Part shown: in pieces, positions 1-64,000 of the stretch
How positions within the stretch are numbered: the stretch's first letter is position 1
How the letters are laid out: every line of letters starts with the position of its first letter
DNA from: Raja brachyura
Lineage: Eukaryota
Assembly (NCBI GenBank): GCA_963514005.1
Contig: OY740814.1
Coordinates: 1,488,001-1,552,000, forward strand
Direction: 5' to 3'
DNA length: 64,000 bases
Made by a program: the position numbers and the translations under genes
Notes under the pieces: generated by a model
What the model was told of the DNA's origin: nothing
The model's input: the letters and a program-made list of their open reading frames with translations, nothing else
Database searches by the model: none

Positions 1-59
1 TCATACCCCCTTCCCCCCTGACCACCCACCACCCCCCACCACCCCCCACCAGACATAGC

Positions 60-325
60 CTCGGCCTCAGTCCACTCACCTGCCTTCCTCCAGTCTCAAC
101 CCCCACCCCTGCCGTGTGTTCACCATCCCCCCTGACCTCCCCCCCTCAGATATTGAACGGTCTGTCCTCAGCAGAGGCCTCACCTTTGTCCCCCTCCGTC
201 CCCACTTCAGTGAGTTCCGCGCCTGCTGCGATTTGGAGCTCTTCTTCCATCGCCTCCGCCTCACAGCGTTCTTCCATGGGAAGGAGTCCTCGCCCCCATT
301 GATGATCCCTTTCCCCATCTCCAAC
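60..325 (+). mobile_element. Penelope-like element ORF fragment (N-terminal region)
   Basis: VFTIPPDLPPSDIERSVLSRGLTFVPLRPH...ELFFHRLRL matches the LS..E..VL.(K/R)GL.F.P motif found upstream of the RT in Penelope-like ORFs. Confidence 0.7.
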
Positions 326-329
326 GAAC

Positions 330-665
330 CCCTTCCTTTTGAGGCCCCCCACTGGGGTGGCCCGATACTCACGCCCTCTCGCCGGGATGATGGAACTCCG
401 ACGTCGGAACGGAAGAACACCCTCAGCGGCTTGGTGGTCCGAATCGGCCAATTCCTACCGGACACCGCGGCTCCCGAAGTCCACAGACTGAGCTGGGCGG
501 AGATTCACCCTCGGCAAAGGGATCCCAGGGGTCCACGATGTTGAAATCAGCATGGCCGGAGGCTGGGAGTTCCGCAAACCACAGCTCTGATGTTGAAGCA
601 GCAGGCCCAACACTCCGGAGCTTCAAGCGGCGATCCAGGCAAGGCATCGCCCGCTCCGCAGTGAA
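330..665 (-). mobile_element. Fragment of GC-rich interspersed repeat related to 46490-47280
   Basis: The reverse complement of 625-659 (gcggagcgggcgatgccttgcctggatcgccgc) matches 46776-46808. Confidence 0.55.
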
Positions 666-669
666 TCCA

Positions 670-841
670 ATATGTATTTTAAAACCAACTGTTTAATGAC
701 AACATACAGTAGGGTCTAAAAGTGTCACATTGTCACTGTCAGGTAGTCATGGTCCTCTAGTCGTGGGGGTGGGGGATTGGGGGGGGGGGGGCCTCACAAG
801 TGAAATAGCCTAGGGCTTCTCTTCATCTAAATCCGGCCCTG
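670..841 (-). mobile_element. hAT-like DNA transposon end
   Basis: The minus strand begins CAGGGCCGGATTTAG, a terminus typical of hAT (Tip100-like) elements. No second end was seen. Confidence 0.4.
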
Positions 842-864
842 AGTACATCACAGTTACAATAGAC

Positions 865-1046
865 AGACACAAAGTGCTGGAATAACTCAGCAGGTCAGAC
901 AGCATCTTTGGAGAAAAGGAATAGATGAAGTTTCGGGTCAACTGAACAGTGAGAGTCACCCATTCCTTCTCTCCAGAGATGCTGCCTGATCCACTAAGTT
1001 ACTCCAGTATTTAGTGTCTACCTTCGGTGTAAACCACCATCTGCAG
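865..1046. mobile_element. Penelope-derived palindromic element, centre deleted
   Basis: gacacaaagtgctggaataactcagc...ggaatag followed by its reverse complement cccattcc...gttactccag..gtgtcta. Confidence 0.8.
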
Positions 1047-1099
1047 ACCCTGCTGGCAGAGTTAGGGCAGCTTTTCTCACTGATGCAAGTCAGGTAGGA

Positions 1100-1165
1100 T
1101 GGGGTGGGCGGGCGGGTGGGTGGGTGAGTGGGTGGGTGGGCGCGTGGGTGGGTGGGTGGGTGGTT
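1100..1165. repeat. (GGGT)n-like simple repeat
   Basis: Direct inspection. Confidence 0.9.
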
Positions 1166-1252
1166 GTGACCTTGTGAATACAAAACAAAGAATTTCACGG
1201 TGATTTGTCACATGTCACAATAATGTATCAATCATTCACTCGCATCACTAGA

Positions 1253-1553
1253 GGGGCGGCACGGTGGTGCAGGGGGTAGAGTTGCTGCCTCACAGCGCCA
1301 GAGACCCAGGCTCAATCCTGACCACGAGTGCTGCCTGTGTGGAGTTTGCACGTTCTCCCCGTGACCTGCGTGGGTTTTCTCCGGGAGCTCCGGTTACCTC
1401 CCACAATCCAAAGACGTGCAGGTTTGTAGGTTAATTGGTCTTGTAAATTGTCCCTAGTGTGTGTAGGATCGTGTTATTGTGCTGGTCGGCGCGGACTCGG
1501 TGTACCGAAGGGCCTGTTTCTGCGCTGTATCTCTAAACTAACACTAAACTAAA
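1253..1553 (+). mobile_element. HE1-like V-SINE, full length
   Basis: tRNA-like head (ggcacggtggtgcag...ggctcaatcc, A/B-box-like), V-domain (tgtgtggagtttgcacgttctccccgtg...ctcccac..ccaaagac), CR1-type 3' end (cgaagggcctgtttc.gcgctgtatct) and (taaac)n tail. Confidence 0.88.
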
Positions 1554-1821
1554 TCTGCAATAAAGGGAAATCTGACATTTATTCAGTTGAGTCCACAATC
1601 AGAACCAAACCAATCTCCTCACTCTTTCACTGTCACCTACTCTCGCTCACATGCCCCCTAACACCACCCGTGTTCTCCTGCTACCAACCTATACCAGGGG
1701 TAATCTACAGACAACAATTAGCTAAGCAGACAGTGTGTCTTTCAGATGCAAGAGGAAGTGGAAACTCACGTAGTAACGAGGAGAGCATGCAAACTCCACA
1801 TGGGCAACGGCCCAAGATTGG

Positions 1822-1971
1822 TGCAGGAAGGAACTGCAGATGCTGGTTTAAACCGAAGATAGACACAAAATGCGAGAGTAACTCAGCGGGACAGGCAGCA
1901 TCTCTGGAGAGAAGGAATGGGTGACGTTTCGGGTCGAGACCCTTCTTCAGCATGAAGGTCACGGGAAAGGA
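1822..1971 (-). mobile_element. Penelope-like element 3' terminus with intact hammerhead core; continues at 3439-3625 beyond a CR1 insertion
   Basis: The reverse complement of 1923-1950 is ctgaagaagggtctcgacccgaaacgtc. The 3' UTR resumes at 3439-3625 and reaches the ORF end (SNFK* on the minus strand). Confidence 0.8.
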
Positions 1972-3438
1972 AGGAATGGCGTACTGCGCATGTTGTTCCA
2001 TTGTTTAAAAAGGGTTCAAAGAATAAACCTAGCAATTATAGACCTGTTAGTTTGACGTCAGTGGTGGGCAAATTAATGGAAAGGATACTTAGAGATAATA
2101 TATATATAAGCATCTGGATAAACAGGGTCTGATCAGGAACAGTCAACATGGATTTGTGCCTGGAAGGTCATGTTTGACAAACCTTCTTGAATTTTTTGAA
2201 GAGGTTACTAGGGAAATTGATGAGGGTAAAGCAGTGGATGTTGTCTGTATGGATTTCAGTAAGGCCTTTGACAAGGTTCCCCATGGAAGGTTGGTTAAGA
2301 AGGTTCAATCTTTGGGTGTTAATGGCAGAGCAGCAAGATGGATTCAACAGTGGCTGAATGGGAGATGCCAGAGAGTAATGGTGGATGGCTGTTTGTCAGG
2401 TTGGAGGCCGGTGACCAGTGGGGTGCCTCAGGGATCTGTGTTGGGTCCACTGTTGTTTGTCATGTACATCAATGATCTGGATGATGGGATGGAAAATTGG
2501 ATAAGTAAGTATGCAGATGATACTAAGATAGGTGGTGTTGTGGATAATGAAGTAGAAAAGTCTACAGAGAGATTTGGGCCATTTGGAAAAGTGGGCTGAA
2601 AGATGGCAGATGGAGTTTAATGCTGATAAGTGAGAGGTGCTACAACTTGGCAGGACAAATCAAAATAGGACGTACATGGTAAATGGTAGGGAATTGAGGA
2701 ATGCTGTGGAACAGAGGGATCTAGGAATAACTGTGCATAGTTCCCTGAAGGTGGAATCGCATGTAGATAGGGTGGTAAAGAAAGCTTTTGGTGTACTGGC
2801 CTTTATAAATCAGAGCATTGAATATAGGAGTAGGGAAGTAATGTTAAAATTGTACAAGGCAATGGTGAGACCAATTCTGGAGTACAGTGTACAATTTTGG
2901 TCGCCTAATTATAGGAAGGATGTCAACAAAATAGAGGGAGTACAGAGGATATTTACTAGTATGTTGCCTGGGTTCCAGCAACTAAGTTACAGAGAAAGGT
3001 TGAACAAGTTAGGTCTTTATTCTTTGGAGCGCAGAAGGTTAAGGGGGGACTTGATTGAGTTCTTTAAAATGATGAAAGGGATAGACAGAGTTGACGTGGG
3101 TAAGCTTTTCCCCATTGTGGGTATGGAAGATTCAAACAAGAGGGCATGACATGAGAATTAAGGGACAGAAGTTTAGGGGTAACATGAGGGGAACTTCTTT
3201 ACTCAGAGAGTGGTGGCTGTGTGGAATGATCTTCCAGCAGAAGTGGTGGAGGCAGGATCGATTTGAACATTTAAAAGTAAAGTGGATAGGTATATGGAAG
3301 GGAAGGGAATGGAGGGGTATGGTCTGAGTGCAGGTAGATGGGACTAGGGGAAAATAAATGGTCGGCATGGACTGGAAGGGCCGAGAGGGCCTGTTTCCGT
3401 GCTGTAATTGTTATATGGTTATATGTTATATGGTTAAA
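1972..3438 (+). mobile_element. CR1-clade LINE, 5'-truncated ORF2 (reverse transcriptase) with frameshifts
   Basis: [66 protein letters not shown] motifs. (gttatatg)n tail. Candidate TSD gggaaagga at 1963-1971 and 3439-3447. Confidence 0.95.
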
Positions 3439-4342
3439 GGGAAAGGAGAGATATAGATGATTATGGAGACAGATATAGAACAAATGAATGAAAGATATGG
3501 AAAAAAGATAGGTAACGGGTCATTGTTACCCGTGGGCTGGGGCAGAACAAACAGATGGTGTGACTAGGGTGGGGGAGGGATGGAGAGAGAGGGGGAATGC
3601 AGAGGTTACTTGAAGTTAGAGACCCATGTTGCTGCAACTGTGAAGTCACCACAGAGGGTCGACTATGTCACGGGCTTACAATTGGAGCTTAATCTGTCTC
3701 TAGCTTTCACTTTTCTTCAGTACATTCGACCTTTGTACCGTCGGGTAGCAGACTTTGCAATGAACTACATGCATCTAACAAGAATGCTCCATGACTTGGT
3801 TTCCGATTTCTGCATCCATTATTCTAACATAATAAATGAAGGTTAAGATTGAGGTTGCATTTATGAATATGTAATAATGAGGGTTTTTGGTGAATTGGAT
3901 AAGGCTGAAATCTACAAAAACAATTTATAACTAGCATTTTGAATCATTAATTTACCGAATGAACTCTCCCACATTGGCATGAAGATTAAAGGGACAACTC
4001 TTTGTGGTGGATCAAGAGTTGGGCTACTGTGTAAAAAGTACCAGATGGTAAGGATCAAAGAGAAATTACCTCACAAAGACAGATTCTTTACATTTTGTCC
4101 TTACATTTTGTTTATGTCTGTGCATCAAAAGGTAATTTAACTCCATCAATTATCTTCATGTTGCTGTCAGGAGATGCAATGATTGTTTGTAATGGTTCTA
4201 GATTTGACTTTATCACAGTGACCAAGTTCTATTATCAGACAATACAAGCTATGCCAGGGTAGGCAACGTTTAGTAAATGCCAGGATTCTGTTACATTCCT
4301 CAAACATAAATGGATTTAATCCATTTAACGTGTTTACGTTTG

Positions 4343-4970
4343 GGGCGGCACGGTGGCACAGCGGGTAGAGCTGCTGTCTCACAGCGCCAGAGACCAGGGT
4401 TGGATCCTGACTGGAACCAGGGGCCACAGTTTAAGAATAAGGGGTAAGCTATTTTGAACAGGGATGAGGAAACACTTTTTCTCACAGAGAGTTGTGAGTC
4501 TGTGGAATTCTCTGCCTCAGAGGGCGGTGGAGGCCGGTTCTCTGGATACTTTCAAGAGAGAGCTAGATAGGGCTCTTAAAGATAGCGGAGTCAGGGGATA
4601 TGGGGAGAAGGCAGGAACGGGGTACTGATTGGGGATGATCAGCCATGATCACATTGAATGGTGGTGCTGGCTCGAAGGGCTGAATGGCCTACTCCTGCAC
4701 CTATTGTCTATTGTCTACTACGGGCGCTGTCTGTACGGAGTTTGTACGTTCTCCCCGTGACCTGCATGGGCTTTCTCCGGGTGCTCCTGTTTCCTCCCAC
4801 TTTTCAAAGCCGTGCAGTTTTGGAGGTTAATTGGCTTCAGTCGTTATAAATTGTCGTTAATGTGTAAAATCTGAAACTGTGATGACATAGAACTAGTGTA
4901 TGGTTGTTCTTTGTTCGGCGATGACCCGGTGGGCCCAAGGGCCTGTTTCCACGCTGTATCTCGAAACTAA
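4343..4970 (+). mobile_element. V-SINE interrupted by a CR1 3' fragment (about 4412-4716)
   Basis: The SINE head ends at gatcctgact, a CR1 3' end with (ctattgt)n tail follows, and the SINE resumes at actacgggcgctgtctgtacggag. Confidence 0.88.
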
Positions 4971-5769
4971 ACAGAGGCTTTGGGAGAATATTTTTGCTCA
5001 GATGGGAGTACGATACAACCTTTCACTGGAGGACTTGCATAAACCAGACCCTTTACTCCTGTTTCAAAGGTTGAAATCCAATCTAATCAAGGTATTTCAA
5101 ATAATAAATAGCCGGATAGAGGGAACCAATTTCCTCTGTTGTAGGTATCCAGAAGGAGGAAAAAGAATCTTAAAATCAATGCCAGATCACCGGGGAGGAT
5201 TACTGTATAACTGTTAAGCCCCATGTAACCTGGAAAAGCCCTGTGTACGCAGAGCCAACTGAAAGATTCAAGATTAAGATTGATAGATTTTTCTTTGGAG
5301 AAGGATATTAAATGATAAATATTGAGCAAGGTTGATTAAATACATTTGAGGTACAGATCAGACGTTAGCCAGTTTAATAAGGAAACTGGCCGAGGGAGTT
5401 GAATCAACATTAGCAAAATTATACCAGTATTCACCGGTAACGCGCCTACGTACAAACGTTCACTTTCACAACTACAGTCAGGTTTGAGTCACGATCAAAA
5501 TTCCATTTGTATTCCCACCTTGAAAATAATTCCGTTTTTATGATGTGTTCTAACTCAGAGAGTCCATCTGACCTCTGAGAGGTTTAACATGGGGTACATT
5601 TGAATCAATTGTTGTCACACCCATTCTTCTGAAGAAGGGTCTTGACCCTTATCCAATTAACTAACAAAGTGAAGATAGACGCAAAAAGCTGGAGTAACTC
5701 AGCGGGACAGGCAGCATCTCCGGAGAGAAGGAACAGGTGACGTTTTGGGTCGAGACCCTTCTTCGCCTG

Positions 5770-5945
5770 AAACACACGTGACGCGGGGTGATGACGTATT
5801 GACGCGCGGTGTTTCCTCAAGTGGCGCAACATTTGTTTTGTTGCCGTTGGATTTTGGAATGTTCAAAATCGTTTGGTGACCCCGATACGACAGTCAATGA
5901 CGCCGGCAGTCGCCGAAACACTCGCCAAGTGGGACAGGCCCTTTA
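5770..5945. mobile_element. Right half of a MITE related to 11614-11941
   Basis: Ends aagtgggacaggcccttta, the same terminus as the palindromic MITE. Confidence 0.6.
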
Positions 5946-6210
5946 GAAAAAGGTCCTGACTGTCGACACTGTCTATGCATCTCATCATTTAATAAACTTG
6001 GTGAAGGGACTGTAAAATAACAGTACAAGTGTGTCTGATTCATCCCCACAAAGAGCGTAAGCGACCTGCTTGCCTTTGAGCATCGTACCGTTTCATGGTG
6101 ATGTACAAGTGGTGCCGGCCCACAAACCACTGAATCCAATTCCACAACTTGCCGCAGTGGGATACGATTATGGGATTTCTGGAACGTTAATAAAATACTA
6201 CAATCGTGGT

Positions 6211-6398
6211 GTAGGAAAGAACTGCAGGTGTTGGTTGGATAGATATATAATGCTGGAGTAACTCAGCGGGTCAGGAAGCATCTCTGGAGTAAAGGAATAG
6301 CTGATGTTTCGGGTCGAGACCCTTCTTCAGACGAAAATGTCACCCATTCCTTTTCTCCAGAGATGCTGCTGAGTTACTCCAGCATTTTGTAACTATAT
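6211..6398. mobile_element. Penelope-derived palindromic element
   Basis: Inverted arms flanked by tcgtggt at 6204-6210 and 6399-6405. Confidence 0.8.
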
Positions 6399-8329
6399 TC
6401 GTGGTACCGCAGTTATTTGGTGCGGCCTGTTCATTAAAACAAAGTCAAAGACAGTATTTGAGAAAAGATTCAAACAGATGGAATAGCTTGGTTTGCAAAT
6501 CAATTTGGAAGCAGAAATGAAGAACTGTGGAGCATGATTGATGAAAGAATGCTGGAGTAACTCGGAGAGTCAGGCAGCATCTCTGGAGAACAGGGAAGCA
6601 ACATTTCGGGTCGGGACATTTCTTCAGACCGACCCAAAACTAAACTAAAAGATACACAATAATGTGGTTACTTGCCAAAATGTGTTTTTGTTTCTTTTCC
6701 TTGGCATCATTTGTCTTCATTTGCAACACGTTTGAATATATATTTCATTCTTCAAAAGATTAAGCTGTGATGTTTTACAGAACAATGCCATTTGTCTTGC
6801 GTTCAGTTTTGGGACAGTGGAGATGTCTGTTTAATGTCACTGGTGAAAATATGTGCAATGCCAGAGACTGAGAGAAACTTGAACCTGCAACATTCCCGTT
6901 TAATTGTTCCCACGCACAAGCGCACTTTGCTGCCGTGCAGCTGCAATAATGCTCCTTCAACGTTTAAGTTAATTAACAATCACAGAATTAGGTCATTTAT
7001 AAAACAAATGGCCATTGTCAGTTACTGAATTACTTGGGTCAGTGGTAATGATGAACAAGGGGCTAACCCTCGTGTCTCTGGAATTCCAGTTGAATAAAGC
7101 CATTGAAATGGTTCCTTTACAGAAAAGCATACTGAATAAAACCTAAATATTGCAGCATGGAAAACAGTTGGAAAATTGATTCTATAATTAGCTTCCGACA
7201 GAAAGAAATCGAGAGAAAATAATTAGTTATTAAATGAAAAATACACGGCTCCGTTTCTGTCAGTAAATCTGCAGTCCTTCATTTCTTATCTATCGTTTCA
7301 CTCAGTAAGATAGATCCATTTTTAAGGAGTTCACCAAAGACTAAGAGTCATAACACAGCCTATTTATCAAACTATAGGGCCTGCGTATATCATATTAATT
7401 CAGCAATGTTTCTTCCCTGAGTGCAGTGTTTGCTTTACTGATCATAAATGGATTGAAATCTTGCAAATATTTTTTACTCTCATCCTTCCAATAAAGCAGA
7501 GAGCAAAATGGAAGTGATTTCACAGAAAGAAAATGCTTCCCATTCATCATTTGAACATAATGTTCTCCCTGGGACATCTATTCCTTTAAGCCCAGAGGAT
7601 CTTACTTCTTGTTGTGAAGGTCTGGGCCTACCAGTAATTTGAACGAATTACATTAGTACGGGTGTCAGGGGTTATGGGGAGCAGGCAGGAGAATGAGGGA
7701 GAATAGGAGGGAGAGATAGATCAGCCGTGATTGCATGGTGGAATAGACTTGATGGGCCGAGTGGCCTTATTCTGCTCCTAACACGTTTGACCTTAATTGA
7801 ATTAAAAGATATAGCAGGAAGGAAAGATTAAAAGGAAACAGGCCCTTCAGCCCAAAGTCTAAGCGTGCTTCTTCAGTCAACATCACAATTTTATAGCACT
7901 GGGAATGTTGTGTAAATGTATCAGAGCATCTTACACAGGCGTGGGACAAGATGGGAGTCCAGTCCTGTTGCTTGCTCAGGCCTGAAATCACTGGGGAACA
8001 GTTAGAAGAATTGATAGCCTGGTGCAATATGAAAGACCATGGGCAAGGCATGTCACATATTGGCAACAGGTAAACCATGCTTTTGGCTTTCGCTTACTTG
8101 TATAGATCAATGGTGATATGGCCAAGACGTTTCTGGTGCGATGCATTACTGAGCAAACTACGACTGCATGGCATTACAACAAAAATATGCTAATGGCGAT
8201 TTAGTTTAAATTGGTCAGATCATAGCTCATCCTCTGGATTTTGTTCAAAAGGTTTCCCAGGCTGCAGTTTCCTCTGTGTTCCATTCCTTACATCCGGACT
8301 AAATTTCTCCCTCACTTATCACCCTAACC

Positions 8330-8510
8330 CTCCCACTCTCACATTGTTGCTTTGATCCCTCGTTTTCACACCTTACCCCTCCATATCTCTAGACTCCATC
8401 TCCCTTAACTCTCAGTTGGAAGAAGGGTCTCGACCCGAAATGTCACCCATTCCTTCTCCCCAGAGACAATGCATGTCCCACTGAGTTACGCCAGACCTCT
8501 GTGTCTGTAT
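8330..8510 (+). mobile_element. Penelope-like 3' UTR and terminus, hammerhead core degenerate
   Basis: Pyrimidine-rich UTR, then ctcagttggaagaagggtctcgacccgaaatgtcacccattcc. Confidence 0.7.
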
Positions 8511-9330
8511 TCCACACGCTATATGTCCATTTGTTTCGTTGTGAACATGCGCCTTAAAACTGAATTGTTGTCGGTTCCCAGAGTGACACTTGTATTAGTG
8601 CCGGCCTCCCCTTGCCCTTCACTGCAGCAAAGAGTAGCTTGTTCTTTAAGTTGTACAAAGTCACAGAGGTTAATTTTCCAACTGCAAGCTCTTGGCATGA
8701 GGGGAGAGTCCACAGGGGACACGCAGCAGTATATTGTGGACAGCCCATGATTTTACATCCTTTTAAAATTATTGAGAAGAAAATTCTCGGCTGTGTTTGC
8801 ACAATTTCCTGATTTGCATTCCCACAGGCTGCATGCCAGGAGCAAGCCAGCAAAGAATTTCCTCGGCAAGGCCTTTGTGTATTCCACATGCCTGATGTGG
8901 AGGTTTCCTTAGCTCTGGATCCACCTTTAATCCTTTAGCACCTCAGCCGCTCGGAGCCAGAGAGTCAGTGAACCGGCGCTGCTTTTCTCATCACCCCCAA
9001 CTCTGAAATAACACTTATTTCTGGAGTTGTCGATTCATAAAGCAGCAGAAATTCCACCAAGCAATTCCAGGCGCAACTAACTCTTGGCCGAACAATGTGA
9101 TTTCTGCAACGGTCGAGGGTGGGACATGCCGGTCAGCATGGTCAGGTTGGGCCGAAGTGCCTGTTTGACGCTATGAATCTATAACAGATGCGTACTGGCT
9201 GTTGGCATTTTTCAGGGAAGGGCAATGAGCAGCTCTCTGGGCATGGGATTACAATGTTCTGTCTCTGGTCACTCCTGGAACCACAGCCCACTACTCCTCT
9301 TGTAGACTCCACACCGTTGTTCTCTCCATG

Positions 9331-9499
9331 GACACAAAAAGCTGGAGTAACTCAGCAGGAATGTGATTCTGAAGAAGGGTCTCGACCCGAAACGTCACCC
9401 ATTCCTTCTCTCCAGAGATGCTGCCTGTCCCGCTGAGTTACTCCAGCATTTTGTCTCTATCTTCGATTTGAAACAGCATCTGCAGTTCCTTGCTACACA
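9331..9499 (+). mobile_element. Penelope-derived element with short inverted arm and intact hammerhead core
   Basis: Core at 9369-9396. Flanks ttgttctctccatg (9317-9330) and ttggtctctctatg (9500-9513) form an imperfect TSD. Confidence 0.82.
9369..9396 (+). ncRNA. Minimal type-I hammerhead ribozyme core (representative copy)
   Basis: CUGAAGA, one extra A, stem II GGGUC-UC-GACCC, GAAA, loopless helix III C-G and a GUC triplet. This is the architecture known for Penelope-associated minimal hammerheads. Helix I is only 1-2 bp, so activity is unproven. Confidence 0.65.
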
Positions 9500-9996
9500 T
9501 TGGTCTCTCTATGTTCTTCAGGGATGCTGCCTGACCCGCTGATGTTTTATTTATCCCAACGTGTTAATTTTAAATTGTCAAGGACTCTATTCGAACAGAC
9601 ACCAGCACATCACCACAAGCAACACATATCACATAATTTATACTTTTCTTTCCCAGGATCTCAACCCTGTCAAACTCAAACTCTGCCAGCACTTCCATTG
9701 ACCTCTGCTCTTCAATCTTGAAAGCCCAAATTTGACATTGCTACTTCCTGACTCAGTCCATCATGTCATTATATTTACCAAAATGTCTGAGAACTTGCAC
9801 ATTAAAACAAGATCAGGAGCATGATAATAAATAATTCTTCCGCTCGTGGTTTTCCATGTAGTTTATTTTCTAAACTGCTCCATGTTGATGGTGGAGTCAC
9901 AAAACACTCTCCAAATACTTTGCTTCAGGGAATAAGAAAAAAAAGAATGGCCCTCTATCCTGGAGTCTTGTGCCTGACCCGATAATGTCATTGATT

Positions 9997-10550
9997 TTAG
10001 TTTAGAGATACAGCATGGAAACAGGCCACTATGACCCACCAAGGCCAAGCCATCCATCCATCCATCACCCAGTCACACTAGACATGTGACATCTCACTTA
10101 CTCATCCACTCCCTGCACACTCGGGACAATTTACAGAAGCCAATTGAACTGCCGACCTGCGTAGAAAGCAAACGCAGACGGTGGTTTAAACCAGGTAGAC
10201 ACTAAAAGTTGGAGTAACTCAGCGGGACAGGCAGCATCTCTGGAGAGAAGGAGTGCATGATGTTTCAGGTCGAGACCCTTCTTCAGACTGAAGTCAGTCA
10301 GTCAGTCAGTCTGAAGAAGGGTTTCAACCTGAAACACCCCCATTCCTCCCCAGAGATGCTGCCTGTCCCACGGAGTTACTCCAGCATTGTGTGTCTATCT
10401 TTGAACTACGACACTGCACGTCTTTGGGATGTGGGAGGAAACCGGAACACCCGGATTAAACCCATGCAGTCACAGGGAGAACATGCAAACTCCACGCAGA
10501 TAGCACCTTAGGTCTGGCTCTCTGAGGCAGCAGCTCTACCCACTATGCCC
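9997..10550 (-). mobile_element. V-SINE with nested Penelope-derived palindrome (about 10161-10402)
   Basis: SINE 3' end (tttagtttagagatacagcatggaaacaggcc) and V-domain lie on either side of a two-armed palindrome centred on (agtc)n. Confidence 0.85.
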
Positions 10551-10751
10551 AGATGGCCACTCAGATCAAGAAGTTCATCTTTCAAACTCCAATCGAGATG
10601 GCCATATTTTCCTACTCTTTCCTATCTGAAGAAGGGTCCCGACCTGAAACTCCGTCTGTCTATTCCCTCCACAGATGCTGCCTGATCCGCTGAGTTCCTC
10701 CAGCACTTTGTTTATTGCACAAGATTCCAGCATCTGTAGTTTCTTGCTGTT

Positions 10752-10997
10752 GTGTGTTGTATGAAGGAACTGCAGATGCTGGCTTAAACTGAAGAAAGAC
10801 ACAAAAAGCCGGAGTAACTCAGTGGGTCAGGCAGCATCTCTGGAGAGAAGGAACCGGTGACGTTTCGGGTTGAGACCCTTCTTCGGCCCCTTCCATTAGT
10901 CTGAAGAAGATTGTTGACCCGAAACGTCACCCATTCCTTCTCTCCAGAGATGCCGCCTGTCCCACTGAGTTACTCCAGCTTTTTGTGTCTATCTTCC
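10752..10997. mobile_element. Penelope-derived palindrome with 12-bp TSD, inserted at the end of another arm (10625-10751)
   Basis: tttcttgctgtt at 10740-10751 and 10998-11009. Confidence 0.85.
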
Positions 10998-11417
10998 TTT
11001 CTTGCTGTTTCTTTCTAACCTTAACATATTTATCCAGTTCCCATTTGGAAGCTGCCTTGCATCCATTAGCAAATTACTGCACTTTTAAACCCCAATTAAC
11101 CATTGCAAAAGATGTTTTTCCTCAGTTCACGCATATTCCATTGCCAATGACCTGAAATGCAACGATTCTGCTAATTGACAATTTAGCTGTCATAAACTAT
11201 TTTACTCTATTTAAGCTTTCCAAACAGTTAGGATTTTAAACAGTTGTATCAAATCTTGGCTTAGCCTTCCCTTTTTTGAAGCGAGAAATCATGGCTTTCC
11301 CGATCCTTCACATATCGTCCCACAAAGCATTCCGGTCTCTACCATTTATAAAGGCTCTTTCTAAAATGCAATGAACAGAACTGGAGAGAATATTCCATCC
11401 TCAATCTCTCAGTTACA

Positions 11418-11550
11418 GTTTAGTTTATTGTTACGTGTACCGAGGTACAGTGAAAAAGCTTTTGTTGCGTGCTAACCAGCCAGCAGGAAGACAATACATG
11501 ATTACAATAGAGCCACTTACAGTATATACAGTAGATACAATTTACAGCGT
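11418..11550 (-). mobile_element. Rex1/Babar-like LINE 3' tail
   Basis: Reverse complement of the tail ...gcacgcaacaaaaagcttttcactgtacctcggtacacgtgacaataaactaaa that follows Rex1 ORF ends at 30370-30710 and 39470-39722. Further copies near 22750, 31000, 42295, 42655, 44225, 47470, 49220, 52980 and 57660. Confidence 0.7.
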
Positions 11551-11613
11551 TTAGAGTTCCAAAATACTTCCACACAAAACTAAATATTAGCTCTTTCTGC
11601 AAGTATGGATTAA

Positions 11614-11941
11614 AGGCCTGTCCCACTTACACGACTTTCTCGGTGACTTGCCGGCACCCGTCATAGTCGCAGCAGGTCACCGAAAATGTTCAACGTGTTG
11701 AAAATCCAGCGGCGACCAGAACAAGGTACGACTCTTTGGGCGACTACTCACGGCCATACAGGCTTCACCCCGCGACATGTCGCCTGTATGGTCGTGAGTC
11801 GTCTCCTCAGTCGCCCAAAGAGTCGTAGCGTCTTTCTGGTCACCGCTGGATTTTCAACATGTTGACATTTTACGGCGACCTGCAACGACTCACGACGGGT
11901 GCCGACAGTCACCAAAAAAGCTGCATCAGTGGGACCGGCCT
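11614..11941. mobile_element. Palindromic MITE (PIF/Harbinger-like termini)
   Basis: aggcctgtcccact...agtgggaccggcct termini with near-complete internal self-complementarity (e.g. gttgaaaatccagcggcgaccaga / tctggtcaccgctggattttcaac). TA-rich flanks. Confidence 0.8.
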
Positions 11942-12002
11942 ATTACTGAGACAAACTATGATGAATCTCGGGTGATGATTATGAAAGTGTTTGTAAAGTT
12001 AC

Positions 12003-12239
12003 CTGACAAATCCCACTGATGCACATGTTGTGAGACTCCGTATTGCATCGGGTACCGTCGAGGACCTTGGGTGATAGTTCCACGATCAGGTCAGTGCCGC
12101 GGGCCTGACACTTCAGCGCACACTGAGCCTCTGGGTCGTTGTAGATGGGAACCCACTCGTAATATTGCCCCTGGTACTTCAGGTCATTGTGTGCGGAGCA
12201 TTGCTGGTGACGGAAGTCCCCAGCATCAGGCGGGCACCC
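12003..12239 (-). CDS. ADAMTSL3: ADAMTS-like protein coding exon (237 bp), cysteine-rich module
   Basis: tttttctgctgcag|GGG TGC...TGT CAG|gtaact. Translates GCPPDAGDFRHQQCSAHNDLKYQGQYYEWVPIYNDPEAQCALKCQARGTDLIVELSPKVLDGTRCNTESHNMCISGICQ, with the ADAMTS-type DFRxQQC, CxLxC and VLDGTRC motifs. Phase 0-0. Confidence 0.95.
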
Positions 12240-12671
12240 CTGCAGCAGAAAAACATGCGTTACTATCACACACAGTTGACCAACCTCTAGCCCTCGTGAA
12301 GGGATCCAGCACTGCAGTGCATTATCTCCTGCAACCAAGCCAGACCTCGGCAATAGCCTGAACTAAAACATGCATAAAAGCAGCAAGATTGATGTTAGCA
12401 TTGGGTACCATTCAGTGATCTTGCTGTCGGATTAATCCTAATAACACCAGAGGACGAGGCAAGTGACAAGTTTATCCTGCAGGAGAAAGGGATGATACAG
12501 TAACATGGCCAAGGTCTGGTGCTGCAATTGAGATTCCTGAAGCATGATGTCCAAGAGGCGTTAATGTTTGATTAAGTTGCTGCTTTATGGGATGTCAAGA
12601 CTGCCGCTTTTTTAACATGAAGGTGTTCCGTCTCCTGGTTTCACTTACAAACGGCTTTCACATAGAGTCAT

Positions 12672-12822
12672 GGAGTGAAACCCGGAGAACCCGGAGAAAA
12701 CCCACGCGGTCACAGGGAGAAGGTGCAAACTCCGGAGTAGACTGCACCCAAGGTCAGGATCGAACCTGGGTCTCAGGCACTGTGAGGCAGCAGCTCTACC
12801 AGCAGCACCACTGTGCCGCCCT
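12672..12822 (-). mobile_element. V-SINE 5' half
   Basis: Reverse complement of the head and V-domain. Confidence 0.8.
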
Positions 12823-13370
12823 CAGCTAGTCAATACTTTTTTGTACAGCTGTGCACTTATCTAAGAGACATAGAATGCCTGGAATCTGCGCAGAGATAAA
12901 ATTATTATTACTGTCAAAGCGGAGCGTAAATTGTATTGAATGTCATGCATGTCATCCAATGCCCACTCCATATCTGCTTCAGTTAAGCAGAAAGGTCTTG
13001 CATAAACAAACATAGTCTTCATATATCAAAGGTGAGACTATAACAGCTCATCTCTCCGATACCCTGGCAGCCTGGTTAAGGTCAGATCATTTAACTATGT
13101 GATGGAAAGTGTATCTATTGATCTTCATAACAGATTAAAAAAAACTATTCAAGGTTAATGGCCTGAAACTGCCGTGCGTCTGTGTGGGGGAAATAGAGGG
13201 GAGACGACTCTCTGTCCGCCTTTCACAATGTTGCTCGAAGGTCATTAAAGGCAAGTTAATACCAGCTTGAGAATCAGAAGGTAAATCCATCTTCAGAGGG
13301 TCACAATAGGGAAGCCATCCGGAAAAGTCGCCTTTCCATTCCCTCTCTTGCTAGTTTTACCCTTAATGAG

Positions 13371-13646
13371 GGTGGTGCAGCGGTAGAGTTGCTGCCTCAT
13401 GCCACCAGACACCCGGGTTCAATCCTGACCACGGGTGCTGTCTGTGCGGAGTTTGTACGCTCTCCCCGTGACCGCGTGGGTTTTCACCGGGTGCTCCGGT
13501 TTCCTCCCGCACTCCAAAGACGTACAGGTTTGCAGGTTAATCGGTAAAAATTGTAAATTGGCCCTAGTTGTTTGCTAGTGTAATGTGGATCGCTGGTTGG
13601 CATCGACTCAGTGGGCTGAAGAGACTGTTTCCGCGCTGTATCTCTC
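13371..13646 (+). mobile_element. V-SINE
   Basis: Head, V-domain and CR1-type tail. Confidence 0.85.
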
Positions 13647-13944
13647 AATAAACCAATACCAAACACGTCCATGACAATCAAGATGCCTCAGATATGTTTC
13701 TAGCTTCATATCGTTGAAGACGTCCAGCACCTCCTCTACGGTAATGAAGACTATTCCCAACTAAATCCCAATTAACTTGACTGAGATCCCGAGTCTTCGT
13801 ACCTTTCTCCATGGTAGAAACAGGGAAGAAATATTGATGGACAACCTTGCCCATCCCCAACAGACCCACACATGGATGTCCACCGTGTCTTCCAGGGGCC
13901 CGATTCTTTCCCTCATTACAGGTTTTTCTCTAATATCCATAAAG

Positions 13945-14390
13945 TCATAGAGTCATACAGCGTGGAAAAAGGCCCTTCTGCCCAACTTGCTCATGTTGAC
14001 CAACATGTCCAAGCTACACTAGTCCCACCTGTCTGCCATAAGCCCATATCCTTCTAAACCTATCCTATCCAGGTACCTTTCCAAATGTATTTTAAATGAT
14101 ATGATAGTACCTGCCTCAACTACCTCTTCTGGCAGCTCATTCCATAAACCTACCACCCTTAGTGTAAAAAAGCTGTCCCTCAGGTTCCCATTAAAATTTT
14201 CCCCCTTTCCTTAAACCTATGCTACCTGGTCCTTGATTCCCCTACTCTGGGTAAAAGGCTCTGTGCATCTCTCTGGGTAAAAGGCTCTGTGCATTTACCT
14301 ACTCCTCTATAAGATCACCTCCCATCCTTTGCTCCAAGGAATAAAATCCTAGCCCGCACAACCTCTCCCTGTAGCTAAGGCCCTCGAGGT
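13945..14390 (-). mobile_element. Older CR1 subfamily 3' fragment with (gactctat)n tail
   Basis: Reverse complement of the family at 58370-58805. Contains a 26-bp tandem duplication at 14245-14294. Related fragments at about 17520, 19090, 21245, 22060, 23425 and 53205. Confidence 0.8.
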
Positions 14391-14967
14391 CCGTATAAGT
14401 GTATACTTAAAACGACATATACTTTTAAATTATATACCATTTTTTATATATATATATATATATATACACGGTATATGAAGTATGTACGTGAAAACTGGGC
14501 ATCCAGGAGATAACGTAGACCTTTAGCATCAGTGTAAATGCACACCTTCAGTCTATGTAACCTCATGGCCTGGTATATCCCTCACAGTACTGTCGGAGGG
14601 GATTTTGTACTTTACCCATACAGTACCATGACTATCAAGCCAGGGCCCTTTGTTCAGTAAGGATTGTAGATGGGCAGCAAGAGCAGCACTAGTTATACAT
14701 AACAATGATGAGGAGTGTGGGAAGGAACTACAGATGAATGAATGAATAAGTTTATTGGCCAAGTATTCACATACAAGGAATTTACCTTGGTGCTCCGCCC
14801 ACAAGTGACAACATAACATACAGTGACAGTTAGGAATGACACATAAAAGATTAAACGTTAATAAAACATTGTTTAAATATGTGAATTAAATAAAATACCA
14901 GCACAAAAGGAGGCTACAGATTTCTGGTTATTGAGTAGAGCTACCATGCCTTTATCTATACTATACT

Positions 14968-16163
14968 TTATCTAGACTTTCAGAAGGCTTTCGACAAGGT
15001 CCCACACAAGAGATTAGTATACAAACTTAAAGCACACGGTATTGGGGGTTCAGTATTGATGTGGATAGAGAACTGGCTGGCAGACAGGAAGCAAAGAGTA
15101 GGAGTAAACGGGTCATTTTCAGAATGGCAGACAGTGACTAGTGGGGTACCACAAGGCTCAGTGCTGGGACCCCACCTATTTACAATATATATTAATGATT
15201 TGGACGAGGGAATTGATGCAACATCTCCAAGTTTGCGGATGACACGAAGCTGGGGGCAGTGTTAGCTGTGAAGAGGATGCTAGGAGGCTGCAAGGTGACT
15301 GGGATAGGCTGGGTGAGTGGGCAAATGCATGGCAGATGCAGTATAATGTAGATAAATGTGAGGTTATCCACTTTGGCGGCAAAAACTGGAAGGTAGACTA
15401 TTATCTGAATGGTGGCAGATTAGGAAAAGGGGAGATGCAACGAGACCTGGGTGTCATGGTACACCAGTCATTGAAAGTAGGCATGCAGGTGCAGCAGGCA
15501 GTGAAGAAAGCAAATGGTATGTTAGCATTCATAGCAAAAGGATTTGAGTATAGGAGCAGGGAGGTTCTACTGCAGTTGTACAGGGTTTTGGTGAGATCAC
15601 ACCTGGAGTATTGCGTACAGTTTTGATCTCCAAATCTGAGGAAAGACTTTCTTGCCATAGAGGGGGTACAGAGAAGGTTCACCAGACTGATTACTGGGAT
15701 GTCAGGACTTTCATATGAAGAAAGACTGGATAGACTCGGCTTGTACTCGCTAGAATTTAGAAGATTGAGGGGGGATCGTATAGAAACTTACAAAATTCTT
15801 AAGGGGTTGGACAGGCTAGATGCAGGAAGATTGTTCCCGATGTTGGGGAGGTCCAGAACAAGGGGTCACAGTTTAAGGATAAGGGGGAATTCCTTTAGGA
15901 CCGAGATGAGGAAAACATTTTTCACACAGAGAGTGGTGAGTCTCTGGAATTGTCTGCCACAGAGGGTAGTTGAGGTCAGTTCATTGGCTATAGTTAAGAG
16001 GGAGTTAGATGTGGCCCTTGTGGCTAAAGGGATCAGGGGGTATGGAGAGAAAGCAGGTACAGGATACTGAGTTGGATGATCAACCATGATCACATTGAAT
16101 GGCGGTGCAGGCTCGAAGGGCCGAATGGCCTACTCCTGCACCTAATTTCTATGTTTCTATGTT
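14968..16163 (+). mobile_element. CR1-clade LINE, 5'-truncated ORF2 with frameshifts and stops
   Basis: [38 protein letters not shown] motifs. (tttctatg)n tail. Confidence 0.95.
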
Positions 16164-17977
16164 ACTACACGTGGAAAAAAAGCTGTTTTTATGTCTGGCT
16201 GTGGCATCTTCGACAGTCCGGAGTCGCCTTCCAGAGGGAGTTTACATTGAAGATAAACACAAAATGCTGGAGTAACTCAGTGGGTCGGGGGCTGAAGGGC
16301 CTGTTTCCACCTTGTATCTCAAACTAACCTAAAGAGTGTGTATTTTGTATGCTAGTCACGTTGTCATCTGTTGAGGACTAGTTTGGCTGATGCTTTGACA
16401 GGGAGCATCAACTAGACTTGGAATGTGGGACTCCTGGAAATCATAGTTTTAAGCAGCAGACACATTGTGCAGTCTTGTGATTGTGATAAAAATAAAATTG
16501 TCAGAGGTCAAATGACTAACTAGCATTGAATGCACTGCGTGGGCAAGAAGGATATCCAGCGCCCAAATTCAGAAACTTGAGACAGTGAGCGACTCCCAAT
16601 GTGGAGGCCGTCCAACAAAAACACTTCTAAATTTGGAACGAACAATAATAAATGTAAATGATAAACGTTCTTCAAGGAAGAATTAATTGGAAGCAGCGTA
16701 TCAAGAGCTTAAGGGAGATGTTTTACAGAAACTTTGGTAAGTTCATAAATCATCAGAAGCCATATTTTAAGCCGTAGTATTAATCTAACACTTTCATTAA
16801 AGTTCACTGACATTCAAGTGTTCAGTGATAACAAATAAATCCTAAATTCACACGGTCGAGGAGCAGAATTAGGCCATTCGGCCCATCGAGTCTACTCTGC
16901 CATTCAATCGTGGCTGATCTATCTCTCCCTCTCAATCCCATTCTCTTGCCTTCTTCCCATAACCCCTGACACCCGTACTAATCAAGAATTATGAGATGTT
17001 TAAAAATTAATATTGGCAAAAATCTGATTCCATGCCCATATTTTTTAAAGTTGCAAAATGGGATACATGAGTGTACGTTGGTGGCAATAGTTACACGTGA
17101 CACTGTGGAGCGAGGATGATAAAGATCGGGGGTTACTGTTCATCGAGTCAACGGCAAGTGGTAGTTGTGAGTGAATCGCCACCTCCTGCGCTTCTAATAC
17201 ACACAGCAGCTGGGCGGGCGGCATGAATCCCATGCCACCACCTGCAAGCTGTAACCACTGCTCCCTGACAGCTACTGAGTGACTTCCACAGGCTGTTACC
17301 AGGAATCTGCAAGTAGTTTAGAGATACAGCGCGGAATCCGGCCCCTCGATCACCAAGTACACACTGACTATCGACCACTGATACATTTGTTCTACGTCCT
17401 ATAAACGAGTGTAATCTACTGAACCTCATGTTATTTTATTAGCTTGGCTTAGTTTAGAGATACAGCATGGAAACGGGCCCTTCAGCCCACCGAGTCCATG
17501 AGAGGTTCTTGATAAATAAATCCTTTCTTATCTTATCCATTCCCGTCATGATATATACACTTCTATTAGATCACCCCTCATCCTCCTGCGCTCCAAGGAA
17601 TAGAGTCCTAGCCTGCCGCTATATCCCTATAGCTCAGGCCCTCGGATCCTGGCAACATCCTCGTACATCTCTGCATCCTTTCCGGGTTATCTTTTGCAAG
17701 ATATGGGAGGAAACAAGAGTCCTTCCCGAGTTTCAGTGAGATGTTTGTGTTTCAGCAAAGTAGTCCTCTATGGAACCTGTCACCTGCTACAGCACTAGGC
17801 ACCTGAATGTCCCCAGTCACAGCCTGGGCATAAATATTGCGGCAAACCTTCGACTGGCATTCATCACTCATCACATCGAATCCTCATCTGAGGATTGCAG
17901 TTAATTAACACTATTCCCCGTGGGAATCACAAACCACCATGCAGCCAGCATCTGGTAACATCTGCACTGTGATCCCC

Positions 17978-18470
17978 ATGTAGAAACAAAGAACTGCAGA
18001 TGCTGGTTAAGGCACAAAAGGACACAAAGTGCTGGAGTAACTCGGCAGGTCAAGGTTGCACAGACGCAGCAGTAGAGTTGCTGCCTCACAGCGGCAGAGA
18101 CCCGGGTTGAACCTGGCTACGGGTGCTTGTCCGTATGGAGTTTGTTCATTCTCCCGATGACCACGTGGGTTTTCTCCACTTTCCTCTCACATTCCAAAGA
18201 CGTACGGGTTTGTCGGTTAATTGGCTAGTTAAAATTGTAACTTATCCCAGTGTGTTGGATAGTATCAGTGTACGGTGATCGCTGGACGGCGTGGACAAGG
18301 TGGGCCGAAGGGCCTGTTTCCCCACTGTATCTGTAAAGTCAGGAAGCATCGCAGGAGAGCATGGATAGGTGACCTTTTGGGACAAGAAGGGTTCAGATCC
18401 AAAAATCACCTATCCAAGGTCTCCAAAGATTCTGCCTGACCCGTTGAGTCACTTCAGCACTTTATGTCCA
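17978..18470. mobile_element. Penelope-derived palindrome split by a plus-strand V-SINE (about 18055-18338)
   Basis: The arm stops at ggcaggtca and resumes at gtcaggaagcatc after the SINE tail. Confidence 0.78.
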
Positions 18471-20689
18471 ATCACAGTTCCCACAATTAGTTAGAAACAC
18501 TGTCAACATTTGCTTGCATTATTATCTTTACAGCAATATAACATGCCTCTTCCTGTCTACAATGTGGATGTCTTTATAACCTGACATCAAATTATGACCA
18601 CTTATTTTCAAAGCCTGGAATCATTTTCACCTGAAAAGCCAAATATCAAATAGTTTTGATTTTCGCAAGCAGGAATCAGATTTCCTCTAGTGTCTAGCTC
18701 AAGAAATTATTTGGACATGTTTATGATTCTTACACAAGGTGATGTGAACATTTCAAGTGTAATAGGAGACAGCCATTGTGGGGTTTTAGTCCCACCCTAA
18801 TGATTGATGATGTTGAAAGGTACGGGAAAGCCAAAAGTCTTCTCTGCCCACATAAACTTGTAGATTAACTTAAAGCCTCTCAGAATCAAGCCAGCATTTT
18901 GTTTCCTCTGGCGCCAAGACTGTGCACTAGATAATGACCAGATTCCATTTTGCTTATGTTAAATCAAATGAATCCTTTATTACTGTCACCTCGAGGCATG
19001 CAACCATTCCATGACCACATCTGCAACCTTGCTCAAACAAGTCAGTGTAAACAGCAAGTATTTATAACCTAACAGAGCAATTGACCACATAGAGAGATAC
19101 AGTGTAGAAACAGGCCCTTTGACCAAACTTGCCCACACCAATCAACATGACCCATCTGCACTAGTCCCACCTCTCGCCCATAACCCTCCAAACCTAAGAT
19201 TGACACAAAAAGCTGGAGTAACTCAGCAGGACAGGCAGCATCTCTGGAGAGAAGGAATGGGTGACATTTTGGGTCGAGACCACTTCTTCAGACGTTAAAC
19301 CTTTAAACCTATCCTATCCATGTACCTGCCTAAATGTCTGAAATGTTATGAAGGTACCTGCCTCAACTACCTATTAGTTTTGGGATACAGCATGGAAACA
19401 GGCCCTTTGGTCCACCATCCATGTCGACCATCAATCACCCATTTACACTAGTTCTGCCTTATCCAACGATTGCATTCACTCCTTGCAGAATACAGAGCTC
19501 CGTTAGAAAAAGCCAAGGAGGACAAAGTTGACATCGTGGAAGGAGATGGGAGAGGAGTACAAAGTCAAGGATTAAAGTGACATTTATTTATTTTCCACCA
19601 CTGATCCTTTTGACAATCACACACACGATCCTGCCCCTATTCCCACCCTCTCCCAGTAACAGATACTGATGCAAAGGGTCAGTCTATCTTCTATCTTCAG
19701 TTTGTTCGTTCTGTGTCTATCTTAGCTGTATTCTGTCCCGCTGAGTCACTCCCGCATTTTGTGTCTATTTCCGACTCAAGGCAGCTTTGCTTTGACTCCC
19801 AGATTGTCTGTCCACCCCCTGCCTCCAGCTCATCTGCACGTCCACTCTCGACCACCACCTATTTCCAGGCAGTTGGATGATGCCAAAAATCATCTAAAAA
19901 ACCCAGTAATAATAACTCATGAATGACTTATTGCCCTGAGCACAAACCCATATTCGATACTTTTCCCAAAGACGCCCACAAAGTGGAACCAAATGCCCCA
20001 AAGGCCAATGTTCTACTGGTGCATCTACTGGGCAGGAACCTCATGCATTGTTCCCAAGATTCTCTGCATACTTTCCCGACGGATGAGATTCCTTGTTGAT
20101 CACAATGCACAATAGCCCTGCTGACCAAGCTGTGCAACTTGGCAACAGGGAATACCATTTATCATTGTCAAGCCATGACACACTCCACTGGCAATGAAAC
20201 AATACTTGCCAAAAGTGGAATAAAACAGCCCCCTTCAACTCCAACTGTGTATACACAATATATAAATGAAGGGAAAACAGACAGGCTGGAGTTCACTTGA
20301 AGGGCGACGTTCATCTCTGGATTCATGAGACATTGATAAACTACTTCAACCTTCAACCTTAAATTGATGAAAGTATTTAAACATCTTGATGCACCTCTGT
20401 CCCATGAAACTCTCCAGCCTACCTTGTTTAATGGAAAAAGTAAATTCTAAAAGACAACAAAGTGACATAATATTTGTAAAAGGAAATATGTTACTTAGCA
20501 GTAACAGAAGTGTTATTGAAAACCTGAACTAGCTTCACTCAACGTAGTGTGATGGAGAGAGTGATTGGACACCAGTCTGAGACTGCCCAGTGACTGGAGA
20601 CCATGATGTACTCCACTCCCACCAACAACAGCCGTTCCCCGACTACTATCACTGTCCTCCTGATTAATTTTACACTTTGCACGCCTCGT

Positions 20690-20935
20690 TGTCACTTTCC
20701 CTTCCACTGTTCTACATTTCCTTGATCATCGTCTGCTTTGACCGGACCTTTTAATTCTCTTTGAAACTCTTCCACATCTCTAGTTTCCCTCTCCCCTGAC
20801 TCTCCGTCTGAAGAAGGGTCTCGACTTGAAACGTCATCCATTCCTTCTCTCCAGAGATGCTGCCTGTCCCGCTGAGTTACTCCAGCATTTTGTGCCTATC
20901 TTCGGTGTAAACCTGCATCTGCAGTTCACTCCTGC
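20690..20935 (+). mobile_element. Penelope-like 3' UTR and terminus
   Basis: UTR, then gtctgaagaagggtctcgacttgaaacgtc and the standard arm. Confidence 0.8.
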
Positions 20936-22489
20936 AACCTTCCAGCTGGGTTCAGTAGACCAGTGCATGGCTCACTCCACCTACACACCCTTCATTAGTA
21001 CTTGGACAAGGGGACATAGCCAGTAACCGGGACACCTCCATCCTTGCACTACACATGGCTGGGGTCTCTCTGCTGTATCCATTTAAGTTATTTATTTCAA
21101 TAAAGGACTCAGCTGAGTAAAATGACCAGGCTTTTCCTAACAATCATCTTGGAGCAAAGATATTTATTTTTAATATAAATTTTAAATGAAATTTAAAAGA
21201 ATTGGACCTGCTCCTGTTTTACCAGATGTTGTTATAAAAAGTCAGAGTCATAGAGTGATACAGCGTGGAAACAGGCCCTTCGGCCGAACTTGCCCACACC
21301 GACCAACATACCCCATCTACACTAGTCCAACCGGCCCGTATTCCTAACCATGTCCCTGTCCAAATGTTGTTTAAAAGTTGTGATAGTTGTTGTAAATACC
21401 TCTGCCACCAACCCGCATGCTGACATAAACCGACCACATGAGGTCCACTCTAGCTTTCAACATCAGGGAGATACACTGCTCACTGCCACACGTACTACTC
21501 TGTACGTCCATTCTATCTGTTTGCACACCTGTTTATTGTTCACTTCGAAGACAAAAGCCTCTGGCACAATATATCCAATGCCGACAACCCATAAAACCCA
21601 CGCATCATTAAGTCCATTACGAAAACTATTTTTGAAACTGCATGGTTTTCTCATGACTTATCAGTGAAGCAGTTGATTCTAGTGCGTAGACTCTTTGATG
21701 AGGTGTAAAGTAAGCACGGCATGAATCACAACTGCCCAATGCTGAGAGCATTAAATCAACTATGACTTCTAAGCTCGAGGCTCATTAAAATATCTTGGAC
21801 CAGCTCAAAGTGTGATAAACACCTCTGATGAGAAGCCCGCCTGTGGGAGGTGGGGAATAGTCTGTACATCTGAATAAGCACTCCATGCAATGGTTATGAG
21901 CTGGGCTTCACAGAGATAGGGTCTTGCTTCATGGACAAGATGCCTCTCCCAACTATATTCATCAGGTCAGCAAGTGAACAGAGTGCCAGTGCATCCTCAA
22001 GTGTCCTCTGAAATGTTGAGACAATGTCTCACCAGAAATACATTTGATTACAGTAAAAGGCTGCTGGAGGAGGTAGTTGAGGCTGGGACTATCCCATAGT
22101 TTAAGAAACAGACAGGTACATGGAGAGGACAGGTGTGGAGGGTTATGGACCAAGCGCAGGCTGTGGGACTAGGGGAGCTGGGACATTGTTGGCCGGTGTG
22201 GGCGGGATGGGCCTGTTTCCACACTGTATTAAACTTGTCAAGAGAGTTTATTGTCATGTGGCCCAGATAGGACAATGAAAAACTATGACTCTAAATATTA
22301 AAATTGATATAAAGTAATATTACTTATAGATAATTAGATAATAAACTGGGGAAGGTGAATCTTAAGGAGAAAAGATTTCGAGAAGATGTCTTGTGAAAAA
22401 AAAACTGCCAGCGCAAACAGACAATGAACTGAATGAAATAAAAACAAAATCTGCTGTGACACCCAGGTGGTCAGGCAATGTTTGAAGGA

Positions 22490-22738
22490 CACAGAGTGCT
22501 GGAGTAACTCAGCGGGCCAGGCAGCATCTGTGGAGAACATGGATAGGTGACGTTTCACAGAGTGCTGGAGTAACTCAGCGGGTCAGGCAGCATCTGTGGA
22601 GAACATGGATAGGTGACGTTTCACAGAGTGCTGGAGTAACTCAGCGGGCCAGGCAGCATCTGTGGAGAACATGGATAGGTGACGTTTCACAGAGTGCTGG
22701 AGTAACTCAGCGGGTCAGGCAGCATCTGTGGAGAACAT
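22490..22738. repeat. 66-bp tandem array (about 3.8 units) derived from the Penelope terminus
   Basis: ggagtaactc recurs at 22501, 22567, 22633 and 22699. Confidence 0.95.
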
Positions 22739-24204
22739 TTATTAATGTATAATCTCTCTGACTGGGTAGCACGCAACATAAAAGCTCTTCACTGTACCTG
22801 GGTACATGTGGCAATAGTGAACTAAACTAAACTAACAGGTGACATCCTCCCCACACCCATCCAGTGGAAACTCCTGAGATTTTTACCTTTCAATCTTCAG
22901 CCAGAATGAACCTGATGAACCAAATCATCTCTTGTGTTGTAAATGTATTGTGTAATGCTGACTCGAACTTCAATGGTACATTGTCCAGACCACAAAATAC
23001 CTTCTTTTGTTCTGCTCACTGTTCTTTTCAGTTAATCTTACGTCTCGTGTTTTGTGGCTACCAGTCATTTGAAAACCGTCTGCTAATATTTAACTTGCCC
23101 GTTCTTTCATGAACTTAAACAACTGTATCACAATCAGTCGTCATTCTGACAAAAGGTTATTCGGACGACATAATAATAAAAAGTTTTAAACTTTAAGAAT
23201 TAGGCTAATACTTTGTAAATAACTTTCAAGTACAGTGGCACCATGACAGGCTCAGTTGAACAGCAGGGTTGGGCTGATCTAGGCGAGCTAAGGTGATAGG
23301 GACTCTATGGACAGAAGTTCCTGAGCTAGTAAAGCTACACTGTGTGGCCACCCCTGATGTTAAGATCAAGGATATCTCAAAGTAGACTCAGGACATTTAG
23401 TGAGGGGATAGTAAACAGCTACACAGAGTCATAGAGTGATAGAATGTGGAAACGAGCCCTTTGTCCCTACCTGCCCACACCGGCCAACATGTCCAAGCTA
23501 CACTAGTCCCACCTGCCTGCGGTTGGCCCATATCCCTCCAAATCTGTCTGATCCATGTACCTGTTTAACTGTTTCTTAAATGCTGGGATAGTCCCAACAT
23601 CCAAAAGCTTGTTCTATACACCCACCACCCTTTGTATGAAAAAGATACCCCTCAGATTCCTATTAAATCTTTTCCATTTCACTTTAAACTTGTGTCTTAT
23701 GGTTTTGATTCCCCTACTCTGGGCAAGAGACTCTGTGCATCCATCTGATCTATTCCTCTCATGATTTTGTACACCTCTATAAGATTTTCCCACATTGGTA
23801 CAATCACAACAGTAGGAAGATAAATGATGTCCTGAAGAATCCCACGCATTTTAATATATTCATTAAAACAAAAAAGTGAGGATAAGACGACTTGAGGATA
23901 AAGGAGGTAATTGGAATTCCACTTTGCCTTAAATGGCACATGTGACAATAAAATGACCTTGAAATGTTGAAACCTTGAATTTGTGCTTGGAGTTGGAGGA
24001 TGGACAAACTTGACTGAGTTTTTGAGAAGGTGATGAATAATTGGAGGCCAGTGGATATTGTTTACATTTAACAAGGTCCCTCGTGCTAGACTGGTTCTGA
24101 AGATTAAGATGCATGGGTTCCTTGATGACTCGCTAGTTTGGATTGGAGGTTTTGGAGAGGGTGCTGAAGAGGTTTACAAGGATGTTGCCTGGATGAGAGG
24201 GGAT

Positions 24205-24930
24205 GTCACTCAATGTCAGCAAAACTAAAGAGATGATCGTGGACTACAGGAGACAGCAGGGGAGTGGACACCTCCCCATCCACATCGGTGATCCTGAGGT
24301 TGAAAGGGTCAGCAGCTTCAAGTTCCTCAGCGTGCACATCACTGACACAGTAACTAAGAAAGCCTGCCAGTGACTCTTTTTCTTGAGAAGACTGAGGAAG
24401 TTTGGCATGAACGCCAGCATCCTCACAAACATCTACAGTTGCACCATCGAGAGTCTGCTGCCGGGCTGCATCACAGTCTGGTACGGGAACTGTTCTGTCC
24501 ACAGCCACAACTCAGTGGTGAAGGCGGCACACAGCACATCACTGGCAACTGTCTCCCGGCCATTCAGGACATTTTCCACCGGCGGTGCCTGTGGAAGGCA
24601 CACAGCATCACCAAGGACCACAGCCACCCAGCACGCAGACTGTTCTCCTTGTTACCGTCAGGCAGACCATACAGGAGCATGGCTGCACGCACCACCAGAC
24701 TTAACCATCAAGCCATCAGGCTTCTGAACTCATAAACACATCATATATGTTGATTATTTTATTTATTATTGTCTTTTACCTACCAATGTCACATTTATCT
24801 TATCTTTTTTTTAACCCTAATTTTATCCTTGTAATATCATTGCTGAGGTGACCCGTTGTCTTGTCAAACACATTTCATTGTACCGTTGACCCTGTGTTAA
24901 CCTACATATGACAAATAAAACTGAACTGAC
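24205..24930 (+). mobile_element. Rex1/Babar-clade LINE 3' fragment nested in an old CR1 remnant (about 24040-25335)
   Basis: LNVSKTKEMIVDYRR, FKFL.VHITD, LRRLRKFGM, TIESLL..CITVWYGNC, D.SHP...LFSLLPSGR.YRS and AIRLLN motifs. Tail gacaaataaaactgaactga. Confidence 0.88.
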
Positions 24931-25739
24931 CTGATCAGTTAACGGGAGAGATTGGACAAACATGGATTGTTTTCTCTGGGATCCAGGAGTTGAGGGGAGA
25001 TTTGATAGAAGTTTATTAAATGATGAGAGGCACAGATAGACAGGCGGTCAGAAACCTTGTCCCCAGGGTGGAAATGTCAGATACCGGAGGACATTAGGTG
25101 AGAGGGGGATAGTTTTGAGACGATGCGAGGGGTAGGTTTTTACTCTCAAGAATGCATTGACAGGGTGGTGTGGGAAATATATATGATATGGCATTTAAGA
25201 GGTTTTTTAATTGGCACAAGGATATGCCGGGGGTAGAACGATATGGATCATGTGTGGGCAGATGGGATTAGTTTAGTTTGGCATCATATTTGGCACAGAT
25301 ACTGTGGGCTGAAGGACCAGTTCCTGCCCTGTTCTATGTTCTCTCAGTGTCCATGTCTTTCTTGGCCATGTAAGTCCTTATTAATCCAATTTGCTTCTTG
25401 GAAATTAGGAAATGATTTAGGAGTTCTCCCAGGAGTTTTGGAATGTTTTCAAATTGACTTGTGGATTTAAACACAAGAACTCTTTTTAAAGTCCCAAAAA
25501 AGCTGCAGAACTTCTGAGAATTAGAGTAACAGATCACGCATGTTCACCAAGAAATGGTGCGCTCTAAAATAGATGGGGTGCGGGAGGGAGCAACCCCTGG
25601 TTTTGTGTGCGAATAACAAAAAAAGGACAGCAAATTAAAAAAGATGCATGGATCTTTATGGATGTATGGATAATGATCTACCTTCTGGAGATACATTAAA
25701 ATATTAGATAATGATATCTGCCTTTAGAATTTACTTTAG

Positions 25740-26373
25740 ACTTTAGATACAGTGTGAGAACATGTCCTCCAGCCCACCGAGTCTGTGTGGATCAGCGATC
25801 ACCCCATACACTAGCTCTATCCCACATCTGGGGACAATGTACAGAAGCTTCACTGTGGGCAGCACGATGGCGCGACGGTAGTGTTGCTGCCTTACAGCGC
25901 TCACAGCACCAGAGACCCGGGTTCGATCCTGACCACAGGTGCTGTCTGTACGGAGTTTGTACGTTCTCCCCGTGACCTGCGCGGATTTTCTCCGAGATGT
26001 TAGGTTTCCTCCCACACTCCAAAGACATACAGGTTTGTAGGTTATTTGGCTTGGTGTAAATGTAAATTGTCCCGAGTGTGCAGGATAGTGTTAGTGTGTG
26101 GGGATCGCTGGTCGGCGCAGGCTCGGTGGGTTGAAGGGCCTGTTTCCGCGCTGTTTCTTGAAATCTAAAAAAATTTTACAATTTTAACCGAAGCCAATTA
26201 ACCTGCAAACATGCACGTCTTTGGAGTGTGGGAGGAATCCTAAGCACTGGTGAAAACACGCGTGGGTCACATGGAGAACGTACAAACTCCATACAGACAG
26301 CACCCACGGTCAGGATCGAACCCAGGTCCCTGGCGCTACGAGGCAGCAACACTACCACTACACCACCGTGTCA
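25740..26373. mobile_element. Cluster of three V-SINE pieces in -/+/- orientation
   Basis: 25740-25850 minus-strand 3' end, 25857-26165 full plus-strand copy, 26176-26373 minus-strand 5' part. Confidence 0.85.
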
Positions 26374-27068
26374 CCCTTGAGTCTGTCCTGTTTGCATGAA
26401 GTACCATGCAGGATATCGGACAGACCCTGCAAAACCTAAAGAGATGGCACAACTGCTGTAGTGAGCAAAGTGCAGCCAGAGGAACGGCTGACCTTGTTGC
26501 AGGACCCCAACCAAACCATGACAACCATGAAAACCCACAGATCAAGTGGTGAAATGAGCCAGCTGTGTATTCCATGAAACCTGCTGTACTGGTGGGCATT
26601 GGCTGGCCTTCACTCTGCAACCATTATGTTCAGAGACCTACATCATCACCCAGCCCAGAGGCTTTGTGTGCCTTGGCCAGTAAACTGGAAAGGATAGTCA
26701 ACAAATCCCATTTTGTTCTTCATTCTGCACAGCCCCGGAAATGTATTGTGTGGGAAGGAACTGCAGATGCTGGTTTAAACCGAAGATAGACACAAAGTGC
26801 TGGAGTAACTCAGCGGGACAGGCAGCGTCGCTGGAGAGAAGGATTGGGTGACGTTTCAGGTCAAGGCCCTTCTTTAGACTGTTCTTTGCCTTTGATTGTA
26901 CAACTCAATTTTTAAGTTACTATTTAATCTACTTGCAGCAGCCTCTCCGGTACAGGAACATTACAATCTACTGCATGAAGACATCTTGTTTTCACATCAT
27001 GTTCCTTTCAGCTTCTATCCATCATCTATCCATGCTGTATGACTCTATGACCAAGGTCACCTCAAGGG

Positions 27069-27290
27069 GATAGACACAAATGCTGGAGTAACTCAACGGG
27101 ACAGGTAACATGACTTGCAACGAGGAATGGGTTAAGTTTCTGGTTGAGACCCGTCTTCAGTCTGAAGAAGGCTCTTGACCCGAAATGTCACCCATTCCAT
27201 CTCTCCAGAGATGCTGCCTGTCCCACTGAGTTACTCCAGCATTTTGTGTCTATCTTCGGTGTAAACCAGCATCTGCAGTTCCTTCAAACA
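27069..27290. mobile_element. Penelope-derived palindrome (solo arm also at 26748-26880)
   Basis: Arms meet at ...tcttcag|tctgaaga... Confidence 0.85.
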
Positions 27291-27632
27291 CATCTCCTGA
27301 AGAAGCATTGAGTTTGGTCAATAAATGCTGGTTTTGCCAACAATACACACATCACAATTAGACGAGTGACTGTCTAAGTCAAGAAAGCCCCACACCATAA
27401 ATGCCAAGCTGATTGGTTCGATGTTCAAAAATAACATAATGCAGATGCTGGAAATCAGAAATAAATACAGACATTGCTCGAAATACCCAGTAGGTCAAGC
27501 AGCAACTACAGAGAGCCAAGAAAGTTGACTTTACCGGTCAGTAGCCTTTCTCCAGAACACAAAAATAGAAATTAGTTTTAAACTGGAAAGAAAATGAGAG
27601 GGAAAGTGAAAGCAAAAGCAATGTTATCTCAT

Positions 27633-28000
27633 ACCCCCCTCCCCCCCCCACCCCCCCACCCCCAGTCTCCACCCCCTCCCCACCCCCAGTCTCCACCCTC
27701 CCACAACATCTCTCACTCCCACCCACCCCACTCCCCCTCTCCCACTACCCCCTCCCCACTCACCCCCTCCCCACTAACCCCCCTCCCCACTCACCCCCCT
27801 CCCCCACTCACCCCCTCCTTTCACTCTCTCTCTGCCTGTTCCCCCCCACTAACCCCCTCCCCCACTCACCCCCTCCCCACTCACCCCCTCCTTTCACTCT
27901 CCCTGTTCCCCCTCCCATTCTGCCCCCCCCTCTCCCTGCTCCCACACTCCCCCCACTCTCTCTCTCTCTGCCCCCCCCCCCCTCTGCTCTCTCTCTCCCC
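27633..28000. repeat. C-rich low-complexity / degenerate (CCCCTCCCCACTCA)n minisatellite
   Basis: Direct inspection. Explains the proline-rich and glycine-rich ORFs here. Confidence 0.9.
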
Positions 28001-28660
28001 TTATTTTCTGCACAGGGTTGTGCACAGATACATCCGTCAAGGCCAGTGGTGACTGTAACCATCCATCATGTATTTATGATGTTTTATTATGGACATATCT
28101 TCATGATGTGTGCACACACGTGCAGAGTCGCTGCAGAGACTGAGATAAAACACGTTGTGCCCACTCTAGCAGCTCCCCCTGTTTCTCTAACACTCATTTA
28201 TATTCCTGGCAATGTTCACATTAGGAACTCACGCATGCACTCTAAACCGAAGGAGCTTGAATGATTAAGACCAAAGTCTTCAGTGTTTATCACCATTTTG
28301 TTTTCTGTTAGTAACGAGCTCAATCGCACTTGGACTGGGAAATGCTGTCTTTACACTTCTTTGTCATAAACCCCCCCCCCCTCGGGACAGATAAATCCTC
28401 CTTTCATCACCACCCTTCTTGCTTTCAAACTCTCCATTCAGAAGATAATAATACTATAGATAGTAATTCATTCAGATAGAAACATCTTTGGATCCAAACA
28501 CATTTCATCATTGAGTCAATGATGTGCAGAACACAGATTTAATGTGCAGCAAGGAACTGCAGATGCTGGTTTACACCAAAGACAGACACAAAAAGCTGGA
28601 GTAACTCAGCGGGACAGGCAGCATCTCTGTAGAGAAGGAATGGTTGACGTTTCGAGTCGT

Positions 28661-29005
28661 TGTGGCTATCCCTTGAGGTCGAGGCTGATGGTCTACGTTC
28701 TGTTGTTTTTATGGACTCTCAGGTGGCTTATGAGTCCAATCCTGCCGTTGCAAGTTCTTCAACATTCAGGACAGGTAATTCCAGGCGGCAGATCGGGCTG
28801 CGGTTGTTGCTGCCTCTCTTTCCGTTTTCTTCTCTTTCCTTCTAATTCTACGCATCTCTCGGCTTCGAAGGTCGCTGTTCCTTCTTGGATGATGTTCGCC
28901 AGAGTTTCCTGTCCTTGGCATTAGTTTCCCAATTGTCGATGTCGATTGCACATTTCTTCATGCTGGCTTTTAAGAGTCTTTGTATCTCCTCTTTTGTCCG
29001 CCTAG
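28661..29005 (-). mobile_element. RTE-clade LINE 3' fragment
   Basis: The minus strand encodes, with frameshifts, GGQKRRYKD.LKASMKKCAIDIDNWETNAKDRKLWR and a terminal CPEC..TC..RIGLISHLRVH zinc knuckle typical of RTE elements. Confidence 0.78.
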
Positions 29006-29066
29006 TTTAAGCTGGGATACCAATGCCAAGGACAGGAAACGTTGGCGTCTCCTGTATTTAGTTCAG

Positions 29067-29330
29067 TGCTACAGCACGGAAACACCCACCTAGTCCACGC
29101 AGGCCAATGATCACCCACATACTAGTTCTATCCTGCACTCTAGGGACAATTTACAGAAGCCAATTAACCGGCAAACTTGCACATCTTTGGGATCTGGGAG
29201 GAAACCGGAACACCTGGAGGAAACCCACATGGTCACAGGGTGAAGGTACAAACTGCATACAGACAGCACCCGTCGTCAGGATGGAACCCATGTCTCTGGC
29301 GCTGTGAAGCAGCAACTCTACCACTGTGCC
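29067..29330 (-). mobile_element. V-SINE
   Basis: Reverse complement of the family consensus. Confidence 0.82.
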
Positions 29331-30369
29331 AGTGATGAGATTACATCCTGAAAGAACATTTATGAACGCCAGCTCTAGCTGCACAAATGGACCATGATCA
29401 CTGCCAGAGGATAGGTTGAGAATGATCTTTTATTTCCATCAAAATGTGCTGCAACAAAAGGCCGCCTCAACAAGTAGACATTGTGTCATTGCCACCACGG
29501 GGAGAGCAGTGCCGTTCCTGCCAAACTCACTGTACACTCAGGGATCGCAATCGTATCTTGTTGATGTTGGTCACAGCATTGAGAAGCGAGCACACAGAAC
29601 CATGCACACATATAATGTGTGATGCCTTGTAACATTGAGGACTGGCAACCCCTCTGTAATTCACCACCGATAGCTGAAACGGAATCTGTCGTAATAGCCT
29701 GCTCCAGCAAACAATGTATCCATGGCTTATATAATGTACAGTTCCATTCATGAGTGTTGCAGTGTTTGCCAATAGATTTCCACATGGGATAACATGGCAC
29801 ACACAATGACAGGTAAAGTTTAGCTTCGGCAGCTGTGGGTTTCACTAATGAATAACACTCAAACAGGTCCCACAACATTCTTCTCAGATCTCCCCACTCC
29901 AAACTCCCCTCCTCAACTGCTCTTTCACTGCCTCGTCTCCTTGCTCCTGACTAAAGACTATGGTTTCTTAATGTTGAAACGTAGAAACAAGGAACCGCAG
30001 ATGCTGGTTAATACACAAAAGGACACAGAGTGCTGGAGTAACTCAGTGGGTCAGGCAGCATCTGTGGAGAACATGGATAGGTGACGTTTCGGGTCGAGGC
30101 CCTACTTCAGACTCAACTGGGGTGAAGGAGCCATCTTTGGCACAAGGGGGGAAACCATGTTTTTTAATTTTTAATATTTTACCACTTTGCCGTGGTGATT
30201 CTGGTTCCTCCTGAACCTTTGTGGATTAGAACTTCCCATAGCAAGTGTTGTATTTTCAAAGGTCTATCATCTCTCTGCAATCACATTAGACCAAGCAGCT
30301 CTGGATAGATATGATTGTCTTTGGTAATCACCAAGATGCCTTGAATAATACAACAATATATAGCCAGTC

Positions 30370-30710
30370 TCACCCTGGTCACTCCCTCTTCCCCGGTCTG
30401 GCAAAGATACAGAAGTTTGAAACTGCACACCTCCAGATTCAGGGACAGTTTCTTCACAGCTGTTATCAGACAACTGAACCGTCCTCTCATCAGCTAGAGC
30501 ATGGTCCTCACCTCCCATCTACCTCCTTGGAAAACTTTGAACTCCTATAAATTGGACTATCTTGCACCAAATGCTGTCCCCTTTGTCCTTTACCTGCACA
30601 CAGTGGATGAGATTATTGGCACCATGTTGAGACTCGTCTTTGACTGGATAACACGCAATAAAAAGGCTTTTAACTGTGTCTCAGTAGATGAGGCAACAGC
30701 GGTAAACTGA
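30370..30710 (+). mobile_element. Rex1-like LINE 3' fragment
   Basis: SHPGHSLF..GKRYRSLKLHTSRFRDSFFTAVIRQLN followed by the 3' UTR and tail. Confidence 0.78.
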
Positions 30711-31209
30711 AGTAAACTTGATATCCCCATGATGCCATCCAAAGCCAGAAAGTATTCCTCTTCTGGGATTGTCATCTCACACCCAGATGAACACAAATAA
30801 ACAAGCTCGTCATTTTCTGAGACTTCTTTATGACATAGAAGCTCTGTCCATCAAATTTATCCACCCCCACACCCCATTTACTTTAGTTACCCATTTCCCT
30901 CTCTTGTCCTTTAACACCCACCCTAAATCCCCTCGCACCCACCTCCAGTGTACATTGGCCAGTGAACCTACCCACCACCTCATCATGAGGATGTGGCTTT
31001 TCACTGTACCTCGGTACATGTGACAATGAACTAAACTGAGAATGGGAACACCCAGGCGAAACACAAGGTCACGGAGAGACGATGAACACAGACATGGACG
31101 TGGCAGTGTGTGGTAGCAGCACTCCCTGTAACACCGCTTCTCAATCCACTGTGCTTCCTTCAAATTATCTGATCATGTATTCTTAACAACCAGCTACTTC
31201 ACTTTGTTG

Positions 31210-31405
31210 TGTGGGAAGGAACCTGGTTTCAACCAAAGATAGACACTAAATGCTGGAGAAACTCAGCGGGACGGGCAGTATCTCTGGATAGAAGGAATGG
31301 GTGATGTTTCGGGTGAAGAAGGGCCTTGACCTGAAACATCACCCATTCCTTCTCTCCAGAGATGCTGCCTTTCCACGCTGAGTTACTCCAGCATTTAGTG
31401 TCTCT
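31210..31405. mobile_element. Penelope-derived palindrome with 13-bp TSD
   Basis: cttcactttgttg at 31197-31209 and 31406-31418. Confidence 0.85.
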
Positions 31406-31651
31406 CTTCACTTTGTTGGATGATTTCAAAGTACCGGTTCAAATATATCAAACTGTCAGTAGTCTGTTGGTGTTACATGAGACGGGAAGATCATCTTTTA
31501 TTGATAAATGTCATCATGAGCTCTGAACAAAAATGCATAAGAAGCAAGTCCACCAGCTCGGTGTGAATTCCCCCCGCTGCAAGAGGAACACAACAGAATA
31601 ACGGTAATACACATGTGATTGTTCATCAGATGCTTTTAATTCAGAACTTAC

Positions 31652-31697
31652 CACATTGCTGCAGGTTCTGTATCTAATGTTCCTCCCTTCACATCGC
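31652..31697 (-). CDS. ADAMTSL3: ADAMTS-like protein coding exon (46 bp), end of TSP1 repeat 1
   Basis: tgttctctcttag|G CGA TGT GAA GGG AGG AAC ATT AGA TAC AGA ACC TGC AGC AAT GTG|gtaagt = RCEGRNIRYRTCSNV. The first base completes the AG-G Arg codon of the previous exon. Phase 0 out. Confidence 0.92.
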
Positions 31698-33048
31698 CTA
31701 AGAGAGAACAAATAAAAAACGCTGATGTAAAGAGCAGGTTTTAACATAAAACAAAACCGGTGAAACGCTTCACAAAAGCTCCCGTTATAAAATGAATTAT
31801 CGTAGGTGCCCGATTGAACAAAGGAAGCGTTCAATGGTCAAAATCTATTAATCCCTGATAAATTTAAAACACTCCTCACGACTAACAAATTTGGGTCTTC
31901 AGCCAAGATCATAAGCTTAGTGAAGCAAATTAAATCATTTTTGACAAGGGCTTTAGCTCTGGTTCTGAATCAAGCGAAATTTTACTTCACCTGTCAAAAC
32001 ATTAGTAGAAAATACCTGCCAGGGTTTAGGTATAATGAAACTAGTCATCGAGTGAAGCCCCACAGTGCAAGCACAAACACAGGTCAACCTTCAAAGACCA
32101 AGCACAATTTTGTTTAAATATTTCCTACAACTATCATAATCAAATGCTCACAAGCAAAATAAAACTCTCTTCTCTGCTAATGTCTTTTCCAAAAATAAAT
32201 CTGTTATCAAGAATTAAGCAGCCAAGATGAGCATGCAGTGGAATATATGAGTTACAGGTTTATTGTGTAACCATTGTCCATCTTTTAAGAAGAACTTTGA
32301 CAAAATATCCAGACTGTTCAATGATGAATAATCTGCCCCTTTCTGTTAAATAGTTTATTACACAAGAACCCACTGTTCGTGTTACTCATTAGGCAAGTGG
32401 TCCTTTCATGCTAAAATACTTACAACACATACCTAGTCTTAGAAGCAAGGAAATGTGAAGCCCAGAGTTCACGTCAAACCAAGTACAATAATGCTCTGTA
32501 ACCCTAGTGTAACAAATGTAAACCCAGACAAATACAGAGGGGACCTCTCCATTACTGGCAAGTGTTAAATTAGACAGACCAAGTGTTAAATCAGACCAAG
32601 TTGTCGATGAAACATCCTGATACATTTGGCACTATTTTGATTGCACGCATGTCCAGGTTTGAAAACTCTTCCAGTTGCATGTGATGAATGGGGTTTGGAA
32701 TCGAACGAACATTGTTCAAGACTGAAGGGACTGCAGATGCTGGAATCTTGAGCAAAATACAAACTGCTGGAAGAACTCAGCGGTTCAGGCAGCATCTGTG
32801 GAGGGAATGGACGGGCGATACTTTGGGTCTGGACCATTCCGAAACTTCGTCCGTGTCTGTTTCCCTCCATAGAAACATAGTTAGAGACTTGTCTAAGGAT
32901 GTTTTTGCTGTGTGATTTACCAAGGACTCACTTATTCATCTTAGTCAGAGTCATGGACTGTGACAAGTGGAGTGAACATCGTATCCAACAAGCTGGGTTC
33001 TAATTTATGGAAACCAAAATCTTCTGTCTCATGGGATTTATTACTTGA

Positions 33049-33348
33049 AAGATACAGCATGGAAACAGGCCCTTCGGCCCACTAAGTCCAAACCGACATT
33101 CAATCACTCGTTCACACTAGTTCTATGTAATCCCACATTTTCACATTGGGGGCAATTTACAGAGGCCAATGAACCCCCAAACCCGCCCGTCTTTGGGATG
33201 TGGAAGGAAACCAGAGTACCCGGAGGAAACCCACATGGTCACAGGGAGAACGTGCAAACTCCGTACAGACAGCGCCCAAGGTCAGGATTGAACCCGGGTA
33301 TCTGGCGCTATGAGGCTGCAGCTCTACCCACTGCGCTACCGTGCTGCC
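33049..33348 (-). mobile_element. V-SINE, full length
   Basis: Reverse complement of the family consensus. Confidence 0.85.
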
Positions 33349-33589
33349 TTGTTTCATGAAAGAAGTTCATTAACCATTTTGTCAGGGATGTCAAGGGCAA
33401 TGGGGAGAAGGCAGGAGAATGGGGTTAGGGGGGAGAGATAGATCAGCCATGATTGAATGTTGGAGTAGATCTGATGGGCCGAATGGCCTAATTCTACTAT
33501 CACTTTTGAACAAGAACATCATTTCATGACAGTGGATACCACGTGCTCCAAAAATTAAAAAGTCAATTAAGACCTAATAAATGGCTGAG

Positions 33590-33760
33590 ATTTGCAGGGA
33601 CTTGGTGCAGGGACGTGTTGCAGGGAGTTGGTGCATGGATGGTGCAGGGACGGTGCATGGTCTTGGTGCAGGGAGTTGATGGAGGGATGTGGTGCAGAGA
33701 GTTAGTGCATGATCTTGGTGCATGGACGGTGCAGGGACGTGGAGCAGGGACATGGAGCAG
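33590..33760. repeat. Degenerate (GGTGCAGGGA/GGTGCATGGA)n minisatellite
   Basis: ggtgca recurs about every 11-13 bp. Confidence 0.75.
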
Positions 33761-34407
33761 TGTCTGGAAAAGGTCCAAGACTCCCTGATGGAGAGGGGAA
33801 TCTAACAGAGGTCCTCTCATCTTCCACACTGACCCAGGGAAATTGCCATAATTGGTGCATCATTAATTCTCAAAATGACACTCCAATTATTGCCATGGTT
33901 AGAGTTCTGTAACACTGTATGTATGAGCTCGACTAATTCTCCTCACATTCCCCACTCCCTGACTAATTTGTCTCTGCTGTTTGCTCTGGTGCCAGGAGCC
34001 TTCTGAATGTCCATATAAGTCGGGCTAAGTGTGGTAACAGGCTGCTGGTGATTATAGGGTTCATATGACAGAGCATTTTCTGGTGCTTGCTCATTAGTCA
34101 TCCTGCTGGCAGAATGTTTGAAAGTAGCGTTGGCTCCTTGGTCTTATAATGTGTTTCACGTGGAATGGGTTTGGCTGGGATACAGCAGATGTCACCCGGA
34201 GGAGCAGCTGCCTTATCCACACATGGCTTCCAGATATCATTCCACCCGCAGACTCCAAAAACAGACCTCGAAAATGACCATGGATCATGAAGAGTTTGTG
34301 TTCACCATCGACCTCACCCTTCCTGCATCTCCTCGTTGGCATCTGAGTGGTGGCAGGTGGACCTCCTGCAAGCAGCACACCAGCCCGCACTGCAGCAAGG
34401 TGCCCAA

Positions 34408-34631
34408 GTTATTCCAGCACTCTGTGAAATGTCACCTATCCATGTTCTTCACAGATGCTGCCTGACCCGCTGAGTTACTCCAGCACTCTGTGAAACGTCA
34501 CCTATCCATGTTCTCCACAGATGCTGCCTGACCCGCTGAGTTACTCCAGCACTCTGTGAAACGTCACCTATCCATGTTCTCCACAGACGCTGCCTGACCC
34601 GCTGAGTTACTCCAGCACTCTGTGAAACGTC
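34408..34631. repeat. 66-bp tandem array (about 3.4 units), opposite orientation to 22490
   Basis: Repeating gaaacgtcacctatccatgttctccacagatgctgcctgacccgctgagttactccagcactctgt. Confidence 0.95.
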
Positions 34632-34865
34632 TTACTGCCTTACAGCGCCAGAGACCGAGGTTCAATCCTGACTACAAATTCCGTCTGTATGGAGTTTGCA
34701 CATTCACCCTGTTTCCACGCTGTATCTCTAAATTAAAACTAACTGTTTGTCTTTCCAAAGATGTTTCCTGATGTTAAGCCTACACACGTTGTCTACTCTT
34801 CTGGGTAAAGGGGATCTCTTTGGATCGTTGCACCTCAGCACTATAATAGACAATTCATTAGTGAG

Positions 34866-34994
34866 TTGGAAGGAACTGCAGATGCAGTTACATCGAAGGT
34901 AGACACAAAATGCTGGAGTAACTCAGCGGGACAGGCAGCATCTCTGGAGAGAAGCAATGGGTGACGTTTCGGGTTGAGACTCTTCTTCAGATTG
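34866..34994 (-). mobile_element. Solo Penelope terminal arm with 14-bp TSD
   Basis: aattcattagtgag at 34852-34865 and aattctttagtgag at 34995-35008. Confidence 0.85.
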
Positions 34995-35659
34995 AATTCT
35001 TTAGTGAGACTGAGTTATAGAGTTTAGGAAGCAGGGAATGAATGACTAGGAGGAGGTCAGGAGTGGATGTGGACCATATGAAAGAAGAATCATTCGTTAG
35101 TTCCTGACTGGATGAATCCAATAGCTATATTTCACACTGAATAATTATCTCATTTACCTCAAAACTTTGAGCTGTTTCCTCGTTGCAAATTGCAGCAAAT
35201 TAGCTCTGTTTAATCAATTACATAATTAGAGAATATTATAGATTTGAATGTAATGTTTCTAAAAGGGGAGCAAATGGGACATTTACAAAGCTTCAGGCAG
35301 GTGTCCATCTGGAACTGCAGTTAACTGGACGCCAATGTTCACAAATGTTCATGGATTACTTTCCTACTTTGTAAGTCGAAGCAATTTAAACTCTACCACG
35401 GGTCTCCACTGGGGTTTATTTGGTTTATTTTACCCTCACGGCAGCTTGACTGGACCTCGACACACGTGACACTAATAAACCTGAACTCCAAAGTACACCT
35501 TCTGGGATTTACAAATGGACAAACGCTCATCTTACTAATCTATATCATCTGATTTGTAAAATAGAATATTGCTAAATGTAAGCGTTGAAGAGATGAACAT
35601 TAAAGCTTGCTGTTTAGATCCATTTAGTTTTCAAAATATTCAAAGTTTACTCCATGGGG

Positions 35660-36095
35660 GTGTCACGGTGGTGCAGCGGTAAAGTTGCTGCCTCACAGCA
35701 CCAGAGACCTGGGTCCGATCCCGACTACGGCTGCTGTCTGTACGGAGTTTGCACGTTCTCCCTGTGACCGGGTGGATTTTCTCCGGGTGCTCTGGTTTCC
35801 TCCCACAGTCCATAGACGTGCAGGATTGCAGGTTGTCTGAAGAAGGGTTCTGACCTGAAACGTCACCATTCCTTTTCTCCAGAGATGCTGCCTGACCTGC
35901 TGAGTGACTCCAACATTTTGTGTTTATCTTTGGCATAAACCAGCATCTTCCTACTGGTTTGCAGGTTAATAGGCTTTGGTTAAAAAAAAAATCGTGAATC
36001 GCTCCTAGTGTGTATGACATTGTTAGTGTGCGGGGATCGCTGGATGGTGCGGGCACGGCGGGCCGAAGGGCCTGTTTCCGTGCTGTATCTCTAAA
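35660..36095 (+). mobile_element. V-SINE with nested solo Penelope arm (35835-35955)
   Basis: The insert begins gtctgaagaaggg and ends cttcctact, flanked by ggattgcaggtt and ggtttgcaggtt. Confidence 0.85.
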
Positions 36096-36337
36096 GTCCA
36101 AAGTACTTGAATGGACCACTTGACACGCTGGACAGAAAGGTTGAGCTTGGTACGTCCATTGTAAGCAAACTCCAACACACAGTTACAATACACACAGTTC
36201 TGTGAGTTTGATAAATGTTGATGTATCTGCATTGGTCAATTGGCCTCACTCCCACAACATCGAACAGCAGGAAGGAGGCTAAAGTACAAATATTTCATTT
36301 TCTCTTTGAACCAAGTCACGCTGAGGAAATAGGAAAA

Positions 36338-36576
36338 CAGACTTGTATTTATATCCCACCCTTTACAACCCTGGCACACGTCAAAGCATTTTACAGCGAG
36401 CATTATCTTTAATGTATAATCACTGTGGCAAGGCTGGAGAGAGCGGCCAATTTGTACAAACCAACATCCCACAAAAAGCAATGTGGCTACGATTAGTTCA
36501 ACTGTTTTCGTGACTTTGGCAGAGTAATTACTATCCACAGTGTTGAAACAGTGCCATGGGATATTTTACATCCACT
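36338..36576 (-). mobile_element. Ancient SacSINE1/Deu-SINE-like fragment
   Basis: gacttgtatttatat...caaagcattttacagc...gccaatttg..catcccacaaa..gcaatgtg...gtgccatgggat.ttttacatccac resembles the reverse complement of the shark SacSINE1 3' half (recalled consensus). Confidence 0.6.
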
Positions 36577-36844
36577 TTAAGGGGTTGTTAAGGCCATTCG
36601 ACAAGAACCCTCTGACTAGGATCTGATTCAGAAATAATTTGTTGCTGCCTGGGGCTTCTTAGAAGTACTAATACCAGCGTGCAGCTTTCTAGAAATCAGC
36701 TCTACATATGTTACTTTAACTCGGTTTTTTGTTACAGGTAAATAGAAGCAAGTCTAGGCCAATCGGCCCGTCAAGCCTGCCCCTGAATAATCAGTGACCT
36801 TCCCCTCAGCTATTTAAACCAAAGTTTTCATTTTGATTCCAGAA

Positions 36845-37107
36845 ATACATCATGGAAACAGGTCCACGCCGACCATTGATCACCCGTTCACTAGCTCTAT
36901 CCCAGTTTCACATTCTACACACTCAGGGCAATTTACCTACAAACCTGCACATCATTTGGATGTGGCAGGAAATCGGAGCAACCGGTCTAAAACCCACGCG
37001 GTCACTGGGAGAACAAACTCCATACAGACAGCACCCGTAGTCAGGATCGAACCCACGTCTCGGACACTGTAAGGCAGCAACTCTAGCGCTGCACCACCGT
37101 GCTGCCC
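36845..37107 (-). mobile_element. V-SINE
   Basis: Reverse complement of the family consensus. Confidence 0.82.
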
Positions 37108-37292
37108 TTCTTAGTGAAAGGCCGAGATAAGGTGACTATGGAGAGGATGTTTCCGCTAGTGGGAGAATCTAGGACCAGAGGCCATATCCTCAGAATAAAA
37201 CGTAAACATTAGGAAGAAGTTGAGGAGGAATTTCTTTAGTCAAAGGGTGGAATTCATTGCCACAGAAGGCTGTGGAGGCAAAGTCAATTAAT

Positions 37293-39330
37293 GTGTAGGA
37301 AGGATTTGCAGATGCTGGTTTAAACTGAAGATAGAACCAAAAAGCTGGAGTAACTCAGCGGGACAGGCAGCATCTCTGGAGAGAAGGAATGGGTGACGTT
37401 TCGGGGTCAAGACCCTTCTTCAGACTGGTTAGGATAAGGGAAACGAGAGATATAGAGGGTGATGTGGAGAGATAAAATAAACGGGCCAATGTTAGCTGTT
37501 TGTTGGGTGAAAACGAGAAGCTGGTGCGACTTGGGTGGGGGGAATAGAGAGAGAGGGAATGCTGGGGCTACCTGAAGTGAGCAAAATCAAAATTCATCCC
37601 GCTGGGCTGTAAGCTGCCCAAGTGAAATATGAGATGCTGTTCCTCCAATTTGCATTTAGCCTCACTCTGACAATGGAGGAGACCTAGGACAGAATGATCT
37701 GTGTCGGAATGGGAAGGAGAATTAAAGAGTTTAGCAACCGGAAGATCAGGTTGGTTCACACGGGCTGAGCGAAGGTGTTCAGTGAAACGATCGCCCAGTC
37801 TGCGTTTGGTCTCGCCGATGTATAAGAGTCCACATCTTGAACAACGGATACAGTCGATGAGGGGTGTTACAAAACTTACCTTCAGCAGCGCTGCAGTTCT
37901 GCCACTGCCCGTGTGCGCGACTTTGGCGCCTTTGAGAGGGGGGCGGGTTTAAAATGCGTTTTTTCTTCAGACTATTCAAATCGATTTTGAACATGCTATT
38001 TAGTTGCTGAAGAAAAATCGCTTCGACTGCCATTTTATTAAGTTTATTAAAATTAGCGCTGGATAATTTAATAGGAGTAAAATTAAAATCATCTTCTAGC
38101 GCCGTGAACACCGACAACGGGACGGATCTCACGTAAGGGACAAGGCAAGGTACACCGTTTATCTTTTCATATAAACTTGCTTCTTAGGATGCCTTTAATC
38201 AAAATTTCACGTTGCAAAAAGGTGACTGAGGACCCATATGAACTGGCAGTATATTTCCTGCCGATATGGAGTTTAAATTCACCGCAACCGCAACGTTCCA
38301 AACGATCGCGTTCCACAAAATCCTACTCGCAAGATGATTAAAATGGCCATTAATTCACGGGAATTTAACACTAAATTCTTTCCATTTAGCCTATAAATTC
38401 ATGACAATGAGATTTAAAAATCATGTTATATTGTGAATTCTTGTGTGAATGTTATTTGGACGCTTAGGCTTTTAAAAAATGTTAACCTTTTCTTAAGAAA
38501 TGGATAGATGTTTAGATCTAGTAATTGAATTTTATTATTAGCTACAATTAGGTAACTAACTAATTATATGCTTTAATTTCAGTTCATCCAAGTAAGATTG
38601 GTTCATATTTGTTTCAGAATGGTTTCATATATAATAACAGAAAATTTCAATCAGTTCTCTTAATTCTTAAAAAAGTTATGGGTTTTTGACTGTCCTTGAT
38701 CACAGCTTTTGTGTTAAGTCAGTGGAAAAACAAAAGGGAACAAGATGCTAATTTCCGAGTATGAAAATGGCCATAACTTTTTTAATACTGAAAATATGAA
38801 AGTGAATTAGGTGTCAAATTAAACTTTTTATTCTTTATCTGATGGGATAAATTGCAGACTTGATTTTTAAAATCTCAAACTTTTGTAATATTGCTGGTAG
38901 ATGAGGTTGGAGGAGGTGCAGGTGAACCTCTGCCTAACCTGAAAGGACTATCGGGGTCCCTGGACAGAGTCGAGGGAGGAGGTATAACGTCAGGTGTTGC
39001 AGGGGAAGGTACCTGGGGAGGGGGTGGTTTGGGTGGGAAGGGATGAGTTAACCAAGGAATTGCGGAGGGAACAGTCTCTGCGGAAAGCGGATAGGGGTGG
39101 AGATGGGAAAATGTGGCTGGTGGTGGGATCCTGTTGGAGGTGGTGGATATTTTGGAGGATTATGTGTTGTATGCGACGGCTGATGGGGTGGAAGGTGAGG
39201 TCTAGGGGAACTCGGGAGAGCAAGGGCGGAGCTGTGGGGTACCGAGGAGATACAAGTGAGGGCCTCATCAATGATGGGAGAGGGGGACCCCCATTTCCTA
39301 AAGAAGGAGGACATCTCGGATGTCCTGGAT
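37293..39330 (-). mobile_element. Penelope-like retroelement 3' part: GIY-YIG endonuclease, 3' UTR and hammerhead-bearing terminus, interrupted at 37861-38896
   Basis: AFRRDCSLRNSLV..GTFPC..FTCTSSNLIY | CIRCSRCGLLYIGETKRRLGDRFTEH...PVAKLFN..H...LEEQHLIFHLGSLQPSGMN (stop at 37568), then UTR and agtctgaagaagggtcttgaccccgaaacgtc...ccttcctacac. Confidence 0.92.
37861..38896. mobile_element. Non-autonomous DNA transposon (hAT-like), about 1.04 kb
   Basis: Splits the GIY-YIG motif. Flanked by gtcgatga (37853-37860) and gtagatga (38897-38904). Imperfect TIR tgttacaaaa / ttttgtaata. AT-rich and non-coding. Confidence 0.75.
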
Positions 39331-39421
39331 TTCCATACCAGGGCATGGTGAGGCAGGCTCCATTTGTACTTGACGGAGAGAATGGCCTTATTCTGCTCCT
39401 AGAACTTATGAACATGCAGTT

Positions 39422-39722
39422 TTCAGTTCACGTAATTGCCACGTGTACCGAAAGTACAGTGAAAATCTTTAGTTGCGTGCTAACCAGTCAGCAGAAAGAC
39501 AATACGTGATTACAATGAAGCCATTTGCAGTGTACAGATACAGGATAAGGGAATGACGTATAGTGCAAGGTAAAGCCAGCAAAGTCTGATCCAGGACAGT
39601 CTGAGGATCATCAAAGAGGTAGATAATAGTCCAGCACCGCTCTCTGGTTGTGGTAGGATGGTTCAGTTGCCAGATAACAGCTGGGAAGAAACTGTCGCTG
39701 AATCTGGAGGTGTGCGTTTTCA
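39422..39722 (-). mobile_element. Rex1-like LINE 3' fragment
   Basis: MKTHTSRFSDSFFPAVIWQLN plus UTR and tail. Confidence 0.78.
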
Positions 39723-39790
39723 TGTGAAACTTTGTGAAAGGCAAGAAGAGACTTTATTTAAAATGTCAGGTTTTACAATTCTTCTCTCAC

Positions 39791-39918
39791 CTGCCGTTTA
39801 AGCATCGACGGAGGGAATAGGAGGCCCCTCCGCCACAGGTCCTGGAACAGTCGCTCCAGGACCCCCAGGCATCCCAGCCAGTGTCCTGGTCCTCATCCGA
39901 GCGCGGGATCCTTGACGT
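39791..39918 (-). CDS. ADAMTSL3: ADAMTS-like protein coding exon (128 bp), N-terminal part of TSP1 repeat 1
   Basis: Minus strand ttcattttgcag|ACG...GGC AG|gtgaga. Translates [42 protein letters not shown](R), with the WxxWxxW and [11 protein letters not shown]1 motifs. Phase 0 in, phase 2 out. TSR/SDED/WSDC/CLxGR resemble ADAMTSL3 more than ADAMTSL1 (human sequences recalled from memory). Confidence 0.93.
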
Positions 39919-41553
39919 CTGCAAAATGAAAAAGTAAACATAACGTCGCTGGAGCTTGCAATCAACCCGATCAACGAGAACAAATTCCCCTGCCTCAGGT
40001 AATACGGAGAGAACTGCAGGTGCTGGAAACTTCAGCAAAACACAGAGTGCGGGAGTAACTCAACAGGTCAGGCAGCATCTGTGGAGGGATTCTGTGGACA
40101 GGCAACATTTTGGGTCAGGACCTCTTCTTTGCAACCCAAATGTTTAAACAAACTAACTAACTCAACTCTCTCTCTCTCTACACCAACCCCCTCGTTGTAC
40201 ACCTATATTTCCCACTATCCCCCCCCCCCCCCCCCCCCCACCTTTCCCCTAACGATACGTAGAACTTTATTTATCCCAGGAAGGAAATTAATTTTCATCT
40301 ACATTCCACCTACATCCCTTCCTCTACATTCCTTCTTTTCAGAAGGAGATGAGGCAACATTTCTTTAGTCAGAGGGTGGTGATTCTATGGAATTCTTTGC
40401 CACGAAAGGCTGTGGAGGCCAAGTTAGTGGATATTTTTTAGGCAGAGATAGATAGAATCTTAATTAGAATGGGTGTCGGAGTTTATGGGGAGACGGCAGG
40501 AGAATGGGGTTGGGGGGAGAGATAGATCAGCCATGATTGAATGACGGAATAGACTCAATGGGCTGAATGGCCTAATTCTGCCCCTATCCCTTATGACCCA
40601 AAACGTCACATCCATTCCCTCCACAGATGCTACTTGATACATTGGTTTACTCCAGCACTTTGTGCTTTGCTTAAAATACCCAGCATGTGACATGGCCTCA
40701 TGACATTGGTTTTCCGTTTTGATGTAACGGATCGCTTCGGCCATGACAAGGTACCTGGCTTGCTCGAGGAGCGGGAGCGGGTGGAAAAGTGGCTGGCACC
40801 GTGCCTGCCGTTCTCCGCTCTGCTCTTGGAATGGGCCAGGTAATTCTCCGTGGGCCCGCACTTAAACATTCCCTTCAATGTCAGGCTAATAAATTTTCCA
40901 GTAAGAGGGCTTTTCAGTGAGGAATAACCTGATCCATTTCATATGGTCTCACTCAAAATAACTGTATTTCCAGAGGTAAATTTCATAAATATCCTTCTTT
41001 GCAACCCACAATTATTCACTACTGATGGTTTTGATCTCTCTACATCCAATGATCCAAATGCTCATTTTACTTATATCGTTTTTCATCCTTGTCTGGGCTT
41101 ATCAATATAATCCTCAACAATAAATACTAATTACATGTACACGCTCTTCTCAAGTGTGTTTGTTGCTGTTAACCATTTCTGACAGGGGTCTATTCCATAT
41201 TTCTCAATAGAATAGCTCCTTCCAGTCTAAAAGTTTCCCAGACATTAATATCCTGAGATATTTATGAATGGTTTAAGCTTGTCCACTTCACTTGTATATT
41301 TGTCACCATTTTATGACATTATACACAATGAGAAAAATGTTCCACCATATCATGTGTGGTGTAATAGGTCTTGGGCATAATTGTGTTCGCTGTTTAAGCC
41401 ACCATCAGTCTAGAGAAGGGTCTCCACCCGAAGCGTCACCTATTCCTTTGCTCCATAGATGCTGCCTCACCCGCTGAGTTTCTCCAGCATTTTTGTCTAC
41501 CATCGCTAAAGACCATGTGACTTTCAAATATGTTACTTGGAGAGAAAAGACCT

Positions 41554-42053
41554 ACAATAGACAATAGACAAAGTGAGAGGAGGCAAGTTTAATGGAGACG
41601 GACATTTGAAATCACATCCCCTTAATCAGAATGACCTGCCCAATGCCGTAGATTCTGAATATCCCTGATGTCAATAGACAATAGACAATAGGTGCAGGAG
41701 TAGGCCATTTGGCCCTTTGAGCCAGCACCGCCATTCAATGTGATCATGGCTGATCATCCCCAATCAGCACCCCGTTCCTGCCTCCTTCCCATATCCCCTG
41801 ACTCCGCTATTTTTAAGAGCCCTATCTAGCTCTCTCTTGAAAGTATCCAGAGAACCTGCCTCCACCGCCCTCTGAAGCAGAGAATTCCACAGACTCACAA
41901 CTCTCTGTGAGAAAAAGTGTTTCCTCGTCTCCGCTCTAAATGGCTTACCCCTTATTCTTAAACTGTGGCCCCTGGTTCTGGACTCCCCCAACATCGGGAA
42001 CATGTTTCCTGCCTCTAGCGTGTCCAAGCCCTTAACAATCTTATATGTTTCAA
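41554..42053 (-). mobile_element. CR1 3' fragment plus about 104 bp extra 3' sequence and a second tail
   Basis: ETYKIVKGLDTLEAGNMFPMLGESRTRGHSLRIRG ORF end. (caataga)n at 41672-41691 and again at 41554-41568. Confidence 0.88.
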
Positions 42054-43416
42054 CATATGGCAACAACTGTAAACTATAATTAATTATTTGGCTCCAGTCC
42101 TCGTCACAATGGCCACAACTTGGATGAAGGAGATGAATTCAGAGACGTGGTGACAGTGACCACACTTGATGTCAAGGCAGAATTTGACCAAAGAAGTCAT
42201 CAAGTGGCTCTGGTAAATCCCGTGCTAATGAGAAGGGTTTCAAACACCAGCGCTTCCATGACCCCTTTCAAGTTACACATCCTGCTGCTCAAATACTGTC
42301 TTTCCGCTGACTGGTTAGCGCACGACAAAAGCTTTTCACTGTACCTCGGCACATGTGACAATAAACTAAACTGTCCCTCTTGAGGTGGGAGTATGTCACC
42401 ATCCTGCACCTAAAACCCAAAACTCCCCACCCAACTGTAACTCCATACAGACGGTTAGGTCAGGATCAAACCGGGTCTCTGGCGCTGTGAGGCAGCAACT
42501 CTACCGCTGCGCCACTGTACACTATTCATATAGCTCAATATACACTGCTGTTGCTACTCCTTGGCTCCTTTCAATGTTTCAAATTACTACAAAGCTTCAA
42601 TCATTTTGCCAACATTTCTTCAAAGGCACCCAGCCACGTGTGATTTATCAGCTGCAGTTTAGTTTATTGTCACATGTAACGAGGTACAGTGAAAAGCTTT
42701 TTATTGCGTGCTGACCAGTCAACAGAAAGACAAAACATGATTACAATCAATCCATTGACAGTGTACAGCTACATGATTTATATGCCAGCTTTACCCTAAA
42801 TATCTGTGTCTCCAGAACTAAAATGTTGCTTTTTATGTTTCACACATTGGTATTTATTTCTGAATATAAATCTACCACTGGCTGGTGTGAATTTACTGCC
42901 AAATATTCCAATCATTCTACTTCATGGAGAACAGATGACAGTGTACTTTGACCTAGACACAAGACATGAACAACTACACTCTAACCTCCCACTGGCATCC
43001 TTTCAATACTTGCCTTGGACTTTATATACAGAATCATGAGGGTTTTTTTCATGCGGAAATTAGATCATAACCTTTGGCTGTAGTGCATATGAAATTAAAT
43101 GCAAAAATCGCAACGTTTTGGTCCCAGATGCAATGTTCCTTCAATACCATTCCAAGAATGACATTATGCCATCTGGCTTCTCTTTGAAATACATTGAAAG
43201 AAAGTTCCTGTTCTTAATTCATAGTTATGGATCAAAATTACTTGAGAAATTTATGGGTTGTCCATTCCAGCTTAAGCACGTGTTTAATGATCTAGGAGAT
43301 CTGAAATAGTGGCCGACTAATCTCCCTGGCATCTAATGTTGCCTTTCAAAAAACTGAAGTCTCATTAACTCACATTTTAATTATTGTTGGAGATTATTTA
43401 ATCCTTCCTTCAACTT

Positions 43417-43717
43417 TGGGTATGGCACGGTGGCGCAGCGGTCGATTTGCTTCCTTACAGCTTCCTAACAGGGACCCAGGTTCAATCCTGACGACGGGTG
43501 CTGTCTGTATGGAGTTTTTACGTTCTCCCTGTGACCTGAGTGGGTTTTCTCTGGGTGCTCTGGTATCCTACCACACTCCCACGTTAATTGGCTTTGGTAA
43601 AATTGTAAATTCACCCTAGTGTGTGCGTGTAGGACAGTGCTAGTGTACGGGTGATTGTTGGTCGAAGCGGACTTGATGGGCCGAAGAGCCTGTTTCTGCG
43701 CTGTATCTCTAAACTAA
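43417..43717 (+). mobile_element. V-SINE
   Basis: Head, partly deleted V-domain and tail. Confidence 0.82.
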
Positions 43718-44354
43718 AGTCAAAGTTAGTAAAACTAAATTAAACTACCGGTTAGTTTGCCCAATCCAATTTTTTCTCTTTTCAATTAATCTTGTTTTTC
43801 CAATCCCGTTCAAATTGACTTTCTGCACTTGGTTTTACATTCAGTGATCCAACATTGCTTTGCATTGATGACCAGTTCCACAGAAAGCAAGTAGCCAGTT
43901 TCTCTTCACCAGCGGGTTTGGCACCAACCTGTCGCAATGCACCATCTTCTGGATGTCAAAGATAAGCGGGAAGAGGGGGGGGGGGGGGGGGGGGATGCTG
44001 GCACACCTGATCTCACAGGTAACCCACTGGGGATCAGGACTTAGAGGACTGACAGATCTACGTATCCAAGTCACCCTTCACTTCACATCAGGGGCGGCTC
44101 GATTGGGATTTGTAACTTTGTAACCCCTTTCATGTGCAACTATTGTATATCTTCACAAGGTATGCAAGCAAAAAAGTTCACTGTAAAGTTTTCATGAACT
44201 TTTCATTGGTATTGGTATTTTCGTTGTCTGGTTAGCACGCAACAAAAGCTTTCCACTGTACCTCAGTGCACGTGACAATAAACTTAACTGCCCAAAATGA
44301 TTAAACATTTTAAACTATTTGTACTCAAGTTGACATGTTTGACTAAGATTAAGA

Positions 44355-44727
44355 ATAAGATTATTAAGGGTTTGGACACGCTAGAGGCAAGATACATGTT
44401 CCCGATGTTGGGGGAGTCCAGAACAAGGGGTCACAGTTGAAGATTAAGGGGTAAGCCATTTAGAACGGAGATGAGGAAACACTTTTTCTCACAGAGAGTT
44501 GTGAGTCTGTGGAATTCTCTGCCTCAGAGGGCGGTGGAGGCGGGTTCTCTGGTTACTTTCAAGAGAGAGCTCGATAGGGCTCTTAAAAATAGCGGAGTCA
44601 GGGGATATGGGGAGAAGGCAGGAACGGGGTACTGATTGTGGATGATCAGCCATGATCACATTGAATGACGGTACTGCCTCGAAGGGCCGAATGGCCTACT
44701 CCTGCACCCATTGTCTATTGTCTATTG
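44355..44727 (+). mobile_element. CR1 3' fragment, inverted partner of 41672-42053
   Basis: Same subfamily, near-identical 5' truncation point, (ctattgt)n tail. Confidence 0.88.
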
Positions 44728-45049
44728 ACATCAGGGATATTCAGAAGCTACGGCATTGGGCAGGTTATTCTGATTAAGGGGATGTGATTTCAAACATCCG
44801 TCTCCATTAAACTTCCCTCCTCTCACTTTGTAGCTCTGCCCCCTAGTGTTGGACACCTCCACCCATGGAACAAAGGTTGAGAGGCCACGCAGACCAGCAA
44901 GCAAATGTTGATCCTAATCTCATGTTATTCTGCGCACGTCCTCAGCAACTCCTCCAAGGTTTCACTCTTCACCTGCACACAAAGAGCGGCCAATTAACCT
45001 AGCGGCCAGTATACTGTGGGATGAAACGGGAGCATCTGGAATGTAGAAG

Positions 45050-45450
45050 GAAGAGAGGGGATCTTAGAGAAACATATAACATTTGTAAGGGATTGGACAG
45101 GGTAGATGCAGGAAAAATGTTACCGATGTTGGGGGAGTCCAGAACCAGGGGGTCACAGTTTGAGAATAAGGGTTCGGCCATTTAGGACTGAAATGAGGAA
45201 AAACTTTTCACCCAGAGTTGTGAATCTGTGGAATTCTCTGCCACAGAAGGCAGTGGAGGCCAATTCACTGGGTGCTTTTAAGGGAGAGTTAGATTTAGTT
45301 CTTAGGGCTAACGGGATCAAGGGATATGGGGAGAAAGCAGGATCAGGGTACAGATTTAGGATGATCAGCCGTGATCATATTGAATGGTGGTGCTGGCTCA
45401 AAGGGCGGAATGGCCTACTCCTGCACCTATTTTCGATGTTTCTCTGTTTC
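45050..45450 (+). mobile_element. CR1 3' fragment
   Basis: gaggggatcttagagaaacatataa...ctcctgcacctattttc. Confidence 0.85.
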
Positions 45451-45734
45451 ATCAGGGGGAAACCTACACAGTTGCAGAAAAAAACATGCAAACTGGACAC
45501 AGACATCGCTGGAGATCAGGACTGAAGCCAGGGTGCGGAACATTTGAAGCCCATAGCCCATCTTGCTGCATCACTCTGCCACCCTTTACGTACCTGACGA
45601 CACTCCCAGAGTTCTGTCCCTAAAGGGTTATGTATATATTTCACATTGAAAGATTAAAAAAGGACTGATAAAAAAGAATTCACATAATATCAAAGTTAAA
45701 ACACAATAAAAAATACACCAAACAATTAAACACA

Positions 45735-46001
45735 TGGCCCTTCGGCCCGCTGAGTCCGTGCCGACCAGCGATCCCCGTACACTAGCACTATCCTCCACAC
45801 TGGGGAGAATTTTTACCGAAGCCAATTAACCTACAAACCAGCATGTCTTTGGAGTGTGGGAAGAAACTGGAGCACCCGGAGAAAAACCCATGCAGTCACG
45901 GGGAGACCGTACAAACTCTGTACAGACAGCACCCGTAGACAGAATCAAACCTGAGTCTCTGGCGCTGTGAGGCAGCAACTCTACCGCTGCACCACCGTGC
46001 C
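45735..46001 (-). mobile_element. V-SINE
   Basis: Reverse complement of the family consensus. Confidence 0.85.
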
Positions 46002-46489
46002 ACTTGATTGAAATCACATAAACCAAAGATTTAGGCCAACATACTTCACATTGCAATGTAAAACTGCAAACTGTGCTCTTTGGCTCTGTTTCCTGGATTT
46101 ATTGGAGGTGCACTCATATAATCCTTAAATATTTTATTCATCAACAAAGACTTGCCAAACACCCTTTTAAAGAACTCAGCCTGAAAACAATACTTTGTGC
46201 AAATTACCAACGACATCCCATTTGTATAACACTGAGCCATCACCTCAAGCAACCTGACTGTTAAACTTATGAGGTGGCAAAGGCTTCTTCAGGTGATGTG
46301 GTATTATCTCACAACATGGACCTATAAAAACACCATCGCAAACATTAAACAAATCGAGGCACGAGAAACTGTTTTTTGTTCTGATTTGAGCATCTACAAA
46401 GCGCTGGAGGAACTCAGAAAGACAGCATCTGTGGAGGGAAATGTACAATGTTTTGGTTTGAGACTCCTGCAGTTTGAAGGGTCTTATGA

Positions 46490-47280
46490 TAGGGGGCGCC
46501 GTCCTGTATGGTATGGCTGCCCAGCCTGCAGCTGTTTGTTTTTCACTCTTTTTTTAATTTTTAGTGAGTTAAAGTGTTTTGTTTTGGAGTTTTATTCTTT
46601 TTTATGTGGGGGATGGGGGAAGGGGGAAAACTACTTTTCCTGGTCCCTACCTGGGCGAAGAGGCAGCTTTTCTCCGGGCTGCACTTTCAAACCATCCTCG
46701 CGGCCTACCAGTGGGCCTGGAGCGGCGTTTCCTGAGGAGATCGGCTTTGGCAGCACGCTGCGCTGGATCGCTATCGCGGAGCGGGCGGTGCCTTGTCTGG
46801 GTCGCCGCGCTGGAACTCCGGTGAGCTGCAACCGCCGAGAAAAACATAGCGGAGCTGCGGGACTGTGGAGCGGCCGGCGGCCCTGACTTCAACATCGGGA
46901 GCCAGTGGGGGAGCTCCATCCAGCGCGGCCTTGTTGGCTTCGGAAGCCACAGACTCCGGTAAGGAAGCGGCTGTTCCAAGTGTCCCAAGCCGCTGAGAGG
47001 ATTCTCCCGACGCCGGAGCACCATCACCCCGCGAGAACGGCCTGGAACATCGAGCCTCCGTGAAGGCGACTGCGGAGGCCTCAATAGGCCTGACTATGGG
47101 TGGACATGGGATGGGGACTGGACATTGTGCCTTCCCTCATAATGGGAACCATTGTGGGGGGATGTTTTTTATGTTTAAAATCTCTTTATTATCGTTATGT
47201 CTGCATTCTTTTTTTATGTGCTGCATTGGCAAGAACCATTTCACTACACCAATTGGTGTCCGTGACCAATAAATACCTTT
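46490..47280 (+). mobile_element. GC/CpG-rich unclassified retroposon nested in a degenerate Penelope palindrome
   Basis: Ends atttcactacacc..gtgtccgtgaccaataaa (a Rex1-like tail). Host arms at about 46385-46465 and 47282-47345. Related fragment at 330-665. Confidence 0.6.
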
Positions 47281-48760
47281 GATCTTCTTCAGATTGACGA
47301 ATAGTCCCACAATCCAAAACATCATCTGTCCATTTCCCTCCCATGAATGAATATTGTCCATGTCTCCAGACCACGGAACTGTTGCTTCATTCAGCCCATT
47401 CAGAAACGGAGACCTTTGCTCAACAGTATGTGGTTTGTTCTTATAGGTTTCTGTACAACGTCCTTTAACAAAAGCCTTCCCCTGTACCTTGGTACACGTG
47501 ACAACAAACTACGCTAAGATCATACTCGTTGCCAAAGGTCTACAGAAGGAAAATGGTTATGAACTTGGCCTTCAAAAGAAGTCCTAGTCTGGGGGGTGGG
47601 GGGGTTGCCAAAATCTGCCCGACAGGAAACAAAAATTGAGATATTGGGAAAAAAAACACCACCTGGTTCACATCTGCAACGTAAATGGAGTATTAGACGT
47701 GAACTGGACTTAAAGTGACGGCTTGCGCCAATTTCTAAATCGCTCTCAAGTCCTAGAACAAAGAACATGTCCCTTCAACTGTTAATGGTTGAAAGATCCT
47801 GTGCCTCAGGGAAATGCTGGCAGATCCTTCCAAGGTCACCAGCGCAGCCTGACTAACCCTCGCCATCGAGCAAGGTGTTTATAGCGAGGGCTTTACCATT
47901 CACCCACTTCAGTCTGGAAATCAGAGCAGATCGCAGTGTTTCCCCCCTTCGCTGTTCGCCGTTTTCCGCGTTGACGTTTTGATTTGTACTAAACCGCTAG
48001 ATTTTATAAAAATGCTGCAATTCCCGCACATCTAATTAAAAAGGTTTTCAATGTTGCTGGTTGCGTTTCCCAGTGGGGTGTCCACTCCACACCTGCACGA
48101 AATCAAACCGTCTGGAGTGACATCGGCTTCACTGGCACCGTGACAAAAAGAACCAGTGCACTAAATGATGTGAGGCTAAAGGAACGGCTAAATACACACA
48201 CACACACACGGCAATCCTGGCTGCAACTCCACAAATCAATAACATGCTGGGACTTCTGCTGGGAGCCAAATGGTAAACTTCTAACAGGAGCTCAAATTAA
48301 CCCCAAAATTGTTTCCTTTAGTTCTTCATAATTTGTAGTGGATTTAGCATTCAGCAGATTTCAATTAACAAAAATATTATTGTTGCTTTTAGCACATTCT
48401 ATACGCCGTCACTAAAAGTTTTCAAAAGCAATCATTCTGCCTGCATGCAAATAACTACACTCAGACTTTACTGCCGTTTTAATGACTCACTAATCCCTGG
48501 ATTCCATATAATGGATTCCATATTTTGCCTCCAGGGTTAGAGCAGGTTACAAAACAAAACTACCTACAACAGCCTCAATGTGATGAGCAAGCAAAATAAA
48601 TTAGTATCGCAATGTGATTTGGAGTTGGAGACATGTTGCTCTGTGGTGAAGATTCAAACAAACTGTTGGAAGCTCAAAGTCGAGTCCCCCACTGTCTCAA
48701 CTGATTCATTCAATGATTGAACAGTCAACTTAAACACTGGTCTTGGGAAAGAGAAAGTAT

Positions 48761-49060
48761 AGGGTGACACAGTGGCGCAGCAACAGACCTGCTGCCTTTC
48801 ACTGTCATATACCTGGGTTCAATCCTGACCATGGGTGCTGTCTGTGCGGAGTTTGTACGTTCTCCTTGTGACCACATGGGTTTACTCTGGGTGGTCCGGT
48901 TTTCTCCCACATTCCAAAGACGTGCAGGTTTGTAGGTTAATTGGCTTCTGTAAATATTGTCCCCAGTATGTAGGAGGAAACTAGTTCGAACGGGTGATCG
49001 ATGGTCGGCGTGGACTCGGTGGGCTAATGGGCTTGCTTCCACATTGTATCTCACAACTAA
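48761..49060 (+). mobile_element. V-SINE
   Basis: Head, V-domain and tail. Confidence 0.85.
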
Positions 49061-49360
49061 ACTCTAAGCTATAGAGAAACAGACCAAAGGGTGCCTCAGT
49101 TTCCAGTCTCGTTTAATACAAATTGGCCCTCAACTTATTACCCATTAAAGTATCTGGCTGTAGTCCTCCTTTGCCACCCAATTGGTCAAAATGAGACAAG
49201 TTTCTGGAAGGCCATTACTGTGGGCAGCTCGGTTGTAATCATATATAGTCTTTCTGCTGACTGGTCAACAAAAACCTTTCACTGTACCTCGGTACACGTG
49301 GCAATAAACTAAATTCAACTAATCTACCACTCAACGGCAAACCAGGGAGGTCCCAACCCG

Positions 49361-49560
49361 TGTTCTCCAGAGATGCTGCCTGACCCGCTGAGTTACTCCA
49401 GCACTCTGTGAAACGTCACCTACCCATGTTCTCCAGAGATGCTGCCTGACCCGCTGAGTTACTCCAGCACTCTGTGAAACGTCACCTATCCATGTTCTCC
49501 ACAGATGCTGCCTGACCCGCTGAGTTACTCAGTGGGACAGGCAGCATCTCTGGAGGACAT
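49361..49560. repeat. 66-bp tandem array (about 2.6 units) ending in a short fold-back
   Basis: gaaacgtcacc junctions at about 49410 and 49476, then gagttactcagtgggacaggcagcatctctggag in the opposite orientation. Confidence 0.9.
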
Positions 49561-50034
49561 TGTTTAGGACAGATAGTTAGACCCATGTTAAGTATTGCGT
49601 GAATGGTTTGGTTTATTTAAAAAATGAAAACATTTAATTAATACTGCTAAAAATAGGTTGTTCATAGAACACGAATGTTTCAAACCACAGCGTCTGGCTA
49701 TTATTATTGGCTTAACCCAATTTTAAATGACCAAATGTTACATCTGAAAAAATATATTCAGAACTATGAATCAGTTTGCTTGGGGTGTAAAAGGCATTTA
49801 CTTAGCAATCTGGAAAAATATTAAAAACATTTCAAGTCATACCTATTAAGTGGTTCGGTGCCAGCTACATTTTTGGAGACTTCTCAAAGCCCAGCATACG
49901 AGTGCAATTAGCAGAAACTCCCATTGGTCATCAGTCCAGTGAGAAGGCATGGCTTGTTCTATGGGCAAGGGCCACCTTCAGCCCAAGGCTTCACTGTAGT
50001 ACTGCTACAACTAGACAGTGTTGAATACTCATTC

Positions 50035-50672
50035 TAACTGGTTGCTAAACACTTTAACTCCCCATCCCATTCCCACACTGCCCTTTCTGTCCTGGGCCTC
50101 CTCCATTGTCAGAGTGAGGCCCAGCGCTAATTGGAGGAACAGCACCTCATATTTCACTTGGGTAGTTTACACCCCATCGGTACGAACATTGACTTCTCAA
50201 ATTCAAAGTAGCCCTTGCTTTCCCTCTCTCTCCGTCCCCTCCCTGCTTGTTGTCACCTTCTCCCAACTAACAATGCTCTATGTTTAGGAAGGAACTGCAG
50301 ATGCTGGTCTAAATGAAAGATGACACAAAGTGCTGGAGTAACTCAGCGGGACAGGCAGTGTCTTTGGAGAGAAAGAATGGGTGATGTTTCGGGTCGAGAC
50401 CTTTCTTCCGACTGATCTAATGGAACAATGGTCTACTCTATATTTTCCTTGATCGCCATTCCCTTTGTCCTGTTTTCACAGCATACACTTCCTTATCTAT
50501 ACATTTCCTTATCTATGTACCTCCCTCTCCCCTGACATCAGACTAAAGAAGGGTCTTGACCCGAAACGTTACCTATTCCTTCTCTCCAGAGATGCTGCCT
50601 GTCCTGCTGAGTTACTCCAGCATTTTGTGTCTATCTTCGGTGTAAACCAGCATCTGCAGTTCCTTCCTACAC
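50035..50672 (+). mobile_element. Penelope-like GIY-YIG C-terminus, UTR and terminus, with an inverted solo arm at about 50283-50412
   Basis: VAKHFNSPSHSHT.LSVLGLLHCQSEA..LEEQHLIFHLGSLHP.G.NIDFS, then UTR and arm ending cagttccttcctacac. Confidence 0.88.
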
Positions 50673-51275
50673 TTTGTAATGCTTGCGCCACTCTGCTGCA
50701 AGCAGGGAAATTAAACTGAAGAAAACGTCAACTTTGAGTGCAGGCCAAACCTACAAATAAACAAAGATTATCTTCTGAACTGTGTATTTTCCTCATGTAA
50801 CACATAACTGACTCCTACACACTTCCTGGAAGGTGATTAATGGGACTTGCAGTGGTTCGAGTGGATGTTCATTTTTTGTGTAAAAACAGGACATCGCACA
50901 AACTCTGGTGTCGTGTTATGATTTTTAAGTTATGCATTTCACTTTTTTGACTCAGAGGCAAAGAGATTGATGGGACAAGCCTAGTGTTTGTCCCTAATTT
51001 ATGGGGTTGCCCTGCAAAGTGTCTGTGGGTCTGACGTTGTTTGTGTCTGCTGTTTCCAATCCTTCAATCCTTTGTTGCAGGTTAAGGGTCTACATCCTTC
51101 TCTGTGATACCACTGCGGCACAGGGAGACCAGGGGAAAGAAAGTCCAGAAGGATTACCGGTATTTGACGCAAAGCTTTGCAAATATAAGTCAGTTAGTTA
51201 GATTAGATTTCCACCACAGGTTGTCAGGCACACGGACTCGATCATGTTGCAGGAACCGACCTATTAAAAACCCTG

Positions 51276-51719
51276 AGGTCGACAAAAATGCTGGAGAAAC
51301 TCGGCGGGTGAGGCAGCATCTATGGAGCGAAGGAATAGTCGAGACCCGAAACGTCACCTGTTCCTTCGCTCCATAGATGCTGCCTCACCCGCTGAGTTTC
51401 TCCAGCATTTTTGTAAACCTTCGATTTTTCCAGCATCTTAAATATTAAAAACTCTGTGTGGGACGGAAATGCAGATGCTGGTTTAAACCGAAGATAGACA
51501 CAAAATGCTGGAGTAACTCAGCAGGACAGGCAGCATCTCTGGAAGAAAGAAATTGGTGACTTTTCGGGGCGAGACACTTCTCCAGAGTCTGAGGTGGGAT
51601 CTCGACCCGATATACACCTATATATTTTCTCCAAAGTTGCTGCCTGGCCCGCTGAGTTACTCCAGCATTTTGGGTCTATCTTGGGTGTAAACCAGTACCT
51701 GCAGTTCCTTCCTCCACAC
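51276..51719. mobile_element. Two adjacent Penelope-derived palindromes of different subfamilies
   Basis: 51276-51440 (gagaaactc/ctatggagcgaagg type) and 51457-51719 (gagtaactc/ctctggag type). Confidence 0.85.
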
Positions 51720-51964
51720 TACTAAAACCTCGCGCTTGGCTGGGTTGGTCATTGTCGAGATGACATTTGTATTCTCCAGACTGGACTACATTTGTTTCAT
51801 ATGCAGCGTAAGGCTAGCCAGAATTCCCCATCAGATGAAAACTTACAACCACCTTAGAACTTTAAAGTGCGCAAAGTATCTTCTAGTGCTAAAGATTTAA
51901 TCTCTATTAGAGTGCACCTCATTTAAGGACTTTGTGCTGTTTGTGTACAAATAAATGTAATTAT

Positions 51965-52253
51965 AGTTTAGAGATACAGCATGAAAACAGGCCCTTCGGC
52001 CCACCGAGTTCACACTGACCAGCGATCACCTTGTACAATAACGCGATCAAACAGACAAGAGAGTGTTTTACAGAAGCCAATTAATCTACAAACCCACACT
52101 GGAGTGTGGGAGGAAACCGATGCACCTGGCGAAAAACCACGCAGTCACAGGGAGAACGTGCAAACTCCGCATGGTCAGCAACTGTAATCAAGATCAAACC
52201 TGGGTCTCTTGTGCAAGAAGGCAGCAACACTACCTCTGTGCCACCATGCCACC
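51965..52253 (-). mobile_element. V-SINE
   Basis: Reverse complement of the family consensus. Confidence 0.82.
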
Positions 52254-52872
52254 CTGGGAACTATCTAGAATTGTTTTGAAACTATATTCTCACCTTGACT
52301 CTCTCTTGTAATAGCAATTCCTTCTGACCTATCATAACTTCATCACTGTTTTGACAATGTAAAAATAAAGTTGCTCGCGACGTCTAACATGTTGCAGTCC
52401 GTTCCATTTTCCTCACTGCATTTGATGTGATGACAGATAGGTCACCCCACCCCAGCCTTGGCAAGGTTCACAACCCATCAAATCCATCTCCTCCAGATTG
52501 TAAAGCTTCTGAAGGCTTTACAAAACACTATTTGTATTATTCTAGGAAAATGAGCCACAAAAGCAGAACAAGAGGACTTATGCCGTTGGTTAATAATACA
52601 ACCATGTCAACCACTCACCCCTTTACTTGATCTGTTTACACGCTCAGGTGCCAATACAAATGCTTTTATGAAACATTTTCCTCTTCTTAAAATAAGGTGG
52701 AAGAGATCCTCGTGGATTAGTCCAAGGTCAAAACTTAAAATAGACGGACATGAAAGGGAAATGTTCCCATAATTTGAACAGAATGCAGTGTGGCGTCTGT
52801 CAACAATACCATGCTGGCTTCCATCATTAGCTACCTAGTGCCGACGGAATGTGAACCTGCTTTACTTTGGGC

Positions 52873-53200
52873 TTTAGAGACACGGCAGAGAAACAGGCCC
52901 TTCGGCCCACTGAGTCTGTGCCGACCAGCAATCACTCCGAACACTAGCATCATCCTACACTCTAGGGACAATTTTAAAGGTTTTCACTCTGCCTCGGTAT
53001 ATGTGACAATAAACTAAACTGTTAAACTGAATTTACAATTTTACCAAAGCCAATTACCTTACAAACATGTACATCTTTGGAATGTGGGAGGAAACCGGAG
53101 CACCCGGAGAAAACCCATGCGGTCACAGGGAGAACGTACAAACTCCATACAGACAGCACCCATAGTTAAGATTGAACCCAGGTCTCTGGTGCTGTGAGGC
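52873..53200 (-). mobile_element. V-SINE containing a short Rex1-like tail (52980-53020)
   Basis: Reverse complement of the consensus, interrupted by ttttcactctgcctcggtatatgtgacaataaactaaact. Confidence 0.8.
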
Positions 53201-53896
53201 TGTGAAAAATCTTTACCCCTTCACCTTGAACCTATGTCCTCTGGTCCTCGATTCACCTACTCTGGGAAAAGACTCTGTGCATCGAGTTTATCCTGGAATT
53301 GTAGAGATGGTAGAATGTGGCACAGCAGTCGATGCTTCAACTATCCCGAGTATTGTATTAAAAGATCAGCTGGTAATGTATTTAAAGTAAATATTTCCTG
53401 CCATCACCTCATTTCCAAGCCATTCTCGCCATCTAAAAATATTCTCAGACTAATTTATGCTTGTCATATTTCTTATCGATGACTGACAATGACATTTGTC
53501 CTTCAATGATACGTTAAGAGAAATGAAGCAAGATTAATATGTCCAATTAATCGAGCCAAAGGTTGTAATCTTTGTATCGGCCCTGCCAACAGATTGCTTC
53601 TGGTTTATAGGTTTCAGATGAAATTGAGAAAGCCAGAATTATTCTTAAAATAGAAAGATGAAAGAGATTGCAGATGTTGGAATGGAAACACAAACTCCTG
53701 ATGTTGCAGAGCATAGCAGGTCAAGCAGTGCCTGTGGAAGCAACACGTGATCAAGCTCTTGTCCTGAAACATTGACAAACATCTTTTGTCTCCATCGATG
53801 AGGCTTGACCACTTGAAGTCCTAGGCGGTTTTTTCTCATTCAGGTTAAGTTCCAAATTAGGAGTCAACACACAACTTATAGGTTTGGTAAACGTAA

Positions 53897-54110
53897 AGTG
53901 CTGGAGTAACTCAGCGGGTCAGGCAGCATCTGTGGAGCAAGTGGATAGGTGACGTTTCACAGAGTGCTGGAGTAACTCAGCGGGTCAGGCAGCATCTGTG
54001 GAGAACACAGATAGGTGACGTTTCACAGAGTGCTGGAGTAACTCAGCGGGTCAGGCAGCATCTGTGGAGCAAGTGGATAGGTGACGTTTCAGGTTAGGGC
54101 CCTCCTTCAG
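53897..54110. repeat. 66-bp tandem array (3 units) running into a degenerate hammerhead core
   Basis: The third unit continues gacgtttcaggttagggccctccttcag. An opposite-orientation arm lies at about 54220-54335. Confidence 0.92.
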
Positions 54111-54544
54111 TTTACCAATCACCCATCTGCCAATTACCCCCACCCTGCCCACTATTATCCACCTATCACTTGCCAGACTTTGCCCCTCCCTGGCCTCTCT
54201 TCCTCTCCCCCAGTCCATCAGAGTGAAGAAGTGTACCGACCCGAAACGTCGCTAATCCATTCTCTCCACAGTTGTTGCATGATCCATTGAGTTACTCCAG
54301 TACTTTGTGCTTTTCTTCAGGTCCCAGCATCTGCATCATGTGACTATATTTTTGGGAGAGTGATATATATTTTTTAAATCCACAGGCCGGACATGGCAAC
54401 ACCACAGGCAGCACAATTAGATTGATCATCAGCATTTTAGGACAGGGAAGAACACATCAGGATTCCCGCTGCTAATTGCACGAAGGGTAGTGTCACATGT
54501 TTACAGATGTTGCATTCCCCTGGTGATGCCCAAATATGTCCAAA

Positions 54545-55110
54545 CACAGATGTAATACTGAGGCATCATAAGGCACTGGTCAGTCTGCTGTTGGAGTATT
54601 GTGACCAATTTTGGACCCCAAATCTGAAGAGAGACGAGCTGGCGTTGGAGAGGGTCCAGAAGAGGTTTAAAAGAATGATCCTGTGGTTGAGTGGGTTAAC
54701 GTATGATTAGCATTCAATGGCACCGGGCCTCTACACACTGGAGTTTAGAAGAATGAGGGGGAAACCTACTGATTAGAGAAAGGCCTGGATAGAGTGGATG
54801 TGGAGAGGATGTTTCCACTAGTGGCTGAGTCCAGGACTAGAGGTCACAGCCTCACAATAAAAGAACGTACCTTTAGACGGGAGATGAGGAAGCATTTCTT
54901 TAGCCAGAGGATGGTGCATCTGTGGAATTCATTGCTACAGACGGCTGTGAAGGCCAAGTCATTGGGTTTTTTTAAGGTGGGGATTGACAGATTAGTAAGG
55001 GTGTTAAGGGTTATGGGGAGGTCAGGAGAATGGGAAAGTTAGATCAGCCATGATTAAATGGTGGAGTAGAATCGATGGGCCAAATGGCCTACTTCTGCTC
55101 CAATGATATG
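54545..55110 (+). mobile_element. Degenerate CR1 3' fragment
   Basis: KALV..LLEYC.QFW.P.L.RD.LALERVQ.RF and SRTRGHSL motifs. Confidence 0.85.
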
Positions 55111-56237
55111 AAACCCTCTATAATGATTTGTAAAAGTGCATGAGTCTACATCCTTGGGGAGAGGAGGTGAGAAGATTGACAGCGGAATAAATAGAACAAT
55201 CGAAATCAATATGATAAAAGTCATCATTGAAGCGTATCGTCAAATCAAATGGTAAGCCATTGTGTAGACTTTGAGCTCTGTGATGTCCCAGTTTGAATCA
55301 TTTTGTTGACAGAATATTTTATGGTTGGCAATTCTAGATCCCAATGTTTGGATTTTATAGATACAGTTCCAGCTGGCACTTTGCACAATACACACAGTGT
55401 CTTTTTTTGTTCAAGCACTTTGATAAAAGTTAGCTTTGGTAATTTCAAGAGATTCCATAAAAGAGCACATACGATCAAAGTTGGATTGTTCTTCTAACCC
55501 CTGCCAAAGCTCCTTCACTATTGTGAACTGCAGCGTCTAAGCCATTGGCTTAAAAATTATTGATTCAAACCATTTGCTCTGGAAAAACATAAATGACTCA
55601 AGATATATTTTGTACTTGCTATTTAAAGAAGGAACTTGCATTTACAAAGAGCCGATGCCAGTAAAATGTCCATTTACTTATATGCGCTACAATGCTTCAT
55701 AGTTGCCCAAAACTCTACAAAGTCCATTGGGACATCCTGAGATCACCAATGTTAGCAAATATTTTTCTTTAGATGATATGTTTTCTTTGGTAATCTTGGC
55801 CACATTGCAACAAATCCCACTGGCCCATCCTTCATGTGTTTGCCAAGGCACTCTGGCTCACCGATAAATACTCATCTTCAACTGATCAAACTAGGTTCAG
55901 CATTTATCTCTGGCCTCTCTCCCCTCTTCCAGCTTTCTTCTCCCTCTCTACAATCAGTCCAAAGGGTCTTGACCCAAAAGTGTCACCTAATCATATTGTC
56001 CACAGATGTTGCCTATCCTGCTGAGTTACTTGAGCACTTTGTGTCCTTTTGAGTATTAACTAGCATCGGGTGTTCCTTGTTGCTATGTTTTTACAAATCC
56101 CTGCATCTCCTCACTCTCCCTGGCATGGACGGAAAGTACCTCAAAGCCTATTTCTGCGTTGTGCGACTGTGATCCCTGTTTAATAATTCAAGGACCCGTA
56201 AATGTTGGATTTCTTTAAAAATGGCACATTGATACAA

Positions 56238-57650
56238 GTTTAGATTATGATTGCACCGAGGTACAGTTAAAGGCTTTCTGTTGCATGCTGTCCAGTCAGA
56301 GACAAGACTAGACATGATCCCAATCATCCTTCCACAGTGTACAGATACAGGATGAAGGGTTTAACAATTATTGCAAGATAAAGCCCATTAAAGTCAATTA
56401 AAGATAGTTCCGGGGTCTACAAGGAAATAGATGGTAGCTCAGGACCACTCTGTAGTTGCTAATAGGATGGTTCAGTTGCCTGATAACAGCTGGGAAGAAA
56501 CTGTGCCTGAATCTGGAGGTGTGCATTTTCACACTTGCTGTTGCCATGGCAGGTGTTCCTACCTGAATATGCCTCTTCCCACTTTCAATTGTTCAACAGG
56601 TAATGGTGAAAACATTTAACCGACAATATTTTTACAATGTTCTTAACATAATTAACATCCCTACTTCTACTACCTAATTTTGTAATTAGGAAACAAATAC
56701 TCACAACAAGGACATGCCTTCATCTTTCCGTTTCAAATCTTGTGTTCATGGCAACACTTGTAATCTTGCAGGTCAATGTCTACATTAATAGTGGCAAATC
56801 TGGTAAACGCCCCAATATATTTCCTGTTAGATTTCCCCCCATCTTCGTGCAGACTTGTATCAGGAGAAAATATCTTTCGAGCACTGTCATGCGACAATTA
56901 TTATTCCACTAGATATAAAAACACATAATTGGGTGAAGCCCAGACCATCACACAAACCAACCTCCCTTCCATTGACTCCATCTACACCACAAGCTGCCAC
57001 AAGCAGCATAATCAAGGAGCATTCTCACCCCGATCACTCACTCTTCTCCCCCCTCCCATCGGGCAATGGGTACAGAAGTGTGAAAACGCACATATCCAGA
57101 TTCAGGGACAGTTTCTTCCCGACTGCTATCAAGTAACTGAGCCATCCTATCACCAACTAGCGAGTGGTCCTGACCTCCCATCAACCACATTGGAGATCCT
57201 CGGACTATCTTTAATCGGACTTTATCTTGCACTGAACGTTATTCCCTTTATCCTGTATCTATTTACTGTGGACAGCTCGATTGTAATCAAAAAGACAGTG
57301 AACATTATCAAAGACCCACACCATCCTGGCCACACACTCGTTTCACCCCTGCCATCGGGAAGAAGGTACAGGAGCCTGAAAACTATAACGTCCAGGTTCA
57401 GGAATAGTTTTTCCCCACAGCCACCAGGCTATTAAACACAACACCAAATACGCTCTGAACAACAACAGACTATTATTATTATTGCACTATATTTGTTTAT
57501 TTATTGGGATTGTGTGCATGTGTACACACACACACTGAACTTTTTTCTCTCAAGTTATGTACTATTTTACATATTCTGTTGAGCTGCAGCAAGCAAGAAT
57601 GTCATTGTCCTATCTGGGACACACGACAATAGAACACTCTTGACTCTTGA
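56238..57650. mobile_element. Cluster of Rex1-like 3' fragments (56238-56535 minus; 56930-57290 and 57290-57650 plus)
   Basis: IIK..SHP.HSLFSPLPSG..YRS.KT..SRFR.SFFP appears twice on plus and in part on minus. Confidence 0.8.
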
Positions 57651-58369
57651 CTGTGCAGGACGCAACAAAAAGCTTTCACTGTACCTCGGTACACGTGATA
57701 ATAAACTAAACTCAACTAAAAAGGATCTTGGTACTGCAACCCCCATTTGTAGAAATATGTGCATACAAGACAATTGGAATATATTTAGTAAATGTCTGTG
57801 GCTCCGTCTTTAAAAAACCTGACGTTCTCTTCATAAAATAACTGGTATGAACATGAAACCAGATGTTAGTTTCCCAAAATTAAAGGCATATAATTCAGTG
57901 CTTCACCAAACAGTTGCCTAACAAAACAACTCAGAGAAACTTTGCAAGGAAATCAAGGCTCCGGAGAGCCCAAGTAAATGGCTGGAAGCACGCACAATTA
58001 GGTGGTGATGACTGGGGCTGGTTAACGGTGACATCCAGGAAAACATGTGAAAGGTTTATAGAAAATATCATGGTAACTTTAGTTGGTGGAAGAGACCACA
58101 GTAAAGCTGCATTGTGCCTCTGAGAATGGAATAAAACCTTCAGTAAAGAACGCCATCCGGGCAGGGCTGGCCACTGGCATCATGAATCATTTGGTTTCCT
58201 TCTCTCTAAACAGGCACCAAGGGAACGCACAGACACTGGAGCTGCCACAAATACATTCCATGCACATTATCAACATTTTTTGAGAGCTCACATTCATTCA
58301 GCATTCAGAGCACCAAAGAGGTAACCCTGGAACTCGACTCCATCAGTTGAAAATGCAAACACAAGGGCA

Positions 58370-58805
58370 CCAAGGGTGTGAGCTACAGGGAGAGGTTGAG
58401 TAGGCTGGGTCTATATCTATTCCTTGGAGCGCAAGAGGATGGGGGATGATCTTATAAAGGTGTACAAAATCATGAGAGGAAAGATCGGGTAGATGCACAG
58501 ACTCTCGTGCCCAGAGTAGGGGAATCGAGGACCAGAGGACATAGGTTCAATGTGAAGGTGAAAATATTTAATTGAATCCAAGGGGTAACTTTTTCACACA
58601 AAGGGTGGTGGGTATATAGAACAAGCTGTCAGAGGAGGTAATTGAGGCTGGGACTATCCCATCGTTTAAGCAACAGTTATGGATAGGACAGGTTTGGAGG
58701 TAGATGGGCCAAGCGCAGCAGGTGGTCCTAGTGTAGCTGGGACATTGTTGGCCAGTGTGGGCAAGTTGGGCCTGTTTCCACGCTGTATCACTCGATGACT
58801 CTATC
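58370..58805 (+). mobile_element. Older CR1 subfamily 3' fragment
   Basis: SYRERLSRLGL..LERKRMGDDLIKVYKIMRG..ESRTRGHRF and (gactctat) tail. Confidence 0.85.
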
Positions 58806-59129
58806 TCATTGAGTCTGTCTCGTGTTGTATAATTTTGATCGCTCTTCACAAGAGGAACATGTAAATGACACTGACCATTGCAATAATCCAATGTCTCCAC
58901 CCATAACCATGGCTCTAAAACTGTTGTGAAAACTGGAGATTTTTAAAACTCAATTTATATTTTATGCTTCAATTTTCCACCTCATTTATTGCCAGCATCC
59001 TCTTCCTTCAGGGTATTGTGTCATTGCATCTGAATGTGCTACTTTCCAGAAGAAGCGAACAAGATCTTCTCCGATCCTCACATTTCAACTGCAGTCTCTC
59101 AACAAAGTTGCTTTGGGGAAATAACTCTT

Positions 59130-59600
59130 CCCCACTGTAAATTGGATGAGCAGCACCTCATATTTTGCTTGGGCAGTTTACACCCCAGCAGTATGAACAT
59201 TGACTTCTTCAATTTCAGGTAGTCCCTGCTTTCTCCCTCCTTCCCCTCCCCTTCCCAGCTCTCCCACAGCCCACTGTCTCCGTCTCTTCCTTTCTTCTTC
59301 CCACCCCCCCAACCCCACATCAGTCTGAAGGAGGGAAGCTGAAAGAAGAGAGAGGCAGGACAAAACATGACAGGTAATATGTGTAGGAAGGAACTGCAGA
59401 TGCTGGTTTACACTGACAATAGACAAAATGCTGGAGTAACAACGGGTCTGACAGCATATCTGGCGAGAAAGGAATAGTTGACGTTTTGGGTCCAGACCCT
59501 TCTTCAGACTGAAGAGCCTCAAACTGAAACATCATCTATTTCTTCTCTCCCGAGATGCTGCCTGACCCACTGGGTTACTCCAGCATTTTGTGTCCATCTT
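59130..59600 (+). mobile_element. Penelope-like ORF end and UTR (59130-59335) followed by a palindromic element (59381-59600)
   Basis: CKLDEQHLIFCLGSLHPSSMNIDFFNFR*, UTR, cagtctgaaggaggg. Confidence 0.82.
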
Positions 59601-60212
59601 ACATGTTAGGCAATAGGTGGATATAGGCGAGGGCAGGGTTTGGATAGGGTAGATAGTCCATTCTAGATGCTTAACAAACTCAGGGCTTTGTTGCGTTTGG
59701 TTTGATTTGTCTGCAAGTGCTTGTTTACAAAACCCATTACAGATGGTTTAATAGAGGAGCAATATAAACATGGATCAGATTCATAGTCAGAGCCAAAGGT
59801 AATCCACTTCTGGCTTTCGAAAGCTCCCACCATAAGGCTGTGGTAATCCAGCACCCTCCGGGCATTGTGGTGTTGCAACAGGGGATTGTCAGGACCATTG
59901 GATGTTATTCCGATTAATCCCCCAAAGCACATTTAAATCCCTTTCTTTGAGAGGTTACACTGGTATAATATACACTTTCCAATCTGCCAGTAGGTTTAAA
60001 GCGAAGATAGACACAAATGCTGGAGTAACTCAGCGGGACAGGCAGCATCTCTGGAGAGAAGGAATCGGTGACGTTGGAAAATGGGAATACGCTGGCCTCG
60101 GAGAGTTTGGGAATTGGGCGCTGGAGACCCCAAAGGAGCGGAGGGGATGGGGGACTCTGTGTGTTTAAAGGGAACACGGGGAGAGGACCTCAATATTTGT
60201 TTTGTTTCGTTT

Positions 60213-60500
60213 ACAGATACAGCACGGAAACAGGCCCTTCGACCGACTTGCCCGCGTCGGCCAGTGACCCCCGTACATCAACATTATCCTACACACTAGG
60301 GACAAATTACATTCATACCAAGCCAATTAACCCACAAACCTGTACGTCTTTGGAGTTTGGGAGGAAACCGGAACACCCAGAGAAAACCCACGGGGTCACA
60401 GGGAGAACTTACATTCCGTACAGACAGCAGCCATAGTCAGGATCTAACCCGGATCTCTGGCGTTGCGAGGCAGCAACTTTACCGCTGCAACACCGTGCCT
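60213..60500 (-). mobile_element. V-SINE
   Basis: Reverse complement of the family consensus. Confidence 0.85.
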
Positions 60501-61892
60501 CCGTTAGTTATTGAGATTAGTTGTAGTTATTAAAATCTGTAGTTACTGCCTGCTCCATCAATGGATTCAGTTGTAACCAAATAGCTCATTGTCTTCAAAT
60601 TCATTTTTTTATTCCATCAAATCTGCATCTTTGAGTTGGTGAACTTATCACTAGGGGAACTTATCACTTCTCTCCAGAGATGCTGCCTATCCTGCTAAGT
60701 TACCCCAACATTTTGTATTTATTATCACAAAGGGAATCAGCTTCTCCTCGCACCCACTCCATCATATTTACCATCCCTCTGCACTGTCAGTGAGGTCTCT
60801 CCTTCCAGTAACGATGCCAGTTTATCCTTGCAATTCTCTTGCAGCTTCATATCCTGAAGTCCGCACACTGGTCGGGCTAACAAGTGCTTCTGAAGATGCA
60901 GAGAACTTCCTTACTTGTGTACGGGGGCACAGCGGTAGAATTGCTGCCTTACAGCACCAGGGATCCAGGTTCAATCCTGTCTGCAGATGCTGCCTGTACG
61001 GAGTTCGTACGTTCTACAACACAGAGATGCCATCTGACCCATTGAGCTACTCCAGCTTGTTGTGTCTAGACATGATTACAGTGTTCAGAGACAGGAGAAA
61101 GGGAATCTTGCACAATAAAGTCCAGTAATGTCCAATTAAAGATAGTCCGAAGGTCTCCAATGAGGTAGATGGTAGCTCAGGACTGCTCTCTAGTTGGTAA
61201 GAGGGCGGTTCAGTTGCCTGATAACAGCTGGGAATAAACTATTGGCTATTTTCTGTGCCTATTGCATGTCAGTGTGGCCTCATTCTGTATTGTTATAGTA
61301 TTATCTGATTTGCATGGACAACATTACAATTACAAGTATGAAGCCGCACTTAATCCATCGAGCTTGCAAGCATTTGAAGATGTGTGGTTGAAAGAGGGTT
61401 GGACAGTGTCTACTTTGAGTTAAAGACAGAAAATGCAGAACATTCAGCAGCCAGACGGCATCTGCGGAGAGAGAAATTAAACATAAACCCCGCCTTCCTT
61501 TCCACATGCGCTGCCCAACATTTTCTGTTTTTATTTCAGATTTCCGACGTCTGCAGAGGTTTTTGTTTCACTCATCATTATTTTTGAATGCGGGTCATTC
61601 CATATAAATGAAAGCATTGAGACGGCCCTCAAAATAAGGTCTCCCTGGTGCTTATTTAGAGAATTATTGTTTAAACTCGTGGTGCAGCTGAGATAACAGA
61701 TTATCGTGATGCCCAGATACTTTCATCATCGGGTTGAGAAAGCATGCCCTTTAAGCTCAAACAAACATACCCAATAGATGAATGTCCGGTTTGGACACTT
61801 CACCATAGCTGGTGCAGTTTGTCATGTCTGCGAGTAATACCTTCTCTCTTCTCAAAGCATGTTTCCACACCTTTAATGCTAGACTTCCCTTT

Positions 61893-62175
61893 CGATACAG
61901 CGCGGAAACAGGCCCTTCGGCCCACCGAGTCCGTGCCAACCTCGCACACGAGCACTATCCTACGCACACTAGGAACAGTTTACAATTATACTAAGCCAAT
62001 TAACCTACAAACCTGTACTTTTTTGAAGTGTGGGAGGAAACTGGAGCACCCGGAGAAAACCCACGCAGTCACAGGGAGAACATGCAAACTCTGTACAGAG
62101 AGCACCCTTAGTCGGGATCGAACCCGGGTCTCTGCTGCTGTGAGGCAGCAACTCTACCGCTGTGCCACTGTGCTG
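61893..62175 (-). mobile_element. V-SINE
   Basis: Reverse complement of the family consensus. Confidence 0.85.
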
Positions 62176-63012
62176 TCCCACACAGTAGTACAGAAGGAGC
62201 AGTGGATGAGGCAGTGAATGGTGGCCTTTCAATTTGCATTCTCCCCGAAGATACACGATGGTGATGCATAGATGATAATTGTTGAGGAAGGGGGAGGTTT
62301 CGAGTTAAGATTCATCAATGTGAATGATTATCTGCAAGCCTCTCTCAGTCAACACTGCCACCCACTTGCTGATGATTGTTCAGTGGTCCAGCTCCAGCAA
62401 GAGCACAACACACACAGCTACCAACGGTCTACTCTCAGAAAATCAATTAGATTGCCGAAAATGTTCACCTCATAATTCAAAAATGTTTACTGCAGATGTC
62501 AACACCAGATGACTCGTCAAGCCTCCAAAACAGTAAACCAGGAACCACATTTCTGCAGTCCAAGGTATTTACAACCTGCGTAAGTATCAGAGTGCCTTTC
62601 AGGTCCAATTTAGCAGAAATCATGACCTCTCCATTTACAGAAATGCTTTGGGGACGATATAAACATGCCCAGCGGCAGGACGTCAGCATTTGGGCAGGGC
62701 CTTGGATAGGAAAGATTTAGAGGGATATGGGCCAAACGTGGGCAGGTGGGACTAGCATAACTGGGGTACTATACCCCCCCACCCCCCCCCCCCCCACCAC
62801 CCCCTCCCCAATCTATGCACATCCCCAGTCCTTTCCACTCGTCACTTTAATTTCATGTTTCATGTATTTTGTGTTTTATGACTGTTGGCAGATCAGTTTC
62901 CCTCCTGAGATAAATAAAGTTACGTCGTATCGTATCTTGGTCGGCAAGGGAACGTTGGGCAGAAGGGCCTGTTTCTGTGCTACACTGAACTATATAAGTA
63001 CAGTAATTCATC

Positions 63013-63190
63013 CGGGTGAGGCAGCATCTATGGAGCAAAGGAAATAGGCAACGTTTCTTCAGACTGAAGAAGGGTTTCGACCCGAAACATTGCCTATTTT
63101 CTTCGCTCCATTGATGCTGCCTCACCCGCTGAGTTTCTCCAGCATTTTGGTCTACCTTCGATTTCCCAGTATCTGCAGTTCTTTCTTAAA
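63013..63190 (+). mobile_element. Penelope-derived palindrome (ctatggagc subfamily) with hammerhead-like core
   Basis: ctgaagaagggtttcgacccgaaacatt at 63064-63091. Confidence 0.82.
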
Positions 63191-63459
63191 CAATAATTCA
63201 TCCGATCTCTGAGTTGAGAAAATGGAGGAATTCCAAGCACCCAATATAAAAGAGGTTATGGGGAGAAGGCAGGAGAATGGGGTTAGGAGGGATAGATCAG
63301 CCACAATTGGAAGGCGGAGTAGACTTGATGGGCCGAATGGCCTAATTCTGCTCCTATCACTTATGAAAAGCTGCAAAATTGTTTAAATCTGCCATGATCA
63401 CACGCCCTTGGTTGAAATTGTAAACGTGCTGATTGATTGAAAGATACAGCATGGAAACA

Positions 63460-64000
63460 TGCTGATTCTGCGTGCATGCCCATGTGCTCCCAGTACAATG
63501 CCAAAACAGTACACGATAGCGCTACAATTTTTGGACCACCTTGCTCACAATTGTCCTTTAGTGTGTTTTTATCAAGTTTTGCTCAGATTTATGTTATATT
63601 TTACAAGTTATTCACATTTTTTACTTTACAAAACCCCACTTTGAGAAAAATCACTTGAACTTGCAGTGGCAGTTAGCTGCTATAACATCAACATGGGATC
63701 TCGTTTACATAAACTGCCCATGAGCAGTGCTTCACCCCACAATGACATCACAATGGGATCTCAATTTCTTTTTAAAAATGCAGCTTCCACCGCACAATGA
63801 CGTCAAGGTGGGTAGGGAGGGGAGAGGAGTTATGGAGGGAGGGAGAGAGGGAGTGGATGAGGGGAGGAGGAGAGGGGAGAGAAGAGGGGGGTGAAGAGGA
63901 TGGGGAGGGAGTGTTGGGGGAATGAGGGGAAATGAGCCGCGCCTGCGCAGTTGGGGGCTATGAGTGAGTGGTGGAATATTGCGTTGGGGGAACGGGTTGC
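63460..64000 (-). mobile_element. Unclassified interspersed element running off the window, possibly Helentron-associated (HINE/DINE-like)
   Basis: Truncates a SINE tail at 63440-63459. Contains internal repeats (acatcacaatgggatctc), a purine-rich tract and minus-strand blocks (ataacttgtaaaa..aaacttg..ccaaaaattgtagcgctatcg) reminiscent of HINE cores. Confidence 0.35.

What the first reader, a model, noticed from the sequence alone, without database searches (positions are those of the whole stretch)
37293..37860. The dominant short repeat is a Penelope retroelement terminus carrying a minimal hammerhead ribozyme
Seen: roughly 30 copies of a ~130-nt arm occur across the window. Here, and at 50035-50672, the arm is directly contiguous with a GIY-YIG ORF end and 3' UTR, which identifies it as the Penelope terminal repeat. 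Its first 28 nt read CTGAAGA-A-GGGTCTCGACCC-GAAAC-GTC (perfect at 9369-9396 plus and 1923-1950 minus). At least four subfamilies mostly keep CTGAAGA, GGG/CC(C/T) and GAAAC while the stem II loop varies (tctcga, tcttga, tttcga, tcccga). Established: Penelope-like elements carry minimal type-I hammerheads with a palindromic loopless helix III thought to cleave as dimers. Inference: this lineage has amplified a non-autonomous, ribozyme-bearing mini-retroposon to about one copy per 2 kb, including copies in the sense of the host pre-mRNA. Caveat: helix I is only about 2 bp (GU..AC).
Basis: partly seen in the sequence, partly recalled or inferred. Interest (0 to 1): 0.8.

Follow-up and report, generated by a model that had tools for sequence, protein, structure and literature searches.

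The report
Penelope transposon end with minimal hammerhead
This very common short repeat is the end piece of a jumping gene and carries the outline of a tiny self-cutting RNA of a known kind, but its copies look as if they were made from RNA that had not cut itself.

Summary
The repeat is real. It is the terminal repeat (pLTR) of a Neptune-type Penelope-like element. 26 of 30 GIY-YIG loci carry it downstream. 20 of 20 intact 1,100-1,400-codon copies end in it, and 10 also have it before the ORF. The 28-nt motif occurs 50,608 times exactly. It fits the published minimal type-I hammerhead. It is more constant between subfamilies than the rest of the arm (2/28 vs 24/67 variable columns). Distant homologues carry covarying hammerheads at the same place (17 of 44 loci). 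So: a new member of a known kind.

Cleavage is doubtful. Helix I is 2 bp against 4-6 in relatives, the predicted fold sequesters helix II, and Rfam finds no hammerhead. The short copies are not a separate mini-retroposon lineage: they match the autonomous subfamilies. Unexpectedly, most begin sharply 1-5 nt before the core (121 of 154), and none of 100 begins at the cleavage site. Best reading: the element's RNA starts about 3 nt before the ribozyme, and uncleaved RNA is what gets copied. This is inferred; no RNA ends were mapped.

The parts
37571..37860 (-). C-terminal GIY-YIG endonuclease fragment of a Penelope-like ORF (older subfamily, 72% identical in DNA to the young intact family)
   Evidence: (Pfam GIY-YIG E=0.006, below cut-off)
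37424..37570 (-). Stop codon and pyrimidine-rich 3' UTR ending in CAGT; about 45 nt shorter than in most relatives
   Evidence: arm 148 nt after the ORF end here; typically 186-204
37424..37427 (-). CAGT: 5' strand of helix I and, in other copies, the sharp 5' boundary (initiator-like; label recalled)
37395..37423 (-). Minimal type-I hammerhead motif (CUGAAGA, A, 4-bp helix II, GAAA, CG, UC) with one extra C in helix II; predicted cleavage between 37395 and 37394
   Evidence: descriptor from PMC4209133
37293..37394 (-). Rest of the terminal arm, including the 30-40 nt 'tail'; copies end near +94 or +131
   Evidence: tail described in PMC8557442
38897..39345 (-). Upstream continuation of the same PLE ORF (thumb end and Cys linker), broken by stops and frameshifts and separated by a 1-kb insertion
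50040..50208 (+). Second GIY-YIG ORF end
50282..50410 (-). Inverted arm lying inside that copy's 3' UTR
50543..50672 (+). Terminal arm of the second copy; core G5 lost
9369..9499 (+). Short arm with a perfect motif, starting at -1, preceded by an inverted arm fragment
1821..1950 (-). Arm with a perfect motif
39796..39891 (-). Host exon, thrombospondin type-1 repeat of an ADAMTS-like gene
12000..12251 (-). Host exon, ADAMTS cysteine-rich region

Best explanation
The arm is the pseudo-LTR of an active Neptune-type Penelope-like retrotransposon and carries an inherited minimal type-I hammerhead motif (shown). In tandem elements the arm lies both about 130 nt before the ORF and about 250 nt after it (shown). 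The element's RNA most likely starts at the A or G of CAGT, 2-3 nt before the hammerhead core, from an internal promoter (inferred). The element's RT/endonuclease primes at arm position ~+94 or ~+131 and copies to the RNA's 5' end. Priming on the downstream arm gives long copies. Priming on the 5' arm, or on a short transcript from any genomic arm, gives the 100-135 nt solo copies; template jumps give the inverted pairs (inferred). The integrated templates were not cleaved at the hammerhead (shown for DNA copies). The ribozyme is therefore weak or conditional, and any cut would remove a ~31-nt capped 5' piece rather than free a unit-length template (inferred).
For: Terminus: 26 of 30; 20 of 20 downstream, 10 of 20 upstream; pLTR pairs 97-100% identical. 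Intact copies are 97.5-100% identical, 171 pairs among 19. 5' boundary: 121 of 154 copies that reach the core start within -15..+6, and 19 extend beyond -30. Solo copies match C/A/G/T at -4..-1 in 39/56/61/75% and are background from -6 on (n=116). Of 50,608 perfect motifs, 9,709 are preceded by non-A+GT and 6,473 by non-C+AGT. 31 of 80 such loci have 8-17 nt target duplications ending next to the boundary and no inverted arm. A whole 4-kb insertion (L074) starts at -3 between 15-nt duplications. The same boundary shows as loose contig ends in runs X1 and X2 of two coded organisms. No start at the cleavage site: 0 of 393 alignments start at +27..+33, and 100 of 100 listed young arms are preceded by TC or TT. 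Precedent for an internal promoter in the pLTR: PMC2377424. Motif constraint.
Against: No RNA end was observed: all runs offered were contigs, and table 6 was empty. The excess G before the boundary (48 of 100 and 60 of 100, hand counts; p 3e-5 and 1e-9) looks like a cap signature. But many of these Gs are explained by template jumps at short microhomologies and by inverted arms (20 of 80), and solo copies show it before AGT (11 of 16) but not before GT (7 of 21). Some boundary matches are target-derived microhomology. In D. virilis the start site is ~120 nt upstream of the hammerhead, not 3 nt (combining). Two old subfamilies had no UTR-attached copy in my sample (7 and 3 copies).
Confidence: 0.6

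Rival explanations
1. Published model: the two pLTR hammerheads cleave as a dimer in tandem or read-through RNA and release a unit-length (perhaps circular) template; the 5' boundary has another cause.
For: Core conserved between subfamilies (2/28 vs 24/67, p=0.005). Tolerated changes keep the fold: U-A to U.G in helix II with GUC to GUU, and U-A to U.G at helix I. Homologues have 4-6 bp covarying helix I (7 of 7 types). Head-to-tail arm joints occur in contigs of X1 and X2. Model in PMC4209133.
Against: No genomic copy class starts at the cleavage site, and copies keep ~65-100 nt beyond it. Predicted probability of helix II is <=0.02, and the double hammerhead scores -6.7 vs -19.7 kcal/mol for the best dimer. 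A rolling-circle template would hide the junction, so this is not excluded for long copies.
Confidence: 0.2
2. The boundary is set at the DNA or splicing level: endonuclease resolution of the intermediate at CAGT, RT arrest at the rod-like fold, or a 3' splice site (pyrimidine tract + CAG) as in D. virilis Penelope.
For: CAGT is kept in 93-96% of 84 UTR-attached copies while the upstream UTRs differ. An intron end abuts helix I in D. virilis. Endonuclease resolution is invoked for the tail. The predicted hairpin begins at about +1.
Against: Splicing predicts a boundary at -1 with a shared upstream exon. Observed copies often keep AGT or GT and are preceded by target DNA. No GT..AG joint ending at -1 among the 15 of 31 joints shown.
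Confidence: 0.15
3. One reading: an independent non-autonomous mini-retroposon lineage whose ribozyme is active in host pre-mRNA.
For: A fixed 5' and 3' boundary. Solo or inverted copies are 98 of 115 in the unbiased sample. Solo arms could be transcribed if the promoter is internal. Non-autonomous PLE derivatives are published.
Against: Solo arms carry the same diagnostic bases as ORF-attached arms. No depletion of sense copies in the host gene. Most copies have a broken core.
Confidence: 0.15

Closest known systems
Minimal hammerheads (min-HHR) of metazoan Penelope-like elements, Cervera and de la Pena 2014 (PMC4209133; abstract, results, discussion and part of methods read; figures and supplements not seen)
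   Same: Type I core, no loop III, palindromic 15.2-16.2, extra base after A9, G10.1-C11.1, location in both pLTRs, mostly solo copies, some opposed pairs; reported in Neptune, Poseidon and Xena of fishes.
   Different: Helix I 2 bp and helix II 4 bp (there 4-5 and 7-8 bp in Schistosoma; 2 bp helix I only in D. virilis). One near-invariant sequence at 50,608 perfect copies versus 2,000-9,000 variable motifs. The fixed 5' boundary just before the core is not described in the parts read. No cartilaginous fish is named in those parts.
Neptune clade of EN+ PLEs (PMC8557442; passages read)
   Same: RT then CX2-5CxxC linker then GIY-YIG with CCHH; partial tandems, inverted 5' copies, 30-40 nt tail, variable target duplications.
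   Different: About 480-aa N-terminal extension before the RT region. Clade not tested by a tree; Nematis also has the linker.
D. virilis Penelope internal promoter (PMC2377424; passages and section 15 read)
   Same: Start site and promoter inside the pLTR of the upstream partner.
   Different: There the hammerhead follows a 75-nt intron that begins 46 nt after the start; here the inferred start is 2-3 nt before the core.
Non-LTR retrozymes (bioRxiv 10.64898/2026.07.22.740005; parts 1-3 of 5 read; supplements closed)
   Same: Short hammerhead-bearing repeats derived from pLTRs; found in one chondrichthyan; 8 of 9 Xenopus dimers did not cleave.
   Different: Retrozymes are tandem units each with a hammerhead. 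Here arms are mostly solo or inverted, and the abundant 66-nt tandem lacks the CUGANGA half.
Pr77/L1TcRz of trypanosome retroposons (search listing and abstract starts only)
   Same: The first tens of nucleotides would serve as both internal promoter and ribozyme.
   Different: HDV-like ribozyme that cleaves at the element's 5' edge and is active; here a hammerhead whose cut lies ~31 nt inside.

Membership tests
EN+ Penelope-like element | Single ORF with RT and C-terminal GIY-YIG bearing CCHH | tested here: met
   1,138-1,372 codon open frames; Pfam RVT_1 E 3e-4 and GIY-YIG E 2e-3 (both below curated cut-offs); YIDD and C..C/H..H visible in the translation
EN+ Penelope-like element | Partial tandems forming pLTRs, inverted 5' copies, 30-40 nt tail | tested here: met
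   (10 of 20 with a full upstream arm; inverted copies in L077, L081, L083); 3' ends near +94 and +131
Neptune clade | CX2-5CxxC linker between RT and EN | tested here: met
   Seen in translations; definition
Neptune clade | Placement in an RT phylogeny with Neptune rather than Nematis | not tested
   No reference set of named clades was at hand
PLE minimal type-I hammerhead | CUGANGA, GAAA and UH core | tested here: met
   constant in 7 of 8 subfamily consensuses, the exception being a CpG site (G12) in the oldest cluster
PLE minimal type-I hammerhead | Extra base after A9, G10.1-C11.1 and palindromic 15.2-16.2 | tested here: met
PLE minimal type-I hammerhead | Helix II with pairing-preserving variation | tested here: met
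   One-sided U-A to U.G in a subfamily (12 of 376 copies); varied pairs in homologues, but pairing was required by my descriptor
PLE minimal type-I hammerhead | Helix I of about 4-5 bp | tested here: not met
   2 bp here; 4-6 bp in 7 of 7 homologue type representatives, 3 bp in L240. A 2-bp helix I is published for D. virilis, so this marks an atypical member
PLE minimal type-I hammerhead | Self-cleavage as a dimer | not testable with these tools
   Fold prediction unfavourable; no raw reads offered
Rfam hammerhead families | Match to a covariance model | tested here: not met
   No hammerhead among 4 matches at E<=1 in the window
Non-LTR retrozyme | Tandem units each with a complete hammerhead | tested here: not met
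   1 of 115 motif copies tandem in the unbiased sample; the 66-nt arrays lack the 5' core
Independent non-autonomous PLE derivative | Own diagnostic sequence lineage separate from ORF-bearing copies | tested here: inconclusive
   6 of 8 subfamilies have UTR-attached members; 2 small old ones had none; re-copying from solo arms cannot be told apart

The most novel reading that the evidence does not exclude
In this vertebrate PLE the hammerhead sits 3 nt behind the cap and overlaps the internal promoter. It does not liberate the template. It is a conditional self-decapping switch, or a promoter that has kept a ribozyme's sequence. Internal priming on the uncleaved 5' arm yields strong-stop-like products that have seeded on the order of a million short ribozyme-motif copies (extrapolated from 170 long copies in 400 kb). 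The DNA copies would then be a fossil 5'-RACE of the element, showing that transposing PLE RNA is uncleaved.
Probability: 0.3. Interest if true: 0.7.

Novelty: new member of a known kind. Interest (0 to 1): 0.42.

Why it matters
That PLEs carry minimal hammerheads is published, so the identification is expected. What the ribozyme does in endonuclease-bearing PLEs is stated to be unclear (PMC8557442). This genome offers an unusually good test case: dozens of intact, ~99% identical autonomous copies, tens of thousands of perfect motif copies, and insertion junctions that can be read. Those junctions say that the integrated RNA was not cut at the ribozyme and began just before it. If RNA data confirm this, it argues against the 'cleave out the template' model for this clade.

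Tried and rejected
Rfam scan at E<=1: only microRNA-like hairpin matches caused by inverted pairs, no hammerhead. A longer helix I from upstream UTR pairing: not supported, both sides are pyrimidine-rich. Cap-derived G as proof of a start site: kept only as a hint, because template jumps explain many cases. The 66-nt tandem as a rolling-circle product of hammerhead cleavage: rejected, its junction is at +20, not +28. Strand depletion in the host gene: none. RNA evidence: only contigs, most merely guessed to be RNA, so start, end, strand and level cannot be read; runs X6 and X14 had almost no cover. The first clustering attempts had coordinate faults and were replaced (redone). Alignment A2 had one wrong coordinate and was not used. 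Lunse et al. on dimer cleavage is not held; I saw only its title and a review's summary. Literature searches with no description of this family or of the 5' boundary: (open-access library only; Repbase/Dfam entries and supplements not seen and may describe it). Earlier scan notes: nothing. 150 of 475 unmasked ORFs were scanned for the host gene.

Full report
Observation. The 28-nt motif is present as described: perfect at 9369-9396 (+) and 1923-1950 (-), 15 matches within 3 mismatches, none in 100 shuffles. The arm is commoner than reported: 87 hits in the window, 51 of at least 80 nt, and 306 hits (170 long) in 400 kb sampled across 24 contigs. The exact 28-mer occurs 50,608 times in the 2.7-Gb genome, with 0 for the reversed control. 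The closest named homologues of the ORF are from sharks, so the host is a cartilaginous fish; a skate is my guess. At the finding, minus strand, the sequence runs GIY-YIG ORF end (37860-37571), stop, 3' UTR, CAGT, motif (37423-37395, with one extra C in helix II), arm to 37293. The ORF resumes at 38897-39345 beyond a 1-kb insertion. At 50035-50672 the UTR is split by an inverted arm and the motif has lost G5. Two exons of an ADAMTS-like gene lie on the minus strand at about 39.8 and 12.1 kb (E 3e-4 and 4e-3 in Pfam), so the copy is intronic and in sense.

What it is. The GIY-YIG fragment has 119,733 first-look candidates in the genome. Of the 30 best loci, 26 have a same-sense arm 141-635 nt after the ORF end, mostly near 190. 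A shark RT query found 68 near-full matches, most without stops. In the 20 of these that I fetched, the longest frame is 1,138-1,372 codons. All 20 end in the arm about 250 nt after the stop, and 10 also carry it about 130 nt before the ORF, in direct repeats 97-100% identical. Nineteen of them are 97.5-100% identical over their last 2.4 kb: a young, probably active family. The protein has RT, a CX2-5CxxC linker and GIY-YIG, which with tandems, inverted copies and a tail matches the description of Neptune-type PLEs (PMC8557442, passages). No tree was built. The window's fragment is 72% identical to the young family and belongs to an older subfamily.

Is it a hammerhead? It matches the minimal descriptor of PMC4209133 in core, extra base after A9, G10.1-C11.1 and the palindrome. 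I clustered copies on the sequence downstream of the motif only (376 of 467 kept). Among 8 subfamily consensuses, 2 of 28 motif columns vary against 24 of 67 downstream (p=0.005; 3/28 vs 27/67 with 12 consensuses, p=0.007). Subfamilies are related and copies with under 60% motif identity were dropped, so the p-values are indicative. One subfamily changes U-A to U.G in helix II and GUC to GUU. In homologues of 32-49% protein identity from metagenomes, 17 of 44 evaluable loci have a sense minimal hammerhead within 600 nt of the ORF end, against none in 20 shuffles. Helix I was not part of that descriptor, yet it forms 4-6 bp with different pairs in 7 of 7 type representatives. So the motif is an inherited hammerhead. 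Against activity: helix I is 2 bp here; the predicted fold pairs the purine-rich 5' half with the downstream pyrimidines, leaving helix II at probability 0.02 or less; the double hammerhead scores -6.7 against -19.7 kcal/mol for the best dimer; Rfam reports no hammerhead; and only 5 of 44 window copies and 24 of 117 sampled copies keep core, helix II and palindrome. Published minimal hammerheads also cleave poorly, and 8 of 9 Xenopus dimers did not cleave.

The short copies. In the unbiased sample, 59 of 115 motif copies are solo, 39 have an inverted arm upstream, 16 are attached to a UTR and 1 is tandem. Their 5' ends are not random. Of 154 copies whose alignment reaches the core, 121 begin within -15..+6 and 19 pass -30. 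Solo copies match CAGT at 39/56/61/75% and fall to background from -6. Genome-wide, 9,709 perfect motifs are preceded by non-A+GT, 6,473 by non-C+AGT and 20,831 by non-A,N,N+CAGT; 60 of the first 100 of the last class carry the young UTR (hand count). In 80 loci taken in list order from the first two classes, 31 have 8-17 nt target duplications and no inverted arm, 60 carry the young family's arm, and 3' ends cluster at +90-99 (51) and +125 or more (18). One complete 4-kb insertion, L074, starts at -3 between 15-nt duplications. Contigs of two coded organisms show loose ends at the same place. In contrast, no alignment starts at +27..+33 (0 of 393), and all 100 listed young arms are preceded by TC (93) or TT (7). 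Copies were thus made from RNA that spanned the cleavage site.

Mechanism. The simplest reading is that -3/-2 is the RNA's 5' end. YCAGTCT fits the initiator consensus (recalled), and Penelope's promoter is internal and lies in the pLTR (PMC2377424). RT primes at +94 or +131. On the downstream arm it makes long copies; on the 5' arm or on short arm transcripts it makes solo copies; jumps at short microhomologies give inverted pairs and tandems. A start at -3 would also explain why only 2 bp of helix I are kept. An excess of G before the boundary (48 and 60 of 100) suggests a copied cap, but template jumps explain many cases, so it is a hint only. All of this is inference from DNA; no RNA end was seen. 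Rivals are dimer cleavage of read-through RNA with a circular template, a boundary set by the endonuclease or a splice site, and an independent mini-element. The last is weakened because 6 of 8 subfamilies have UTR-attached members and sense copies are not depleted in the host gene.

Comparison and verdict. It works like, and on sequence features belongs to, the PLE minimal hammerheads, as an atypical member with a 2-bp helix I; catalysis is untested. It is not a retrozyme array. Searches found no description of this family or of a boundary just before the core, but repeat databases, supplements and the Lunse et al. paper were not seen. New member of a known kind; interest 0.42, raised above routine by the junction evidence on an open question.

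Noticed in passing
window 22488-22734, 34426-34624, 49364-49530, 53895-54111: 66-nt tandem arrays made of arm positions about +20 to +85, lacking the CUGANGA half. The exact 30-nt junction occurs 29,853 times genome-wide in dispersed arrays: a PLE-derived dispersed minisatellite.
   Followed up: partly
window 37862-38896: 1-kb single-copy (in the window) insertion splitting the PLE ORF, with imperfect inverted ends and an 8-10 nt duplication; probably a DNA transposon derivative.
   Followed up: no
window 39796-39891 and 12000-12251, minus strand: Exons of an ADAMTS-like gene; by recall most like ADAMTSL3.
   Followed up: partly
L071 3253-6861 and related loci L072-L090: The intact ORF has a ~480-aa N-terminal extension, partly proline-rich, with no Pfam match.
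   Followed up: no
L078 3138-3363 (laid contigs X1, X2): Head-to-tail joints from the arm's 3' end back to its 5' boundary with 1-30 nt between, and a recurrent end at 3335: tandem or circular short units may exist in related organisms.
   Followed up: no
arm positions +47..+55 and +105..+113, e.g. window 9416-9424 and 9474-9482: The tail can pair with the conserved AGAUGCUG block, an alternative stem near the two priming sites.
   Followed up: no
L118 (5940 region), L165, L182: The 30-40 nt tail appears inverted at the 5' end of solo arms, inside the target duplication.
   Followed up: partly
L208: A run of telomere-like hexamer repeats lies between the target duplication and the arm's 5' end.
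   Followed up: no
L049 142-1221 and L050 128-1306: Tyrosine-recombinase-like and RT/RNase H-like frames typical of DIRS-type retrotransposons (recalled).
   Followed up: no
window 35657-35800, 37045-37105, 48770-49070: Other abundant SINE-like repeats with tRNA-like heads (seen); about 48% of the window matches other fetched loci.
   Followed up: no
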